Shown here piece after piece: positions 1 through 64,000 of a stretch of DNA of 64,000 bases. Origin of the DNA: Candidatus Bathyarchaeota archaeon. Lineage in GTDB: Archaea > Thermoproteota > Bathyarchaeia > 40CM-2-53-6. Position numbers and translations under genes: made by a program. Each line of letters opens with the position of its first letter. Position 1 is the first letter of the stretch. The notes under the pieces were generated by a model. The model did not search any database, had not been told where the DNA came from, and saw only the letters and a list, made by a program, of their open reading frames with translations. Location of the stretch: contig CAWHWX010000004.1 of the NCBI GenBank assembly GCA_963833125.1, positions 1-64,000 of the forward strand, written 5' to 3'.

Positions 1-3
1 GAA

Positions 4-744
4 ATGGGGTTCACAGACGACGGTGGATGCGAGCAATACATGAACATCCACCAAAAATTCTGTTGGAAAATTAACGATTTCAAGAAAGTCTTCAAGACTG
101 AAGACAAAATTTACGAAGCAGGATCACTTGTCGAACCCGCATGCGTTGCATACAATGCTATGTTTGTTCGCGCTGAAGGCTTCAAGCCCGGCTCTGCCGT
201 TGTTGTCTGGGGCGCCGGCCCAATTGGTTTAGGTGCGATAGCTCTCGCGAGGGCGGCAGGAGCCGGAAAAATTGTCGCGTTTGAACCCCGCAATAAGCGT
301 GCGGAGATTGCGAGACAAGTTGGCGCGGACTTCGTGTTCGACCAATTCCAGCTGCTCAAGTCTGGAACCCAGCCTTGGGAAAAGATTCTCGAATTAACTG
401 GCGGCGATGGTGTTGACATGCATGTCGAGTCTGCAGGCGATCCAACTTTCGTTATGCCTCAAGCCGAACGCTGTATGAACTTCGGCGGAAAGATAGTCGA
501 TATAGGAAGAGCGGATAAAGCCTCACCAGTTTTCTTCGAATTATACCAAGTGAGGGCCTTGCAGGCTTACGGGAGCCAAGGACATGCCGGAGGTGGTGTA
601 TGGCCGAATGTCATCAAACTCATGGCCTCGGGAAGGCTCGACACTACCAAAATAATCACAAGCCGCTACGGCGTGCCAGATGTACCTAAAGCCCTCGAGA
701 AACTAAAAGACCGCGAAGACGCCAAAGTTACCATCAAACCTTAA
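4..744 (+). CDS. iolM: Zn-dependent dehydrogenase, scyllo-inosose 3-dehydrogenase (IolM)-like; 5' part lies outside the window
   Basis: MDR motifs LVEPACVAY and VWGAGPIGL; C-terminus GSQGHAGGGVWPNVIKLMASG resembles IolM; two genes upstream of an iolN homolog. Confidence 0.7.
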   Translation: MGFTDDGGCEQYMNIHQKFCWKINDFKKVFKTEDKIYEAGSLVEPACVAYNAMFVRAEGFKPGSAVVVWGAGPIGLGAIALARAAGAGKIVAFEPRNKRAEIARQVGADFVFDQFQLLKSGTQPWEKILELTGGDGVDMHVESAGDPTFVMPQAERCMNFGGKIVDIGRADKASPVFFELYQVRALQAYGSQGHAGGGVWPNVIKLMASGRLDTTKIITSRYGVPDVPKALEKLKDREDAKVTIKP

Positions 745-786
745 CGCGTTCTATTTGGAATCCGAGATTATTCTGGACCGAGGGCT

Positions 787-1962
787 ATGCAGTATCGAGG
801 GTTCCATCAGCCTACGCTTGGCGTCGGGTTGGTAGGCTACAGCATCGGTAGAGTCCACACTCATGCTTGGCTAACCATGCCCCTTTACTATTACCCCCCT
901 CCTGCGCAACCCTTGCTTGTGGCGGTTGGCGGACGGAACCGTGAACGCGTAAGCGAGTTTGCGAAGAAATTCGGTTACAAGAAAACGTACGACCATGCTC
1001 GCGACCTCGTGAAGGATCCGGAAGTTGATGTTGTCGACTTGTGCACTCCACCGTTCGCACATTCGGAAATAGCAATTCAGGCTTTCGAGGCGGGAAAGCA
1101 CGTGATTTGTGAGAAACCGCTCGCCCGAACCGGAAAGGAAGCCCAAGCAATGCTTCAAGCAGCCGAGAAGGCTGGTGTTAAACATATGACTGCGTTCAAT
1201 TACAGATTCATTCCTGCCGTTAGTTTTGCGAAGAAGTTAATCGTGGATGGATTTATCGGGCGTGTGCTCAGTTTTCGCGGTGCGTACTTGAACATCGAAG
1301 TCGGCGATCTAGGGTACATCAACCCCGAATTTCCGCTCGATTGGCACTTCAAGAATGAAACTGCTGGTTACGGAGCGTTAAGCGATTTGGGGTCACACAT
1401 CCTTGACCTGGCCCGATTTCTAGTCGGGGAAATCTCCGCCGTGGCGGGGGCATCAGCAACTTACGTAAAGGAACGTCCCTTGCCAGAGTCACCAGGCAAG
1501 AAGGGAATGGTTGAGGTGGACGATTCAACGGTCGCCGCCGTCAAATTCGCAAATGGTGCTTTGGGGACGATCGAAGCTAGCTGGATGGCGCCAGGGAGAA
1601 AGGACTTTCTTCGGTTCGAAATACTCGGAAGCGAAGGCTCGCTAAGATTCAATCTCGAACGACTCAACGAACTTGAGATATTTTCGCTCAAAGATCCTAA
1701 CGAGCTTAGGGGATTCAGGGATGTTTGGACAACCTCCAAAACCCATCCGTTCATGGACCGTTTCTGGTTTGAACAGGGGGGAGGGTTCGGCTGGGATCAC
1801 GCCTTCGTGAATGAGGTACACCATTTCTCCGACTCCATCGTTAACGATAAACAAGTCGAGCCAATCGGGGCAACGTTTCTTGATGGGTATAGGAATTGTT
1901 TGTTGATGGATGCGATCGCTGAGTCGGCATCGACGGAGCGTTGGGTTCATGTCACGGACTAA
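787..1962 (+). CDS. Gfo/Idh/MocA oxidoreductase (levoglucosan/inositol dehydrogenase-like subfamily)
   Basis: GVGLVG Rossmann start, HVICEKPLA, AFNYR, GALSDLGSHILD motifs. Confidence 0.9.
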   Translation: MQYRGFHQPTLGVGLVGYSIGRVHTHAWLTMPLYYYPPPAQPLLVAVGGRNRERVSEFAKKFGYKKTYDHARDLVKDPEVDVVDLCTPPFAHSEIAIQAFEAGKHVICEKPLARTGKEAQAMLQAAEKAGVKHMTAFNYRFIPAVSFAKKLIVDGFIGRVLSFRGAYLNIEVGDLGYINPEFPLDWHFKNETAGYGALSDLGSHILDLARFLVGEISAVAGASATYVKERPLPESPGKKGMVEVDDSTVAAVKFANGALGTIEASWMAPGRKDFLRFEILGSEGSLRFNLERLNELEIFSLKDPNELRGFRDVWTTSKTHPFMDRFWFEQGGGFGWDHAFVNEVHHFSDSIVNDKQVEPIGATFLDGYRNCLLMDAIAESASTERWVHVTD

Positions 1963-2017
1963 ATCCTGATTCTTAAATACGCAAGCTCCTCTCCCTAAAC
2001 GGAACGTGCTACCATAA

Positions 2018-2989
2018 TTGGGTAAATGGAAACTTCCTCCGACCGGCGGACATATGGAGAAACAAGACGGAATCTACTTCCAAAACATGACGATGAATCA
2101 AGTGCACGAGAGACTCAAGAAGAATGACCTGATCATAATCCCTCTCGGGGCAACGGAAAATCACGGCCCTCACGCAGCCGTTGGCGAAGACATCTATCTC
2201 GTTTGCCGGATGGCTGAGATGGTGGCTGAGAAAACGGGGTGCACGGTAGCACAACCCTTCTGGTACGGCTCACACCCTTACCACCATATGGGCATGCCTG
2301 GTACGGTAATTATAGACGACGACGCATTCAAAGCGACGTTACGTGGGATTATGGCTGGCTTCTGGAACGCGGGGTTCCGAAAACAGATTCTATTCAATGG
2401 ACACGGACAGGAGTACGTCATCCCTTCAGCAATTCACCAATTTGCAAAAAGATACCAGGTTCCTGGCATCTTCATCAACCTGAACTGGTGGGCGATTTCT
2501 CCTCAATTCATCAAAGACAAGGAACATGGCGGGCCATTCGAAACTCCGTTCATTCACGCAGATGAGGTTGAAACGTCCTACAGCCTGGCACTATTCCCTG
2601 AGTTGATGAAGATGGAAGACGCGGTTGATGCAGAAACCTATGGTTTCCTTCCGAACCAGGGCCGGCATGTGGACAAAGCGGCTAACGCATACCAACGCCC
2701 AATCGCCTGGTACGGCCAAATGGGCGCTTCACCAATGGAGATCTACGCATATCCGAAAGGAGTGGTAGGCAAAGCAACCCTCGCCAAGGCGGAGAAGGCT
2801 TTCCCGGGTGTTGAGGCAATTCTCGATTACATGGTTGAGCTGCATGATGATATAATGAAGAAATTCCCTGCAGGCGTCCTCCCACCAATCGAGCAGGTGA
2901 CGAATCGAAACAAAGCCGACATCGAAGCCGTCATCAAAGGACCTTTGAACGGTGGAAGGCACATCTACACTCTCGCCTACCCACCGTAA
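2018..2989 (+). CDS. iolN: 3-dehydro-scyllo-inosose hydrolase (creatininase family)
   Basis: GATENHG, GED, NGHGQ, FIHADEVETS motifs; closely resembles Thermotoga IolN as recalled (YFQNMTM, GGPFETPFIHADE, RPIAWYG). Confidence 0.85.
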   Translation: MGKWKLPPTGGHMEKQDGIYFQNMTMNQVHERLKKNDLIIIPLGATENHGPHAAVGEDIYLVCRMAEMVAEKTGCTVAQPFWYGSHPYHHMGMPGTVIIDDDAFKATLRGIMAGFWNAGFRKQILFNGHGQEYVIPSAIHQFAKRYQVPGIFINLNWWAISPQFIKDKEHGGPFETPFIHADEVETSYSLALFPELMKMEDAVDAETYGFLPNQGRHVDKAANAYQRPIAWYGQMGASPMEIYAYPKGVVGKATLAKAEKAFPGVEAILDYMVELHDDIMKKFPAGVLPPIEQVTNRNKADIEAVIKGPLNGGRHIYTLAYPP

Positions 2990-3152
2990 GCCAAGAAGCG
3001 CTCTCATACTTTTCGAAAAAGGGCATCAGCAAGGGGGAGCTCTCGGCTCTTTGCCTAAAAGACTTTCACACCGTTTTCCCTCGATTCGTTCGAAACGAGC
3101 TCCCCAGCATTTTTGTCAAAAGCACCCATTCAATCCTCTCAACTCATTTCGG

Positions 3153-4308
3153 CTAAGCGAAGGGAATTATGGATTTACCTTCCGCGAAGCGGCTGAGGCG
3201 AAAATCTCTAACGTCGACTCCCTTAGTTTTGCCGTCTAACACGAACTCCGCCATCAGCCGTCCTGTGCATGGTGAGAACCTGAAGCCGTGCCCACTGAAC
3301 CCCACTGCACAGTAGAGGCCATCGAAGCCTGGAAGCTCATCCAAGATAGGATGACCATCAGGTGACACATCGTACGGCCCCGAATAGCCTCCTTTGCTCA
3401 CCGCCGCTGCCATGGCTGGAAGTCTCTGAACGAGCTTGTGTGCCAGGTTCGGAACCGTCTCGGAATCCAATCCATCCGGAAAATTGTCGGGATCACAGGC
3501 CAAACCCGGGAGTTTCTATTTCCCCGACCAAGGTGTGGTCTCCTTCAGGTTTGATGTACAGGTCATTCTCGAAATCGTCCATTATGATTCGAGGGCTTTT
3601 CGTCTCATCCGCTAGCTTGAACAAACATACCTGTTTGCGAGTAGCCTTAATGGGCAATTGTACGCCGAGGTCGCCTAGTAGTTTCGGTGCCCAAACGTTC
3701 GCAGCGACAACGACCTTGTTCGCGCGGAATGTTCCTTTGTTGGATTCAATTAGTTTCATGCCACCTTCAACTTTGATTCTCTTGACAAGTGCGTTGGTTT
3801 CGATTCGTGCGCCTAATTTCTCTGCTGCTTTCCCGTAGGCGTTTGTGGTTTCGACCGGATCTGCATAACCAGCAAATGGTTCGTGAATTCCTACGGTCAA
3901 ATCATCGGTGAGGACGCCTGGCTGGAGTTTGGCTATTTCTTGTGGGGAGATTAGTTGTGATTTTGCTCCAAGGTTTTTCTGAGCGGCTAATGTCTTTTTG
4001 ATTCGTTCCTCGAACGTCTTACCGGTCAGTCCCATCCAACCCGTGGGGCGGAACCCTGAGTTGCCTCCGATTCTGTCTGCGAAATTTCTGAAGACATCAA
4101 TACTTTCTAGAAGCATTTTTACAAGGGGTTCGCTGGCGTTCCACACGCCAAGGTTCACTATTGCGCTTGACTTTCCGGTGGCGCCCCAGGCTAGGTGGCC
4201 GCGTTCGAGCAATAACACATCTTTGCATCCCATACGGGCCAGTTGTAATGTTGTGCTTGCTCCAACACAGCCCCCGCCGATAACCGCGACTTCTGCAGTT
4301 TGATCCAT
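3153..4308 (-). CDS. FAD-dependent amine oxidoreductase (DAO / sarcosine oxidase beta-like); one frameshift near 3500
   Basis: IGGGCVG and GATGKSSA in ORF 3493-4308; SPDGHPILD and GFSGHGFRFSP in ORF 3153-3503. Confidence 0.85.
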
Positions 4309-4486
4309 TGTAATCCACGATGAAACTCTGTTGTTCCTTGACTGTAATAATTATTCTCGGCCGCTGTTTCCTCGATGGTTTGATTAGTTTACTTCACCTG
4401 AAGGACGGTTTCCTTCGATCCCAAGATTATCGGTTCGAATATTCGAGGATGGTCGAGAGGCGGTCATAATTGTCACAGCTCGCGAA

Positions 4487-5845
4487 CTAAGCGACCGCTT
4501 TCAACGATTCCTCGGCTGCCTTCAGCGTCAAGTCGATGTCATCTTCGGAATGGGCTGTGGATACGAAGAGATGTTGATACTGAAGCGGATGAGATAACAC
4601 TCCTCTCTTCAACATCTGTCTATGATAGGCGTTGTACTTGGCCCCATTGCATGTGAGGAATTCTCTATAGTTTCGAATCTTCTTCAGAGGTGTGAACAGA
4701 ATTTGAACACCTAATTGCGCCATACCTTGAACAATCGCCTCTGTTTTTGTTGAGGAGACAAGTTGCTCCAACCCTTCTTGAAGCTTCTTTCCGATTTTGT
4801 TCATGTGGCGGTAGTTTTCACCGTTGTTTCTTGTTAGCTCAGTTAGAGTTGCGTATGCTGCGGCACATGAAATTGGGTTCCCGTTGAATGTCCCTGCATG
4901 CATGATCTTGCCTGGTCCGACCTGCTCGAAGATTTCTCTTCTTCCGGTGATCGCTGCTATCGGAAAGCCACCCCCCAGTGCTTTCGCGAAACAGGCCAGG
5001 TCGGGAGTGACACCGAAATATTCTTGGGCACCTCCTGCGGCCAGCCGAAATCCTGTGATGACTTCGTCAAAGATCAGCATCACGTCATACTTCTCAGTAA
5101 TTTCCTTCACAGTTTTGAGATACCCTTCTTCGGGTGGCGCAATTCCTATGTCCATCATCACAGGTTCCATTATTACTGCAGCAAGTTCGTTCGCATGCCT
5201 CTTGACCGTTTTTTCGAGAATATCCGAATCGTTCCAAGGGATAACTACCGTGTTCTTTGTTGTATCATCTGGGATCCCAGGGCTCGCGGGCACCTTGTAA
5301 GGAGCAATCTCTGATCCTAATGCGGCCAGAGGTGCTCCCTACAATGTTCAGTAGGACATAATCGTGTGCGCCATGGTAGTGGCCTTCAAATTTGATGATC
5401 TTGTTTCGACCAGTGTACCCTCTGGCGATTCTTATTGCGCTCATAGTTGCTTCAGCTCCTGTCATGGAGAACCGCATCATCTCGGCGTTCGGAACCATCT
5501 CGTGGATTTTTTCCGCGAGTTTCACCTGTAGCTCATCAAGCAAAGCGTATTGTAGCCCATTTTCAAGTTGGGCCTTTACCGCTTGAGTATGCTTGGGTGG
5601 CAATGGCCGAGAATCAGCGGACCGAAGCCAAGAAGGTAGTCGACATAGACGTTTCCATCAACGTCCCAGACTTTCGAACCTGCGCCTTTGCGCAACGTCA
5701 ATGGGTAGGGATCGTAGGTTGGAGAGCATTGCGCATTTGAACTCCCACCACCAGGGATAAGCTTACTCGCTCTAACGAAGAGTTCCCATGATTTTCGTGT
5801 TAAGACCCTTAACGTATTCAGGGTACTCGATGAGACATTGCCCAA
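4487..5845 (-). CDS. PLP-dependent class III aminotransferase (GSA-aminomutase-like); two frameshifts (~5590, ~5300)
   Basis: DVDGNVYVDYLLGFGPLILGH, GHYHG, IFDEVITGFR and FAKALGGGFP (PLP Lys) across three consecutive ORFs. Confidence 0.85.
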
Positions 5846-6099
5846 CTTCTGTCGTCTGCGCCCGAGGATTGTATTTGCTTAAAAGCCTAGGGGTTTCCCA
5901 TCAGCTGGCGTTCTTCCATTTGCGAAGAGGCTTTGTAGAGTCAAACAGACTGGTCTGGTGTCAATCTCCAATAATACTTACCGTTAATCATGGCTCAAGC
6001 TGAATCGAGATCTTGTAAACGGTGCTCTGAAATTACGTCGTATTTTCCATCCCAAAATGTTATATGCAAACTTCTTTTCAGTAGGCGGTGCTGGATTCT

Positions 6100-8018
6100 A
6101 TGAGCACTACGTCTCGTGCTAAGAAACCGATTATCGCTGTACTAGTCATTGTAATTGTCCTTGTTGCAGGGGTATGGTACTACACTTCGACACAAACCGC
6201 ACTGCTGCTACCTCAACTACATCCTCTCTTTTCAACACCGTTTCGACCAGTGGGCAAGGCGGTGCCCCTTCGACCCTTGTGATTGACGATCCATTCTGGC
6301 CTAGCGGAGACTTGAACCAATTCAACTCCATTTACGCAATACCCTATCCTGACTGGTTGACGTATACTGTCTATCAGTCGCTCGTTACGCTCGATGGGAA
6401 TGCACTTTACTCTTCAGGAGATGTTAAGGTCCTCCCGATGCTGGCAACCGATTGGAACGTATCCTCTGATGGTACGACCTACACGTTCAACCTGAGGCAA
6501 AACGTAGCATTCTCGAACGGCGACCCCTTCAATGCATACCAGGTGTGGGGACAATTTTACGGCTTGTATTACTTATCGGGCAACAGTAGTGCTTGGTTCA
6601 ACGCTTACCCCGTTTTCGATACATCAACAATAAAATTCGGGCCAGCTACGCTTGCGTTGATGGCGCAAAGCGGTCTGATCAACCCGACACCTGATTTGAT
6701 GAAGATAATGACTGATACAAGCCAACCGATCTACGTAACTAGTCAATATCAGATAGTCTTCCACCTTAAGGCTCCATTCGGGTATTTCCCCACCGTTTTA
6801 CCTACCTATGTGGGATTGATTTTTGATACTCAGTATGTTCTTCAAAATGGTGGATTCGGCACGCCGACAGCCTTCAACACCCAGTTCAATCAGCATCCCA
6901 TTCCAGGGACAGGGCCTTACGTTGTGACGGATGTTTCGGAGAATTCCTACGTGAAATTTGCCAAGAATCCAACCTACTGGGGAGCCAATTTGAGCGCTGC
7001 AGATATCCAAGCTAATGCATACATTGACCCAGGACATGTACAGAACGTAATCATATACTCGAAGTCTGATGACGTAGCGAGATACACAGATTTGTCGACG
7101 GGAGCTGCCCAGATAGCTGCAATCCAAACCCAAGACTGGCCGCAGGTTTTGAGCAACCCTGACAAGTATGGATATTTTGTAATGCCGGATTCCTCGATGG
7201 CTTTCGTAGGCATCTCAATGAATACTCTTCGATATCCTACAAACATTACAGCGTTTCGGAACGCCATCGTCCACGCCGTGAATGTGACTGACATTTCGCA
7301 ACGAGTCTTCTTTGGCGGGCTAGCTCCAATGGTTGGCCCTGAGTATCCGGCCCAGAAGCAATATTATGACTTGGGAAACCTGCCACCCTATTCGTACGAC
7401 TTGACGTTGGCGAAGCAGTACTTGGCTCAGTCTGGGGTTGACGTCACGAAGCTAACGCCACTCGAGTTCCGAGTGGTTTCTGGATGTGGGTACTGTTACT
7501 CTACCGCGCAAATAGTTCAAGCGGATTTGGCTCAAATTGGGATCACGTTGAACATTGAGGTTACACCGGGTAACCAGTATGCGTTGCCCTACGTGGCGGG
7601 TGCCGGGTCATTTGCGGGGGGTGTGAACGCTTCGCAACAGGTGGCACAGCTCACTTGGTTCGGAACGGGAACTTTTGCCCCTACTGCCCCAACTCCGGCA
7701 GACGCATGGTTGATGTTCGGTAGCGATAAAGCACCTGCCAACAATTTTGCCATATACTCTAATCCCATAGTCCAGAAGTGTGTGGACGATTGGACAACGG
7801 TGAGTGACCCGAATGTCCTCACGACCGTCTGCACCGCTGCTCAAAAGCAATTCTACGATGATGCACCCTACATCTGGCTCGGCGCAATCAAACTAGTCTT
7901 CGGCGGAGGATCCGTTGCTTGGCAGAAGAGCGTTGTTAAGAGCGCACTCTTGGACCCGATATTTACAGGCATAAGCTCAACAGTCATCTTCAACACTGTA
8001 ACATTCGTGGGCAGCTAA
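6100..8018 (+). CDS. ABC transporter substrate-binding protein, family 5 (Opp/Dpp type); frameshift near 6200
   Basis: N-terminal TM anchor in ORF 6088-6282; LATDWNVSSDGTTYTFNLRQNVAFSNGDPFNA and GTGPY motifs. Confidence 0.9.
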
Positions 8019-8111
8019 AGCAGCTCAAACTAGCACCCTACCCCGCTATTTTTCGAATCGGGGTGAGGTGATACAAACATATTTCGCGATAACGGTTCGG
8101 TCTAAGGTGAA

Positions 8112-9134
8112 ATGAACCTAGCAGCGTACATATTACGCAGGGTGGGCTTCGGCATCCTCGTAATACTCAGCGTCATGACCATAACGTTCGCTCTATCGCA
8201 TAGCCTTGGCGGGGACCCAATTTACGCCTGGTTGGGAAAGGCCGCTGGCATGCATCCCGACCTCGCTCAGGCTTACATCCAGAAGTATCATCTCCACGAC
8301 CCGGTTTACGTTCAGTACTACTACTATCTGGTAAACCTGGCGCAAGGAAATATGGGTTACTCGCCCTCACGCGATTTCATTCCTGTCACCCAGGCAATTG
8401 CGGAAAGCCTTCCTTACACGATCCAAATTGCGTTATTCGCAATTATCATAACACTTGTTGTGGGCGTATTCTTAGGAGTTGTATCGGCTCGGTATCATCA
8501 TACGCCAATTGACGGGGCGATTCGAGCATTCTACTTGACTGGATATGCTTCCCCGCCGTTCTTTGTAGCCTTGATATTGCTAATAATATTCACGTATCTG
8601 CTTGGCATTTTACCGAGTGGCGAAGCCTTTGACCCTAGCTTTGCGAGACCATTCTGGATCACTGGAATACCGATCATTGACGGCGTGCTCGAAGGAAATT
8701 TTTCGTATAGTGCCAGCGCCTTTATTCATTTGATTCTTCCCAGTGCTGCGCTCGCGCTTGTGACTTTCGGAATCGTAACCAGAGTGCTCCGCAGCTCACT
8801 TCTGGAGATCATGCACACCAATTACATCCGAACGGCTCGGGCGAAGGGACTTGATGAGAACACGGTGTTCTACAAGCACGGTCTACGGCACGCACTCATT
8901 CCGATAGTGTCGCTCTCCTCTCTGATCGTAACCTGGCTGATCACGGGAACAATTTTCGTGGAGAACGTGTTCTCATATCCTGGACTGGGCCGCTATCTGG
9001 TTCAAGCACTCAACGGACAGGACTACCCAGGAATACTTGGATCGGCCATAGTGTATGCACTTGTTATTGTCACGGCCAACTTAATCGCAGACATCCTGTA
9101 TGCAGTCGTCGATCCTCAAGTCAGACTTGGTTGA
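8112..9134 (+). CDS. ABC permease, DppB/OppB type
   Basis: YIRTARAKGL EAA loop, VENVFSYPGLG, DILYAVVDPQVR. Confidence 0.93.
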   Translation: MNLAAYILRRVGFGILVILSVMTITFALSHSLGGDPIYAWLGKAAGMHPDLAQAYIQKYHLHDPVYVQYYYYLVNLAQGNMGYSPSRDFIPVTQAIAESLPYTIQIALFAIIITLVVGVFLGVVSARYHHTPIDGAIRAFYLTGYASPPFFVALILLIIFTYLLGILPSGEAFDPSFARPFWITGIPIIDGVLEGNFSYSASAFIHLILPSAALALVTFGIVTRVLRSSLLEIMHTNYIRTARAKGLDENTVFYKHGLRHALIPIVSLSSLIVTWLITGTIFVENVFSYPGLGRYLVQALNGQDYPGILGSAIVYALVIVTANLIADILYAVVDPQVRLG

Positions 9135-10024
9135 GTCACCCTTTGGAATCCAAGATGGCTAGCCATCGCTTTTCTGCCGCTACTCGCAATTTTTTCTCCT
9201 TAATCTTTAGAACAAAGGAAGGCGCGATTGGATTTGGAATTGTAGCGGTGTATCTGGCAACTGCAGTCGTCGTTTTGTTCGCAGAACTGTTCAATATTAC
9301 GGTGACACCCTATGACCCTCTCTTACAGAGCGTGGGCCCTTCCCTTGGAGCGCCTTCCCCCGCGCACCTGTTTGGCACAGACTTTCTTGGTCGTGACGTG
9401 TTCAGTAGAGTCATTTGGAGCCTACCCAACGATTTGTTTGTTAGCTTCGCTGTGGTAGGAATCGCTCTCTTTGCTGGGGCCATTATTGGTGCCGTCGCAG
9501 CATTCAAGGGCGGTTTGCTCGACGAACTACTGATGCGGTTCACTGACGTTATATTCTCGCTTCCAGCGTTGGTGATAGCAATGGTTATCGCGGTGGCTCT
9601 TGGTCCGGGGCTAAGCCACATGATGTTTGCGTTGATGATAATATGGTGGCCACCCTACGCGCGAGTCGCAAGGGGAGAGGCGTTACGAGTTTCACACCAG
9701 AACTACATTGAAGCTGCCCGATTCGCCGGCCAGCGAACCATTGGAATAATATTCAAACACGTACTGCCAAACATCTCGCTGACATTGCTGATTTATGCGA
9801 CGCTTGACATCGCAACCGTGGTCTTGACTTATGCGGGTTTGAGTTATCTTGGATTATCAGTGAGGCCACCCCAACCTGACTTGGGTGAGATGATTAGCAC
9901 ATCTCAGGACTACTTGATAACAGCCCCATGGCTGCCAATCATACCGGGTCTTGTGATCGCGCTTGCCGTCGTTGGTTTTAGCCTTCTGGGGGATGGGCTT
10001 AGAGATGCTCTTGAGGCGGGATGA
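9131..10024 (+). CDS. ABC permease, DppC/OppC type
   Basis: HLFGTDFLGRDVFSR, YIEAARFAG, LLGDGLRDAL. Confidence 0.93.
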   Translation: MSHPLESKMASHRFSAATRNFFSLIFRTKEGAIGFGIVAVYLATAVVVLFAELFNITVTPYDPLLQSVGPSLGAPSPAHLFGTDFLGRDVFSRVIWSLPNDLFVSFAVVGIALFAGAIIGAVAAFKGGLLDELLMRFTDVIFSLPALVIAMVIAVALGPGLSHMMFALMIIWWPPYARVARGEALRVSHQNYIEAARFAGQRTIGIIFKHVLPNISLTLLIYATLDIATVVLTYAGLSYLGLSVRPPQPDLGEMISTSQDYLITAPWLPIIPGLVIALAVVGFSLLGDGLRDALEAG

Positions 10025-11085
10025 TGGGGCCACTCCTGAATATTCAAGGCCTCACCGTAGCCTACGATTCAAGAACGGGGCCAATAACAGCCGTTGACCA
10101 TGTCAACTTACAGCTCCAACAAGATGAATTCCTAGCCATAGTAGGAGAATCAGGATGCGGAAAATCGACGCTGGGCCTTTCCATAATCGGCCTGCTTCCA
10201 AAACCCCCCGCGAAAATCGTTGAAGGATCTATTCAGTACAAGGATACGGACCTCGTGCATCTGCCCGGGAACAAAATCAGAGAATATCGCGGCACCGAAA
10301 TTGCAATGATTTTCCAGGAACCATTAACGAGTCTGAGCCCAGTCTACAGAATAGGCGATCAGATAGCCGAAGCGATCATGATTCGCGAGTCACGGAAGGA
10401 TGGAAAGGCAACTATTGACAGCCAGATCATGCAAAGAACCTACAAAAGAACCGCACGCCTACTGAAACGCACTGTGAAGTTTAAGCACAGAATTCCCGAC
10501 GACCTTCAAGAAGAAGTAATTCGTTACTTGACGTTGGTCAGGATCGGCGACCCCGAACAGGTTCTGGAACGCTACCCGTTCGAATTGTCGGGCGGAATGA
10601 CGCAACGAGTTATGATTGCGATGGCGCTATCCCAAGAACCTGCATTGCTCCTTGCCGATGAACCAACGACAGCCTTGGATGTAACCACTCAGGCGCAGGT
10701 ACTCAAACTGATGAAGGAACTCATCCGGAAGGTCAGAACAAGTATTCTACTCGTGACTCACGACCTGGCGGTTGCAAGCCAGGTTGCCGACAGAGTCGTC
10801 GTAATGTATGCGGGTCAGATAGCTGAAGACGCCGATGTAATCAGCTTATTCTCACACCCAATGCACCCCTACACTCAAGGGCTCCTTTCCTGCATCCCAT
10901 CAGGCTACAAAGACGAAAGCCAGCTTAAGCCGATTTCAGGCTCCCTTCCAGATCTGAGAAGCGTACCAATCGGTTGCAGGTTCGCACCGAGATGCCCGCA
11001 CGCCATGGCGGTTTGCACTAAGAAGCCCCCCCAGCTGATCCAACATGGGAACACCCAGAAGGTGTCATGTTTCCTATATGACTAG
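10021..11085 (+). CDS. ABC ATPase, DppD/OppD type
   Basis: Walker A GESGCGKS, LSGGM, DEPTTALD, HPYT and CRFAPRC. Confidence 0.95.
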   Translation: MMGPLLNIQGLTVAYDSRTGPITAVDHVNLQLQQDEFLAIVGESGCGKSTLGLSIIGLLPKPPAKIVEGSIQYKDTDLVHLPGNKIREYRGTEIAMIFQEPLTSLSPVYRIGDQIAEAIMIRESRKDGKATIDSQIMQRTYKRTARLLKRTVKFKHRIPDDLQEEVIRYLTLVRIGDPEQVLERYPFELSGGMTQRVMIAMALSQEPALLLADEPTTALDVTTQAQVLKLMKELIRKVRTSILLVTHDLAVASQVADRVVVMYAGQIAEDADVISLFSHPMHPYTQGLLSCIPSGYKDESQLKPISGSLPDLRSVPIGCRFAPRCPHAMAVCTKKPPQLIQHGNTQKVSCFLYD

Positions 11086-12070
11086 CACAACAGAAATCAT
11101 ACTCCGAACTGAGAATCTTAAGAAATATTTCCCTATCCGCAAGGGATTCAACCCATTCCTTCGCCGGGAACAACGCTTCGTTAGGGCTGTGGATGGCGTC
11201 TCGATCAGTGTCCAGAAAGGGAAGACAGTGGCAATAGTTGGCGAGTCTGGCTGTGGAAAAACCACCCTCGCAAGAACAATTGGGTTAATGATGCAGCCGA
11301 CAGAGGGGAGGCTCTATTTTGAAGAAAAGGAGATTACAGGTAAAGTTGACCGGAACGAGATCTACCACGACATGCAAATGGTCTACCAGGACCCCGAGTC
11401 CTCTCTCGACCCCCGAATGAAAATCGGACAATCGATAGGCGAACCACTTCATGGTTTAATGAAATGGGAAAAGAAAGTCGTCAACGATGCCGTGACGAGA
11501 AGCCTCGAGCGTGTTGGCCTTTCAGCAGATTTCGCGGAACGTTTACCCCGACAGCTCAGCGGAGGGCAAAAGCAGCGAGTTGCAATAGCCAGAGCGATCG
11601 CGATTCAACCCTCACTAGTAATCTTGGACGAACCTACGAGCGCACTGGATGCCTCCGTTCAAGCGCAAATTCTCAAGCTATTGCTCGACATTCAGAAGGA
11701 ATTCAACCTCACGTACATTCTGATAACCCATAACATCGCGGTTGCAAAGTACATGGCTGACTTCGTCACGGTAATGTACGCCGGCAATGTTGTAGAGTAC
11801 GGGCCTTGCAAGACGGTGATTTCTAAGCCACGACACCCTTACACCATCGCTCTAATCTCATCAGCCCCGGTTCCAGACCCGACCACTCGCAACCTCCTCA
11901 AAACCGAAATCAAGGGAGAAGTACCTAGCGCAATAGACCCACCCTCAGGATGCAAGTTTAACCCGCGCTGCCCATTCGCCGAAGCCATTTGCACTTCGTC
12001 AAACCCGCCGCTTCAAGAGATAGCGCCAGACCACTTCGTCGCCTGCCACTTTGTCAATAAAACGGCATAG
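11078..12070 (+). CDS. ABC ATPase, DppF/OppF type
   Basis: GESGCGKT, LSGGQKQR, DEPTSALD, HPYT, VACH; ATG 11078 overlaps the upstream gene end. Confidence 0.95.
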   Translation: MTSTTEIILRTENLKKYFPIRKGFNPFLRREQRFVRAVDGVSISVQKGKTVAIVGESGCGKTTLARTIGLMMQPTEGRLYFEEKEITGKVDRNEIYHDMQMVYQDPESSLDPRMKIGQSIGEPLHGLMKWEKKVVNDAVTRSLERVGLSADFAERLPRQLSGGQKQRVAIARAIAIQPSLVILDEPTSALDASVQAQILKLLLDIQKEFNLTYILITHNIAVAKYMADFVTVMYAGNVVEYGPCKTVISKPRHPYTIALISSAPVPDPTTRNLLKTEIKGEVPSAIDPPSGCKFNPRCPFAEAICTSSNPPLQEIAPDHFVACHFVNKTA

Positions 12071-12163
12071 CATAACGGCACAAAATTCTTCTTCGAAGCA
12101 ATTCAGAGAAAAGTCGTTATAGAGGCGACAATATTTTCGAGCAGTATTCTGGATGAATTAATC

Positions 12164-13153
12164 ATGTCTCAGGTCAATGTTGGTATAGTTGGTTTAGGCG
12201 CACAAGCGCAGAACCACTTACTCGTGCTTTCACACGACAGCAGAGTTCGGCTGGCCGGTGTCGCCGACCTCCTGAGTCCGGTCGCGGAATCAACAGCCAA
12301 GAAATACGGATGTAAAAGCTACAGAACATATCAGGAACTGATCGACTCAGAGAAACTGGACGCCGTTTACGTTGTAACACCCAACGTCTTCCACTTTGAA
12401 GCCTTGAAATATGCCCTGTCGAAAGGGCTAAACATTTTCTGCGAGAAACCCATGGTCATCAAGCTGAACCACGCCGCCGAACTAGTCAATCTAGTAAAGT
12501 CCACCGGCGTAACCTTTCAGGTAGGACACAACCGCCGATTCGCATTGGTATACAAGAAAACGAAACACCTCCTCACCTCTGGAAAGATCAAGCCGTACAT
12601 GGTCATCATGAAGATGGTTACAGGGGAATTACAGCGCCCAGCCTGGGGTGCAGACTCGAAAATTTCAGGCGGCCACCTTTACGACACGACACTACACATG
12701 CTCGACATGGCACGATGGCTTTTCGGAGAAGTGAAAGAGGTCAATTGTCGGGCCGAAGCAAATGTGTACCCCAACATCCTCAACGATTTCTGGATCAACC
12801 TAACCCATAACTCAGGACTTCAAGTACCAATATTCACGTCGGGACACGCATCATGGATAGTCCCCTTCGAAAGAGTCGAAGTAATCGGTGACCACGCAAC
12901 TATCATCACCGAGGAGATGAACAGAGTCAGCTACACTCTCAGCTTGGATACACCGACAGAAGTAGAAGAGTTCCATTACTTACCCCAAACGCTGAGCTGG
13001 GGCGTTGAAGAAGAAGACAAACTCTTCATCGACGCCATCGTTGGGAAACAAAAACCCCCGGTGACGGTTGATGATGGATACAAGATTGTTGAAATAATCG
13101 AGGCCTGTTACCGCTCAGCCGAATCCCGAAAACCCATCTCACTCCCACTCTAA
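12164..13153 (+). CDS. Gfo/Idh/MocA oxidoreductase (inositol dehydrogenase-like)
   Basis: VGIVGLG, FCEKP, VGHNRRF, GGHLYDTTLHMLD. Confidence 0.9.
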   Translation: MSQVNVGIVGLGAQAQNHLLVLSHDSRVRLAGVADLLSPVAESTAKKYGCKSYRTYQELIDSEKLDAVYVVTPNVFHFEALKYALSKGLNIFCEKPMVIKLNHAAELVNLVKSTGVTFQVGHNRRFALVYKKTKHLLTSGKIKPYMVIMKMVTGELQRPAWGADSKISGGHLYDTTLHMLDMARWLFGEVKEVNCRAEANVYPNILNDFWINLTHNSGLQVPIFTSGHASWIVPFERVEVIGDHATIITEEMNRVSYTLSLDTPTEVEEFHYLPQTLSWGVEEEDKLFIDAIVGKQKPPVTVDDGYKIVEIIEACYRSAESRKPISLPL

Positions 13154-13166
13154 GGATTGAGAAACC

Positions 13167-13982
13167 TTGGAACCCTGCATCAACCAAGACACACTCAGGA
13201 CAACCCCTACCGAGGAATTCCTCGAAATCTCAAGCCACTCGGGATTCGATGCGGTAGAATTTACAATGGATAAAATTGAGGCAATTCTACAGAAAAAAAG
13301 TCTACAAGAAACTAATGCCTCAGTCCGCCGAAAGGGGCTCTCAGTCGCGAGCATCAACGGTCCGGAGAATTTCAACCTGCTCGACGATCGGGAGTTCACG
13401 GAACTTCTCGAGCGTACAGATAAGATTGTGGAAGCGGCTGGAGAACTTGATTGCCAACTGCTCATCCCGGTTCCCTCACCTACGAAGGAAGGAATGACTC
13501 AGGAAACTTCGATAGCTCAAACTGCCGCGGCCCTCTCAACGATGACTGCACGTTACGGATCTCGGATCAGGTTAGGGCTGGAGTTTCTCGGCATGAGGGA
13601 CTGTAGCATAAATAATCTTCAAGCAGCTATGGAAACGATAAAGCGCGTGGATAGGCCAAATGTTGGCCTTGTACTGGATTCCTTCCATATGTATCTTAGC
13701 GACTCCAGATTCTCCGATATCAGTCAATTGGAGGCTAAACAGGTCTTTCTGGTCCACGTTAACGACTCTGAACAGGGCGACAAGAGGACACTCACGGATG
13801 CCAACCGCCTTTATCCAGGTGAGGGAGAGATCGATTTGAAGGCGTTTGCCTTGGCTTTGAGTGGGATTGGTTATGACCACTACCTGAGTCTAGAATTACT
13901 TCGACCAGTCTACTGGCAGCAGAACCCCGTGGAAGTAGCCGCAAAAGGTCGCGATTCTCTGAATCGCGTATTTGGAATATGA
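13167..13982 (+). CDS. Sugar-phosphate isomerase/epimerase TIM barrel (IolI-like)
   Basis: GLEFLG, LDSFH, VHVND, RLYPGEG, SLELL metal-binding pattern. Confidence 0.85.
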   Translation: MEPCINQDTLRTTPTEEFLEISSHSGFDAVEFTMDKIEAILQKKSLQETNASVRRKGLSVASINGPENFNLLDDREFTELLERTDKIVEAAGELDCQLLIPVPSPTKEGMTQETSIAQTAAALSTMTARYGSRIRLGLEFLGMRDCSINNLQAAMETIKRVDRPNVGLVLDSFHMYLSDSRFSDISQLEAKQVFLVHVNDSEQGDKRTLTDANRLYPGEGEIDLKAFALALSGIGYDHYLSLELLRPVYWQQNPVEVAAKGRDSLNRVFGI

Positions 13983-14091
13983 AAGATGATTTAGTTTCCG
14001 CTGAGCCCCTAGACTAGTTCGTTGGGCTTCTGCGGCCGTTTCTTCAGAAAACTAGATTATCTAATCAGCACACCAAGGAGCGTGAAGATCC

Positions 14092-14682
14092 TTGGAAAAG
14101 TCTAGCGTTTTGGATTTTCTGTTGGCGATTAGGTCGCTTATGGCTATTGGTCGGTTTAGTGTCTACAAATGTCATTTCCGCGAAGATGTTGCGCAGCATT
14201 CCTACTACACGGCCCTGTACGCCATGGTCCTCGCGGACCTAGAACGAGGGCAGGGTGTGAGGGTTGATTGTGAGCGGTTGTTGAGGATGGCGTTGTTGCA
14301 CGATGCGGAGGAAGCGAGGACAGGGGATATTCACCACCCCTTCAAACATCAGGATCCCATTTTTGCTGAAACTTTGGATTCGCGAGGCTTAGAATGGTTC
14401 GGCAAGTTGCTTGGCGGTTTACCCGAGGGCTTGGTTGGTGAATATGTGGGGCTACGAAAAGCAGTTAGGGAGACGGCTTCGATGGAGGCAACAATTCTGA
14501 AAGCGTCAGATAAAATCGAAGCACTCCTCTGGGCATACGAGGAATACCTGATGGGAAACGTGCAAGTCCGCAAGGCACTGATAGTCGAGGACATTCTTCA
14601 AAAACTCGACCAAATCCAACTGACCACCGTCAAAGCATTGGTGAGGGAAATCCGTGCAAGGCTTCAACAAACAGACCCGTAA
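14092..14682 (+). CDS. HD-domain phosphohydrolase (YfbR-like 5'-deoxynucleotidase)
   Basis: EDVAQHS, ALLHDAEEARTGDI, SDKIEA. Confidence 0.85.
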   Translation: MEKSSVLDFLLAIRSLMAIGRFSVYKCHFREDVAQHSYYTALYAMVLADLERGQGVRVDCERLLRMALLHDAEEARTGDIHHPFKHQDPIFAETLDSRGLEWFGKLLGGLPEGLVGEYVGLRKAVRETASMEATILKASDKIEALLWAYEEYLMGNVQVRKALIVEDILQKLDQIQLTTVKALVREIRARLQQTDP

Positions 14683-14809
14683 TAGACGAAGCGACTCTCT
14701 TCAACGCTAGTATTCTTCAGAATAGTTGTAACACGACTGAGTGCTGGCATAGAATTCATCTGGGATTAGAGAATCCTATTTTAGACCCCTGAGGCTTACT
14801 GTCAACTCT

Positions 14810-15184
14810 ATGGGATTTCATTACGAGCGTGCGCCGGACGTTACAGAACTCTTGCTGAGGATTGTTGACAAGTTAGAGTTCACGCATGTGCCGAGAAATC
14901 GGGTTTACTGTTACCGGAGTTATGGGTCGAAGGCGACCAACACCATAGCCCGCGTTCACTCCTTACCTAAGATTTGGCAGCAGGCTCTGAGCGAACCGGC
15001 TTATTATGCGGTTGAGGTTTTGTCGGAACAGTACGATTCACTTCCCCATGACGAGAAGGAGAAAACCTTGATCCATGAACTCCTACACATACCGAAGAGT
15101 TTTGGCGGCGGCTTCAGGCACCACAAAGACTACGTAACCCGCCGACGAGTGGAAGAGCTCCATAGAGCGTTAAGGAATAGCTAA
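14810..15184 (+). CDS. Putative Zn metallopeptidase (HExxH), conserved archaeal type
   Basis: TLIHELLHIP and GGFRHH motifs. Confidence 0.75.
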   Translation: MGFHYERAPDVTELLLRIVDKLEFTHVPRNRVYCYRSYGSKATNTIARVHSLPKIWQQALSEPAYYAVEVLSEQYDSLPHDEKEKTLIHELLHIPKSFGGGFRHHKDYVTRRRVEELHRALRNS

Positions 15185-15934
15185 CTTACTGCTTCCTTTC
15201 CCCGGCGTTTCTTGAAGCTTGCCCGCCACGCAAGCCATGCAATGACCAAGATTATGGTAGCGTAGACGGCGATGTTGATGTATGTGAAAGTTGCAACGAT
15301 TTTTCCCCAAGACGACCCTAGCCACAAGCCCAAGTAGACTAGGGTAATGTTCCAGGGCAAACATCCAATCAGCGTGCAGAGGGCAAATTTCCACTTAGCC
15401 ATTCGGCAGGCTCCAGCTGGAAACGAGATCAACACCCGCGCTCCTGGAACAACCGCGGAGGCCCGCCACCGCAATCGCCCCATAGGAATCAAACCACGCC
15501 TGGAATCTCCGAAGATGCTTGGTGTTGAGGAGTGGGATTTGGATTTGGCCGGTGATGAGGGGGCTTCCAAGTTTCCAGCCCAAGAAGTAATCGATGAACG
15601 AGCCTATGAGCGCGGCGATGGTGCTGTATAGGACTACGGGCCAAAACTGTAACACGCCCCGCGAGACGAGGTACCCTGCGAGGGGTAGGATGATTTCGCT
15701 TGGAACTGGAAACGCCGCAGCTTCAAGCAACATCAAAGAAAAAATTCCCAAATAACCTGCCCCCGAGACTACCTGGATTACGTGGGTTGGGAGGTTGGTG
15801 ATCAGAGGTATGAGACCCTCCAAACCATGCGGCCCTCCAGTTTCTGTGAGGTCCTCGAGGTAGTTCAGGGCGATGAAAACGACTGGAAAAATCAACACCA
15901 ACTCGACCAGCAGGTTCCGAACCCAGCGTTTCAT
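15181..15934 (-). CDS. DedA/VTT family membrane protein; frameshift near 15470
   Basis: PVPSEIILPLAGYL in ORF 15395-15934; VPGARVLISFPAG in ORF 15181-15570. Confidence 0.85.
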
Positions 15935-16001
15935 CTAGTAAACCTCGGACCGAGCGAAATGGAATCCGGGGACCGAGAAAAACAGTTTGATTAAACGGTA
16001 A

Positions 16002-17996
16002 TCAAATGAAAACGTGCGACCTTTTCAATCGTCGAACTTTTCGGCGCAGACCTGTGACTAAAGCTAAGGCGGTTATGATTGAAGTCCACAATCAGGAGTT
16101 GGGGTTGAGGAGTTTCTGGGATGGGAGTCATGTTCGGGGCTTGGAGAACGGTTCCTTGGCTTCCGGGCGCAGCGGGTGCGCCGACGACGAAACCAAACCC
16201 GTTGTTGAGGAGGTAGATTGAGTTTAGGTTCGGGTTACCGGAAAGGGGCGGGCTGGGTGTGTACTGGTTCCAGCTGAACCCGGTCCATTGGAGAATTGTG
16301 GCGGAGTCGCCGACCGCCCAAGCCTGCTGACCAGTTACTTGAACGACCCCGTTCAGGTTTGTAGAAACGGGGCCGGCAACACTCAACCATATCGAGCCAT
16401 CGAAATGAAGAATGGTTCCACTCGCGCCCACAGCCCAACCGTGCGACGAGTCGAGGAGAAAGATTGAGTTGAGTTGGTTAGTGGTCGGGCTGGGATAAGT
16501 TATCCATTGCCCACTCACGCCCTGATAGCGCAGGATAGTTCCGGCATCACCCACCGCCCAACCATCCGACCCCCCAACCATGAAGACACTTCGCAGATTG
16601 TTTGTAGTAGGCGAGGTTACTACACCCCATGAACTCCCAGAATAATGTAAGATCGCTCCATGATCTCCAACCGCCCATCCGTTCCCGGAATCGATCATGA
16701 ACACGGACCTGAGAACACCGCCGGTTGGTGGGGCGGGGACTTGGGTCCAACTTCCGCCTGTGTAGTGTAGGATTACTGGTGTGGTTCCGATTCCGCCCAC
16801 CGCCCAACCCTCGGACGGGTTGAGCATGTAGACTGAGAACAGGTCGGAGGTGATGGCGGAGGAGGTTCCGCGTGTGAAGGAATTTCCATTCCAATGTAGG
16901 AGTACGGGTTCACCCGCCCCTGATCCACAGCCTCCCGTAGAACAACCAACAATCCACCCGTCCCCCGAATTGGAGAGGTATACTGACTCGAAGGTTGCTG
17001 AGGGTATGCCCTGCGGGGTTTGGCTGGTTAATGAGATGAGGGTTCCAGCGTTTCCAACCGCCCAACCGCTCGAACCCGCGAACGATAAGGAATTCAGATC
17101 TTGGGTTGTTCCTGAAAGGCTCGGTAACAGCGTCCACGCGCCGCCGGAGTATTGGAGAATTGTGCCACCTGCGCCAACCGCCCATCCATCTGTCGGCGTC
17201 AGTCATGAAGACAGAGTTGAGGTTCTGGTTGGTTGGGGCGGGGGATATTGGGCCGGTCCACGTGCCCGACACGTAATGGTAGATAACCCCACCCGACCCC
17301 ACAGCCCAACCCTCGTTTTGGCTAACAAAGAATACTGAATTGAGAGTCTGAGCGACGCTCGTGTACAAAGTCCAGCCGCCGCCAGTGTAACGGTAAATTA
17401 CTCCACCCGAACCTACCGCCCAACCATCCGTCGGCCCCGTCATGAAAACAGAATTAAGCCCAACTGCCGCCGACCCAACCATATTCCAACCCCCACCCAA
17501 GCCCGCCTGACCCGACCAATGCCAGAACCCACCAGTAACCCCATCCACAGCCCAGGCATCCGTCGAACTCAACTCGAAGACTGAGGAAAGCCTCTGAGCA
17601 CCAGAAAGCCCGCTAGTAATTTGAAACCAGGACACGCCACCCCAATAAAGCGCCACCGCCGTCCCGCCGCTTCCACCAACCGCAAACCCCGCCCCCGGGT
17701 TAGGATTTGAGGGTGGACCGAAGGAGACCGAGAAAAGGTCTGAGGTTGTTCCCGACGCGATCAAAGTCCAAGAGGAACCGTGGAAAATGTTGAATTGTAC
17801 CCGCCGCCCCAACCGCCCAACCCTCACTCCCACTAACCAACGCAACCCCGTTCAGATTATCCGTCGTCGACGCAGACGGCGCAAGCGCATTCGCGGAGCT
17901 GAAAAGAAGCATGGCTAGGAGAAGGCTGAGCACTAAGAGTAGTGGTGGAGTGGGTCGCATCTTCAAACCCGGCACCCTACTCCGCCACTCGAACAT
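16002..17996 (-). CDS. Secreted beta-propeller repeat protein (GWAVG / YCF48-BNR-like repeats) with IPE-TM-basic C-terminal tail; several frameshifts
   Basis: Signal peptide in ORF 17700-17996; more than 10 repeats of LxSVF...GWAVG..GTIL; tail TPIPET...TSIITALALVTGLRRKVRR in a shifted frame ending at TGA 16002. Confidence 0.75.
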
Positions 17997-18236
17997 ATAC
18001 TCTTAGCATTTTCGCAAGTAGAAACATTTCATCTAAGCGCCTCAAGAATTCACCGAGTCAAGTTGCCTAACGAACGAAACGGGACGATGCTCGATTTGCG
18101 AGGACGCGAGTGGGTTAGGTTAGTTGTAGGAATGGTTGCCGTTCATTATGCGCTGTTTAGCTGCTGTTTTATATAGCGATGGGCACCGCTGTAATTTGGT
18201 TGAGGGTGTTTTGCGAACTGCGGGCCGTCCGAAGCG

Positions 18237-19155
18237 TTGTTCTCGCTCTACTTCATTATGAGCATAGCTTTACTCTATCTGCTTCCGCCCGAACCCGTCA
18301 AGGCGACTTCGCCAATCATCCTTGATCATTCAGCCAGCACAAACTGCGCTTACCCGTCATGTTCAGCTAACCACCCCCACGAAACTTACGTGGTCACACT
18401 CGGTTGGGTCCGGGAGCAACGGGATTCTCATCGTCGGCATCTCGTACGATTACTACGAAGAACCCGGTAACCCCCACTCGTGACCAGCGTAACATATGGC
18501 GCTTGTCGTCATTGCCTCCTTGACCCTTATCCCAGGGGCAGCGCACGTAGAACCCACGTGGTGACCATGTGGAGTTGTGGGCGCTTCAAAACCCTGCAAC
18601 CGGAACGGCGACGGTCACGGTCACATTCGCTAGCCCTGGCTATCCGAACGTCCTTCTTTTGGGGTGGGGGGCTCTGTCATCCTACTTCAACGTGGCTAGC
18701 ACGGGAACCCGGTCGGAAACATGTCAAACGGTTTTGCATCGGGACTATCGGCTTCGAACTCTGTGGCCACAGCGCGAATGATATGGTTGTGGACACAATA
18801 GTTTTTTGTGATTGTACTGGTTCCGCTTCATACCGCTACGTTACGGTGAGCGGATCGGGGCAAACGCGCACTGGAACCAGGTTCGCTGATGCCAGTCCGG
18901 CGATATCGGTGCGGGTGGTGGAAGTGATCAGCCCGCTTCCGGCTCATCGGTAACCATGTCTTGGTAGCCTCATCAGCCAGAGCCTGGGTCCAGCTCATTG
19001 GTCGTTGATTGCCGTCCCGCTCATCACCAACCGCGACAACAACCACTACAACTGCTCCACCTATCCCAGAGTACCCACTCGGGCTACCAATCCTAGCACT
19101 CCTCATGATAATCGGATACGGGGTAGTCAGACGCAAAGGAGAACACGAAGCCTAA
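18237..19155 (+). CDS. Secreted/surface protein with Thr linker and PEF-CTERM-like tail; heavily frameshifted
   Basis: Signal-like start; beta-rich fragments in alternating frames (VELWALQNPATGTATVTVTF); C-terminus TTTTTAPPIPEYPLGLPILALLMIIGYGVVRRKGEHEA* read directly from ~19040-19155. Confidence 0.65.
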
Positions 19156-19580
19156 CCATAACATCCGACTGAACGCTAACATCAAGAGCCTGAGCAATGC
19201 TCTGGGCTCATCGTCTGCTTTCCATCAGACTGGAATCTTGAGTACCGATCCGTTAGCCGTATCGCCTCATTTTGAGGCTTCTCAAGTATAAGCCAGCCTC
19301 TCTGAAAACACCGCTGAAGCTCTCTCTCAGGCGTTCTACGTCTTATATGGTCCGAGGGTTCCACCCCGTATTCAGCGGAATTTAAGCGAAAATACGCTTC
19401 TCTAAGCCGCTAATGAGCTGCTCAAACATGTGAAATTCAAGCCCACGCCGCCCTCAGGGTGGGCATGTGCAAGTGTCCAATCGAAAAATTGGCTCCAGGG
19501 CGGGTGAGGGTAACGAAGCCGTTACACGAAGACCGTGTTGGCTCCGAATCTAGGTCGCTTGATTGCGTGGAGGTGATTTG

Positions 19581-19829
19581 ATGGCTAGAGAGAGTATGCT
19601 TACACAGAAGTCGATTATGGCAGACGACACGCTCTCGTTGCTCACCGGTCAACCAAAAGGAGCTCTACTGAGCTACACCGAACTAACCAAGAGTATGCAC
19701 CAATACATCCGGTCCAAAGGACTACGACTCAAACCATGTCCAAACTGCCAAACAAAAGTCCCCGGATACGCGACCTTCTGTGATAAATGTGGCAAAGACA
19801 TAGCACCCGTACCCGTAGCAGCAAAGTAA
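19581..19829 (+). CDS. Small SWIB/MDM2-like domain plus C4 zinc-ribbon protein
   Basis: Strong SD GGAGGTGA before ATG 19581; LSYTELTKSMHQYIRSKGL; CPNC-x10-CDKC. Confidence 0.7.
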   Translation: MARESMLTQKSIMADDTLSLLTGQPKGALLSYTELTKSMHQYIRSKGLRLKPCPNCQTKVPGYATFCDKCGKDIAPVPVAAK

Positions 19830-19912
19830 CACCACATCGCCACATCATCTTTTTTTCCTCTTTTTGTTTAGATTCTTCCCGCGGCTACCACCCTCGTATT
19901 GAGGCAGTTTCC

Positions 19913-22439
19913 TCAGCCGTGTGTGGTTGTCAGGGTTTTCAACGGAATGGCTTCGATTTTTCTGTAGACCCTCTCGGGCTCGTCGGGCTGTGTGCCAGTT
20001 CTCAGTAGATCCTCCACCTTGACTCCGAACAGTTCTTGATTCTCCAATAGGTAGGGAAGGATCAGTTGCCAATCTTCTTGATTCATTTTGCCCAGTTGTC
20101 CTCCGTTGAGCTGATCAACGCCCACCTTACCGGCGGGATCTCGGATGTAGACCGCGCCTCCTGAGGCTAGCGAGAAGAGGTTGCCGCCTGGATACGGAGC
20201 CTCAAGCTCATGAATCCCACCCCCACTAAACCCTAATTCCGTTAACCACAACGAACCCGCCCCCGTTCAACGGGTCACCGGCCATGAAAGATTCGGCTAG
20301 GTAGTCTAAGCATGTGCCGTTGATGACGACTCTAGGCCGACCGACCGCGTTGATGAGCGGACGACCCGCAGCGTTACCGAGCACATACACCTCACCGCCT
20401 TTCGCAGCGTACATGAACGTCTGCCCAACATCTCCGTAGATCACGAGCTTGCCACTCTTCATTATCTGAGCCACTTGATCTTGGGCGGCAGAGTGAACAT
20501 AGATTTCCGCGCCATCAAGCCCAGACCCCAAGTAGTCCCCAGGGTTTCCGAACACATCCAACCTGAAACCTTCGCTTTGCGCACCCAACCCGGCACCGCA
20601 AAACCTCTGCCCACGCCAATCAAAAGAAACTACGTGCTTCCACCCAAGCTTGTAGGCTGCAACAACAGCAGATGATGCCGAGTCATCACCCTCAGCAGCG
20701 AAATCCGACACATCCAACAGCAAAACCTCCTCCCCAGGCCGTGGCGCCCTAAACTCTGACTTCACCGCGTAATTCGCCAATACCCAGCCTGAACTATCCG
20801 CCGCGGAAATGTTGGGGAAACCGCGAAGAACAGAGAACAAACTTGACTCAATCTTCGCCCGGATCCAGCCCTGCTGACCACTTGGGATTCCGTGTAGATT
20901 GTCCAGCAGCCAAGTCAAATAGTGAAATGAGTCAACTCTGTCATCCTCGCTTCTGTTTGCTTTCTCCTCTAAATTGTCCAACAGGCTCTCTAGCGTCCCC
21001 GTGTTCAGCTCATTTGACCTCAATTTTTCTGAGAGAGTCTGCGGCGTCAAGGTTTTGATGCGATCCAGAAAATTCCCGTGGGAATCTTTTGTGATTGAGA
21101 CTTCTCGGCCAAACTTGTCGAGACACTTGACGTTCGGGCTCCCTGTACTACGGTCTACGGTGAAACGGAAGGCGCCACCGTCCGTATAGCTGCCGCCGCG
21201 GGCGTTCCAGTATAGATCTGCCTTACCTGCAAATCGAGAATCTGCTGCAGCCAAGCTTCTTAGGCAGGCGTCGATTGCTTGGCGCTCAGACGCTATCAAC
21301 CCAATCTTCACCTCTCCGTCTTGGAGAGCGAATACTTGAGGCCGCAGCATCGACGTGTCAGTTATGCCCAGTAAGTGAAGTTGTTCGCCTCCGTTTTCGC
21401 TTCGGCCGACTATGAAAAACCACGGTCCGTCCGGGGATCCATGGATATGGGTGGTTTGTATTTCTCGGTAAATTCGTCTCTTCTCTTCGGGGAGCATGTA
21501 GAAGTCTCGTTCGGTGGTTGGTGCCATGGCCTCGATCAAGTATTCCATCGGGTACCCGTAGACTCGGCTCCAGAGGTCGAAGAGGTAGACGGCGACTTCC
21601 GTATCGGTTAGGAAGAGGGGGTAGATGTTTCGTTGTGCCAAGTACTCGGTGATTGAGTGGTAGTTTGAGAAATCGCCATTGTGAACCAAGGCCTCATGAA
21701 GCCCGACGAAGGGATGGGCGCCCCCTGGATGCCAGACCTTACCTTTGGTGGGATAACGGTGATGCCCTATCCACACGTGTGCCTCGAAATCTTCCAGCTT
21801 ATAGTAGCGAATGACTTGGTCGCCCCACCCGACAATCTTCAGCACCAACATGTCTTTCCCGTGTGAAAGAACGAATGCTTTCTTCTCGCCAAGAGACGCA
21901 TAGTATTTTTTGTTGAGCGCGTAACTGTTTTGATAGATGAACTCGTCCTCTGCTACCGTTCGGTCAGTTAACCCCGAACTCTGCATGAATTTCCCAAGAA
22001 CATCTTCCTTCACTCTGCAGAAGTATCGGCGCACGTCAGGCGGCTTAACCTCTAAACCCCGAATCGTTCTATAATCCTCAATCGTTTCCAGCCATGTCAC
22101 CGAGTCCACGTTCAGGTTTGGATAGATGAACTCGTCTTCCACCGCTTTGCTTGCGGAAGGGTCTAGGTAAGCAATCTGAATTAGGTAATCTTCTTGCAGG
22201 ATGCTTTTGGAGACTCCGAGTCGTTCTGGGGAAAGTCCGAGTGCCGCTATCCCTCCGCCCTTTCCGTTTCCACGGTTCTTCATCTGCAATAGCGCAGTGA
22301 GGAAGTGCTTTCCAGCGATTGGGACGGAGCATGCGGCTCCGACAACGCCGCAGCCTCCTTCTGCCTCAACCTTGCGGCCAAGGGTTAGGCCTTCTATCAA
22401 TTGCTTTCTGGAGGCTACGATTCTTAATGCCGTGTCCAT
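19913..22439 (-). CDS. Glutamate synthase-like subunit: class II glutamine amidotransferase fused to GXGXG domain; frameshift near 20240
   Basis: EGGCGVVG, HHRYPT, LVHNGDF, TDTE; GDYLGSGLDG and GNAAGRPLINAVG; C-terminal piece in ORF 19913-20251. Confidence 0.85.
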
Positions 22440-22445
22440 GGTGTC

Positions 22446-23777
22446 TCACCCGTAGACGAGTAGGTCGGTTCTTCCCCTGAGTTCTTTGATTGAACGTAGT
22501 CCGAGGCTTCCAAGGATCGTTCGCCATTGCTTAGCCCAGGAGGAGTACATGTTGATGATTCTCTGTGCGCCCCACTCGGTGGTTATGAATTGGCTTAGTT
22601 CAGGGTCGGTGGTGGTGATTCCAACCTGGCATCCTCTTCCGCGTTCGCAGTTTCCACATTGGGTGCACCCCACAGCGACAGCCTCCGCTGATCCAATGAC
22701 GCAACCATCTGCCCCAAGCGCAATGGCTTTGGCGACGTCGTATGCGGTTCTTATTCCTCCGCTGGCCATGACGACAATTTCATCTCTAACCCCTTCCCCG
22801 ACGAGATAGCGGTGGACTTTCGGGATCGCATATTCGATCGGCATCGCAATGTTCTTCTTCGCAATTTCGGGGGCCGCCCCGGTACCTCCATATCCGCCGT
22901 CGACGTGTAGAATGTTCGCGTTTGCGTAGTAGCTTCCGATGGCAACCATGTCCACGTCGACTGGGGTCGAGACTTTGACTGAGACTAAGCACTGTGGATT
23001 TACGGCCCTAATCCAATCCACATGCTTCCTATGGTCCTCAACCGAGTAAACGCTGTGAAACGGAAAGGGGGAGTAGAGGGAGGTGAAAGGCAACGATTCC
23101 CTCATATTCGCCACTTCGGATGTCACTTTGTCAGCAAGCAGGTGCCCGCCCAACCCCGGTTTCGCGCCTTGAGCATACTTGAACTCAACAATCCTCGCGG
23201 CCTGAATCGTGTCCTCGCGTACACCAAACATCCCGGTCGCGACCTGGGTGATCACGTTATCTTTGTACTCCAACAGTGGAGGCGGGTATCCACCCTCCCC
23301 CGTCGAAGTGAACGTGTCCAATCTTTTCGCAGCCAAGGCTCGAGAGAGCATGAAATTGAGGCTGATGGAGCCGAAGGACATTCCAGCTCCGTAGATCGGG
23401 ATTGGGATGGAGATCTTAGGGCCGTGATCTCGACGATTCAGGTCAATCGAGAGATCAAACTCGTGGTCCGGGAAGGCCGCCTCGGGGTGAATGTTCTTGA
23501 AGTCGAGTCGGTCGAAGCCACCGCCTGAGTTCCCTACTTTATACTCAAGTGATTCAGGCGGTTTGCCAGTTGTTGCCTGTTCGTATGTTGCGAAGATTAG
23601 TTCCGGCGTCCAACGTTTGTTACCGAATCCTCCCGATATGCCATAGTTGAGGCTGGGTAGAAGCTGTAATCCGCGGTGGAGTAGCTTCACGTGTTTCTCG
23701 ACGGATTCAGTTTCTACGTGTGATATCTCCGAATGCCTCCTTCTCAAGCTCTTCGTTGAACATTGCCCTGCCAACAT
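22446..23777 (-). CDS. FMN-binding glutamate synthase subunit (GltB2-like); start uncertain
   Basis: MSFGSIS, TGEGG, QVATGMFGV, AQGAKPGLGGHL, DGGYGGTGAA, CTQCGNC...CQVGI cluster motif. Confidence 0.9.
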   Translation of the reverse strand: MLAGQCSTKSLRRRHSEISHVETESVEKHVKLLHRGLQLLPSLNYGISGGFGNKRWTPELIFATYEQATTGKPPESLEYKVGNSGGGFDRLDFKNIHPEAAFPDHEFDLSIDLNRRDHGPKISIPIPIYGAGMSFGSISLNFMLSRALAAKRLDTFTSTGEGGYPPPLLEYKDNVITQVATGMFGVREDTIQAARIVEFKYAQGAKPGLGGHLLADKVTSEVANMRESLPFTSLYSPFPFHSVYSVEDHRKHVDWIRAVNPQCLVSVKVSTPVDVDMVAIGSYYANANILHVDGGYGGTGAAPEIAKKNIAMPIEYAIPKVHRYLVGEGVRDEIVVMASGGIRTAYDVAKAIALGADGCVIGSAEAVAVGCTQCGNCERGRGCQVGITTTDPELSQFITTEWGAQRIINMYSSWAKQWRTILGSLGLRSIKELRGRTDLLVYG

Positions 23778-25245
23778 CCCCGCGTAGCCTCCTCACATCG
23801 CGTATTCCCATGGCGCTGAGTATTTCGATTAGTTGATCATGCCACGAAGAAAGCAGGTTAACAAGCCGCTGCTCACCCCACTCCAAATCAAACTTCTCAG
23901 CAGCTATGCGACCAGATTCAGGTGAAGCGCATTCACCTAGAAATCGTGACTGTAATGCTACGAGAACTGTTGTATCTATCGCGACAAGGTCGGCTCCGCA
24001 GATAATCGCTTTCGGAACATGCTCGGCTCTAGTGATCCCGCCACTCGCGATGAGCGTCACATCATCCCTGAGCGATTCTGTAACGAGGGTCGTGTGGACC
24101 TTGCGAATCATGTCCTTGACATGCGACGGATCGTCGCTGGCCCATGATTGCCCGTGGTAGTTGGCTACGAGATGAATGACGTCGACCCCGTTTCGAACAA
24201 AATCGGCTGCCGTTTTGGCCGAGTCAATAGTCAACGGTAAGCGAACAGAGATTGGAGCGTTGGGGTTGACCTTCCGGATCTCTTGAACTGTTGATGAATC
24301 GTAACTTGCCAGTTCAATCAAGCGGGCGTCACGAATCCAACCGGCGTCGTCTCCGGGGTTACCGGAGCGAATTAGTGGGATGAGTTGGTCGCTGTTAGCT
24401 TCTCGAAGTTGTTTTGATTGAGCGGGTGTTGCTATGAAGATTGTATCGGCTCGAACTGATGCGCCCGCAACTGATTCCAATATGTTACGACTGTTTAGGT
24501 CGGGTGGTAGATAGTCGAAAATGATCGGTAGAGAGATTTCAATGGTTTTGGAAAACCGGCCGTCCTCCTTGTTGAACTCGAGGAACTTTCTCTTACTGCC
24601 GACATCCACTAGAGTTGAGATGAACTCTCTTCCATAAACGCCATCCCTTGTTGGCCTCACAATTTCGGACATGTCAGTCCAGATCGAATCCCAGCCTGGG
24701 CCGGCGAACGGCCCCTTGTATCCCATCCCTTTGATCGGTATCTTCCCTGTCTCAGCCTCGTACAGAACCGTGGCGACAGGTGAACCGCTTGTTGTCGCGG
24801 CCCCTTCTGAGGCCCAGTAAGAGTCAGCGAACTCGTAAAATTCGGGGTTGCGGTCAACTGTGCAAACGCCAGGGTACTCTTGGACGCACCGCATACACCC
24901 TGTACATTTTTCCTTAATCGGATGGAACCCACCGAGTGGTCCACTGAACGTTCCATAAATGCATGGCCTACTCACAAGCGCATGCCTGTACTCTTTCTCG
25001 CGTAGTTTCAATCCATACCCGAATGCTTCCTTCAAGATAATTCGTGCAAGCCCTACCTTGCTTACACGCGGATTGAATGGTGCAGGGAGTTTCTTCCGTG
25101 CGGGGGTGAGCTTGGTTTCGATCTTGTACCGCTGATAGGTATCGCGAAGCGCCGGATCAATGACGCTGTCTGGGCGGGTTTTGGGGTCGTCTAGCAAACT
25201 GAGCGCTCCATCCCCGCCATCTGTAATGAACCCGCACCATATCAC
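23707..25245 (-). CDS. Ferredoxin plus divergent glutamate synthase FMN-domain protein; real start possibly TTG 25197
   Basis: CTGCMRCVQE Fe-S motif, WTDMSEIVRPTRDG, IASGGI, AMGIRDVRRLRG. Confidence 0.8.
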   Translation of the reverse strand: MIWCGFITDGGDGALSLLDDPKTRPDSVIDPALRDTYQRYKIETKLTPARKKLPAPFNPRVSKVGLARIILKEAFGYGLKLREKEYRHALVSRPCIYGTFSGPLGGFHPIKEKCTGCMRCVQEYPGVCTVDRNPEFYEFADSYWASEGAATTSGSPVATVLYEAETGKIPIKGMGYKGPFAGPGWDSIWTDMSEIVRPTRDGVYGREFISTLVDVGSKRKFLEFNKEDGRFSKTIEISLPIIFDYLPPDLNSRNILESVAGASVRADTIFIATPAQSKQLREANSDQLIPLIRSGNPGDDAGWIRDARLIELASYDSSTVQEIRKVNPNAPISVRLPLTIDSAKTAADFVRNGVDVIHLVANYHGQSWASDDPSHVKDMIRKVHTTLVTESLRDDVTLIASGGITRAEHVPKAIICGADLVAIDTTVLVALQSRFLGECASPESGRIAAEKFDLEWGEQRLVNLLSSWHDQLIEILSAMGIRDVRRLRGDVGRAMFNEELEKEAFGDITRRN

Positions 25246-25338
25246 TTGAACAAATATAACTACTATGGGTCATTCACTAGACATTCAGATATCCTAACCT
25301 TATATTTGTGGATGAACGTTCAGAAAAGAGGCTCAAAC

Positions 25339-25800
25339 TTGGCAACAACTGGACGATTGGACATAGATGAAGTTGACAGGAAGATATTGAATGAACTGCT
25401 TCGTGATTGCCGGAGATCCTATCGATCCATAGCACGCAGAGCAGGAGTTTCAGTAGGAACCGTCCTATCCCGGATTCGTAGGCTCGAGAAGTCTGGTGTA
25501 ATCAAGGGTTACTCGGCCGTCCTCGATCATGACAAGCTTGGCTACCAATTGACTGTCCTAGCCGAGATTACAGTCTCGAAGGGTAAGTTGCTCGAAATGG
25601 AGGAAGCGATCGGAAAGCTACCGAACACTTGCGCAGTCTACGATGTAACCGGTCTAACTGATGCCGTTGTTCTCGCAAAGTTCCGAAGTCGTGAGGAATT
25701 AAGCAAATTCACCAAGAGCCTCCTCAGCATGCCCTTTGTCGATCGAAGCAACACTCACGTGGTTCTAACGACCGTTAAGGAAGACTTGCGTCTGTTGTGA
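25339..25800 (+). CDS. Lrp/AsnC family transcriptional regulator
   Basis: DEVDRKILNELLRDCRRSYRSIARRAGVS HTH, RLEKSGVIKGY, YDVTG; TTG start at 25339. Confidence 0.93.
   Translation: MATTGRLDIDEVDRKILNELLRDCRRSYRSIARRAGVSVGTVLSRIRRLEKSGVIKGYSAVLDHDKLGYQLTVLAEITVSKGKLLEMEEAIGKLPNTCAVYDVTGLTDAVVLAKFRSREELSKFTKSLLSMPFVDRSNTHVVLTTVKEDLRLL
25742..25800 (+). repeat. attL-like repeat: recoded 3' end of the Lrp gene
   Basis: atcgaagcaacactcacgtggttctaacgaccgttaaggaagacttgcgtctgttgtga encodes RSNTHVVLTTVKEDLRLL*. Confidence 0.9.
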
Positions 25801-25821
25801 ATTATACTAAAGAAGACCTAT

Positions 25822-26091
25822 TCATTTACCACGTTTGCCGTAGCGTTCTAGTTCTTGCGCCCTATACATAGTAGCCCTGGTACAGAACTCTTTGGCTATG
25901 CAGTAGAACAGTTTGGCGGCATCCTCATCCTCTGAGAGATAGCAAGATTGGCTACTGAACTCTAAATGCTTCTTGAAAGCACTAATGAATTTTCGGTGTA
26001 GCTTTTGATAGAAGTAGACCCGCCTAGCTTCGTTCTCAGTTGGTAAATCGTATTCGACGACGTACAACCAATTCACCAGAGACACATGCAT
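25822..26091 (-). CDS. Stand-alone Cas2/VapD-like small protein
   Basis: 89 aa; YVVEYDLP...RR..FYQKL...SSQSCY matches the Cas2/VapD YD and QxS pattern; SD AGGTG directly before the ATG. Confidence 0.55.
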   Translation of the reverse strand: MHVSLVNWLYVVEYDLPTENEARRVYFYQKLHRKFISAFKKHLEFSSQSCYLSEDEDAAKLFYCIAKEFCTRATMYRAQELERYGKRGK

Positions 26092-26172
26092 ACACCTGTA
26101 AGATATATGGGTTGCCGCCCCAATTAAAGCTTACGTTCGTATGCATCACACGGTATGTATACAGGTGTATGC
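26088..26172. repeat. Perfect 13-bp inverted repeat flanking a 59-bp promoter-like spacer
   Basis: gcatacacctgta (26088-26100) and tacaggtgtatgc (26160-26172). Confidence 0.85.
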
Positions 26173-26407
26173 TATGCTATGCTTGCCATAGCTTAGGAAT
26201 TTTTCAGGGGAGATAACGAATTATCCCCAACCTCTAAAGACGCTTTAGCCCCTACCTCTTTGAAGAGCCTGTATTCGTGAGATGGCAACTGCAATTACAG
26301 TCTGTTGTTCCCACTACGCCGTAGTGAGTTATTCCATTTGGCTTGTTTGCTCTTTCAAGGCCCTTACAAAAGTCGTTATGTTCCAATCACAATCACCTCG
26401 TTTCTAG

Positions 26408-26638
26408 CTAAGGCCAGAAACCACCGTTAATGCAGCCCACTTCCTCGCATCTGTGAGGTGGGTTGTGCCCAAAATCCAGAGCACATTTGCATATGTGAGT
26501 CGGGTGCTCCGTAGTCTGTCTAAATTCAGGGCATTTTGTCACAATTATCATCGCAAAGGAATCTAAGCGGTGCAGATACTTTACATAGCAAGGGAGTTTT
26601 GTGACCTCATAGTACCGTGAAAGTGTTCCTACACCCAA
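26408..26638 (-). CDS. Small Cys/His-rich hypothetical protein (element cargo)
   Basis: CPEF...HICKCALDFGHNPPHRCEEVGC; start uncertain. Confidence 0.4.
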   Translation of the reverse strand: MGVGTLSRYYEVTKLPCYVKYLHRLDSFAMIIVTKCPEFRQTTEHPTHICKCALDFGHNPPHRCEEVGCINGGFWP

Positions 26639-26681
26639 TCGCTAATAATCGCAAGATGATTAGTTGACGTCTTGAAAGCTT

Positions 26682-27134
26682 ATGAATCGTTGGATGATTG
26701 CGACTGTAATTCTAAGTGTTGCGTGCGTAGCATTAACTGGAACTTCTGTAGCATTCTATAGCGAGTTACAAACCGCAACTAAGACGCAAAACGGCGGACT
26801 CACCTACATCGGGTCAATTACTAATTTCTCTGAGAATTATAACTTAACGTACGGCTCAATTACGGTTAACTACGTGTCAGCAGGTAGCGAAGGAGGCGGC
26901 GTAGCCCTATACTCTAACGATACGTCAGTGCGTGTTCTGATGGTAGTTCATTATCGAGGTTTCATAAACACGATAGTTTTAACTCCATACCAAGCAGGCA
27001 CATTCACGACTGCCGTCGGCGGTCAGGAATACATTGCTTGGTCGGAAACTAATATTGGTCCCTACAACAACGAGTATGAAGCTCTCGTTCCTTCGGGTAC
27101 TACCGAGCTTGATTTCTACATTCTAACTAACTAG
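26682..27134 (+). CDS. Membrane-anchored/secreted hypothetical protein (element cargo)
   Basis: N-terminal hydrophobic helix, beta-rich body, N-glycosylation sequons NFS/NLT/NDT. Confidence 0.7.
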   Translation: MNRWMIATVILSVACVALTGTSVAFYSELQTATKTQNGGLTYIGSITNFSENYNLTYGSITVNYVSAGSEGGGVALYSNDTSVRVLMVVHYRGFINTIVLTPYQAGTFTTAVGGQEYIAWSETNIGPYNNEYEALVPSGTTELDFYILTN

Positions 27135-27230
27135 GCATTATTCATTGCAGAACTAAAACCACAGCTACCCACATTTAAGGTAAAGACAAATGGCTAACAC
27201 TAGTTCAAAAAATGCAGGTAAGGATGGAAT

Positions 27231-27491
27231 ATGATTCATGAAAAACGGCTAAACGCCGTAATTAATAGACATGGAGAGGCATTGCTGAGAGCCTTAGAAG
27301 ACGCTCCTAACCACCAAGGGCCCATTCAACTCTCTCTCGATGGAGTTGTTGATGTCTCAAATGCTCTAGCCGCTATCGCAATGTACCGTTCAACTAAACG
27401 TCTCGAACGATTAACTGGAGCACTTGTAGCACTTACTGGCGTCTTGGCAATTCTGACAGCAACTCTCGTTTGGGAAGCTTTCTTCAAGTGA
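27231..27491 (+). CDS. Small protein with C-terminal TM helix (element cargo)
   Basis: STKRLERLTGALVALTGVLAILTATLVW. Confidence 0.6.
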   Translation: MIHEKRLNAVINRHGEALLRALEDAPNHQGPIQLSLDGVVDVSNALAAIAMYRSTKRLERLTGALVALTGVLAILTATLVWEAFFK

Positions 27492-27632
27492 ATTTAGGGG
27501 TTTCACTTTCCCTTGCGGAAATAGGCTAACGCGTCCTTTTGTAAAATGAACTCGAACCCTGCCTCAATTGGCCTGGTATCTGATTCAACGTTTTTCAGTT
27601 TGGAAAGTTACTGTTTAGTCTCGTTGTTCGCC

Positions 27633-27788
27633 ATGCAGTGTCCCAAATGTGGTGAGGCAATGAGTTACTTGAAATTCTCTTGGTACTGCATTTTAGATGA
27701 CGTTTGTTTGGACAAATTCGGTAATCCTCTCAACAGGTTCGACCCGAATTATATGGCTAATACCCATGTACTTAGCAGCATTACCTAG
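27633..27788 (+). CDS. Zinc-finger microprotein (element cargo)
   Basis: MQCPKCG...WYC..DDVC; overlaps an antisense ORF. Confidence 0.45.
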   Translation: MQCPKCGEAMSYLKFSWYCILDDVCLDKFGNPLNRFDPNYMANTHVLSSIT

Positions 27789-28103
27789 AGTTGCAGTCTG
27801 CGTGGAAGCATACTGACCGGGGTAGTCCTCGTAAGTAACATTCCGTGATTGGATTGATGGGTTTTGAGATGGATAAACGAGCCCTGCTTGTTTATCCAAT
27901 TTCTGTGCTTGTGCTGGACTGAAAAGGTTGAATGATGTTCCGTAAGTTATGACTTGATGCTTGGAAATACCACTTGAATAGATCACTGGAACGAGAGTAA
28001 CGAAAGCTAATGCCACAAAGACGCACGCATAAACTCTCCTAGAGAGTGAGCCTTGGTCTGGGCGCATCAATATTTTTGCAGGTCCCCTAATAGACACAGC
28101 CAC
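27693..28103 (-). CDS. Hypothetical membrane-anchored protein (element cargo)
   Basis: ORF track; hydrophobic VFVALAFVTLVPVIY segment; 3' end uncertain. Confidence 0.5.
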   Translation of the reverse strand: MAVSIRGPAKILMRPDQGSLSRRVYACVFVALAFVTLVPVIYSSGISKHQVITYGTSFNLFSPAQAQKLDKQAGLVYPSQNPSIQSRNVTYEDYPGQYASTQTATLGNAAKYMGISHIIRVEPVERITEFVQTNVI

Positions 28104-28180
28104 GAACTTAGCCGTTCTGAAAAACGTTGGTTGCGCAAGGTTAGTCTTAAACTAAAAATATGACATTTTTGGTCTAGACG

Positions 28181-28417
28181 TTACGGGAGCGGACTTGCGG
28201 TAATAGCGACCAAAAATCTTTCCTTTAACCACTTACAATCGATGATTTCCATTCCAGTATCTGAGTAAATAGCGGAAAGCTCCGAAAAGCTGAACCCTTT
28301 ATTCCAATATAGTCCGTACATCCCAGAAAGGGGAAGCCCTAGATTAACGATAGTCTGCGTGATAGGTTTCGGCAGCATACTCAGAATTGAGTCTCTTACA
28401 CGCATAAGTAGACGCAT
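28181..28417 (-). pseudogene. Truncated gene fragment, possibly the C-terminus of a SAM methyltransferase
   Basis: GFSFSELSAIYSDTGMEII resembles class I MTase C-termini; the frame extends only ~20 codons upstream to a stop. Confidence 0.35.
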
Positions 28418-28624
28418 ACGAACTGTCGAATTAGTAAGAACTTTTGACCATTCAAAATGTACTGCTTGGCTTCTCTACGTTCCTGATTAGTGGACGCACG
28501 GACGTGTTCCTTCTGACTTGTCTCTGAGATGTCTGTAGGGTGCGGACCTTGCGGCATCCGTTCTGTGGGTGCGGCAGCCTTCCTCAGATTTCAGGCTTCA
28601 GGTGGCGGCCCTTAACGCTTATTT

Positions 28625-28683
28625 ATCGAAGCAACACCCACGTGGTTCTGACGACCGTCAAGGAAGACTTACGCCTCCTCTAA
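28625..28683 (+). repeat. attR-like repeat: displaced original 3' end of the Lrp gene
   Basis: atcgaagcaacacccacgtggttctgacgaccgtcaaggaagacttacgcctcctctaa encodes the same peptide; 13-bp identical core atcgaagcaacac. Confidence 0.9.
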
Positions 28684-28700
28684 CCTAGGAGGAGGGCTGG

Positions 28701-29717
28701 TTGGCTTATGCGTCCCGACGATCAAGCTATCTAATCGCGGCCTTCGGCGCAGTCATTCAAGTCTTCGTATGGTGGTGGGACGCACTCTCGCAGGTGCTAT
28801 TTGGAAACGTGGGCTCTTGGTGGATCCCAACACACTTGGCATTCTATGCAGCCATTGCGATAACAGTCATCGGAGTTTGGCAAGGTTTCCGGTATTCCCC
28901 GAAACTAACTCCCCTTTCGCTCAGCCCGATTCGATTTGTGAACATCGCGGGGTTGAAGCTTGCCGGAGTGGGTTGCTTAATCGAGATCATAGCAAGTATC
29001 TGGAATGAAATCTTTCACCGCGCCCTTCTGGACCATCCTGGGATTAGTCCTGCAAACGCGCTGCTCACGGTTGGAATGTTAACTGTGAACCTTGGCATTG
29101 TGATCGGGTTGGTAATTGAGGGTGGGATCATTAGCCACGGGCTCGTCATTAGCGTCCGCTGCAAGGCGACGTGTAGTTGCTCTTTTCGTTTTGTTGAGTT
29201 TCTCTTCGATATGGCTTGCCGTTGCCGGCGCTTTCATTTTCCTCGGACGGACATTTCGTTCATTCCCAGCGAATTGGTTAGTCGCAGGTTTTGCTCGCTT
29301 TCATGGCGACATTCGTCGTTCGTCCCTGTGAAGAAGGTAATGCCAAGGTTCGGATCAGTCGTCGCCGTTGGATTTGCTTTCAACGCTGTAACGTACATTG
29401 TTGTCGCGGTCTATTCAGGCATGCCTTTCTACTTTCCTTGGGGGTTTCTCCCCGTCATTTTGTTTGATTTGGTCTTGTACGTTCTGACTCCGATCGTCGG
29501 TTTCAAGCGTACTATCATCTTTTCATCGTTAATCGTGGGTGTGTTTTTCTGGGCGACCTACTACCCGTTCACAATTTACTTGTTCCCTTGGTCGTTTGCG
29601 TTCCAACTCCCAGTCTTTGCTGTGGTTCTGGGAAGTGTGGTCGGAGGGTTAACGGGGAATAAGGTCTACGCGAGTCTCTCCTCAGTAGTCCTTAGTGACG
29701 TTGCAGTTTCCGTGTGA
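28701..29717 (+). CDS. Polytopic membrane protein with WD/WN-xxx-H...P-x-H type motifs; compensating frameshifts ~29150-29310
   Basis: SD AGGAGG before TTG; many TM segments; the hydrophobic middle section is in ORF 29116-29331. Confidence 0.7.
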   Translation: MAYASRRSSYLIAAFGAVIQVFVWWWDALSQVLFGNVGSWWIPTHLAFYAAIAITVIGVWQGFRYSPKLTPLSLSPIRFVNIAGLKLAGVGCLIEIIASIWNEIFHRALLDHPGISPANALLTVGMLTVNLGIVIGLVIEGGIISHGLVISVRCKATCSCSFRFVEFLFDMACRCRRFHFPRTDISFIPSELVSRRFCSLSWRHSSFVPVKKVMPRFGSVVAVGFAFNAVTYIVVAVYSGMPFYFPWGFLPVILFDLVLYVLTPIVGFKRTIIFSSLIVGVFFWATYYPFTIYLFPWSFAFQLPVFAVVLGSVVGGLTGNKVYASLSSVVLSDVAVSV

Positions 29718-29725
29718 GCTGTTGT

Positions 29726-30388
29726 CTATTCTCTCGTCACGAAGATGTCAGAGGCAACGTTCAGACTGAGAGGATAGGAATTGCCTCCTACTTTCACCAT
29801 CATCGGCCCTTCAAATGGGGCCTTCTCTTCTACAGCTATTTTCACGCCCGGGAACATACCTAGCGTGGCTAGGTAGCGGAGGAGTTCACTGTTTTCGTCC
29901 GGTATCTGTGCTACAACCGCTGTTTGGCCGGTTTGGAGATGTGAGAGGGCTTCGCTTCTGAGCGGAGTCATTGAACCATTTTCGTCTGGGATCGGATTAC
30001 CGTGAGGACAGGTCTGCGGGTCCCCAAGTGTCTTTTGGATTGAATTGGCGAGCTGTTCGCTTATGGAATGCTCTAACCTGCACGCTTCATCATGCGTCTC
30101 AGTCCAGCCCAGATGGAGTACATCGGTAAGCAACCTCTCAGCCAGTCGATGACGCCTGAATACGGACAACGCCATCTTCCGACCGCCTTCAGTTAGTTTG
30201 ACACCCTTGTATGGTTCCCTAACGACCAGACCTTTGCCCTCTAGAACTTCTAGGGTGTTTGTCACGCTGCCTGGGGTTATCTTGAGAACCTTGGCGATAT
30301 CCCCAGTTCGTGCAGCTCCGGTCTTGGTTTCTAGGTTGTAGATTGTCTTGAGGTACATTTCGGGTGCGGTGAAAAATTCATGGCTCAA
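29726..30388 (-). CDS. DtxR/MntR family metal-dependent regulator with FeoA domain
   Basis: EMYLKTIY, RRHRLAERLL, EACRLEH, CPHGNPIP, C-terminal FeoA. Confidence 0.95.
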   Translation of the reverse strand: MSHEFFTAPEMYLKTIYNLETKTGAARTGDIAKVLKITPGSVTNTLEVLEGKGLVVREPYKGVKLTEGGRKMALSVFRRHRLAERLLTDVLHLGWTETHDEACRLEHSISEQLANSIQKTLGDPQTCPHGNPIPDENGSMTPLRSEALSHLQTGQTAVVAQIPDENSELLRYLATLGMFPGVKIAVEEKAPFEGPMMVKVGGNSYPLSLNVASDIFVTRE

Positions 30389-30522
30389 AAGTCAAACTTT
30401 CCTCGACTTTGATTTATCGTATGCCAGAGTGAGCCAAGTCGCAGAAAGATTCTTGGCATGTAGTATAAGTGTTCTATAGGTGACGAAACCTAGGGTAAGT
30501 ATCAAACGAGGAGCTCAGTCTC

Positions 30523-31164
30523 TTGGTGGGAAGGAAACCTGAGAAGAAAACGTTCGGACGTGACGGACCCCCGAGTGGTTATCCCAAAGATCAGTCATTG
30601 TACGCCGACCCGGAAAACTGGCGTTACCCGCTAGATACATCTTGGCATGCGCGGGCTGCACGCCGTTATTTTGATGACCCCTCTAACCGGTACAAGTACT
30701 CATCCGAAGAACAAGAGTACATTGATTCACGAATCGATCAGGCTCTCCAGAAACTCGGCGCCCAAGGCACAACAGCAGAACGTCGCAAACGCCCCTCCCC
30801 CGCTAAGGTCCCCTCAGGGAATGAGGGGCGCTCATTGGAACAACTGTTAAGATTGTTCTTGGGAGATCCAAGGCTTCACCGTGCCAGAGAAATCGACGAT
30901 TCAGTTGTCTCGATATCTCAAGAGAGCTCGACTATGATTGAAGGCAAGGTCAAGGATTATTCAGTTCGAATTGATCTTGCCAATCACACAATTCTCCATG
31001 ACTGCCAAGACTGGCGCAACAACGTAGACTCAAAAAACATGTGCAAACACCTAGGAAAATTTATGCTGATGTTGGATGAAGGAAGGGCTACAGAGATCCT
31101 CAAGCAGGTACTCAGGGAGATAGGCCAGTGGTCGTTCGTTGCACCAGAAGCCCGGACCGATTAG
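30523..31164 (+). CDS. Hypothetical protein with C-terminal SWIM zinc finger
   Basis: HDCQDW...MCKHLGK; N-terminal YADPENWRYPLDT..HARAARRYF module. Confidence 0.7.
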   Translation: MVGRKPEKKTFGRDGPPSGYPKDQSLYADPENWRYPLDTSWHARAARRYFDDPSNRYKYSSEEQEYIDSRIDQALQKLGAQGTTAERRKRPSPAKVPSGNEGRSLEQLLRLFLGDPRLHRAREIDDSVVSISQESSTMIEGKVKDYSVRIDLANHTILHDCQDWRNNVDSKNMCKHLGKFMLMLDEGRATEILKQVLREIGQWSFVAPEARTD

Positions 31165-32444
31165 GCGGCCGAAGTTGAGAATCTCTTGAGTATTCTCATG
31201 ATCTCGTATCCGTGTTTTATCGTCCCGAGTTTTCCTTTTCTGGCATAGGTTTCGGTAAATCGCTTTGATCCGTTACTATGAACCCCCGGGCCGGAGATGA
31301 GTAAGGGTACTGGATCATCTGTGTGACCTTTCGCCAAGCAGGGAGTTGAATGGTCTGCGGTTACGCAAAGGAAAGTTGAGCTTAGATCTCCAAGTCTTGA
31401 AAAGAATGCTTCGTCAATATCTTCAATGGCTTTCTTCTTCCCTTCAAAGTCCCCGTCATGCCCGGGTTCATCTGGGCCTTTCAGGTGAACGTAAACGAAA
31501 TCGTATTCGCCCATTAGTCGCAACGCTTCCACCCCTCGCTGTGAATATCCCTCCAATGATCGGTCAGGAGGAAAGATTCGGGTGTCGATTCCGATGACTT
31601 TGGCTATACCTAATTCAACAGGCATGTCGGCCACGGCTACACCTCGAAAACCAAATTTCTGATGTAGCGTCCTAACCTTGGGTATCTTTGTCCCCGCATC
31701 TCGCATCAGAAGAAAGTTAGCTGGTTGATCGCCTCTTGCTGCTCTACTCACATTTACCTTATGGGTTTCAAGCACCGAATTGACTAGAGCGGCAAACTGG
31801 TTCAGCATGTCTGCTGTACGGCGAGCTACCGTAGTCTTGTTTAGTGGGACGCATTTGGGAATGGGAGTTGGAAGTTTGACGTCTGTCTTGGCGATTGTTA
31901 TCTTTCCTTGACGCTCATACGCCGGGTCGAGGTTTGAGATAGCTGCTGACAGGCGCGGGCCTTTTCCTCGAAAGACAAGTGCGCAGCGGTGTCCAATGGT
32001 GGACTTAAGTTCAAAGTCGATAAGGCTCCTCAATTTCTCATTGGTATTAACCGCTTCAACAAGCTGAGCAGCCTCCTCCGAGGTGACATTTCTTCCTGCT
32101 CTCCGATCTACAATCTGGCCGCCCCGTGCCGTTGCGAAATTACACCTCAGTGCCAGATCGCCGGTGTTGAATTGGATACCAGATCCGATTGCCTCTACAA
32201 CGCCCCTTGACAACTCTAGACGTGTAGGGTCGTAGCTAAGGAGCGAGAAAACACCCGCGTCACTCTCGGGGGCAACTCCGCGTTTGACGGTGTAAACTAT
32301 TCCCATTCTGCCTTTCGTCGTGAACTTGTCTAGGTTTGGTGTCAGCGCGGCCTCTAGAGGGGTCTTGTTCCCATATTCTGGAGTGGGTCGGTCGCCGACG
32401 CCGTCTAGGACTACAAATAGTATTGGATGTGCCAAGTTTGCCAT
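31161..32444 (-). CDS. apgM: 2,3-BPG-independent phosphoglycerate mutase (archaeal)
   Basis: [36 protein letters not shown]. Confidence 0.93.
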
Positions 32445-32519
32445 CGCTTTCCGCGTTAGTTTTGGCGTTCAATATATTGATAGAGTTGAGGCTTGCAAGG
32501 GCCTGCTGTGAACACCCTG

Positions 32520-33945
32520 ATGGCTTCCCAGAAGACGAAGACAAAGATCGTCTGCACAATCGGTCCGGCGACTTCATCAAGAGATGTACTGCGTCGATTG
32601 ATTGATTCGGGAATGAATGTTGCGAGGCTCAACTTTTCTCACGGAACAATCCAGGAACACGCGGCCCAAATCCGACTGATTCGGACACTCGCACGAGAGA
32701 GGAAGACAGCAATAGGAATTCTAGCTGATCTGCCTGGGCCAAAGATCAGAGTTGGCCGGGTCTCACCTGAACCGGTTGATCTGAAAAGTGGATCGCAACT
32801 GATTCTTACGGCCCGTCACGTCATAGGAAACCAAAGAATTGTTTCCATAAGCCATCCCTCAATTCTCAAACATTTGAGGAAAGGCGATCGAGTTTTCCTT
32901 GAAGATGGGACCGTAAGGTTGGAAGTTCTTTCCTCGAGAGGTGAGGAGGCGGTCTGCCGAGTCGTTACGGGTGGTTCCCTCTTGTCGGGGAAAGGGGTTA
33001 ATTTGCCGGACAAAGGCTTGAAGCCTGGAGCCTTGACGAAGAGGGATGTAGACCTACTCAAGTTCGCCTTGGCGAATGGCGCGGATTTTGTTGGAATATC
33101 ATTCGTGACCACAAGCAAAGATCTACTCCGGGCCAAACGAATCGTGAAGACGGCTCATTCGAACTCTTGGATAATCGCGAAGATTGAAACCAGGATGGCA
33201 GTAGATAATATCGATAACATCGTGAAACATGCGGATGGGATCATGGTTGCTCGAGGCGATCTAGGCGTAGAGATGGATGTAGAAGACATCCCAATCCTTC
33301 AGAAAGAGATTATCAAGAAGTCGAACGCCGCGGGAATACCGGTCATTACAGCTACCCAGATGCTCGAATCAATGGTAAACAACCCCACCCCTACCCGGGC
33401 AGAAGTAACCGATATCGCCAATGCCATAATCGACGGCACAGACGCCGTGATGCTTTCGGAAGAGACCGCCGTTGGAAAGTATCCGGTTGAAGCAGTTAAT
33501 GTAATGCGGAGAGTCGCCGTTGAGACGGAGAAGAACCTAGCTTACGCATCGCTTTTGGACGCACGGCGAGCCAGTGTGAAACCGATCGTTCAAGAATCGA
33601 TTAGTTTCTCGGCCTGCGAAGTTGCCTTTGCCTTAAAGGCGGGTTGCATCGTTGCAAATACTCGTACCGGTCTGACAGCACATCGGGTTTCGAAGTACCG
33701 TTCCTCCGTGCCCATAATTGCACTTACATACAATGTCCCCGTCATGAACAGGCTTTCTATTCTCTGGGGCGTCTACCCCTACAGAGTGACAGAAACTCAA
33801 TACCACAGCTGAAATATTCACTGCTGCGAAGGCCGCAGCAAAGAATAGTGGAACCGTGAGAGAAGGAGACAAGATCGTGGTTGTCTGCGGAGATCCCTCA
33901 TCACCAGGAGGAACCACAGATCTTCTGAGAGTCCAGCATACCTAG
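32520..33945 (+). CDS. pyk: Pyruvate kinase; frameshift near 33800
   Basis: KTKIVCTIGPA, ARLNFSHG, MVARGDLGVE, ATQMLESM, DAVMLSEETA; C-terminus GGTTDLLRVQHT* in the shifted frame. Confidence 0.95.
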
Positions 33946-33996
33946 ACACATCAACTCAAGAGAACAGTTTATTCCAAGGCCATTGCCTTAGCTCCA

Positions 33997-35124
33997 GTGA
34001 GAAAACATTCAGATGGATTTCAATTCGGCCAAGCATCAGAATACATTGCGGTGGCAGCCTTGACTGGGAAAGAAGCAACCCTCTACCAACCGCTACCCGG
34101 CGGTAGAGTCAGATGCACCGCTTGTGCCCGATACTGCAATATTCCAGAAGGAAAGATCGGCCTCTGCGGAATCCGAGGCAACCTGAACGGTAAGTTGTGG
34201 CTCTACGTTTACGGGAAAATCATCGCAGGCCACATAGATCCAATCGAGAAGAAACCCGTAACCCACTACATGCCAGGAACGAAAATATTCTCAGTAGCAA
34301 CGACTGGATGTAATTGGCTCTGCTCGTATTGCCAGAACTCCGACATTAGTCAGCGGCGCAAGATCGAGGGGTTGGACGTGACGCCCGAGAAGGTAGTGGA
34401 GATGACTAAACGTTACCGCTGCCAAGGCTTAGCCTATACGTACAATCAGCCTACCATCTTCATGGAGTTCGCGCATGACATTGGCGTGCAAGCCAGGAAG
34501 GCGGGCTTGATTAACATCTTCGTTTCGAATGGATATGATACTCCTGACACGGTTGCGTTGATGCCAGACTTCCTGGATTGTATAACGGTTGATTTCAAAG
34601 GCAGCGGAGAAACATCATTCGTCCGCAAGTACATCGGTATCGCCAATGCCGATCCAATCTTCGAAACGCTTCTTGGAATCCGAGATAAGACACAGGTGCA
34701 CATTGAGATCACAGACCTTATCGTCCCGGAAGTTGGAGACGACTTGGGGGCTGCAAAGAAACTCTCTGCTTGGGTTTATGACAACCTCGGCCCCGACACG
34801 CCGATACACTTTCTCAGATTCCACCCAGATTATAAGATGATGAACCTCCCCCCGACCCCCGTAGAAACTTTGGAGAAGCATCACGAAATTGCGAAACAGG
34901 TTGGATTGAATTATGTTTACTTGGGTAATGTTCCAGGACATCCTCTTGAACATACGTACTGCCCCGAGTGCGGGCATGTTGTTGTCGAACGGCTGGGTTT
35001 TGATATATCGGGTTGGCATCTTGATGATCGGAACCGTTGCAAATATTGTGGGAATGAGATTCCGATCGTTGGCCGTTTGAGCAAGTCGGTTAACGAGGAA
35101 AGATTCATGCCCGTGATTATGTAA
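33997..35124 (+). CDS. amrS: AmmeMemoRadiSam system radical SAM enzyme
   Basis: CTACARYC, DPIEKKP, GCNWLCSYCQN, C-terminal CPECG. Confidence 0.88.
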   Translation: MRKHSDGFQFGQASEYIAVAALTGKEATLYQPLPGGRVRCTACARYCNIPEGKIGLCGIRGNLNGKLWLYVYGKIIAGHIDPIEKKPVTHYMPGTKIFSVATTGCNWLCSYCQNSDISQRRKIEGLDVTPEKVVEMTKRYRCQGLAYTYNQPTIFMEFAHDIGVQARKAGLINIFVSNGYDTPDTVALMPDFLDCITVDFKGSGETSFVRKYIGIANADPIFETLLGIRDKTQVHIEITDLIVPEVGDDLGAAKKLSAWVYDNLGPDTPIHFLRFHPDYKMMNLPPTPVETLEKHHEIAKQVGLNYVYLGNVPGHPLEHTYCPECGHVVVERLGFDISGWHLDDRNRCKYCGNEIPIVGRLSKSVNEERFMPVIM

Positions 35125-35173
35125 ACTCAATCGAGATACTTTCAAGTTTTGAATGAAACGAGGTTGACTTAGA

Positions 35174-35665
35174 CTGCGCTTCATAGTTAACAGAGATCTC
35201 CCTGAAGGAAGATACAGACTTCAGGAAGTCTTCTCCGGCCTCGGGGATGTGAAACCCCTCAAGAATTGTGTTGGCAACTCTGGCGTATTGAAACGGATCT
35301 TAGAGGAAACTCAGGTCACAGTGGTCAATGAGGACGGGTACATGTACGTTAACGATGAAGACGGCAGCTTGGTCGTGGCGTTGGAGTATTTGAAAACGGG
35401 AGATTCTAAACACTTGTACCTTGACGTAATTCATGAATTAGTTCACGTTAAGCAATTCTTGCAAGGAAAGAACCTGTTCGATGATGCCTACAGTTACGTA
35501 GATAGGCCCACGGAGATTGAGGCATACCGTTGTTGCGTCGAGGAAGGCCGCAAGATTGGAATGCCCGAGCCTGAGATTGCTGAGTATCTTTACGTTGAAT
35601 GGATAACTAGGAAAGACCACGCTAGACTTCTGAAAACCCTCGGAGTAAGCGCGGAGCCTAGCTAA
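35174..35665 (+). CDS. HExxH hypothetical protein; probable CTG start at 35174 (ORF track starts at GTG 35249)
   Basis: IHELVHVKQ and YVDRPTEIEAY; frame open back to TGA at 35165. Confidence 0.65.
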   Translation: MRFIVNRDLPEGRYRLQEVFSGLGDVKPLKNCVGNSGVLKRILEETQVTVVNEDGYMYVNDEDGSLVVALEYLKTGDSKHLYLDVIHELVHVKQFLQGKNLFDDAYSYVDRPTEIEAYRCCVEEGRKIGMPEPEIAEYLYVEWITRKDHARLLKTLGVSAEPS

Positions 35666-35695
35666 TGGATTTTCAAGATATTTCAAGAACGAAGA

Positions 35696-36166
35696 TTACA
35701 GTAGCGTGACATGGCCAGCACGCTCGTCACGAACTCCTGATTCCTTCAATCGTTTCGAGTGTAAAATGAACTCCTGAACGAAGTTTCTAGTATACACTTC
35801 CAAGTCTAGTTTTAGTGCGTCCTCAGGTTTAACCCAGACGTAGCTTTGGAGTTCTCGGCCGTCCAATTTCACGTCCGAACTCAGAGCTTTGCAGACGTAG
35901 TCCATGAAAATGTAATGCTCGTGTTTTTGGAAGTCTTTGGGGTAGATTGCTTGCTGCAAGATAAGCAACTCAACTACCTCTGAGTCCAAGCCGGTTTCCT
36001 CTTTCACTTCCCTGACAATCGCGACCTCTGCCCTCTCACCGAGCTCGATGTGCCCGCCGGGGACCGTGTATTTCTCGCCCCATTTCTTGGAATGAACGAG
36101 TAGAACCTCACCCTTCTCGTTGACGACCAAGGCGCCGACTGTCGCTTCCGGATAAAGCTGAACCAT
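35696..36166 (-). CDS. NUDIX hydrolase
   Basis: PGGHIELGERAEVAIVREVKEETGL Nudix box. Confidence 0.93.
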   Translation of the reverse strand: MVQLYPEATVGALVVNEKGEVLLVHSKKWGEKYTVPGGHIELGERAEVAIVREVKEETGLDSEVVELLILQQAIYPKDFQKHEHYIFMDYVCKALSSDVKLDGRELQSYVWVKPEDALKLDLEVYTRNFVQEFILHSKRLKESGVRDERAGHVTLL

Positions 36167-36198
36167 ATGAGGACCTCGCGGAAGTGAGAGGTGGGAGA

Positions 36199-36516
36199 TC
36201 AGGTCTTGCCTGTCATCATGCCCAGCACACCCACAACCGAGATCAACCCACCGACAATCAGGATCAACGGCTCTTGGGTGCGAACATAAACAAGACCGGT
36301 AAATGTAGCGAGGGTAGTGAGCCCTACAATGTTGATGAAGGCTAACCTCTGCTGTTCATTCAAGTCAACTAAAGCCTCTGCATGAACAGCTCCACGATTC
36401 GCCAACCCGTGTATATCTCTGTTCCTCTCTGACGAACTCTTATCCCACGTAACGTCTTCAGGAATATCTAATTCCATGTGCTTGGACTGCATGGTTTCCA
36501 GAATCGTTAGGATCAA
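36199..36516 (-). CDS. Small membrane protein, hypothetical (start uncertain)
   Basis: Two C-terminal hydrophobic helices. Confidence 0.4.
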   Translation of the reverse strand: MILTILETMQSKHMELDIPEDVTWDKSSSERNRDIHGLANRGAVHAEALVDLNEQQRLAFINIVGLTTLATFTGLVYVRTQEPLILIVGGLISVVGVLGMMTGKT

Positions 36517-37697
36517 TTTGACCGGCCAAACACCCGCACCCTCACTTTTTGACAGATTCTCCTCTGATATGGTGGATCTATCAACGGAGGTATATGGGCC
36601 GGAAACGCCTGCAATACTTGAGGCTCTTTCGAAACCCGTTGGGACCTATTATGTGAGATGCAACACTCTCAAAATATCACCTACGGAACTCCGGAAGAGG
36701 CTTGCGGATAGAGGTCTCAGAGTCGAATCACATCCCGCTCTGTCCGAGGCTCTGGGAATACAAGTGGATGGACCGTTTGAGATTTCCTCGACCAATCTGC
36801 GGATGGTGGTTGACAAATTCACCGCGGAATCTGTCTTGCAGGGAGCGAACGTTTACGCGCCAGGCGTCAAGAATTGTCATTCCATACAGACGGGAGATCG
36901 CGTGACCATCGTCTCCGAACTGGGGGATATTCTCGCCAATGGGACGGCAGCGATGAACACGACTGATATTCTCACATTCAAGAAAGGACTGGCTGTAAAG
37001 ATCGAGAATCGACGATTCAAGTCTCCACAAATAAGAGACTTACCGGAATTCTCCGATGGCTTACTGTACCCGCAATCGCTCGCTGCAATGATCACATCTC
37101 ACGTCCTCGACCCGCAGGAAGGAGAAATCATTTTGGACATGAATTGCGCGCCGGGCGGCAAGTTGTCTCATCTGAGTCAGTTAATGCGAGCCACCGGAAA
37201 GATAGTTGGTTTAGACCGAAACGCCGACAAGATCGCACAAACCCGCCACACGATCACCAACCTGGGCTGTTCCAATGTAACTCTCGCAATACATGATTCT
37301 AGGTATGTGGACGCAGACTTTGCGGAATTTGAAACCAGATCGAGTCCTAATCGATCCACCTTGTAGCGCCCTAGGCCTCAGGCCGAAAATTTACGACCAT
37401 ACAAAGAAGCAAAGAGTCGATGATCTTGCCGAATACCAGAAGCAGTTCATTAAGGCGGGTAGCCGGGTCGTAAAACCTGGTGGAGTGGTTGTGTACAGTG
37501 TCTGCACTTTCACGGCACAAGAGTGTGAAGGAGTCGTTGAGTTCGCTGAAGAGGAGTGCGATTTGCATACAGTGCAGCAGACTCCTTTCCTAGGCTCGAC
37601 GGGTTTGGGAAGAACCGGAGAACCGGCCCTTCTCTGCCAACGATTTCGCCCAGACACGGACGAGATTGGATATTTCATTGCAAAATTCATACGGTAG
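36476..37697 (+). CDS. RsmB/NOP2-family RNA m5C methyltransferase with PUA domain; frameshift near 37325
   Basis: ESVLQGANVYAPGV (PUA), DMNCAPGGK, LIDPPCSALG, VYSVCT. Confidence 0.9.
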
Positions 37698-37764
37698 CAC
37701 GGCCACTATATGACAAGCGTCATATACCGAAGTTTGCCATAATGAAGACAAATAGCGATTTCAT

Positions 37765-40410
37765 ATGAGCAACATGATGAAAAGTTTCGTTTTCGCAATC
37801 GTGCTACTTCTCGTGTTGTCAGCCATGCCGCCCCTTGCGGTGAATGGACAGCTTCTGGACACATTTACCATGAACTATTCCCCTACCACTCTAAGCGTCC
37901 AGCAAGGTGATTCCGGCACAGTCCAGATCACAGTTACTTCGATAAACAACTTCAGCGCGCCGGTATCTTTGTCATTCACTGATGCGCCGATTGGGGTGTC
38001 AATTAATTTTGATAATAACCCCGTGACTCCTCCACCAGGCGGCGGCGACTCGAGCACCGCCTACTTCAGTGTGGATCCCAGCGTGCCCGCTTCCACGTAT
38101 CAAATGACGCTGGTTGGTTCAAGCGGTTCTGACGTTAAGAACTACGATTTCAGCCTGCAGGTCACACCTCTGATCGTGCCCGGAGATTTCGGAATTTCAG
38201 TCTCGCCACAAGTCGTCAATGTTCAAGCAGGCGGCTCAGGAGCAGCGACCGTCACGATAACCTCAATTAACGGTTTCTCCGGCCCGGTAACTCTATCGTC
38301 AAGCGGTCAACCTTCGGGCGTGAGCGTCAATTTCTCCCCCAGCGCCCCCGCCCCATCTCCTGGCGGTTCAGCCGATTCTTCAGTGAGCCTTTCTGTCGCT
38401 AACTTCGTCCAAGCTGGATCTTATCCCCTCACGATAACGGGCTCTGGGAGCAGCAGCTACATAATCCAACACTCCACTCAACTCAATCTTCAAGTGTCCT
38501 CTCCACAAGATTTCACGATAACCGTTAACCCGACAAGCATTAACATCCAGCAAGGTGGATCCACCACCGCCACCGTTATTGTGAGTGCGATTGGCGGGTT
38601 CTCCTCCCCAGTAGGTCTTTCCACAAGCAACGGAGTCCCTTCAGGCGTTCAGGTTGGTTTCTCACCGAACCCTATCACTCCGGGAAGTTCGACCATGTCC
38701 ATCAACGTTGCAGCCTCAGCAAAGGCTGGGACTTTCAACTTCCAAGTATTGGGGACCAGCGGAAGTCTAAGTCACGCCACAACGTTCACGATGACAATCT
38801 CGCAAGCCTCCCAGCCAAGCTTCTCTCTATCATCCTCCTCAGGCTCACTCTCGCTCTCTCAGAGTGGGACAGGGTCGGTTAAGATAGTCGTGTCCTCGGT
38901 CAACGGTTTCTCGTCGCCCGTCAACACATATGCTTCTTGGATTGGTCCGACTCCGTCAGGCATCACTGTCACGGGGCCTGGCCCATTGACGCCACCCGCG
39001 AACGGGGCAACGTCTGGCACGCTTACCCTGACAGCCTCGGCAAGCGCGTCTGTCGGCAACTATCTCCTGAGCTTGGTGGGTACGAGCGGTTCGCTCAGTA
39101 CTAGCACGAATATAGGAGTGCAAATCCTAACCGGCTCGGGTGACTTCAGTCTCTCCCTATCACCATCAACCGTAACAATGATTCAGGGCTCCGCCGCAAC
39201 CTCAACCCTAACAATACAATCCTCAGGAACATTCGCCTCACCCGTAACACTCTCAGCCTCACCCGCGAGCGGATTAGGCGTTACTTTCGCAACAAATCCG
39301 TTAACCCCGCCGGTCACGGGAAAGACAACCACTCAAGTAACAATTACGGCTGCGGGAACTGTCGGTACCGGAACCTACACGGTTCCGATAATCGGGACAG
39401 GCGGATCGCTATCTCACACCACTAGCATTACGGTAACAGTAAACGAAGCGGAAACCCCGGACTTCACTGTAGTTGCGGGACCTAACGCGATCTCAATCGC
39501 TCAAGGAGCCTCCGGAAACTCCGTAATCGCGGTCCTCTCACAAAGCGGCTTCAGCTCACCAGTAGCGTTGTCGGCTTCCTGGCAAGGAACATCCCCAATG
39601 GGAGTAACCTTCAATCTTCCCAGCCCCATTACCCCGCAACCAAACACCGTGGCCACATCAACATTAACGGTAACCGCATCACCCGGATCCTCAATTGGAA
39701 CGTACACACTCGACGTGACAGGTAGCAGCGGCGCCCTTATTCATAAAACCCCAATAACAGTGCAAATCTCAGGTTCCGGCGTAACAACAAGCACAAGCAC
39801 AGGCTCAAGCTCAACTACGACTAGTGCTCCTGGACCAACGTGCTTCATCGCTACCGCCACCTACGGGTCCACTCTCGCTCCCGAAGTTCAATTCCTCAGA
39901 AGTTTCCGCGACAGGCAAATCGTGAAGACCTTCGTCGGATGGAACTTTATGATCGCCTTTAACACGTGGTACTACTCCTTCAGTCCAACTGTCGCACAAT
40001 CCATAATTCAACACCCAACGTTTCAATACACCATGAGGATCGTGCTCTACCCGCTAATCGAAATTCTTAGGTTCGGCGCCCTATCCTTCAACGTACTCCC
40101 CGCTCACCAGGAGCTGGCAGGCATCCTCTCAGGCTTGCTGATCAGTTCACTAGTTGGAGTCACTTACCTTGCTTTGCCATTGACAGTATTGTTTAGGTTC
40201 ACACCGAAGCTGAAGAGAAACGCTAAGAGGGCTCAAAAGATTCTGTGCGGAGTTCTACTATTTTCTCTGTTTGCAGTCGCTATTGCTGAACTCTCAGCTT
40301 CAGCTCCGCTGATGATCGTGATGAGCGCAACGGCAGCTCTCTCAACCCTACTGCTCTCAGCCCTATTTACATCCGGGAAACTCTTGCGGCTAAGAGGGTT
40401 GAAAACTTGA
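37765..40410 (+). CDS. Large Ser/Thr-rich surface protein with ~6 Ig-like repeats and CFI-box-CTERM domain
   Basis: Signal peptide; repeats DF.I.V.P...QG...GFSSPV.L...GSLSH; CFIATATYGS...EVQFLRSFRD; C-terminal TM helices. Confidence 0.85.
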   Translation: MSNMMKSFVFAIVLLLVLSAMPPLAVNGQLLDTFTMNYSPTTLSVQQGDSGTVQITVTSINNFSAPVSLSFTDAPIGVSINFDNNPVTPPPGGGDSSTAYFSVDPSVPASTYQMTLVGSSGSDVKNYDFSLQVTPLIVPGDFGISVSPQVVNVQAGGSGAATVTITSINGFSGPVTLSSSGQPSGVSVNFSPSAPAPSPGGSADSSVSLSVANFVQAGSYPLTITGSGSSSYIIQHSTQLNLQVSSPQDFTITVNPTSINIQQGGSTTATVIVSAIGGFSSPVGLSTSNGVPSGVQVGFSPNPITPGSSTMSINVAASAKAGTFNFQVLGTSGSLSHATTFTMTISQASQPSFSLSSSSGSLSLSQSGTGSVKIVVSSVNGFSSPVNTYASWIGPTPSGITVTGPGPLTPPANGATSGTLTLTASASASVGNYLLSLVGTSGSLSTSTNIGVQILTGSGDFSLSLSPSTVTMIQGSAATSTLTIQSSGTFASPVTLSASPASGLGVTFATNPLTPPVTGKTTTQVTITAAGTVGTGTYTVPIIGTGGSLSHTTSITVTVNEAETPDFTVVAGPNAISIAQGASGNSVIAVLSQSGFSSPVALSASWQGTSPMGVTFNLPSPITPQPNTVATSTLTVTASPGSSIGTYTLDVTGSSGALIHKTPITVQISGSGVTTSTSTGSSSTTTSAPGPTCFIATATYGSTLAPEVQFLRSFRDRQIVKTFVGWNFMIAFNTWYYSFSPTVAQSIIQHPTFQYTMRIVLYPLIEILRFGALSFNVLPAHQELAGILSGLLISSLVGVTYLALPLTVLFRFTPKLKRNAKRAQKILCGVLLFSLFAVAIAELSASAPLMIVMSATAALSTLLLSALFTSGKLLRLRGLKT

Positions 40411-40494
40411 GTAAACCACGTGCTACTGGCAAGCCAAACTCGGTCAGTACCTGTTAATTAGCAGAACGTGACATATTCTAAACAGGTGTTTGCT

Positions 40495-40629
40495 ATGGCC
40501 AGACGCAGACGAAGTAAAAGAAAGGGCAGAACTTCGAAGACAGGACGGAAATTGCAGAAAGGCGCCCGCAGTGCCGGCCGGAGAGTCGGAAGAAGCCTGA
40601 AGAGACTCGGAAGAAAACTATCTCGATAG
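40495..40629 (+). CDS. Arg/Lys-rich (protamine-like) 44-aa microprotein, not in the ORF track
   Basis: SD AGGTG upstream; MARRRRSKRKGRTSKTGRKLQKGARSAGRRVGRSLKRLGRKLSR*. Confidence 0.7.
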   Translation: MARRRRSKRKGRTSKTGRKLQKGARSAGRRVGRSLKRLGRKLSR

Positions 40630-40669
40630 AGACATCCTAATCAGATCGGTAACCAGCCATTCCTTACAA

Positions 40670-41125
40670 TCACAGTGCTGATGTGCTCTCTGGAATTTCG
40701 TGCGTCAAAGATTGACGCCAATACTTGAATGCAAGAATTGTTAGAAGGGCTATCGAGATTGTCTGCACCGGTTGATATGGGATTGGCCATGTGTAAAAGA
40801 ACCAACCGTTGAGATAAATCGCTAACAGCAGACTTCCCAGAACCAAACAGACCACTGCGTGCTCTCGGCGACTCATCTTTGATCGGAGAATGAGAACACC
40901 CAGTAGAAGCATGGGCAGTATGGTCGCCAGACCGATGAAGACGAAAGCAGGGACTCCGACGAAGGCGTACTGGATGAAAACTATCCACCCCTGCTCTGCA
41001 TACCAATCGAACCCGAACCATGACAATACTAGGATGGGGTTTGACCCAAAGTAATGGATGCTAGGGACGAGCAAGTGCACTACCAGTAAGAGAACCATCC
41101 ATTTCGTAAGGCTCGGCGTATTCAC
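40670..41125 (-). CDS. Hypothetical membrane protein (~4 TM)
   Basis: Hydrophobicity pattern of the ORF. Confidence 0.65.
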   Translation of the reverse strand: MNTPSLTKWMVLLLVVHLLVPSIHYFGSNPILVLSWFGFDWYAEQGWIVFIQYAFVGVPAFVFIGLATILPMLLLGVLILRSKMSRREHAVVCLVLGSLLLAIYLNGWFFYTWPIPYQPVQTISIALLTILAFKYWRQSLTHEIPESTSAL

Positions 41126-41199
41126 GCGTGGATCTATCCTCGGTTAACTCCTCCCATGGGAGCTTTGCGAAGAACTATCTGGACACGGTCGCCGAAGAT

Positions 41200-41811
41200 T
41201 CACGGTATCGTGACGGGTAGGATTTGCAGCAGTGACTTCAAAGGAACTCCCTCGATCTTTGACTTTCCGCTCTTATTTACCAAAACGAGAATACCGACAG
41301 GTTTCGCCTTAGCCTTGCGTAACGTCTGAATGGCTGCTTTGTGAGTTTCACCTGCACGTAGAACTGCATCCGCAATCAGCACCTTCTTGCCTGCGACGCT
41401 ATGAAATGAGGGGTTAACCAATCCTGGGAGTTTTCTTTGAGCAACACGATGTGGCCGCACTGCTGCAAAGGGCTTATCCAGTTCCTTGGCGATCGCAGCA
41501 CCCAAGACCATCCCACTTCCTTCTATCGCAGCAATCACGTCCGGCTCACTGAACTCTGAGGCGCGAACGGATTCTTTCGCTAAATGGGCTAATGCTTCGG
41601 CGATCGCAGACATACGTTTCGAGTCTGAGGCGAGGGAACTCCAATCTACGAATACATCGTGGGGTGGATGTATCGCGGCTCGTTCCTTTCCCTTGAGCAG
41701 TAACCAGACGACTGTATCGGGTTGAACCTTCAATTCATCGGCTATGTCATAGTTTGAGAGGCCTTTCGACTTAAGCTCCTGAGCCTTCCTCACCAATTCA
41801 TGCGGAATCAT
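41200..41811 (-). CDS. gfcR: HTH plus PyrE-like phosphoribosyltransferase-domain regulator (GfcR-like)
   Basis: KAQELKSKGLSNYDIADELKV...VWLL, DVFVDWS, PRT-like VAGKKVLIADAVLRAGET. Confidence 0.7.
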   Translation of the reverse strand: MIPHELVRKAQELKSKGLSNYDIADELKVQPDTVVWLLLKGKERAAIHPPHDVFVDWSSLASDSKRMSAIAEALAHLAKESVRASEFSEPDVIAAIEGSGMVLGAAIAKELDKPFAAVRPHRVAQRKLPGLVNPSFHSVAGKKVLIADAVLRAGETHKAAIQTLRKAKAKPVGILVLVNKSGKSKIEGVPLKSLLQILPVTIP

Positions 41812-41904
41812 TTGTGAACTTCACAACCTGAGAATCTAATCATTTCACGAGCTCTTATAAGACGTAGCTTGATTTCCAACGAGTCGATGCGCTAAAGAAC
41901 ATGC

Positions 41905-42867
41905 ATGACACGAGGGTCGGATTTTGCAATGACGCTACCAACCTACTCCTTCGAGATTCCATCTGACCAAGTCAATGGTCCGATGAACCTTTTCGAAACG
42001 GTACTTAGTGCGCAAACCTGTGAACCTGAATGGCTCAAGGAAGGTACGGCACTCACTGATGTTGAAGTCTTCCATGGAATCCCGGTCAAGTATACGGTGG
42101 GTCAATTCGGTGGCGTGGACGCATTCGTTCTGAAGGTTCAAGCGATAGCATGTGGTTTGGATGAAAGAATAATCGAAGATTTGAGGAAACACCTCGAGCA
42201 CGTTCTCGGCCTGAAAGATAATCTGAACGCTCTCTACGGCAAGTTTGCCGATATAGACGAACCATTATCCTCGACTTTCAAGAAACTACGAGGTTTACGG
42301 TTGATGCGGGGCACCGACCTCTACGAAGCCTTGATCTGCTCCATTCTCTCACAGAATAACTCTGTAAGATTATGGAACAGGACAGCCCGACTCATGATGC
42401 AGCATTATGGTCGGAGAGTCACTTTTCCGGATGGCTCTTCATCGTTTCTCTTCCCAGATGTAGAAACATTAGCGAGGCTGAACCCTCGGGCGCTCAGATC
42501 AAGAACGTCGATGGGATACAGAGCCAAACCTGTTGTGTTGGTTTCCCGAATGATCGTGAGTGGTAAACTCGATCTGACTGAGTTGACGAATCAGACCTAC
42601 GAAAATGCCGTGAATTCTCTTCTTGAACTTCCGGGGGTTGGCCCGAAGGTTGCTGACTGTTTCTTGCTCTACGGTGCTGGCTGTCTTGAGGCAGCGCCGG
42701 TGGACGTGTGGATCCATAGAGTTGTTTCGAAGTTGTACTTCCGCGGTAGGAAGGTCAGCAGGATGAAGACTGCAATATTTTTGCGCGAGCGTTATCTGGA
42801 GTGGGCGGGGTACGCGCAGTTATACTTATTTGATTACGCTCGAAGAATAAATCCGAAAATGGGATGA
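41905..42867 (+). CDS. HhH-GPD DNA glycosylase (8-oxoguanine glycosylase Ogg1-like)
   Basis: ILSQNN, LPGVGPKVADC, PVDVW, WAGYAQLYLF. Confidence 0.9.
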   Translation: MTRGSDFAMTLPTYSFEIPSDQVNGPMNLFETVLSAQTCEPEWLKEGTALTDVEVFHGIPVKYTVGQFGGVDAFVLKVQAIACGLDERIIEDLRKHLEHVLGLKDNLNALYGKFADIDEPLSSTFKKLRGLRLMRGTDLYEALICSILSQNNSVRLWNRTARLMMQHYGRRVTFPDGSSSFLFPDVETLARLNPRALRSRTSMGYRAKPVVLVSRMIVSGKLDLTELTNQTYENAVNSLLELPGVGPKVADCFLLYGAGCLEAAPVDVWIHRVVSKLYFRGRKVSRMKTAIFLRERYLEWAGYAQLYLFDYARRINPKMG

Positions 42868-42886
42868 CAACAGTAGCCCGCGCTCA

Positions 42887-43414
42887 TTACCGGCGTCGCT
42901 GCTTGGCTGCCTCTTTGGTGAGCGGTTTCCGTTTCAATTTGGTGCCGCATACCAAGCAGACCTGATTGTCGCCTGTGGGGTAACGTCTAAAACAGGCTGG
43001 GCAATAGAGGATCCATTTGAATTTTTGGCGAATACCGTAGGTAGCCAACGACTGATAGGCCAAGTTGAGAGATTCCGCGATATTCTGTACGGCGTAATCA
43101 TCGCTCACAATGACCGGAGTCAAGCCTTCCAAGCTAAGATCTAAGGCTAAGGCTAGGATGCTTGTATCTGTCTTGGAAAGTGCAACTTTGTCACCGAGTA
43201 GTGTTGCTTTGCTGGAGACTTCGGTAAGGGAAGCAGATGTGGGGGTTTTGATCTTCATTTTACCTGAAGAACTTGAAACCGTTAATCGGTAAGAGGGCCC
43301 GGTTTGCTGCCGAAGTTCCTCAGTAACCTCCGGCACTGAGTAACTGTCAAATTCGAGCCCTAGTGGGTCGAGCCCCATGATGAGTGCGGAGGTATCAAGT
43401 ACGAGAACTTTCAG
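42887..43414 (-). CDS. nob1: Nob1 rRNA-processing PIN endonuclease; CTG start at 43414
   Basis: (M)KVLVLDTSALIMG, LSKTD, SDDYAVQN, CPAC...CLVCG; CTGA overlap with the NAD kinase stop. Confidence 0.88.
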   Translation of the reverse strand: MKVLVLDTSALIMGLDPLGLEFDSYSVPEVTEELRQQTGPSYRLTVSSSSGKMKIKTPTSASLTEVSSKATLLGDKVALSKTDTSILALALDLSLEGLTPVIVSDDYAVQNIAESLNLAYQSLATYGIRQKFKWILYCPACFRRYPTGDNQVCLVCGTKLKRKPLTKEAAKQRRR

Positions 43415-44283
43415 GAACTTGTGCGCTCCATTTCGTGAAGTCTAGTTAGACTTCCCATAGGGGTTCCTTGACCTAGCCGAACGAAAGCAGTGTAATGCTT
43501 CGACTTCTTAATGCTCAATTTGACGTCTCGAGTAAGCTCTCTCTGGAAGCGACCATCAGCAACGACCAGAGCTTTCAGCTTCGGATCGAGCATCTGGATT
43601 GAGAGTTTTCTCTCCATCGACACGACTGTGGGCCTTACGAAGTCGAGCGGACAGATGAAAGTGATTACGAAAGCGTCTACAGATGAGTCAACGATAGGTC
43701 CACCCGCTGACAATGCATAGGCCGTTGAGCCAGTCGCTGTTGAAACAATTACTCCGTCTCCTCTGAATTGTGATAGGGGTTCGGAATCGACACCAAGCCT
43801 GAGTTCAAGCATTTTAGATGGGCTTCCCGAGGACACAACTAGCTCGTTAAGCGCATCAACGACGTGGGTCCCATTCATGTCAATTGCGAGTTTGGAACGT
43901 TTCTCAAGTCGATACTTACCCTTGCTGAACAGTTGAACTGCCCACAAGGCCTTGTTAGGTTCAACCTCAGTAAGGTACCCCCGCCGTCCCATGTTTACAG
44001 CAAGGATGGGCGTCTCCTTGTCGGGAATCGTCATAGCAGTCTTTAGAACGGTACCGTCACCGCCCACTGTAACCATCAAGTCAGCTTTGAGATCGCTTAG
44101 ATCCCTGCCGCCACCAAGCCGGCCTCTCTTAGCCAACTCCAATTCCGCAATCACTGAAATGCGCCTCTTCCTCAACTGACGTGCAAGATCCGACGCGATC
44201 TCAAGTGCACGTGGATCATCTAAGCGTGAGACAAGACCGACTGTGAAAGCCAATTTTCTTCTACCGATAAAACGTGTACTCAT
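43411..44283 (-). CDS. nadK: NAD kinase
   Basis: GGDGT, VNMGRRGYL, ALNE, GSTAYALSAGGP. Confidence 0.95.
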   Translation of the reverse strand: MSTRFIGRRKLAFTVGLVSRLDDPRALEIASDLARQLRKRRISVIAELELAKRGRLGGGRDLSDLKADLMVTVGGDGTVLKTAMTIPDKETPILAVNMGRRGYLTEVEPNKALWAVQLFSKGKYRLEKRSKLAIDMNGTHVVDALNELVVSSGSPSKMLELRLGVDSEPLSQFRGDGVIVSTATGSTAYALSAGGPIVDSSVDAFVITFICPLDFVRPTVVSMERKLSIQMLDPKLKALVVADGRFQRELTRDVKLSIKKSKHYTAFVRLGQGTPMGSLTRLHEMERTSS

Positions 44284-44436
44284 TCGCGAGGATAATTAAG
44301 TGATTCACCCAGCCTCCAAAAGATAACGCGATCCGCAGGTGCGATTCGCCCCAGGCGGATATCTACTGAAGATTCGCCGTCATTTGGTTGCAACTTAAAA
44401 CTCTCGTTTACAGAAACTAATGGTATTGGGGATGGA

Positions 44437-45516
44437 ATGCTGATGAAGGTTTCTAAGGCTACTAGGAAATTTGAGAATTGGCTAGGTAAACGAATACATT
44501 TAGTCCAATACGAGTTGAATCTAAAGCATAAGCTGATGACGGAACACTCCTTCTCATTCCTGCGGGCTACTTTTTACCGTTGGGCTCAAACTTGGCCTGA
44601 TGTTTGTCCTGAGCTGGCGAAGGCACCGAAAGTGCTCGCGGTAGGTGATCTCCACGTCGATAACTTCGGAACCTGGCGTGACAGCGAAGGCCGCTTAGTG
44701 TGGGGAGTCAACGACTTCGATGAAGCCTATCCCATGTCCTATGCTAACGATTTGGTTCGCTTGGCCGTCAGCGCAGACCTCGCCATCAAATCCGGACATC
44801 TCAAAATTAGTAATGCCCGCGCCTGCAAGGCGATTCTCGATGGCTATAGCACAGGCCTGAGAGCGGGCGGAGTTCCGTTCGTCCTCGAAGAGAATCATGA
44901 GTGGCTTCGCCGGGCAGCAACAGGAGTACTACGAAATCCTCCTCACTTCTGGGCGAAGCTGGATAGATTAGCCACCGTGCCCGACGTTCCCAAGAGCGCT
45001 AAGAGGGCACTTGAAAGCATACTTCCAGAAGATCGATACAGGACCGTGCACCGCGTCGCAGGAATGGGAAGTCTTGGAGGCGAACGGTTTGTGGCTCTTT
45101 CCACGTGGAAGGGCGGCCGAATAGCCCGTGAAGCTAAAGCCTTGGCTCCCTCAGCGTACATATGGGCCACTGACCAAAAAGGTTCAGAGAGAATTCTCTA
45201 CGAAGAAATCATCGAATCTGCGTGTCGAGCTGCTGATCCACTCGTTCGAGTAAGGGGACGTTGGCTTCTTCGCCGGCTTTCTCCTGATTGTTCGAGGATC
45301 GAACTAACCCAATTGCCTGAGAAAGTTGATGAACGGCGCCTTCTTGAGGCGATGGGATTTGAAACCGCAAACGTACACTTGGGCAGTGAGTCTGCGGTGG
45401 ATGATGTACGTCGAGATCTTTCGAGGAGGAGACCGGATTGGTTACACTCAGCCATGAAGAAAATGACCGACATGGTTGTCGAGGACTACGAGGATTGGTG
45501 CAAACTACGATCCTAG
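44437..45516 (+). CDS. DUF2252 family kinase-like protein
   Basis: FLRATFY, GDLHVDNFG, VNDFDEA, VAGMGSLG. Confidence 0.85.
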   Translation: MLMKVSKATRKFENWLGKRIHLVQYELNLKHKLMTEHSFSFLRATFYRWAQTWPDVCPELAKAPKVLAVGDLHVDNFGTWRDSEGRLVWGVNDFDEAYPMSYANDLVRLAVSADLAIKSGHLKISNARACKAILDGYSTGLRAGGVPFVLEENHEWLRRAATGVLRNPPHFWAKLDRLATVPDVPKSAKRALESILPEDRYRTVHRVAGMGSLGGERFVALSTWKGGRIAREAKALAPSAYIWATDQKGSERILYEEIIESACRAADPLVRVRGRWLLRRLSPDCSRIELTQLPEKVDERRLLEAMGFETANVHLGSESAVDDVRRDLSRRRPDWLHSAMKKMTDMVVEDYEDWCKLRS

Positions 45517-47354
45517 GGTGGGCCCGGCTTCAAACTTTGGTTATCTGTCTCTTGACTCGATTTCCCGAGAGTGTCTCCCCGTTGCTTGTAAGCGGCGTCT
45601 AGATCGTAGATTGTTTTGAATTCATTCTCTCTTCCAATCAATTCGGTGATCTTGTCTCGGCCAAACTCATCCCAGACTTTATCCTGAATCTCGACCAAGA
45701 CAAGGGTAATTCCTCTTTGTTTCAAAAGCCCGTAGATCTCACGCAATGCTGCGGCTGCGGAAAAATCAACATCATCCATAGCTGACCCATCTAAACAGAA
45801 CCAGGAAATCGGTGGGTTTGCGCTATTCACTAACTGAATGACTTCGTTCTTGAATCCTTGGCAATTTGCGTAATACATACTGTGGTTGAAGCGGTAGACG
45901 ATCATACCTGGAAGGAACTGAGCTCGGGCCGTCACAGGAAGCCACCGCCAGCGCCCTTCTTCGTTAATTGAAAGTAGACTGTTGTTGGGCCGATATCCTC
46001 GGCGAGTATGGTCGATGAGGGATAACGCGATTGTGAGAAGTATTCCTTGCTCGACCCCAACGACCACCACAGTCACGGCGGTTGCGATGGCTATCCAGAA
46101 CTCACTGGGACGTTGCACGAAAATCTCCCGCATCTCCTTAACGTTCACCAACTCAGTCGCTATGATGAAGACGATCGCTGCCAGAACCGCGATTGGCATG
46201 TATGAGAGCGGAGCAGTTATGAAAAGCAAAACCGCAACGACGATACCAACGGTTGTGAGCTGTGCAAGCTGACTGCGACCCCCAGCGCTGTCAACCATCT
46301 CGGTTTTAGTTGGACTACCATTCACGACGAATGTCCCGGATAATCCTGCACCGATGTTAGCAATGGCTAGTCCGATTAGGTCCATGTTCTCGTCGAAAGG
46401 CTCGTTGTAGCGGGTCGCGTAAGCTTGAGAAGTAGCCGCACTTTGGGTCAGGACTACTATGAACATCACGAGGGCGGTAGGAAAGAGCCGTTGAAGTATG
46501 CTCAAACTTAGCGGCGCGTTCGGGAAACCTAGGTTGGGTAAGCCGCTGGGAATCGCTCCGATCATATCAACGCCGTATAAACCGAGGTGGAGGGTGTAGC
46601 TGCCAATGATTGCGCAAATTACGGCGATCAACGCGATGGGGATCTTCCTGGAGATTCTCCGGGTACCAAAGATCACTACCAAAACCGTAAGGGAGATTGC
46701 TAACGAGTAGACGTTCAATTTGGATAGTTGCGCAAGATCAGTGACGAGTTCTTGTACTGGATTAGTTCCATGGGATGGGATTCCGAGCAAATCAGGAAAC
46801 TGCTTAATGGCCACCTGAACTCCCACACCAGCAAGAAAACCGACTAACACCGTTCGCGAGAGAAAATCCGCCAGAAACCCCAACCTTACCAAACGGGCGC
46901 CGATCAGCAATAACCCAACCATTAACGCCAACACGCTCGCGTATGCCACGTAGTCAGGAGAACCGATTGTGGCGATTCCAACCAATCCAGCCGCTAAAAC
47001 AGCAGCCGTTGCAGAATCCGCGCCGACTACTAGGTGACGCGACGAACCGATAAGGGCATACAAGGCCATCGGGACGAGGATCGTAAAAAGACCGGTAATT
47101 ACCGGAGTTCCCGCAATTCTTGTGTACCCCATAACTTCGGGAATGGCCAGAGTGGCCAGTGTAACACCGGCGAGAATGTCCTTCGATATCTGCGATTTCT
47201 GTAGGGGCAATATCCCTTGCAGAAGATATCGTTTAGGGTGCGGATCATTCCCACCTAGTGCTTTGTTCTGAATGGAACCCCCCTCCCTGCTAACAACAGC
47301 ATACCTGACTCTTGATCCAGCAATCTGAGCATGGATGGTCTCATAGATAGGCAT
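45513..47354 (-). CDS. SulP/SLC26 anion transporter with STAS domain; start uncertain (ATG 47354 or ATT 47273)
   Basis: DILAGVTLATLAIPEVMGY, GSSRHLVVG, STAS VDFSAAAAL; the ORF-track extension to 47570 overlaps another gene. Confidence 0.9.
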   Translation of the reverse strand: MPIYETIHAQIAGSRVRYAVVSREGGSIQNKALGGNDPHPKRYLLQGILPLQKSQISKDILAGVTLATLAIPEVMGYTRIAGTPVITGLFTILVPMALYALIGSSRHLVVGADSATAAVLAAGLVGIATIGSPDYVAYASVLALMVGLLLIGARLVRLGFLADFLSRTVLVGFLAGVGVQVAIKQFPDLLGIPSHGTNPVQELVTDLAQLSKLNVYSLAISLTVLVVIFGTRRISRKIPIALIAVICAIIGSYTLHLGLYGVDMIGAIPSGLPNLGFPNAPLSLSILQRLFPTALVMFIVVLTQSAATSQAYATRYNEPFDENMDLIGLAIANIGAGLSGTFVVNGSPTKTEMVDSAGGRSQLAQLTTVGIVVAVLLFITAPLSYMPIAVLAAIVFIIATELVNVKEMREIFVQRPSEFWIAIATAVTVVVVGVEQGILLTIALSLIDHTRRGYRPNNSLLSINEEGRWRWLPVTARAQFLPGMIVYRFNHSMYYANCQGFKNEVIQLVNSANPPISWFCLDGSAMDDVDFSAAAALREIYGLLKQRGITLVLVEIQDKVWDEFGRDKITELIGRENEFKTIYDLDAAYKQRGDTLGKSSQETDNQSLKPGPP

Positions 47355-47446
47355 TCTTGGGATTGAAGCTTCTTCATCCGAATAATGACGCGGCGATGCA
47401 GCAGCCTTCTCCATGCCTTGAGCAAGTAACAGGACCACTCTTGTTT

Positions 47447-47614
47447 CTATCGAAAGATTGCTTGATCGTAGAGAGTCAGTTGCCCAGTTTTCCGTCCCAC
47501 ATACTTCTGGCAGTGTGGGCACCGTTTGAAAACGAATGTACGCTTGCGGAGCACAGTAATCCGAATCCATTTGCCGCCACAGTTATTGCAGTACCTGCAA
47601 TCGCCGACAGACAT
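47447..47614 (-). CDS. 55-aa zinc-ribbon microprotein, not in the ORF track
   Basis: SD AGGTGG; MSVGDCRYCNNCGGKWIRITVLRKRTFVFKRCPHCQKYVGRKTGQLTLYDQAIFR*. Confidence 0.65.
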   Translation of the reverse strand: MSVGDCRYCNNCGGKWIRITVLRKRTFVFKRCPHCQKYVGRKTGQLTLYDQAIFR

Positions 47615-47772
47615 TAGCAATCCACCTATCTTAGGAGCCGACTAAGCCTTGGCCTTGCTAACCAGTAGAGCCCTAATGGGCACTGCAGGGAAAAATACCC
47701 AGAGGGAGAGAGATAACAGACTTATTCCCCTTTTACCTAAATTCATGTTATCGTGTGCGTCCTTAGAACAGG

Positions 47773-48441
47773 GTGTACTCCAAGCGACAGGATAACGGGA
47801 GCAGGGACTGGAATTTAGAGATGCAAGCTGCATGCTGCAAAACGAAGGATAGGCACCTTCCCACATTCGTCATGGATAATTTTGTGCGGCGCTGGTTGTC
47901 TCCCCCGAAGAAGAAAGTATCAAAATTCCTATCAGCCGGGATTGTGGTCGCCGATGTCGGCTGCGGACCAGGTTACTTCACCATCCCAATGGCCGAGTTG
48001 GTCGGATCGACAGGGAAAGTATACGCCGCAGATTCGGATCCAAAATCAATCAAGGTGCTGAAAGCGAAATCGGAGGCACGAGGACTTGAGAGCGTGATCG
48101 AGGCACATGCCACTTCTGCCGCAAGTTTGGGAGCGATACCTGATCGCTCGGTCGACTTTGTGTTCGCAAACGGCGTTCTTTGTTGCATGGTAGATCATGC
48201 AGGGGCAATCGAGGAGGTAAAGCGTATTCTGAAACCCCCAGGACTAGCCTACCTCAGCGTCACAAAATTGTACAGGAAAACAGACCCCAAGGCGGTCACC
48301 AATGAAGAATGGTGGCGAATACTGGAAGGTTTCAGCGTTCGTGAAAACGGCGAGGGGTTCCTGAATCGCTGGGCCAGCGTGTCAGCCAAGCACGAGATGC
48401 CCAAGAGACCAATTGCCAGCGCGCCAAAGGCAAGTGTGTAG
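47773..48441 (+). CDS. Class I SAM-dependent methyltransferase (start probably ATG 47821)
   Basis: VADVGCGPGYF, RILKPPG. Confidence 0.88.
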   Translation: MYSKRQDNGSRDWNLEMQAACCKTKDRHLPTFVMDNFVRRWLSPPKKKVSKFLSAGIVVADVGCGPGYFTIPMAELVGSTGKVYAADSDPKSIKVLKAKSEARGLESVIEAHATSAASLGAIPDRSVDFVFANGVLCCMVDHAGAIEEVKRILKPPGLAYLSVTKLYRKTDPKAVTNEEWWRILEGFSVRENGEGFLNRWASVSAKHEMPKRPIASAPKASV

Positions 48442-48529
48442 TTTGCCCGGAGAATGCGGGACGAGTTAACCTTTTAGACGAAGAGTGGACGTAGACTGGT
48501 TTCGAGTTTAGGCTTACGGGCGAAGAACA

Positions 48530-48925
48530 CTGAGCAAACCAGTAGACATAGGCTCCCTAAAGATCGGCCATTACGTGATTATCGATGGGGAACCTTGCAA
48601 GATTGTAGAATACGAAAAATCAAAACCGGGAAAACACGGAGCTGCCAAGGCGAGAATTGTAGCTATCAGTGTAACGACTAATACGAAGAAGAACTTGATC
48701 GGCGCAGTGGATGCCCGCGCAGAGGTCCCAATGATCGAAAAGAAAACGGGACAAGTCTTGGCTTTAGTTGGTAATAATGTGCAGATAATGGATATGGAAT
48801 CCTACGAGACTTTCGAAACCCCAGCTCCCGATGAAGAAGAGCTCAAGTCAAAGTTAGCGCCCGGCGTCGAGGTTGAGTATTGGCAAATGCTTGGCCAAAA
48901 CAGGATAATGCGAACCAAGGGTTAA
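48530..48925 (+). CDS. eif5a: Translation factor aIF-5A; CTG start at 48530
   Basis: (M)[14 protein letters not shown]; hypusine motif KPGKHGAAK; in-frame TAG at 48509. Confidence 0.95.
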
Positions 48926-48963
48926 TCCCCCTCTACCAACCCCCTATCCTACGTGCCCCTACT

Positions 48964-49893
48964 ATGCCGTTAGTGTCTCACATCAAAATCAAGAGAAGAA
49001 TGACGGTCTCCAACATTGCCGAACAGATGGAGGCCGTGCAAGTCCTTGGTATGGGTAGGTTCGGCAAGGCAGCGAGAATCCTCAGTGAAATGTTCCAAGA
49101 CAAGAATTACACAACTATCCTCTCTCTCGCTGGACCACTGATCCCAGGCGGCCTTAGGACCGTAATCAGAGATTTGGTGGATGGTGGGTATGTCAATGCT
49201 GTCGTTACGACTGGAGCAAACGTTACACACGATTTGCTCGAAGCGTTGGGACATAGGCATATCGTAGGATCCGAAACCGCCGACGACACAAAACTTCGAA
49301 AACGCGGCCTATCCAGAATCTACGACCTCCTAGTGACGCAAGAGGGGATTGAGGCTCTCGAGAGGGCTACCTACCGGATGCTGAATCGTATCCCCGAGTC
49401 GAAACGGAGGAACATAGGAAGTTACGAGTTATTGGCGGAATTTGGCAAACAGGTTAGAGATAGAGGGTCACTTCTTCACACTGCTCAAGCTCGCGGAGCA
49501 TCAATCTTTTGCCCCGGCATCTTCGATTCAATGCTCGGCCTCCACCTCTGGACCTACAGCCGACTCCACACACTATTCGTCAACCCTTTCAGGGATTTTT
49601 CAAAACTCGTCGATATGACGTACGAAAGGAAGAAGGTTGGCGTAGTGATTCTTGGGGGAGGAATGCCGAAACATCAGGCGCTGATCGCCAACACATACCG
49701 AGGTGGCGTCGACGCCGCCATCCAGATCACTCTCGATCGGGCGGATGGAGGAGGGTTCAGTGGTGCACCTCTTGAGGAAGCTATTAGCTGGGGGAAAATT
49801 AAAACCCCGAAAAACCTCGTAACAGTGGTGGGAGATGCTACTGTTTTGTTTCCCTTACTCACCGCGGCTGCCCTCGACCGAGTTAAGAACTAG
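48964..49893 (+). CDS. dhs: Deoxyhypusine synthase
   Basis: TTGANVTHD, GGGMPKH, SGAPLEEAISWGKI, GDAT; adjacent to aIF-5A. Confidence 0.93.
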   Translation: MPLVSHIKIKRRMTVSNIAEQMEAVQVLGMGRFGKAARILSEMFQDKNYTTILSLAGPLIPGGLRTVIRDLVDGGYVNAVVTTGANVTHDLLEALGHRHIVGSETADDTKLRKRGLSRIYDLLVTQEGIEALERATYRMLNRIPESKRRNIGSYELLAEFGKQVRDRGSLLHTAQARGASIFCPGIFDSMLGLHLWTYSRLHTLFVNPFRDFSKLVDMTYERKKVGVVILGGGMPKHQALIANTYRGGVDAAIQITLDRADGGGFSGAPLEEAISWGKIKTPKNLVTVVGDATVLFPLLTAAALDRVKN

Positions 49894-49907
49894 ACGTAAG
49901 TTGCGAC

Positions 49908-50279
49908 TTACTTCGTTCGAGGTAGATGGACTTCCAGTACGCCTCGTTTGAATTTTCTTGTCGCTTGCTTCTCATTAACAGGTACGGGCATCCGAATGAT
50001 TGCGTGGTAGGAGGTGAATTCTCCGTGCCTGTGCTTAGCTCCCAGATCATGGAACGTGATCCGCTTAGTAGTCTCGGCGTACACTTCAATGGAATCCTTG
50101 GTTGGGAGTTTTAATTTCAAAGATTTTTGGTTGACGTAGGGCAGGTCGACCGTTAGGACAACTTCTTTGGCCGCTACGAATAGGTTGTATAACGGTTGGA
50201 TAGCGGACGACGCGACGTTCCACCCCGAGCCATGAGGCGGTGAGGTATTGACTCTTGATTCTGTACTCATTGAGTTCAC
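49908..50279 (-). CDS. Hsp20/alpha-crystallin small heat-shock protein
   Basis: VDLPYV, FKRGVLEVHLP. Confidence 0.8.
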   Translation of the reverse strand: MNSMSTESRVNTSPPHGSGWNVASSAIQPLYNLFVAAKEVVLTVDLPYVNQKSLKLKLPTKDSIEVYAETTKRITFHDLGAKHRHGEFTSYHAIIRMPVPVNEKQATRKFKRGVLEVHLPRTK

Positions 50280-51037
50280 CCGTAGAGTGGGGGCAGGTCG
50301 TATTCATGTGACTTGTTCATCTTGTTCATCTCTTCGTGCGTTCGATGCATCATATCCTTACTCCGCAAACGAATCTCTTCTCCCCTCTTCAGAAGCTCTG
50401 ACACGTCGACCTTCAAATCCAGAATTTTGTTAACTGCGGTTAGGGCTGCGCCGGCGGCTTCGGGGTCAGGATAATTGTAATGTGACTGCGTCATCAACGT
50501 GATGGCTGGTAGGGCGGTTTCGACACATTTCCGAAGTAGCAACCCGTAGACACCGACGATATACCCTTCCTCCAAGATCTCAGCGGCTCCATGCAATTGA
50601 GGCTCCAACTCCTTCGCAGAGAGGGCCGCGAACACTTTAGGCACGTCTATGTCCTGACGATTAGCCACAGCCATCCCGCCTAACGATAGCATCAACTTAG
50701 CATTCTTGCCGCGAGCCCATTCTACGAGTCCGTTGGCGAGCGGGCGGACGAGTGAGCCTGGGATTACGGTTTCGGATATCACAACCACGAGCCCATTGCC
50801 TGAGAAGATCCGGAATGGTGCCTTCGGTACACCTCCATGAAGCACGATCATGGGCGGTAGGAGGTCTGATTCAATCGCGCCCACTTCCCGAAGCTTCAGA
50901 TCGCTGATAATGTGAGACGCGGCTAGGAGACCTACTAGGCCTACGTCGGGTAGACCATTGATCACAACTGCACTTTTAGGAATTGAACCAGTCTCGATGA
51001 TTCTTAACCCGTCATTCGCAGACAGGTTAGCAGACAT
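50276..51037 (-). CDS. PAC2-family proteasome assembly chaperone
   Basis: GLPDVGLVG, YPDPEAA, C-terminal HbYX-like LYG; ATG 51037. Confidence 0.9.
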   Translation of the reverse strand: MSANLSANDGLRIIETGSIPKSAVVINGLPDVGLVGLLAASHIISDLKLREVGAIESDLLPPMIVLHGGVPKAPFRIFSGNGLVVVISETVIPGSLVRPLANGLVEWARGKNAKLMLSLGGMAVANRQDIDVPKVFAALSAKELEPQLHGAAEILEEGYIVGVYGLLLRKCVETALPAITLMTQSHYNYPDPEAAGAALTAVNKILDLKVDVSELLKRGEEIRLRSKDMMHRTHEEMNKMNKSHEYDLPPLYG

Positions 51038-51158
51038 CCATGAAACCTTCCGACGTGAGACGTTCGAAAAGCAACCTTTGGCGACTAAATAAACGGTTCG
51101 TAGGAGTACGTGATTTCTCAAAACCAGACCTGTATAACATATGCTAGACATCTTTTTC

Positions 51159-51519
51159 GTGGCCGCTTTCCGGGAAAAAGGCGCTGTTTTCGGCCACTGA
51201 CACGTAAGGGACAAGTCAGGGTGCATTGCAAAGGTAACGTCAACTTGTTGGTTGCTCCGGCAAATCGCTTCGTATGAGGGGATTGAGGCGTAAAATGGGG
51301 CGAGGGGTATCTTCGTTTGGCACCGTTTGGCACCACCCCTCGAGGGGTGGATCCACCCTGCCTAATTCCGCACAGAAAACGAGAAGAACCTCTTAACAAC
51401 CGTTACCTGGACGTTACCATTGCATAGTGCAATGTACCCATGTTTTCCTTCAGCCAAATCCCGCAGTTTACCCGGCTCTCCCGTAGCCCATGCGTTGATG
51501 CAAGCGCTTCAGGGTAACG
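51159..51519. other. Palindrome-rich non-coding region (possible ncRNA, MITE or regulatory array)
   Basis: 18-bp palindrome 51333-51350, 14-bp palindrome 51345-51358, tandem cgtttggcac x2, imperfect long inverted repeat 51219-51241 / 51410-51439, hairpin 51159-51197. Confidence 0.45.
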
Positions 51520-51629
51520 AATGGTTCTGTAGTCATGAAGGATCAATCGACTAAGAACCCGCGGTGTGCCGGCAGAACTTTTAGGCTACGGGCGACAACC
51601 CATGAACTTGATTCGAGAGCGGAAATTGA

Positions 51630-52969
51630 ATGAGTGCGCCTGAAGGCTTGGGTAGATCGCTTAGAGACCGGTTAAGAAACTGCTCAGGCTGGCGGTGGTG
51701 GACGAGAAAGCCGTAAAGGAACTAGTACGTGACCTTCAACGGGCACTGCTTCAATCCGACGTTAACGTAAACTTAGTTCTCCAGATTTCTCAAGCGGTAG
51801 AGAAGAGGTCTCTCGAAGAGAAGCTGCCTCCGGGAATCTCCCGTCATGATCATGTTGTGAAGGTGCTGTATGAGGAACTCACACGATTTCTCGGCGAGGA
51901 ACCAACCAAACTCACCCTCGAGCCCGGCAAGCGCCAGGTAATCATGCTTGTGGGAATCCAGGGAACCGGCAAAACAACTGCGTCAGTCAAGCTGGCTCGA
52001 TTCTACCAGAAACGTGGCTCACGCCCAGCGATCATCTGCGCAGACACATACCGGCCGGGGGCCTTCGATCAGCTGAAACAACTTGCGGATAGGGTTAACG
52101 TCCCAGTGTACGGGGAACCGAACGGGAAGGAACCATTGAAGATCGTTAGGAAGGGGATGGAGCAGTTTGCGGGCGAGAAATATGATTTGATTATCGTCGA
52201 CACGGCTGGGAGGCACAAAAACGAAAAAGAACTCATGGATGAAATGAAGGATCTGGCAAAGCAAATTCAACCTGATGAAATTATCCTAGCAATCGACGCC
52301 TCGATCGGACAGGCGGCCACGTCCCAAGCAACGGCCTTCAACGATAGCACTAAGATTGGCTCCATTTTGGTGACGAAGCTTGACGGGACGGCGAAGGGAG
52401 GAGGCGCATTGTCAGCCGTTGCGGCTACGCAGGCGAAGATCAAATTCATTGGGACCGGCGAAAAGATCGATGACATAGAACAATTCATACCTGCCAGCTT
52501 CGTCGGCCGGCTTCTTGGAATGGGCGACATAAAGTCGCTTGTTGAGAAGGTGCGTGAGGCTCAGGTTGAGATTCCGCAGAAGAAGGCTAGGGCGTTTCTG
52601 GAGGGGAAGTTCACTCTGAAGGACATGTACGAACAGATGGTGGCGGTGAGGAAGATGGGGCCGCTCAAGAAGCTGGTGGGGATGGTGCCTGGCGGGATGA
52701 ACATTCCCGACGACGCCATGGAGACCGCCGAGAAAAGACTAGACGCCTGGAAGGTGATTATACAGTCGATGACTAGGGACGAGATTGAGGACCCCAAACT
52801 CATCGACTCCTCCAGAGCCAGAAGGATCGCTCGCGGCTCGGGAACCTCCGACAGAGACGTCAAGGAAATGATCAATCAATATCATATGATGAAAAAAATG
52901 ATGAAAACCATGAAACGCAGGGGCGGAGCTTTAGGAAGAGGAGGAAAACTGCCCTTCCCGACAAGATAA
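51630..52969 (+). CDS. srp54: Signal recognition particle protein SRP54; frameshift near 51670
   Basis: MSAPEGLGRSLRD.. start; GIQGTGKTT, DTAGRH, TKLDGTAKGGG, M domain SRARRIARGSG. Confidence 0.95.
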
Positions 52970-53094
52970 CTACAAAGACCAGTTACTCGATGTGTGCTCA
53001 CACCAGTCTATACCAAATCGGCATATTGTGTGAAAGGAGTCTCCATATTTTCCGTAGTGTGAAGAGCCCAACTGAGGCCCTTCCCGTTTCGTAT

Positions 53095-53547
53095 TCACTC
53101 CGATATGTCGGCGACGGTTGCATTGTCTAGTCTTATCACATCCTTAGTGTTCAGTTCAAGGAGCCTGTCCCTTGATCCTCCTCCGCAGAAAACTGTTTCT
53201 TGATCTAACAAGGCACCGTCAAGTATGACATTCATTCGGGTTTTATGATAGATGGAGGGGGTTGCTCCAGGTGCATAACCGCTAATCCTCTCCGCATCCT
53301 CGAAGCCTAGCAGGCCGACGTTGCGTGTGTTCAATGCCTGCGCTGCCTTTCTCAAGTTGACCTTTCGATTCCCTGGAACAATCAGTAATGCGTAGTCTCC
53401 GTCAGAAGTTTTGCAGACGAGGTTCTTTGTGATTCTGTTCAATTGGATTCCCGTTTTGCGAGATGCATCCGCTGTGTGAATGGTCTCAGGCTTGGCTAGG
53501 AATCTGTGCCAAACCCCGTTTTCCCTCAGGTAATCTTCCAAATTCAT
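53095..53547 (-). CDS. YbaK/ProX aminoacyl-tRNA editing domain protein
   Basis: ITKNLV, GYAPGATPSI, CGGG. Confidence 0.88.
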   Translation of the reverse strand: MNLEDYLRENGVWHRFLAKPETIHTADASRKTGIQLNRITKNLVCKTSDGDYALLIVPGNRKVNLRKAAQALNTRNVGLLGFEDAERISGYAPGATPSIYHKTRMNVILDGALLDQETVFCGGGSRDRLLELNTKDVIRLDNATVADISE

Positions 53548-53881
53548 CGAATTTCCTCCGTTGTAAAGGAGACGCCGTTTTTTGTTACACTCGCTGAGCG
53601 GCAGATATATCTGATTCTAACGTTGGCCGTTTAGAAATAAGTTGGTTGCGACTTCTTTTCTCACAGGTACTGGACTTACTCCTCAAAGGTTAACCCATTT
53701 CCAGCGATGGACTAGCTTGGAACTCCTCGAACAGAACGGTCGATGGATTGTTTCTGGAGATTATCTGATGGCATGAGCGATTGGATTAGAACAGTCAATG
53801 AATAACAAACCTCTGGAGCATATTCTTGCTGCAACCGACACTGGCCACTGAAATGCCAATTTGACTGCTCTAACGTCGTGT

Positions 53882-55175
53882 TCAGAACTCTCGTCGTACA
53901 ATCCAAGTCTTACCCGTAGGAAGTCGCTCCAGATTTGCAACGTCTTTGATGATAACCTTTGTTTCGCGGCCGACAACGCTCATCAAGACATTTTCAATCG
54001 CTAATCTGTCTTCCGCTGAGGGTGATTTCGACCAAACTACTCGCAACTCCAGAATGTTTGGGGCTGTTTGCGCAAATTGATAGAAACGTATCAGCTCGGT
54101 GAAATCATTCGTGACGAAGAGTAACGCCCCCAAGGCCCCACCGCTCAGAATCCTCTTGCTGGGAAGGACAATCGTCTCTGAACTGCGACCCTCGATGTAT
54201 TCAATTATCGGCCAACCCCCAACTGACCTCTCGCCGTCTAAAGCGGCTAGGTCACCTGTATCATATCTAACGAAGGGAAAAACGCAGTTATTCAAGTCCG
54301 TTACAACCAGACGGCCGCTTTCTCCCGGCGATACTGACTTGCCCTTATCATCAACTACTTCCACATATGCAAGGAATGGGTTAAACGCGTATTGGCGTGT
54401 TCCAGGAAGAGTCCCCGCAAGAAAACCATTGAACTCATGTGAGCCATACCATGAATGCACTGGACATTTGAAGACCCTTGAAATTCGTCTTTCTGCTTGA
54501 ATTGTCAAGAGGTCGGCAGTTGTGATAACGCAAGATGGTTGGACGGTCATGACTATACTCTGTCGGTCGATCTCGGACGCAATCCAATCCAGTGCACTTG
54601 CGACTCCGTACAGTGAGTAGCCGGGGAGCGACATCCATACTTTGAGCTCTTTCTCTATCGAGGCGGGTGTAAGCTCTAGTGCTGATACGGGATGAGTATT
54701 TTCGTCAAGTCTATCTGGCATGTTCCACGCCAGCGAGATCATTGTGGCCGAGCTCGGGACAACATGAAGCCACTTGAGGAATTGGAATGCGGCCCTGTCT
54801 AAGGAATCCTGCGACCGTGTCCCGATAGAATGCCATAGGTTGTCCGGTGCTCCCGGATGTAGTTAACGGCCTCCTTCGATCTACAGGAACGTCCTCAGCG
54901 AGGATACTCTCACTACGCTCTCGGATTATCTGTTTCGTAAGGATGGGAATTTCCTCAAACGGGCGTCCGACATCAATCACCTCACGGTAATAGCGACATC
55001 GTTCGACCGCGAATCGGACCATCGCGTCCCTTAACCCGCAACTTGCTACCTTCCAAGTGCCGGAGTCACCCTGCCACGCTGCGAGCATTTTCTGATACAT
55101 CCGATCCTGATCATGGAGGCCTCGAAGAATGTCAGTTTCCCCACCTGACCGATTCCCCACCTCCTCATCGAGCAT
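53882..55175 (-). CDS. Phenylacetate-CoA-ligase-like (CapK/PaaK) adenylate-forming domain; probably the C-terminal part of a fused gene 53882-56390; frameshifted
   Basis: TTSGSTGQP, WYGSHE, VRYDTGD, IEGRS, LPTGK. Confidence 0.8.
55121..55156 (-). repeat. 36-bp inverted repeat, copy 1 (in frame, encodes NRSGGETDILR)
   Basis: Reverse complement ggaatcggtcaggtggggaaactgacattcttcgag; 34/36 identical to 58275-58310. Confidence 0.9.
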
Positions 55176-56390
55176 TTTTCTCTTCGCTCCGTTTGACGGA
55201 TTCTCTCACGTTCTAATTCGCTAACATGTTGGAGAAGCATCGGTCCGTCACCGTCCTTATACACATCTTTCGCAAGGGCGACACCCCAAGCGGTGAGTCT
55301 TGAGATGTCGCCCCGCACGTACTTCCGGGAATGCGACTTGCAAATCGGATCTACACAGATACAAATATAGGAGCAAGGAAATCCCCGGGTCCAGCTCATA
55401 CCTGCTCAAATCTATCGAGTCCAAGCGTGAAACTCGCATGTATATGACTCTCCGAAAATATCTTTGAAAGCCTCATGAACTCCATTTAAACTCTCCAGCA
55501 TTTCCATGGAAATACTACCCCCTTCAGATTCCATTAGGAGCCTCATTCTCCACATCATGTCCTGCGTACGATTCTCCACGAATTGGTCGCACAGATGACG
55601 ATCTGGGTCTCGGATGAGTCTCGGATAATTCCAGTATTTCCGAGCGAAAACCAAACGATCTGCTAAATGGAGCAGCGCATGTTCTTTGTGGTAACAACGG
55701 TAACCTAGGCACACATCTAGGTAATGAAAGTCTGTCAATTCACGGAGGCGAAGGAAAAAATCACGATCTTCGGAAATTAACAGATCAGCGTCGAAACCAC
55801 CCACTTTGAGTATTATTTCCCTTCGGCAAAACGCTGTTGAGGGATGGATCACGCTTCCCTTTAACAGGAGATCTTCCCATGAAGGGGCATATCGCAAGTG
55901 CGGCGGCAAGGTCGTGAATCCTAGTCTTTCTACTTGCTCGTTGAAGTCTTCAAGGTTGCTGAACGTTAAACCGACCGAAGGGTGCCTCTCGAGGATTTCA
56001 ACTTGGATTGCGAGTTTCTCTTGAACCCAGAAATCATCCTGATCGAGGAAGGCTATGTATTTTCCGCAGGGCGAGATTGATTCCGTGGTTACGCGCACTC
56101 GCGACTCCACTATTCCTTTGCTCAACCAGGCGAATCTTGGATCCATACCTTCGCAACAATTCGATGCTTGAGTCAGCAGAGCCGTCGTCTACGACGATGA
56201 CTTCACGCTCGCGGTAGCTCTGTTCCAGAACATTGTCAACTGCACGGCAAATAGTTTCCTGTCCATTGTAAACTGGGATGATCACGCTAACCAGCGGGAA
56301 ATTTTGCCCTGATACCTCACTGGGAGAATTGTTATCCTTGTTAAGTGCCAACTGTTTCGAGTTGTGGTTTATCTCGTTGTTGAAAAGCAT
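55176..56390 (-). CDS. GT2 glycosyltransferase plus RxDLQxAFP domain; frameshifted; probably the N-terminal part of the fused gene
   Basis: VSVIIPVYN, VVDDGS, GVASARN, FLDQDD, SEDRDF; YLCRSDLQVAFPEV in ORF 55257-55439. Confidence 0.85.
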
Positions 56391-56657
56391 CGTATATGCC
56401 TCGATGACCCATTGTTTTCTCTTTACTCACAGGGCCTGGCACGTTTGTCTACACTGGAAGCCATTTACCTACTTTTAGCTTACACAGGCTTCAGCGAGTT
56501 CTGGGAGCACAGGAGATAAATCATTCTGTTTTCCTGTAACATGATTCTACTGAAAGGCTCTGCACCTCGTTTACCGCGAGACTGGAGCAATTGAGCTGAG
56601 CGAAGGGACTAGGAACCAGTGTCTAGTGGATATCAAATCCTCAATGGGGTGTAATAG

Positions 56658-59600
56658 GTGAGAAGCAGAATTGGAATACTCCATGATAATATCAGTGGCA
56701 ACACAGGAGATGTAGCCATCGGCCTGAGTGTCAAGAAAATCCTCACCGCAATTGGGGTGTCATTTGAGGAACTTGTTCCCGGCAGATTCAATCCGAAGAA
56801 TTATCAGATGATCATTATCGGTGGTGGGCATCTGCTTCGGCCCTCACCCGATTTCTTCTATGATAAGTTCCGGGTGCTTGGGAATCATATTCTGAACTCG
56901 TGCGGGATAGTAGGGGGCCCTAGCGATCTCCAATACCTGGATGACTACATGTATCTAAGCGTAAGGAGCGAAGGGGACAGGCGAAAACTTGGTTATCTCA
57001 GGAAAGAAGTGAGTGTAGTACCATGCACTTCGATGCTTTTAGATGAGGCTAAGGGATTCAAACTCTCAATCAAGAAACCTAGTATAGGATTGCATCTGGG
57101 GCCCGGCATTGAAATGCTGTGCCCCCAGAGCGACGAGCCCCTGATCGAATGGATTGCATCGCTACGTCGCCGTTTCAATGTGTATCTCATTCCGATGACT
57201 TACTACATGCATGACTTCACGTATCTGCATGGACTCTCCTCCAGAGTAAAGGGATGTGAGCTTCTTCCTGTCTTGAAGCCCCGTGAAGTTCTAACCACTA
57301 TAGGGCAGTTTGACTATTTCGTAAGTTCCTCTATGCATGGCGCAATTTTCTCGTACATGCAGAAAGTCCCCTTCATCGCAATGGACTTCGAGAAGATCAG
57401 ATTCTTCATGCAAGACCGAGGACTTGAGCGATACCTCTTCCACGATCTTGACGGAATGAACGCGCAAGCATTCGGCACCCTACTCCAAAACGCTCCCAAC
57501 TACTCTCCAATCCTTGCAAAGGACTACGATACGTTACACCAGCATGTGCAACGCATGAAGAACATCTTGAGGCAACACAGACAGGCGAAACTGAACAGCG
57601 TAGCAACAAAAGAACTTGAAAAGCGCAGACTCTGGGCAAGAAACCGATTCTCAAATTCATAACATGCAGCTTCAGCTAATGGACTTGTTAGCACTATCCG
57701 AGAAGCAGACGCAGGAGTTAAGCGAGGTCAAGGCAAACTTTGCTCAGGGTGAATCTAAGGTTCAGGCTTTGGAAGGTGAGAAGTCCAAGCTGGGTGAGGA
57801 GCTGAATCGAACGAGGACGGAGGCTTCACAGCGCGAATCTAACGTTCTGGCTGAAATGAACCAAGTCAGAGCAGAACTATCTCACACCCAGGAAGAACTT
57901 GACGCCGTACTGGGAAGCGTTAGCTATAATGCACTTCGATTCTTTACCAAACGTATCGATCAATTGTTTCCAGACAATACGTGGCCTGGACGTTTGCGCA
58001 AGAGAGTTGTATCACGCCTTAGAAGAGATCGTAAGCCCCGCGATTTCAAGAACACCAACAAAGCAGTTCCTCAGAAAGTGCGTTGGTCGGATAAGACTCG
58101 GAAGCTCGGGCGCGGTTATTCTTAGGATACTTCGGGAAGAAGGAATGAACTCTCTATTTGTGAAAGCGCTTGAGAAGATTCGTAGAAGGGAATTTGGAAT
58201 CACTAGGGAAGAATGGGGGCAAATACTAGAGGAACCTCCAACATCGGAGCGGAAAAGGCGCTATGACGAGTTTAGGAATCGGCCAGGTGGGGAAACTGAC
58301 ATTTTTCGAGACGTCTATCAGAGCATGTTATCAGTCGCCACTAGTGGTGGAAATCATGAAAATCGAACGATAGGCAAAGGATACGCGCCTGCGACTAATC
58401 GTGTGAAAACGATTGCATTCTACCTTCCCCAGTTCTACCCCATTCCAGAAAATGATGTCTCGTGGGGAAAAGGCTTCACTGAATGGACCAACGTTTCGAA
58501 GGCGGTCCCACAATTTGTGGGCCATCATCAACCCCGGCTACCTGGAGAATTTGGCTTCTACGACCTACGATTTATTGAAGTTCAAAAGACTCAGATCGAA
58601 TTGGCGCGTCAGTATGGCGTTTATGGTTTCTGCTTTTACTATTATTGGTTTGACGGTAAACGGCTACTTGAGCGTCCCCTTGATAATTTCCTCACGCATA
58701 CAGAGCTCGACTTTCCTTTCTGCCTATGTTGGGCCAACGAAAGCTGGAGTCGCCAGTGGGACGGCCTAACAGGTGAAATTCTCGTGCCTCAGAATTATTC
58801 CTCGGGTTGGGACCTCAAATTCATTCAGAGCATTGAAGACATACTTCGTGATAAACGGTACATCCGTATCCACGGCAAGCCACTTCTAATTGTCTATAAA
58901 CCCGGTAAATTGCCGTCGGCTCGGTCTGCGGCGGAAAGGTGGCGGAAATATTGCATAGGAAAGGGAATAGGCGACTTGTACCTCGTGGCCGCCCAGACAT
59001 TTGGGTTCGTCGACCCGCAACCGATAGGATTAGACGCCGCCCTTGAGTTTCCACCCCACAACGCTGTTACTCCCGAAATAACACACAAAGTACAATTACT
59101 CAATTCCAAGTTCGCCGGGAAGGTGTATGATTACAGGGATATGGTGGAAAGGCAAATTTCAAGGACAGACGAAACGCCCTTCGACAGGTTTCTCACCGTT
59201 ATGACGGGTTGGGACAATGAGGCGAGGCGACCTGGCCGAGGGCACATTTTCGCTTTTTCGACACCCACAGCGTATGCAAGATGGCTTCGATATGCTTGCG
59301 AACGAACAACTACGCTACAACCGGATGCGGAGAAGCGTCTGGTCTTCGTAAACGCTTGGAATGAATGGGCTGAGGCAGCCTACTTGGAGCCTGATCGACA
59401 GTACGGGCGTGCCTATCTGAATGCGACTGCATCTGCGCTGAGATTTTCCGGTGAATCCGTTGGAATAGATCGACCCAATAGCTTACCCGCTTGGCAACTG
59501 GAAAAACACTCGAAAACAGCGGTCATACTGCATCTTTACTATCCTGAGCTGATCGAAGAGATTTTCGGATATCTCAATAATCTGAACGGAGATTTCGACC

Positions 59601-60349
59601 TTTTCGTTTCTATACCAAAAAATATTAACTTCTCCGAAGAGGAAATCTACAGACGTCACGCTCACGTTTACCTTTACCGTTGCGAAAATAGAGGGCGCGA
59701 CATTGCTCCTTTCCTTAGGATCTTTTCTGCGCTTGTACCCGCTCAACTATGACTATGTATGCAAAGTCCATTCCAAGAGAACCCTGCACAAAGTTGACGG
59801 GGATTTGTGGCGCAAGGATGTATGTTCGAAGATCTTGGGCGCTCCGGAGGATCATTTCAAAAGTGAAAGTAGCGCTCCATCGACCGAACATTGGAATTGT
59901 TGCGCCAGCCGGGACATGTACTCCCTTCAGAATATTACTGGGGCGTGGATAGCGAAGGAAATGCGAACAGAGCTAATGTCGCACGATTTTGCCGAGAAGT
60001 AGGTCTGGAGATCGGTGATCTAAATTTCCACTTCGTAGCGGGTTCAATCTTTTGGTTTAAGCCTAGGGTTCTTCAGCTGCTCAATAGAATGCCGATCGAC
60101 ATTCAAGAATTTGAGGGTGAGCCAGCACAGAAAGATGGAACATTGGCACACGCCTTCGAGAGATTCTTCGGTCTCCTAGCACAGCAAGAAGGCTTCGAAA
60201 TCGCTGAAATCAACAGCAACCTCAAAATGACAATGCCCAGCACCGGAAGCCTCCCCAATTACCGTTGGGCGACTGCAACAAGAAACGGAAAGGTGTATGT
60301 ATCTTCGAAGAAGATGCCCCCGACGACTAACGTGGGCGAAACTCTTTGA
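56658..60349 (+). CDS. Multidomain glycan-biosynthesis protein: polysaccharide pyruvyl transferase, coiled coil, WbsX/GH99-like and RgpF-like domains; several frameshifts
   Basis: GNTGDVAI, SVRS, SSMHGAI; heptad region; IAFYLPQF..WGKGFTEW, NAWNEWAE; ENRGRD, KVHSK, DGTLAHAFER in overlapping ORFs. Confidence 0.8.
58275..58310 (+). repeat. 36-bp inverted repeat, copy 2 (in frame, encodes NRPGGETDIFR)
   Basis: ggaatcggccaggtggggaaactgacatttttcgag. Confidence 0.9.
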
Positions 60350-60855
60350 GAAATCATTCTATAGAGGCACGACCCAAATAGTTAACACAAATGCTAGTTT
60401 TACGCCCACAACCGTGGCGGAAGTAACGGCGAAGCCCTAGAACTCCATGAATTACAGAACTTCATCGAAAACTAGCTTTATCGAAAACTGAGGACTAAGC
60501 AGAAGACCTTATGGAGTCAGTTCTACGCCTCACTCTCGCAAGCTTTCGACCCCATTAACATTAAACTCGCGACGAACCCAACCAGTCTCTCAGACTTCTT
60601 TAATCCGGCGATATATGGGGTACGCGAAAGACGCCAACGCCTCGCTTATTGAGCCATAATTAAACGACATAGGAAACTAGCGATTAATTCCAATTACCTT
60701 ACCGAGACAGGAATGAAGAACCACGAAATCGCCCAGAATACCTTCAATTTAACGCATAAAGCAATCCCGGGCGGTCGGCTAGATTCCACGGGTTGACGGC
60801 CTGTAAGTTAATTAGCCCGCGGGTAATTTGCTGGCACAATTCAAGGTTATGCCGT

Positions 60856-61149
60856 ATGGTTAGGCGTTCGAAGGGTTACCGGTCAAGGACAAGGTCCCTT
60901 TTCCATAAGCACCCTCGAGAAAGAGGAAAGCTCGGGTTGAGCAGGATATTGAGAATATACGAGCCGGGAGAGAAGGTGACGATAATGCTCGATTCTGCCG
61001 TTCACAAAGGTATGCCCCATAGACGGTACCACGGGAGAGTTGGCGTAATTCACGAGAAACGCGGCAAATCATACGTCATTCACGTCGAGATGGGCAAGCA
61101 AACAAAGCAGATCATCGCCCGCCCAGAACATATAACACCCCTACGCTGA
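60856..61149 (+). CDS. rpl21e: 50S ribosomal protein L21e
   Basis: MVRRSKGYRSRTR, HKGMPHRRYHG, RPEH. Confidence 0.97.
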   Translation: MVRRSKGYRSRTRSLFHKHPRERGKLGLSRILRIYEPGEKVTIMLDSAVHKGMPHRRYHGRVGVIHEKRGKSYVIHVEMGKQTKQIIARPEHITPLR

Positions 61150-61160
61150 GTGGACCATTC

Positions 61161-61496
61161 TTGCCAAGAAAAATTATTGATTCAAAACCCACTACCACGG
61201 CTGAAGCGAGGAAGACCTTGGAAAAGGCGAAGGAAGATGAGCTCGGTGAGTTTCAGAGGCGTACACTCGACTATGCTTCGAAGTTTTCTAAGATTCCCGC
61301 TCCGAAAGCTGAGAAATTAGTTCGGGAGCTTGGTGAGAAGTTTCAGCTTGATAGAAAGGATGCGATCCAGATCGTTAATACGATGCCGCGGTACGTAGAA
61401 GAACTTCGGACAATACTTACTGTCAAGGGCAGAATAATCAGCGCTACTCAGCTAGAGGACATTCTCAAACTGGTTAAGGGGTACAGGGAAGACTAG
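61161..61496 (+). CDS. rpoF: RNA polymerase subunit Rpo4 (F)
   Basis: QRRTLDYASKFSK, IVNTMP..VEELRTIL; follows rpl21e. Confidence 0.92.
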   Translation: MPRKIIDSKPTTTAEARKTLEKAKEDELGEFQRRTLDYASKFSKIPAPKAEKLVRELGEKFQLDRKDAIQIVNTMPRYVEELRTILTVKGRIISATQLEDILKLVKGYRED

Positions 61497-61730
61497 GCTA
61501 CCGACCCGCCCTATTAGGGGTCGACAGTAAGCTTTTTTCCCCCCGAAACCACTTCTTTAGGTGGATATGCTGAAACTTGCCCGCCCTTGGCCTTCCTTCA
61601 AAATTAACCACTATTGAGAAGGTATACCGGCCAATCGTCTGCTGGCTCCCATAACGCACACAAAACGCGTCTACTTCTGGAGACATGAAAGTTGAGTGAG
61701 AGTACAAGAAGTTCAGAGTACGGAGGAGAC

Positions 61731-62348
61731 ATGAGTTCAAGTTCCTCCAGGTTTAGGTCATCAGCCAGCGGTCCCTCTGAATATGGGCTTCCTCCTAGGC
61801 TGTATGAGGAGTACGCTTACGTTCTAGACTATTTGCAGTACGGCAGGACAGCCACAGACAAGCCCCGACACCTAGCCCTTCCAACAGTCCAAGTCGTGGG
61901 CGAGACTTACTTCACCTTGCTTGAAGCGGAGGTTCGTGCTGGCACTCAGGTTAACCTTCACGAGCGCGTTTACATTGGCAAGGACCGTCGGGAGAAGATC
62001 AATCGAATCATCGGAAGAATTGGCTACAACGACCTAACCGCTAACGCCAAAGCCGAAGTACTCTCGGTACTCGAAGAGTTAATCGCAAACCAAGAACAGC
62101 GGTTCGTGGCGTTCTTCAACAACTCCCAAGCCATCACCCCCCGCATGCACGCCTTAGAACTGTTGCCGGGGATTGGTAAGAAGTCTATGTGGCAAATAAT
62201 CAACGCTCGAGAAAAGAAAACCTTCACCAGCTTCAAAGACATCAAAGATCGCACAAGCGTAGGGGATCCGATCAAGGTAATAGCGAAGCGAATACTGGAT
62301 GAGCTGGGCGGGGGAGAAAAATACCGAATCTTCTCCCGAGCCCTCTAG
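61731..62348 (+). CDS. DUF655 nucleic-acid-binding protein
   Basis: EEYAYVLDYL, FTLLE, RMHALELLPGIGKK; conserved synteny. Confidence 0.92.
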   Translation: MSSSSSRFRSSASGPSEYGLPPRLYEEYAYVLDYLQYGRTATDKPRHLALPTVQVVGETYFTLLEAEVRAGTQVNLHERVYIGKDRREKINRIIGRIGYNDLTANAKAEVLSVLEELIANQEQRFVAFFNNSQAITPRMHALELLPGIGKKSMWQIINAREKKTFTSFKDIKDRTSVGDPIKVIAKRILDELGGGEKYRIFSRAL

Positions 62349-62360
62349 AGAGCCTCCCCA

Positions 62361-63461
62361 TTGCCGCCCAGGGTAGTCATGCACGTCGACCTCGACTACT
62401 TCTACGCCCAATGCGAAGAAAACGCCAACCCCAGCATTCGCGGGAAACCCGTTGTCGTATGCGTCTACTCTGGACGAACGGAGGAAAGCGGAGCAGTCAG
62501 CACCTCAAACTACATAGCCAGAAAATACGGCGTGAAAGCCGGCATCCCCATCGTACGCGCAAGAAAACTGTTAGAATCAATAGACTCAGCTTTCCTCCCA
62601 ATGAATCGCCCCTACTATGAACAAGTCTCAGGAAGGGTTATGGAAATTCTCCGATCACACGCAGACGCCTACGAGAAGATGAGCATAGACGAAGCATTTC
62701 TTGACATTTCAGAAAGGACGAATCAAAGCTATGATTCTGCCCGCGACGAAGCTCATGAAATAAAGAATCAACTGCTAACCGAAGAACACATCACGTGTTC
62801 GGTTGGGGTTGCCCCGAATAAGGTTGTAGCGAAAATAGCCTCAGATCAAACGAAACCGGACGGGCTGACCGTCGTGAAACCGGAAGAGGTCAAAGACTTT
62901 CTTTCTCAGTTGCCGGTAGGTAGGATTCCTGGCGTTGGAGTGAAAGCCGAAGAAAAGCTAACTCAGTTGAACGTTTCGACTATAGCTGAACTCTCGGCTC
63001 TAGACCCAACCGTCCTCGTCGAAATATTCGGAAAGAGCCTCGGAAGCTACCTCTACCAAGCCTCACGTGGAGAAAATGATGAACCCGTTAAGGAGAGAGA
63101 GCAGCCAACTCAATTCAGCCGCATCGCCACCCTCAAACAAAACACGCGAAAACCAGATGAAATTCTCCCCCTCCTAGAAGAGTTAGCCAACAGCGTAGCG
63201 GAGAAGACGAAAGCAAACGGAATGACTTGCAGATCCGTCGCGATCATAGCCATACTCAACGACCTGAGCATGCATAGCAAATCCAGGACACTAGAAACTT
63301 CGACCTCCGACGGCTCAGCAATTGGAGCCGTATCAAAGCAGTTGATCGAGGAATTCCTTCAGTCCATGCCTGACGCTGTACTCCGAAGGGTAGGCGTTCG
63401 AGTCTCGGATTTAATGAAACCGACCGGTCAAACAGATATCTCAAAATTCCTAACCGCCTAA
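62361..63461 (+). CDS. dbh: Y-family DNA polymerase IV (DinB/Dpo4/Dbh)
   Basis: HVDLDYFYAQ, SNYIARKYGV, SIDEAFLD, KPDG, PIP-box-like QTDISKFL. Confidence 0.95.
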   Translation: MPPRVVMHVDLDYFYAQCEENANPSIRGKPVVVCVYSGRTEESGAVSTSNYIARKYGVKAGIPIVRARKLLESIDSAFLPMNRPYYEQVSGRVMEILRSHADAYEKMSIDEAFLDISERTNQSYDSARDEAHEIKNQLLTEEHITCSVGVAPNKVVAKIASDQTKPDGLTVVKPEEVKDFLSQLPVGRIPGVGVKAEEKLTQLNVSTIAELSALDPTVLVEIFGKSLGSYLYQASRGENDEPVKEREQPTQFSRIATLKQNTRKPDEILPLLEELANSVAEKTKANGMTCRSVAIIAILNDLSMHSKSRTLETSTSDGSAIGAVSKQLIEEFLQSMPDAVLRRVGVRVSDLMKPTGQTDISKFLTA

Positions 63462-63501
63462 TACCTCAGTCCACAATCAATTTCTGATATTCGAGGGTTC
63501 G

Positions 63502-64000
63502 GTGTTGGGTTGGGTCCGTCGCGAGCTTGACGAGATAGGAATACCTCCGCTGAAGCGTTTTGGTCAACACTTTCTTCTAGACAAACAGATTCGCGACACA
63601 CTCATTGACCATGCGGAGTTATCCGACACGGACACGGTGGTCGAAGTGGGCGCTGGCCTAGGCTTCCTCACGGCAGCTCTAGCATCCCGGGTCGGCCATC
63701 TAATCGCCATCGAGAAAGATCGAACTCTGGCTAAGTATCTGACCGTTAAGTTCGCGAATAATCCGAACGTGGAAGTAGTTCAGGAAGATGCACTCGCGGT
63801 CCCGATTCCAACCAGTGCCAAAGTCGTCTCAAGCCCCCCCTACAATATCTCATCGAAGCTTACCCTCCATATTTTGAGTAGCAGTTTCAAATTGGCTAGC
63901 CTGCTGCTGCAGGAGGATTTTGTCAGGAGGTTGGCCGCGCCTAGTGGTTCTCGGGAATACGGAAGACTCACAGTCATGCTACAAACCAGGGCACGCGCCG
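63502..64000 (+). CDS. rsmA: 16S rRNA dimethyladenosine transferase KsgA/RsmA; runs off the window end, not in the ORF track
   Basis: Translated directly: KRFGQHFL, EVGAGLG, IEKD, SSPPYNISS, YGRLTV. Confidence 0.93.
   Translation, partial: MLGWVRRELDEIGIPPLKRFGQHFLLDKQIRDTLIDHAELSDTDTVVEVGAGLGFLTAALASRVGHLIAIEKDRTLAKYLTVKFANNPNVEVVQEDALAVPIPTSAKVVSSPPYNISSKLTLHILSSSFKLASLLLQEDFVRRLAAPSGSREYGRLTVMLQTRARA

What the first reader, a model, noticed from the sequence alone, without database searches (positions are those of the whole stretch)
25742..28683. Integrase-less element that integrates into an Lrp gene and repairs it with a synonymously recoded 3' end
Seen: the last 59 bp of the Lrp gene (25742-25800) recur at 28625-28683 with 9 differences. 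All 9 are synonymous, including TGA versus TAA, so both copies encode RSNTHVVLTTVKEDLRLL*. They share a 13-bp identical core, atcgaagcaacac. The 2.9 kb between them looks more AT-rich and holds short orphan ORFs. Established: site-specific elements that target genes carry a replacement 3' end, and archaeal elements mostly target tRNA genes. Inference: the left copy is the element-borne, selectively maintained replacement and the right copy is the displaced host end. The purely synonymous divergence implies long-term use of this protein-coding att site. No recombinase is visible, so this is a decayed provirus or a satellite mobilised in trans.
Basis: partly seen in the sequence, partly recalled or inferred. 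Interest (0 to 1): 0.85.

Follow-up and report, generated by a model that had tools for sequence, protein, structure and literature searches.

The report
Integrase-less insert in archaeal Lrp gene
A 2.9-kb piece of foreign DNA sits in the tail of a regulator gene of a soil archaeon and supplies a silently re-spelled replacement tail, but it has lost its own integrase, so it is a clean example of a known kind of stranded mobile element rather than a new mechanism.

Summary
Window 25742-25800 and 28625-28683 are a 59-nt direct repeat with 9 differences, all synonymous, and a 13-nt identical core. Chance gives 9 of 9 synonymous in 2 of 2,000,000 trials.

The 2,824 bp between the copies is an insertion:
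- 10 of the 11 same-genus loci fetched have Lrp followed 15-22 nt later by the 28701 gene.
- A 258-nt soil-metagenome contig, about 98% identical, joins 25755 directly to 28639.

The right copy is the host's: it is closest to the two nearest relatives. The left copy is foreign. The insert has 44.2% GC, lower than 99.8% of genome windows of the same size.

The element is not quite free of integrase traces. The minus strand of 27506-27568 (to 27619 by profile) holds a relic of the 3' end of a tyrosine-integrase gene. Nothing else in the element resembles an integrase.

My reading is a decayed, att-flanked integrative element, like the bacterial CIMEs. Mobilisation in trans is not excluded. MGEs in the 3' ends of protein genes, including an AsnC-family regulator gene, are already reported in Thaumarchaeota (PMC6563490), and e14/icd is the classic parallel. 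I score it as a new member of a known kind, of modest interest.

The parts
25339..25800 (+). Lrp/AsnC-family regulator gene, 153 codons from TTG 25339. It is a hybrid: host sequence up to the core, element-borne last 46 nt and TGA stop. The protein is unchanged.
   Evidence: Pfam HTH_24, HTH_AsnC-type and AsnC_trans_reg. NCBIfam Lrp models match below their cut-offs. 97% aa identity to G019 and G016. The start was chosen by comparison with the G015 orthologue.
25742..25800 (+). attL: the left copy of the 59-nt repeat. The 13-nt identical core is 25742-25754 and is the likely crossover region. 25755-25800 is the element-borne recoded gene end.
   Evidence: 9-15 differences from every host-lineage copy. 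Together with the next 21 nt it resembles the G015 junction.
25801..28624 (.). Interior of the inserted element: 2,824 bp, 44.2% GC.
   Evidence: Absent from 10 of 11 same-genus loci and skipped by a metagenome contig. GC percentile. No second copy in 58 other genomes of the family.
25822..26091 (-). o89: an 89-aa protein of a conserved family of unknown function. The predicted fold is beta-alpha-beta-alpha-beta, ferredoxin-like.
   Evidence: Homologues in G000:C22, G015:C23, G019 and genus g10. 155 metagenome proteins at E <= 0.001, none with Pfam. AF2 model with pLDDT 81.6. Only weak, generic fold matches.
26682..27134 (+). o150: a 150-aa ORF with a hydrophobic N-terminus. Near-orphan.
   Evidence: One homologue, 49% identity, apart from itself. 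No family above cut-off.
27231..27491 (+). o86: an 86-aa ORF with a hydrophobic C-terminus.
   Evidence: 49% aa identity to an ORF in G002:C78. No family.
27506..27619 (-). Relic of the 3' end of a tyrosine-integrase gene. 27506-27568 reads IEAGFEFILQKDALAYFRKGK*. The part up to 27619 is weaker and holds an in-frame stop.
   Evidence: 82-88% nt identity to the ends of integrase genes or their relics in G000:C12, G016:C3, G019:C53, G019:C5 and G014:C2. A profile of 5 local integrases matches positions 281-319 of 319, i-E 4e-5, and nothing else in the element.
27546..27788 (+). o80: an 80-aa ORF with a CPKC motif. Its start overlaps the integrase relic on the other strand. Whether it is a gene is uncertain.
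   Evidence: no family and no homologue found.
27693..28103 (-). o136: a 136-aa orphan ORF with a hydrophobic N-terminus.
   Evidence: Only itself among 5.8 billion clustered proteins. No family.
28181..28417 (-). o78: a 78-aa ORF with no relatives found.
28625..28683 (+). attR: the right copy of the repeat. It has the same 13-nt core (28625-28637), then the displaced original host end of Lrp with its TAA stop. The original 17-nt spacer to the next gene is still attached.
   Evidence: Closest to G019 (6 differences) and G016 (7). 9 relatives' Lrp ends pair with this copy by BLAST. The metagenome contig joins 25755 to 28639.
28701..29717 (+). 338-aa membrane-protein gene that directly follows Lrp in relatives. 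It is now separated from Lrp by the insert.
   Evidence: 39-59% aa identity and the same position in 10 of 11 same-genus loci. No Pfam or NCBIfam family.

Best explanation
This is the stranded remnant of a site-specific integrative element in a soil Bathyarchaeia genome. The organism is inferred from the record titles of the more distant Lrp relatives.

A circular element carried an attP made of a 13-bp core (ATCGAAGCAACAC) followed by its own, synonymously different copy of the last 15 codons and stop of the host's Lrp/AsnC gene. A tyrosine-type integrase exchanged strands within the core (inferred). As a result:
- The host gene now ends in the element's copy, and the protein is unchanged.
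- The original 46-nt end and stop were pushed 2.9 kb downstream, where they still sit 17 nt in front of the next gene.

The element later lost its integrase gene, or derives from a lineage that had already lost it. Only the last 21-38 codons survive, as a relic on the minus strand. It keeps both att sites but cannot move by itself. This is the state that students of bacterial ICEs call a cis-mobilizable element (CIME).

Shown: the insertion, its borders, which copy belongs to whom, the absence of an integrase, and the relic. Inferred: the integrase-mediated crossover in the core, that the relic's parent gene did the job, and present immobility.
For: 1. Repeat and its non-random synonymous pattern: (2 of 2,000,000 random trials).
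2. Empty sites: 10 of the 11 same-genus loci fetched have Lrp, then 15-22 nt, then the 338-aa gene.
3. A 258-nt contig of soil run X1 lies on 25561-25755 with 4 differences and continues at 28639-28701 with 1 difference, skipping 2883 nt. 11 letters fit either side of the joint. The site is therefore polymorphic at about 98% identity.
4. Polarity: attR differs from G019 and G016 by 6 and 7 of 46 nt, while attL differs from every copy by 9-15. 9 relatives pair with attR, and only G015 and G018 pair with attL.
5. Foreign composition: 44.2% GC, lowest 0.22% of 5,947 windows.
6. No integrase: PF00589 read through stops finds 13 places in the genome, none in C4:25801-28624. Pfam on 16 interior ORFs finds nothing.
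7. Relic: a profile of 5 local integrases hits only 27506-27619, i-E 4e-5. The relic has 82-88% nt identity to integrase gene ends elsewhere, and an intact integrase in G016:C3 has the same C-terminus.
8. Not an assembly artefact: the longest identical run between the copies is 13 nt. Run X1 also holds a 138-nt stretch of the element, 26615-26752, at 100% identity.
Against: - The relic lies mid-element, 1.05 kb from attR. The DNA between it and attR shows no trace of an integrase body, so the loss was a deletion or replacement, not slow decay. Its timing relative to integration is unknown.
- The one intact integrase found with this C-terminus sits in an element flanked by tRNA-type repeats, not Lrp-type. 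The relic's parent may therefore not be the enzyme that used the Lrp site.
- No attP, circular form or full-length relative with this att site was found. Two viral-contig scans found nothing. The one metagenome-contig scan found 2 contigs, both of the G015 type. 58 other family genomes hold no second copy.
- The site being polymorphic within about 2% divergence also fits a recently arrived, still mobilisable element.
- A 97%-identical o89 exists in another assembly. Its context could not be fetched.
Confidence: 0.62

Rival explanations
1. This is a working integrase-less satellite. The 2.9-kb unit is selected to carry only att sites plus a few small genes (o89 and others), and it is integrated and excised by the integrase of a helper element or virus, in trans or by tandem accretion.
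For: - Both att sites are intact and the 13-nt core is identical.
- The site is polymorphic at about 98% identity, and run X1 holds both the empty site and a 100%-identical piece of the element.
- o89 is intact and belongs to a conserved family. A paralogue lies on a contig that starts with an integrase gene.
- The genome holds several apparently intact tyrosine integrases.
- A 97%-identical o89 occurs in another assembly.
Against: - No other sequence in the 88%-complete genome resembles the att repeat: blastn-short finds at most 17 nt elsewhere. No helper with the same attP is therefore in hand.
- No second copy of the element was found in 58 other family genomes, in viral contigs or in the metagenome scan.
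- Most cargo ORFs are orphans.
- The integrase relic shows descent from an integrase-bearing ancestor.
- o89 homologues in 20-kb stretches of G015:C23 and G019:C1 have no integrase of this family nearby.
Confidence: 0.22
2. This is a Campbell-type insertion by general homologous recombination, not by a site-specific enzyme. A circular foreign DNA that happened to carry a congener's Lrp end recombined with the chromosome through the short homology.
For: - The structure, a single reciprocal crossover with homology limited to the 59 nt, is formally what a single homologous crossover would give.
- No integrase is present.
Against: - The crossover must have fallen within the only 13 identical bases, at the very edge of an 85%-identical 59-nt stretch. 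From general knowledge of recombination, this is far shorter than homologous recombination normally needs.
- G015 carries a similar element-type junction at the same place, which points to a repeatedly used specific site.
- An integrase relic is on board.
Confidence: 0.06
3. This is an assembly or binning artefact: a chimeric join at a repeat places unrelated DNA inside the Lrp locus.
For: The genome is a metagenome-assembled draft: 39 contigs, 7% contamination. The raw reads of the source could not be examined (one search found one run, held as contigs only).
Against: - The two copies share at most 13 consecutive identical bases. By general knowledge this is too few to mislead a k-mer assembler.
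- A chimera would not produce a second, synonymously recoded, in-frame copy of exactly the gene's end.
- The contig is 251 kb, with normal synteny on both sides.
Confidence: 0.03

Closest known systems
[quoted passage not shown] 2019, PMC6563490; sections 6 and 8 and searched passages read, supplementary Table S2 not seen)
   Same: These are archaeal elements of the same phylum-level neighbourhood. 14 of 68 are in the 3' ends of protein genes, and an AsnC-family regulator gene is among the targets. One case has a 13-bp att site. The frame is reconstituted by MGE-derived sequence with a new stop. Sites were verified by empty sites in relatives.
   Different: The cryptic integrated elements whose description I read carry an integrase (section 13 passages). 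In the example described there, 8 nt were replaced by non-homologous sequence. Here 46 nt are replaced by a homologous, purely synonymous copy, and the integrase is reduced to a relic. The host here is Bathyarchaeia.
Prophage e14 in the icd gene of E. coli K-12 (Hill et al. 1989, as described in PMC13626634; passages read)
   Same: The element sits in the 3' end of a protein gene. The gene 'extends into' the element. A displaced C-terminal fragment (icdC) lies at the far end. Excision swaps the ends and shows up as a cluster of synonymous changes.
   Different: e14 is bacterial, 15 kb, encodes its own recombination functions and excises on SOS induction. Its two ends also differ by two amino acids. 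Here the two ends encode identical peptides, and no excision is shown.
CIMEs, cis-mobilizable elements of streptococcal ICE/IME families (definition in PMC5704250; passages read)
   Same: Both are elements that have lost their integration and transfer genes but kept attL and attR at the end of a target gene. They could be moved when a related element integrates beside them.
   Different: CIMEs are defined in Firmicutes as decay products of conjugative elements, and their mobilisation has been shown by experiment. Here there are no conjugation genes, no tandem partner and no test.
SSV-type 'suicidal' integrases of archaea (PMC7253208; abstract seen only)
   Same: Both involve archaeal site-specific integration that leaves a partial integrase gene in the integrated state.
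   Different: There the att site lies inside the integrase gene, so the N- and C-terminal parts flank the element at the att sites. Here no ORF crosses either att site, and the relic lies mid-element.

Membership tests
att-flanked site-specific integrative element (tyrosine-recombinase type) | Direct repeats (attL/attR) at both borders that share a core | tested here: met
   59-nt repeat with a 13-nt identical core at 25742 and 28625.
att-flanked site-specific integrative element (tyrosine-recombinase type) | An empty site (attB) in relatives that equals left flank + core + right copy | tested here: met
   10 of 11 same-genus loci. A metagenome contig joins 25755 to 28639.
att-flanked site-specific integrative element (tyrosine-recombinase type) | Element-encoded integrase | tested here: not met
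   No PF00589 match in C4:25801-28624. No Pfam hit in 16 ORFs. The family profile hits only a 3' relic at 27506-27619.
att-flanked site-specific integrative element (tyrosine-recombinase type) | Excision to a circle with attP | not testable with these tools
   Only one run was found, held as short contigs. No attP junction is among the 4 contigs laid.
CIME-like remnant (att sites kept, recombination genes lost) | attL and attR retained, integration genes lost | tested here: met
CIME-like remnant (att sites kept, recombination genes lost) | Descent from an autonomous element | tested here: inconclusive
   The integrase 3' relic shows an integrase-bearing ancestor for at least that segment. No full-length relative with the same att site was found.
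CIME-like remnant (att sites kept, recombination genes lost) | Mobilisation by a related element integrating alongside | not testable with these tools
   No tandem partner at the site. This needs an experiment or population reads.
SSV-type integrase element | Integrase gene split by integration, with its halves abutting attL and attR | tested here: not met
   No integrase-like ORF touches either att site. The only integrase-like trace is 1.05 kb from attR.
Transposon or casposon with target-site duplication | Terminal inverted repeats, an identical short duplication, and a transposase or Cas1 | tested here: not met
   No inverted repeat pairs the two ends. The repeat copies differ at 9 of 59 positions. 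No transposase or Cas1 family was found.
Cas2 family (considered for o89) | Match to Cas2 sequence profiles, or a clear Cas2 fold match | tested here: inconclusive
   No Pfam match for 7 family members even at E <= 10. Foldseek's top rows are Cas2 but weak: E 0.027-0.05, TM about 0.4. The VIA wide search gives only generic ferredoxin-like matches, with Z no higher than 6.6.
Lrp/AsnC regulators (the target gene) | N-terminal HTH_AsnC plus C-terminal AsnC_trans_reg (RAM) domain | tested here: met
   PF13404 at 58.5 bits and PF01037 at 45.8 bits, both over their cut-offs.

The most novel reading that the evidence does not exclude
The 2.9-kb unit is an active, minimal, integrase-less integrative satellite of Bathyarchaeia. 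It keeps a protein-coding att site usable across species by carrying a silently recoded gene end, borrows a helper's integrase, and has the uncharacterised o89 family as its own maintenance or recombination-directionality factor.
Probability: 0.12. Interest if true: 0.6.

Novelty: new member of a known kind. Interest (0 to 1): 0.3.

Why it matters
Mobile elements of Bathyarchaeia are little described; the listing turned up work on their viruses only. This locus gives an exactly delimited att site in a protein gene, with attL, attR and natural attB sequences in hand. A cognate integrase could therefore be sought and tested.

It also shows in an archaeon the same trick known from e14 and phage 21 in E. 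coli: the element pays for using a gene as a landing pad by bringing a synonymous spare end.

As biology it is expected rather than surprising. The same class of target, an AsnC-family regulator gene, is already listed for Thaumarchaeota (PMC6563490).

Tried and rejected
- Provirus: no virus-like family among the ORFs (Pfam; PHROGs, best E 0.014 to a family of unknown function). No relative of o89 in viral contigs and no match of the junction motif there.
- tRNA target or tRNA-derived relic: ARAGORN finds no tRNA in the window or in 9 loci. Rfam finds nothing in 25000-29500 at E <= 1.
- SSV-type split integrase: rejected.
- Integrase decayed in place between the relic and attR: a family-specific profile against the six frames, with stops as X, found nothing there.
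- Integrase 3' ends as att sites of a family of mini-elements: I considered this because such relics recur downstream of intact integrases in G014, G019 and G000:C12. The 75-nt pair in G014:C2 differs by non-synonymous changes and a lost stop, and two other relics extend upstream as decayed genes. They are ordinary pseudogene fragments.
- o89 as Cas2: not supported beyond a weak fold hint.
- G015 as a full second example: its Lrp end and next 21 nt resemble the element's left junction. However, its assembly holds no second copy of the Lrp end, its contig ends 3.3 kb on, and its copy of the 338-aa gene is cut to the last 61 codons on another contig. It counts only as a probable remnant.
- The G015:C23 region with an o89 homologue: borders could not be defined.
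- Extra core-like sites in the window: 3 matches at up to 2 mismatches against 1.95 expected.
- Run X1: only 4 short contigs lay on the stretch, so nothing can be said about parts without cover, about attP, or about habitat beyond the run's label.
Supplementary Table S2 of PMC6563490, which lists each att site and target, could not be seen. It may show whether the AsnC-targeting element restores its gene the same way.

Full report
OBSERVATION

Window 25742-25800 and 28625-28683 form a 59-nt direct repeat, start-to-start spacing 2883. A script counted 9 differences. Eight are third-position or Leu first-position changes, and one turns TGA into TAA. Both copies therefore read RSNTHVVLTTVKEDLRLL* in the frame of the Lrp gene. 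The first 13 nt, ATCGAAGCAACAC, are identical, and this is the longest identical run. To the left of the core, and to the right of the stop, the two copies are unrelated.

In the 46 nt after the core, 39 of 138 possible single changes are synonymous. Nine random changes were jointly synonymous in 2 of 2,000,000 trials. Both copies have therefore evolved as the end of a working Lrp gene.

The 2,824 bp between the copies has 44.2% GC, against 50.1% for the genome. Only 0.22% of 5,947 genome windows of the same size are as low.

IT IS AN INSERTION, AND THE RIGHT COPY IS THE HOST'S

A DNA search of 40 relatives returned 11 same-genus loci. In 10 of them (G019, G016, G014, G021, G022, G004, G018, G013, G011, G020) the order is upstream 512-aa gene, Lrp, 15-22 nt, 338-aa membrane-protein gene. 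In the window the displaced right copy keeps the same 17-nt spacer to the 28701 gene as in G019 and G016.

Other same-genus genomes gave only partial matches or none, and their sites were not examined.

The one sequencing run that held part of the stretch is a soil metagenome, coded X1, held as short contigs. It contains a 258-nt contig that lies on 25561-25755 with 4 differences and continues at 28639-28701 with 1 difference, skipping 2883 nt. Eleven letters fit either side of the joint. The same run holds a contig lying on 26615-26752, inside the element, with no difference. The site is thus polymorphic among genomes about 98% identical.

Polarity. Over the 46 nt after the core, the right copy differs from the two closest relatives, G019 and G016, by 6 and 7. 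The left copy differs from every copy by 9-15. In a search of all 58 other genomes held for the family, 9 relatives' Lrp ends paired with the right copy, and two (G015, G018) with the left.

A misassembly is very unlikely. The copies share no more than 13 consecutive bases, and a chimera would not create a second, in-frame, synonymous copy of exactly the gene's end.

WHAT IS INSIDE

The target is an Lrp/AsnC regulator gene with HTH_AsnC and AsnC_trans_reg domains. It most likely starts at TTG 25339 (153 codons), by comparison with G015.

The insert holds these ORFs:

| ORF | Coordinates | Strand | Notes |
|---|---|---|---|
| o89 | 25822-26091 | - | conserved family, see below |
| o150 | 26682-27134 | + | hydrophobic N-terminus; one homologue at 49% identity |
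| o86 | 27231-27491 | + | hydrophobic C-terminus; a 49% relative in G002:C78 |
| o80 | 27546-27788 | + | CPKC motif |
| o136 | 27693-28103 | - | orphan |
| o78 | 28181-28417 | - | no relatives found |

None matches Pfam, PHROGs or NCBIfam above a cut-off.

o89 belongs to a real family. There are paralogues or homologues in G000:C22, G015:C23, G019:C1 and genus g10, and 155 metagenome proteins at E <= 0.001, all without Pfam domains. One of these is 97% identical to o89. Its AF2 model (pLDDT 81.6) is a small beta-alpha-beta-alpha-beta fold. Foldseek's top rows are Cas2 proteins, but weakly (E 0.027-0.05, TM about 0.4). The independent wide search gives only generic ferredoxin-like matches, with Z no higher than 6.6. 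I leave its function open.

THE RECOMBINASE QUESTION

A search of the whole genome for PF00589, reading through stops, found 13 places, none in the element.

A 68-nt piece of the element (27501-27568) matched DNA next to integrase matches elsewhere: G000:C12, G019:C53, G019:C5, G016:C3 and G014:C2, at 80-88% identity. Read on the minus strand, 27568-27506 gives IEAGFEFILQKDALAYFRKGK*. That is the C-terminus of a local family of tyrosine integrases. The intact integrase in G016:C3 ends IEAGFEFILQKDGLVYFRKRK*, and the broken one in G000:C12 has IEAGFEFILQ.

A profile of five such integrases, run against the six frames of the element, hit only 27506-27619 (profile positions 281-319 of 319, i-E 4e-5).

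The element therefore carries the last 21-38 codons of an integrase gene and nothing of its body. The 1.05 kb between the relic and attR would just fit an integrase gene of this family reading inward from attR. It is now filled by unrelated, orphan sequence.

Similar 3' relics lie downstream of intact integrases in G014 and G019. Where I checked, they are ordinary decaying fragments with non-synonymous changes.

The intact G016:C3 integrase sits in a 4.4-kb unit flanked by 34-nt repeats that look like a tRNA 3' end. The relic's parent gene need not have had Lrp specificity.

MECHANISM

The geometry is that of a single reciprocal crossover between a circle and the chromosome:
- Homology is confined to 59 nt.
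- It starts exactly at the core.
- The left junction is host-then-element.
- The right junction is element-then-host.

The exchange must have fallen inside the 13 identical bases. I infer a tyrosine-type integrase acting on that core. The 46 nt beyond it is not needed for recombination but keeps the target gene whole, which is why it is free to drift only synonymously.

This is the arrangement known from e14 in icd of E. coli: icd runs into the prophage, a C-terminal fragment icdC lies at the far end, and excision shows up as clustered synonymous changes (PMC13626634, passages read).

I rate the readings as follows.
- Stranded remnant, 0.62. With no integrase and no other att-like sequence in the 88%-complete genome, the element is most likely a remnant equivalent to a CIME as defined for streptococcal elements (PMC5704250, passages read).
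- Working satellite mobilised in trans, 0.22. This is not excluded. The att sites are intact, the site is polymorphic, o89 is conserved, and intact integrases exist in the genome.
- General homologous recombination, 0.06.
- Artefact, 0.03.

'LONG-TERM USE'

The synonymous pattern proves selection on both copies. It would also arise from one capture of a congener's gene end.

The only further support is G015. Its Lrp ends CTATTGTAA, against CTGTTGTGA in the element's copy, and the next 21 nt match the element's left end at 16 positions. None of the empty sites shows this. G015 has no second copy of the Lrp end in its 92%-complete assembly, and its 338-aa gene is truncated on another contig. I take it as a probable remnant of a related integration, no more.

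The two metagenome contigs that matched the junction motif encode proteins identical to G015's.

COMPARISON AND NOVELTY

Krupovic et al. 2019 (PMC6563490; sections 6 and 8 read) report the following for Thaumarchaeota:
- 39 of 68 integrated elements are in tRNA genes, 15 are intergenic, and 14 are in the 3'-distal parts of protein genes.
- The named targets include an AsnC-family transcriptional regulator gene.
- In one example a 13-bp att site is used, and MGE-derived sequence supplies a new stop.

The present case is the same kind of thing in the sister class Bathyarchaeia. The organism is named from the record titles of the more distant relatives. It has two particular features: a long, purely synonymous replacement end, and an integrase reduced to a relic. 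I did not find a description of this element or of the o89 family. The searches were made, which were not aimed at o89. I file it as a new member of a known kind.

LIMITS

- No raw reads of the source sample were available.
- The context of the metagenome homologues could not be fetched.
- Supplementary tables were closed.

Noticed in passing
L018 = G000:C22:1-9457: A 9.5-kb contig of the same genome starts inside a tyrosine-integrase gene (PF00589, 75 bits). It also carries an o89 paralogue (44-47% identity) at 4936-5181, among ORFs I did not annotate. It is probably part of another mobile element, cut by the contig end.
   Followed up: partly
L061 (G014:C2:255000-262000), L062 (G019:C5:14500-21000), L059 (G019:C53:6000-12500), L019 (G000:C12:8000-22000): Short relics of integrase 3' ends lie downstream of intact or broken integrase genes. 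In L059 one lies 17 nt after the stop of a different integrase. In L061 a 75-nt pair has 83% identity, 2.7 kb apart. The one pair I translated differs non-synonymously, so these look like graveyards of tandem elements. Why 3' ends survive so often is unexplained.
   Followed up: partly
L060 = G016:C3:148000-155000, 2463-2496 and 6820-6853: A 4.36-kb unit is bounded by 34-nt direct repeats (94% identity) that look like a tRNA 3' end. An intact integrase gene (2526-3407) starts 30 nt from the left repeat. It appears to be a small integrated element of the usual tRNA-targeting kind. ARAGORN was not run on this locus.
   Followed up: no
L054 (G015:C23) about 7940-8165 and 13459-13707: Two stretches of about 220-240 nt recur at 73-87% identity in many places, in G000 (at least 6 contigs for the second) and in other genomes of the genus. 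They are a multi-copy repeat or small RNA family of unknown nature. L054 14201-14357 is conserved across several families and may be an RNA gene.
   Followed up: no
L040 = G015:C52:5021-5233: In G015 the orthologue of the 338-aa membrane-protein gene is reduced to its last 61 codons. It is preceded by unrelated membrane-protein genes. This suggests a deletion or rearrangement at the same locus where G015's Lrp end looks element-type.
   Followed up: partly
window 25439-25587 in run X1: Two contigs of run X1 cover the same part of Lrp with different sets of differences (2 and 5). The soil sample therefore holds at least two close strains besides the one with the empty site.
   Followed up: no
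window 28540-28683: A 47-codon frame opens at GTG 28540 inside the element's right end and runs in frame into the displaced Lrp end, stopping 17 nt before the 28701 gene. It might preserve translation or coupling for that gene after the insertion. This was not tested.
   Followed up: no

Follow-up and report, generated by a model that had tools for sequence, protein, structure and literature searches.

An in-frame inverted repeat between divergent glycan genes of a Bathyarchaeia genome, a probable recombination scar

Two divergently transcribed glycan genes in a Bathyarchaeia MAG share an inverted repeat that is read in the same frame in both, which raises the question of whether it is a working DNA switch or the trace of a past recombination event. 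A preliminary description of the 64,000-nt stretch of DNA analysed here (the window) proposed a shufflon with phase variation of a surface glycan, and gave a one-off domain-shuffling scar as the alternative. The comparative data favour the alternative, and the repeat is probably a static scar left by ectopic gene conversion or domain shuffling.

The island and its inverted repeat

The repeat is located in an accessory, sporadically distributed island of glycan genes spanning 53.9–60.35 kb. Searches of 40 relatives, 400 genomes of the class and 58 genomes of the family find homologues of the island only as a stand-alone WbsX gene in G006, which is of the same genus, and a 39-residue match in G003. 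In G013 and G006, none of SRP54, L21e and the island genes is present in the 17–18 kb examined around the YbaK-like flanking gene, so this comparison does not mark out the island's borders. The features are as follows.

53882–55240, minus strand: PaaK-like adenylate-forming ligase gene, candidate starts ATG 55240 or ATG 55175
55113–55186, minus strand: arm A, 74 nt within the ligase gene's 5′ leader, a putative copy of the leader linker of the WbsX family; encodes KRKMLDEEVGNRSGGETDILRGLH
55121–55156, minus strand: arm A core, 34/36 identical to 58275–58310, with a 20-nt perfect run
55311–55424, minus strand: 'DLQxAFPE' leader module between the GT2 and ligase genes, located by tblastn of P0004 residues 69–101 and the L016 and L017 proteins
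55412–56390, minus strand: GT2 glycosyltransferase gene; frame break at CCC 56069–56071, own-frame stop TGA 55412
56391–56657, no strand: 267-nt divergent intergenic region between the GT2 and PS_pyruv_trans genes
56658–57662, plus strand: polysaccharide pyruvyl transferase module (PS_pyruv_trans), running on into the coiled coil past a frame break at ~57610–57660
57616–58110, plus strand: coiled coil and 'SxSY..RID.LFP' module (P0004 residues 139–259, 64% identity); frame break at GGG 58108–58110
58109–60349, plus strand: linker-WbsX-RgpF body (P0004 residues 259–982, 72% identity)
58245–58318, plus strand: arm B, the linker segment native to the WbsX-RgpF gene, 26 residues ahead of the Pfam WbsX domain; encodes ERKRRYDEFRNRPGGETDIFRDVY
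58275–58310, plus strand: arm B core, partner of the arm A core

A repeat search of the window returns a 74-nt inverted pair (55113–55186 on the minus strand and 58245–58318 on the plus strand) with 80% complementarity and a spacing of 3058 nt; 59/74 bases agree and 15/74 are mismatched, and gapped local alignment of the arms returns the identical ungapped block. The 36-nt core described previously has two mismatches and a perfect run of 20, and an internal 16-nt tandem unit is present within the arm A core (55130–55145 / 55146–55161). Translation confirms a common reading frame for the two arms, and BLASTP extends the pairing over a 6-residue gap to the YQKML/YQSML similarity noted earlier (14/30 residues identical, pair E 3e-4). 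Two exact occurrences, and no more, of the 18-mer GGTGGGGAAACTGACATT are present in the window, where shuffles predict 0.03. A 111-nt repeat query of the 3.07-Mb assembly by BLAST matches only the two arms (the second at E 2.2e-12) and a single chance 20-mer (E 1). The further genomic copies of the GGETDI linker that the preliminary description suggested looking for are lacking, and a third repeat copy was found at neither the DNA nor the protein level in the whole assembly.

The geometry is as first reported. Each arm precedes a catalytic body, the 5′ parts of both genes and the divergent intergenic region fall in the intervening 3.1 kb, and a core crossover would leave the reading frames correctly joined. 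Domain searches also uphold the GT2, PaaK-like (weak AMP-binding), PS_pyruv_trans, WbsX and RgpF assignments. WbsX (PF14307) is matched at E 4e-130 and RgpF (PF05045) in three pieces, and the fused reading of the plus-strand gene is backed by homologues with continuous ORFs: one uninterrupted ORF covers PS_pyruv_trans and the coiled coil in L016 and L017, and coiled coil, linker, WbsX and RgpF are unbroken in P0003, P0004 and P0005. The ligase scores are below cut-off with NCBIfam DVU1553_fam_AMP (57–72 bits; cut-off 300), PaaK models (27–34 bits; cut-offs 646–700) and Pfam AMP-binding (18 bits), and together with matches to PDB phenylacetate-CoA ligases (E 3e-7 to 3e-4) they support assignment to the superfamily only. 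A single fused GT2–ligase gene is unproven, as the ligase is a stand-alone gene in 3/3 homologues (P0001/L015, L016 and L017); on the frame-corrected path, no stop codon intervenes between DLQ and the ligase.

As the preliminary description held, reading frames in the island are broken; alignments to homologues locate about ten one-base frame changes between 53.9 and 60.35 kb. In addition to those listed above, these include breaks near 54815 and in the A5 run at 55175–55179 of the ligase gene (the latter only with the upstream start), in a G4 run at 55311–55314, and at ~59729, ~59849 and 59911–59913 in the linker-WbsX-RgpF body, where the three jointly restore the original frame. Consensus errors are the most likely cause; were the breaks real mutations, the genes would be dead and the in-frame argument moot. 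Programmed −1 frameshifting at the A5 run in arm A was considered and rejected, there being no canonical slippery heptamer, and the other island breaks have no such site.

A native linker and a copied patch

The two arms differ in how they relate to homologues. A linker, 'ERKML.EEFRN..G.TDIFR.FYESMLSVA', lies upstream of WbsX-RgpF in all three non-self full-length homologues (P0003, P0004 and P0005), and when arm B is aligned with these its EFRN..G.TDIFR.FY.SML motif falls immediately ahead of the WbsX domain. The plus-strand gene is colinear with P0004 on either side of arm B, at 64% identity upstream and 72% downstream. Because the linker is conserved at this position and the colinearity is unbroken, arm B is the native linker. 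The stand-alone WbsX of G006 (491 aa) is without GGETD and retains only FRELYQSML.

The minus-strand arm has a different setting. Alignment to the closest ligase, P0001 (83% identity, 473 aa), begins at 55112, at the inner edge of arm A, and DNA similarity to it is poor farther upstream; this one close homologue alone defines the ligase/patch junction. The candidate start ATG 55240 begins MLLQHVSELERE..., similar to the P0001 start. GGETDI is in none of the three ligase homologues (P0001, L016 and L017), all of which have ...D(H/D)DP(M/I)YQKM... instead. The ligase N-terminus is absent from all 40 relatives searched, and a scan of genome contigs with P0001 finds only distant ligases (22–45% identity). 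Because orthology to P0001 starts at the arm edge and 0/3 ligase homologues have the motif, arm A is best read as foreign sequence patched into the ligase gene's 5′ leader.

The codon pattern bears on the age of this patch. The arms share 24 aligned codons, 12 encoding the same residue and 12 different residues; 11 of the 12 same-residue positions use the identical codon, and mismatches at codon positions 1, 2 and 3 number 9, 3 and 3. Arms A and B have in common the derived 'GGETD', versus 'T[EG]GTD' in P0003/P0004, and the residues F, R and F that are invariant in the WbsX-family linker are replaced in arm A alone. Since same-residue codons are nearly all identical while half of the residues differ and WbsX-invariant residues are lost, the pattern appears to reflect copying at the DNA level followed by unconstrained drift rather than ancient homology under purifying selection, and points to arm A as a fairly recent copy that is now drifting. 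A straightforward recent copy of the present arm B would not fit arm A, which retains 'KML', as in P0003/P0004, where arm B has 'KRR'.

Identity is unevenly distributed, with 34/36 matches in the core and 25/38 outside it. Of 20,000 random placements of the 15 mismatches, 2.3% gave a stretch of 36 nt or longer with no more than two mismatches (p 0.023) and 7.5% an unbroken match of 20 nt or longer (p 0.075). The clustering is a weak signal, of the kind that either a maintained recombination site or a later, short second conversion tract would produce.

Neighbouring genes with paralogous segments are known to exchange sequence by ectopic gene conversion or domain shuffling. The model proposed here is that the adjacent ligase gene acquired, in its 5′ leader, an inverted copy of ~74 nt (perhaps ~100 nt, with a 3-nt gap) of the WbsX-RgpF leader/linker. 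The two 'coiled coil - linker - YQxML' leaders are distantly related and of the type that joins catalytic modules in glycan genes of this lineage, and ectopic gene conversion or module shuffling between them is the likely mechanism. The copied patch would have stayed in frame and, free of the WbsX-family constraint, drifted. The direction of copying, from WbsX-RgpF linker to ligase leader, we infer from four homologues only, and we likewise infer the conversion mechanism and the lack of regular switching. The locus resembles other cases of ectopic conversion in having a short high-identity DNA tract inside otherwise unrelated or weakly related sequence, with one arm native and the other a patch whose edge meets the start of orthology to relatives of the recipient; it differs in that donor and recipient leaders have only remote similarity to each other.

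That an earlier inversion between the arms produced the present gene order was rejected, because the plus-strand gene is colinear with P0004 across arm B; in L016 and L017 the order is GT2-DLQ, ligase and PS_pyruv fusion, all on one strand, and this difference needs breakpoints outside the arms. If the scar interpretation is correct, the locus is a clear small example of archaeal glycan genes rebuilt by recombination at shared coiled-coil/linker leaders, and it cautions that in-frame inverted repeats in modular glycan genes require read-level proof before being labelled phase variable.

Alternative explanations

The alternative that survives best, though still unlikely, is that the island is decaying or poorly assembled, such that its genes are pseudogenes or its consensus is unreliable and the repeat is without functional consequence. 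The density of frame breaks suggests this (about ten in 6.5 kb, versus three clearly split genes, DAO, Aminotran_3 and RsmB, in the other 57 kb), as does the state of the MAG, which is 87.8% complete with 7% contamination. Yet once frames are corrected no nonsense codon interrupts the homologue alignments, and identity holds at 64–85%. Most of the resolved breaks consist of one surplus G or C in a short run, a regularity that looks more like consensus error than decay, and a 74-nt, 80% repeat cannot arise by misassembly. Misassembly as the origin of the repeat was also rejected on its own terms: a diverged 74-nt in-frame repeat is unlike a chimeric join, and the bin holds no contig with the alternative junction.

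Active inversion is less probable still. Flipping of 55187–58244, whether by a recombinase from another part of the genome or by RadA-dependent homologous recombination at the 20–36-nt core, would let the ligase and WbsX-RgpF bodies trade 5′ modules and promoters and so diversify the surface glycan. The in-frame inverted repeats sit just upstream of both catalytic bodies and enclose the two 5′ parts with the divergent intergenic region, an arrangement that favours inversion; the core is better conserved than its flanks (p about 0.02–0.08), and the patch, if it is a conversion tract, is evidence of at least one past recombination between the two sites. The 12 tyrosine-recombinase (PF00589) matches in the genome are all on other contigs. 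No recombinase domain is present among the 67 window ORFs scanned, which bears out the earlier remark that no invertase is visible there, and this extends to the whole 251-kb contig, which is without PF00589; serine recombinases (PF00239) have no matches in the genome (87.8% complete).

The repeat and its homologues also argue against inversion. There are just two copies and no silent cassettes, and the arms are only 80% identical overall. Inversion would trade GT2/DLQ for PS_pyruv_trans/coiled coil, or the ligase for WbsX-RgpF, and these modules are unrelated enzymes instead of alternative forms of a single domain. Homologues with swapped architectures, which the preliminary description had suggested seeking, are not found: the linker leads into WbsX-RgpF in 3/3 homologues, PS_pyruv_trans or PF00535 occurs in 0/8 longer ligase relatives (502–2000 aa), and an 80-aa linker query of the whole library yields a single cluster of ordinary architecture. 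The present orientation is the state colinear with homologues of both genes. The proposed shufflon lacks a recombinase on the contig, a third copy and swapped homologues. Were inversion nonetheless to occur, the cell could make either of two pairs of multi-enzyme fusion proteins, giving two states of the surface glycan. The locus would then be among very few gene-altering inversions known in Archaea, and unusual among them as a shufflon exchanging unrelated catalytic modules rather than versions of one domain.

Shufflon-type inversion is exemplified by the R64 shufflon with Rci and by hsdS inversion systems. The locus shares with the gene-altering programmed inversions and partial intergenic invertons described in PMC10028968 the placement of inverted repeats in coding sequence and in frame, and a cell-surface glycan locus is a typical target of phase variation. 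It differs from such shufflon-type systems in having no nearby recombinase, a single repeat pair with arms 80% alike, and exchangeable parts that are unrelated enzymes rather than variants of one domain. In 42 archaeal long-read datasets, no more than 12 putative invertons are reported, of which one is partial intergenic (PMC10028968).

Least probable, by a small degree, is that the arms are an ancient N-terminal leader motif shared by both enzyme families and kept by constraint on the protein, with no recent DNA exchange: Y[QE]xML follows a coiled-coil leader in both families, the L017 ligase N-terminus aligns weakly into arm A from 55151, and P0001 also has a coiled coil and a 'SLSLRIG'-type leader, but identical codons at 11/12 same-residue positions while half of the residues differ are the opposite of what long purifying selection leaves, and the motif is absent from 3/3 ligase homologues.

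Leader modules in related glycan genes

The plus-strand gene is similar to modular WbsX/RgpF polysaccharide-synthesis proteins in its order of coiled coil, linker, WbsX (PF14307) and RgpF (PF05045), as in P0003, P0004 and P0005, and differs from them in the variable N-terminal module ahead of the coiled coil, which is PS_pyruv_trans here, Methyltransf_24 in P0003/P0005 and missing in P0004. Three leader modules (DLQxAFPE, coiled coil-SxSY and LRILREEG...KIRRREF) are found elsewhere with other catalytic domains; shared modules precede GT2 in L016/L017 and follow Methyltransf_24 in P0003/P0005. Leader modules are joined to varied catalytic domains, and shuffling at leaders is therefore the norm for this class of genes, which favours the scar reading. 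In the island, the DLQxAFPE module reads ...CRSDLQVAFPEVRAG / GDISRLTAWG..., broken at the G4 run. A second glycan cluster, at C1:188–208 kb, also holds these leader modules.

Genes and frame breaks of the glycan island

The source organism is an archaeon, with archaeal markers identified by Pfam in the window (L21e, Rpb4/RpoF, eIF-5A, deoxyhypusine synthase, PAC2 and DUF655). The glycan island contains the following modules:

56390 to 55412, minus strand: GT2 gene
55424–55311, minus strand: short 'DLQxAFPE' module
ending at 53882, minus strand: PaaK-like adenylate-forming ligase
56658–57662, plus strand: pyruvyl-transferase module
to 58110, plus strand: coiled coil with an 'SxSY..RID.LFP' motif, after the pyruvyl-transferase module
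to 60349, plus strand: linker, then WbsX, then the C-terminal half of RgpF, after the coiled coil

The ligase label would be valid at the superfamily level only (every NCBIfam and Pfam score is under cut-off; E values to PDB phenylacetate-CoA ligases are 3e-7 to 3e-4). About ten frame changes, positioned by guidance from homologues, are needed to read the island genes, and three genes elsewhere in the window are also split:

Minus-strand frame breaks: CCC 56069–56071; ~55430; G4 55311–55314; A5 55175–55179; ~54815
Plus-strand frame breaks: 57610–57660; GGG 58108–58110; ~59729; ~59849; GGG 59911–59913
3153–4308, minus strand: split housekeeping-type gene, DAO
4487–5603, minus strand: split housekeeping-type gene, Aminotran_3
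36476–37697, plus strand: split housekeeping-type gene, RsmB-F

Most of the resolved breaks amount to one surplus G or C. The final three on the plus strand fall in a stretch of about 185 nt in the RgpF part, are each explained by one extra G relative to the intact homologue P0004, and jointly return the gene to its original frame; no nonsense codons are present in the frame-corrected alignments. Each of the three split genes consists of two overlapping ORFs matching consecutive parts of one Pfam family, so single-base indel problems in the assembly extend beyond the island. On these grounds we would attribute most frame breaks to consensus errors that cluster in an accessory island; genuine recent decay of the island genes is conceivable.

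The inverted repeat and its two arms

A repeat search identifies arms at 55113–55186 (arm A, in the ligase leader) and 58245–58318 (arm B, in the WbsX-RgpF linker) that are 74 nt long, 80% complementary and spaced by 3058 nt; gapped local alignment recovers the same ungapped block, with mismatches at 15 of the 74 positions. The inverted repeat is as the preliminary description had it, with a 36-nt core (55121–55156 / 58275–58310) containing two mismatches and a 20-nt perfect run, the same reading frame in both arms, and similarity beyond them that BLASTP extends to YQKML/YQSML over a six-residue gap. A core 18-mer occurs exactly twice in the window (0.03 expected from shuffles). The assembly comprises 39 contigs and 3.07 Mb (87.8% complete, 7% contamination), with the window as contig C4:1–64000, and has no copies besides these two (second copy E 2.2e-12); protein-level tblastn across the genome likewise found no third.

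Searches with the linker region yielded three intact homologues of the plus-strand gene:

P0003: 1004 aa, Methyltransf_24–coiled coil–linker–WbsX–RgpF
P0004: 987 aa, DLQ–coiled coil–linker–WbsX–RgpF
P0005: 1119 aa, same architecture as P0003

All three align with ...ERK(M/F)(L/I).(D/E)EFRN..G.T(D/E)(I/V)FR(D/E)FYESMLSVA immediately upstream of WbsX, and colinearity of the plus gene with P0004 extends to either side of arm B (64% and 72% identity); on these alignments, arm B is therefore native sequence of the WbsX-RgpF family. This family is small and the linker is confined to it, since phmmer with the 80-aa linker, run against the whole library, returned one cluster only (P0005) at E <= 0.001. 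Relative to the three homologues, eight residues (GITREEWG; 58190–58213) are inserted in the window's WbsX leader directly upstream of arm B.

The closest ligase homologue, P0001 (source label Bathyarchaeia), is a stand-alone gene of 473 aa with 83% identity to the window ligase, in a different neighbourhood between AP_endonuc_2-like and bicupin-like genes. Its similarity, in both protein and DNA, starts at 55112, one base inside the arm A edge, and is poor upstream. P0001 and the 57–58% ligase homologues of two metagenome loci, L016 and L017, read ...D(H/D)DP(M/I)YQKM..., and GGETDI is absent from all three. Arms A and B have 'GGETD' in common, in contrast to 'T[EG]GTD' in P0003 and P0004, and are thus each other's closest relatives. 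The family-invariant F, R and F are replaced in arm A alone; arm A keeps 'KML', and arm B now has 'KRR'.

The arms align over 24 codons. The encoded residue agrees at 12 of them, with identical codons at 11 of these, and differs at the other 12; mismatches at codon positions 1, 2 and 3 number nine, three and three. This pattern indicates that arm A is probably a DNA-level copy that then drifted free of WbsX-family constraint. An old motif kept by selection does not fit so many identical codons beside 12 of 24 differing residues. Arm A also contains a 16-nt tandem unit at 55130–55161, whose two coding-strand copies, GGTGGGGAATCGGTCA and GGTGGGGAAACTGACA, are 81% alike. The first copy is much less similar to the second in arm B, and local slippage or conversion in arm A may account for this.

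Modular clusters and their distribution

L016 (4247–8461) and L017 (224–6648) contain a conserved same-strand cluster of GT2-GT2-DLQ, then ligase, then PS_pyruv_trans–coiled coil–DLQ–coiled coil–linker–GT2, with 4–7 nt between the ligase stop and the following start. All three gene types occur in the window as well, with the GT2-ligase pair there running opposite to the pyruvyl-transferase gene; the clusters also show different catalytic domains joined by the same leaders. The last gene of the cluster is an uninterrupted ORF (at least 879 aa), in support of reading the 5' part of the window's plus gene as a fusion. The preliminary geometry and plus-gene fusion hold; on the minus strand, where a GT2-ligase fusion had been proposed, the ligase is a separate gene in all three homologues.

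A second glycan cluster of the genome (contig C1, 188–208 kb) has DLQ, SxSY and LRILREEG modules beside GT2 domains. It is larger, with several GT2 genes, Methyltransf_24, an ABC-2 transporter pair, UDP-GlcNAc 2-epimerase, and DLQxAFPE, coiled coil-SxSY and LRILREEG leader modules; consecutive minus-strand ORFs of 192–294 aa point to frame breaks in this cluster as well. Distribution of the island is sporadic: among 400 class and 58 family genomes the only strong match is a stand-alone WbsX without GGETD in a same-genus genome, and the ligase N-terminus was not found in any of 40 relatives.

Origin of the repeat

Ectopic recombination between neighbouring, oppositely oriented leaders probably copied a WbsX-type linker into the ligase leader. 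The junction and codon pattern are observed, and the direction and mechanism are inferred: about 74–100 nt would have replaced a segment reading ...LENSLSLRIGRKIPLGKQIRNLLHPIDQLSGQNSLRPSE in P0001, stayed in frame and then drifted, and the event may have been non-crossover gene conversion or shuffling at the leader. The same intermediate can resolve as conversion or as crossover, so a rare inversion at the site is conceivable; nothing indicates a programmed switch.

The preliminary description had proposed shufflon-like inversion, and the geometry is compatible: crossover in the core would yield in-frame PS_pyruv_trans–coiled coil–linker–ligase and (GT2-DLQ-)leader–WbsX–RgpF. Every other tested prediction failed, leaving programmed switching unsupported. 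No recombinase domain is present among the 67 window ORFs scanned; PF00589 has 12 matches in the genome, none on the 251-kb contig, and PF00239 has none in the genome. DNA and protein searches of the genome revealed no further linker copies or silent cassettes. Swapped architectures are absent, the linker preceding WbsX-RgpF in all three homologues and neither PS_pyruv_trans nor PF00535 occurring in eight ligase relatives of 502–2000 aa (all only 30–35% identical); the assembled orientation is the state colinear with homologues of both genes. Concentration of identity in the core weakly favours an active module-swapping inverton in Bathyarchaeia (when the 15 mismatches are placed at random, 2.3% of trials give a low-mismatch window of equal length and 7.5% a perfect run as long), but chance or a second, short conversion tract explains it equally well. 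Such an inverton is unlikely.

Shufflon-type systems, such as R64 and hsdS, are defined by a nearby recombinase, maintained repeats, homologous exchangeable variants and mixed orientation; the locus differs in having neither the nearby recombinase nor the exchangeable variants. It behaves as the scar of a recombination between paralogous segments would, a commonplace type of feature found here in an unusual organism, and resembles shufflons and partial intergenic invertons in geometry only. Such inverton systems are among those described in PMC10028968, whose results include 12 putative archaeal invertons, one partial intergenic, from 42 archaeal long-read datasets.

Elsewhere in the genome, tyrosine recombinase genes form an unusual series at the start of contig C16 (1240–12959), where six Phage_integrase (PF00589) matches share a strand over 12 kb. 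The window also contains an 881-aa ORF without a Pfam match (37765–40410, plus strand), a lower-GC stretch at 26000–29700 (0.44 at 26–28 kb) with three ORFs without Pfam matches, and a 'PhageMetallopep' ORF at 14810–15184.
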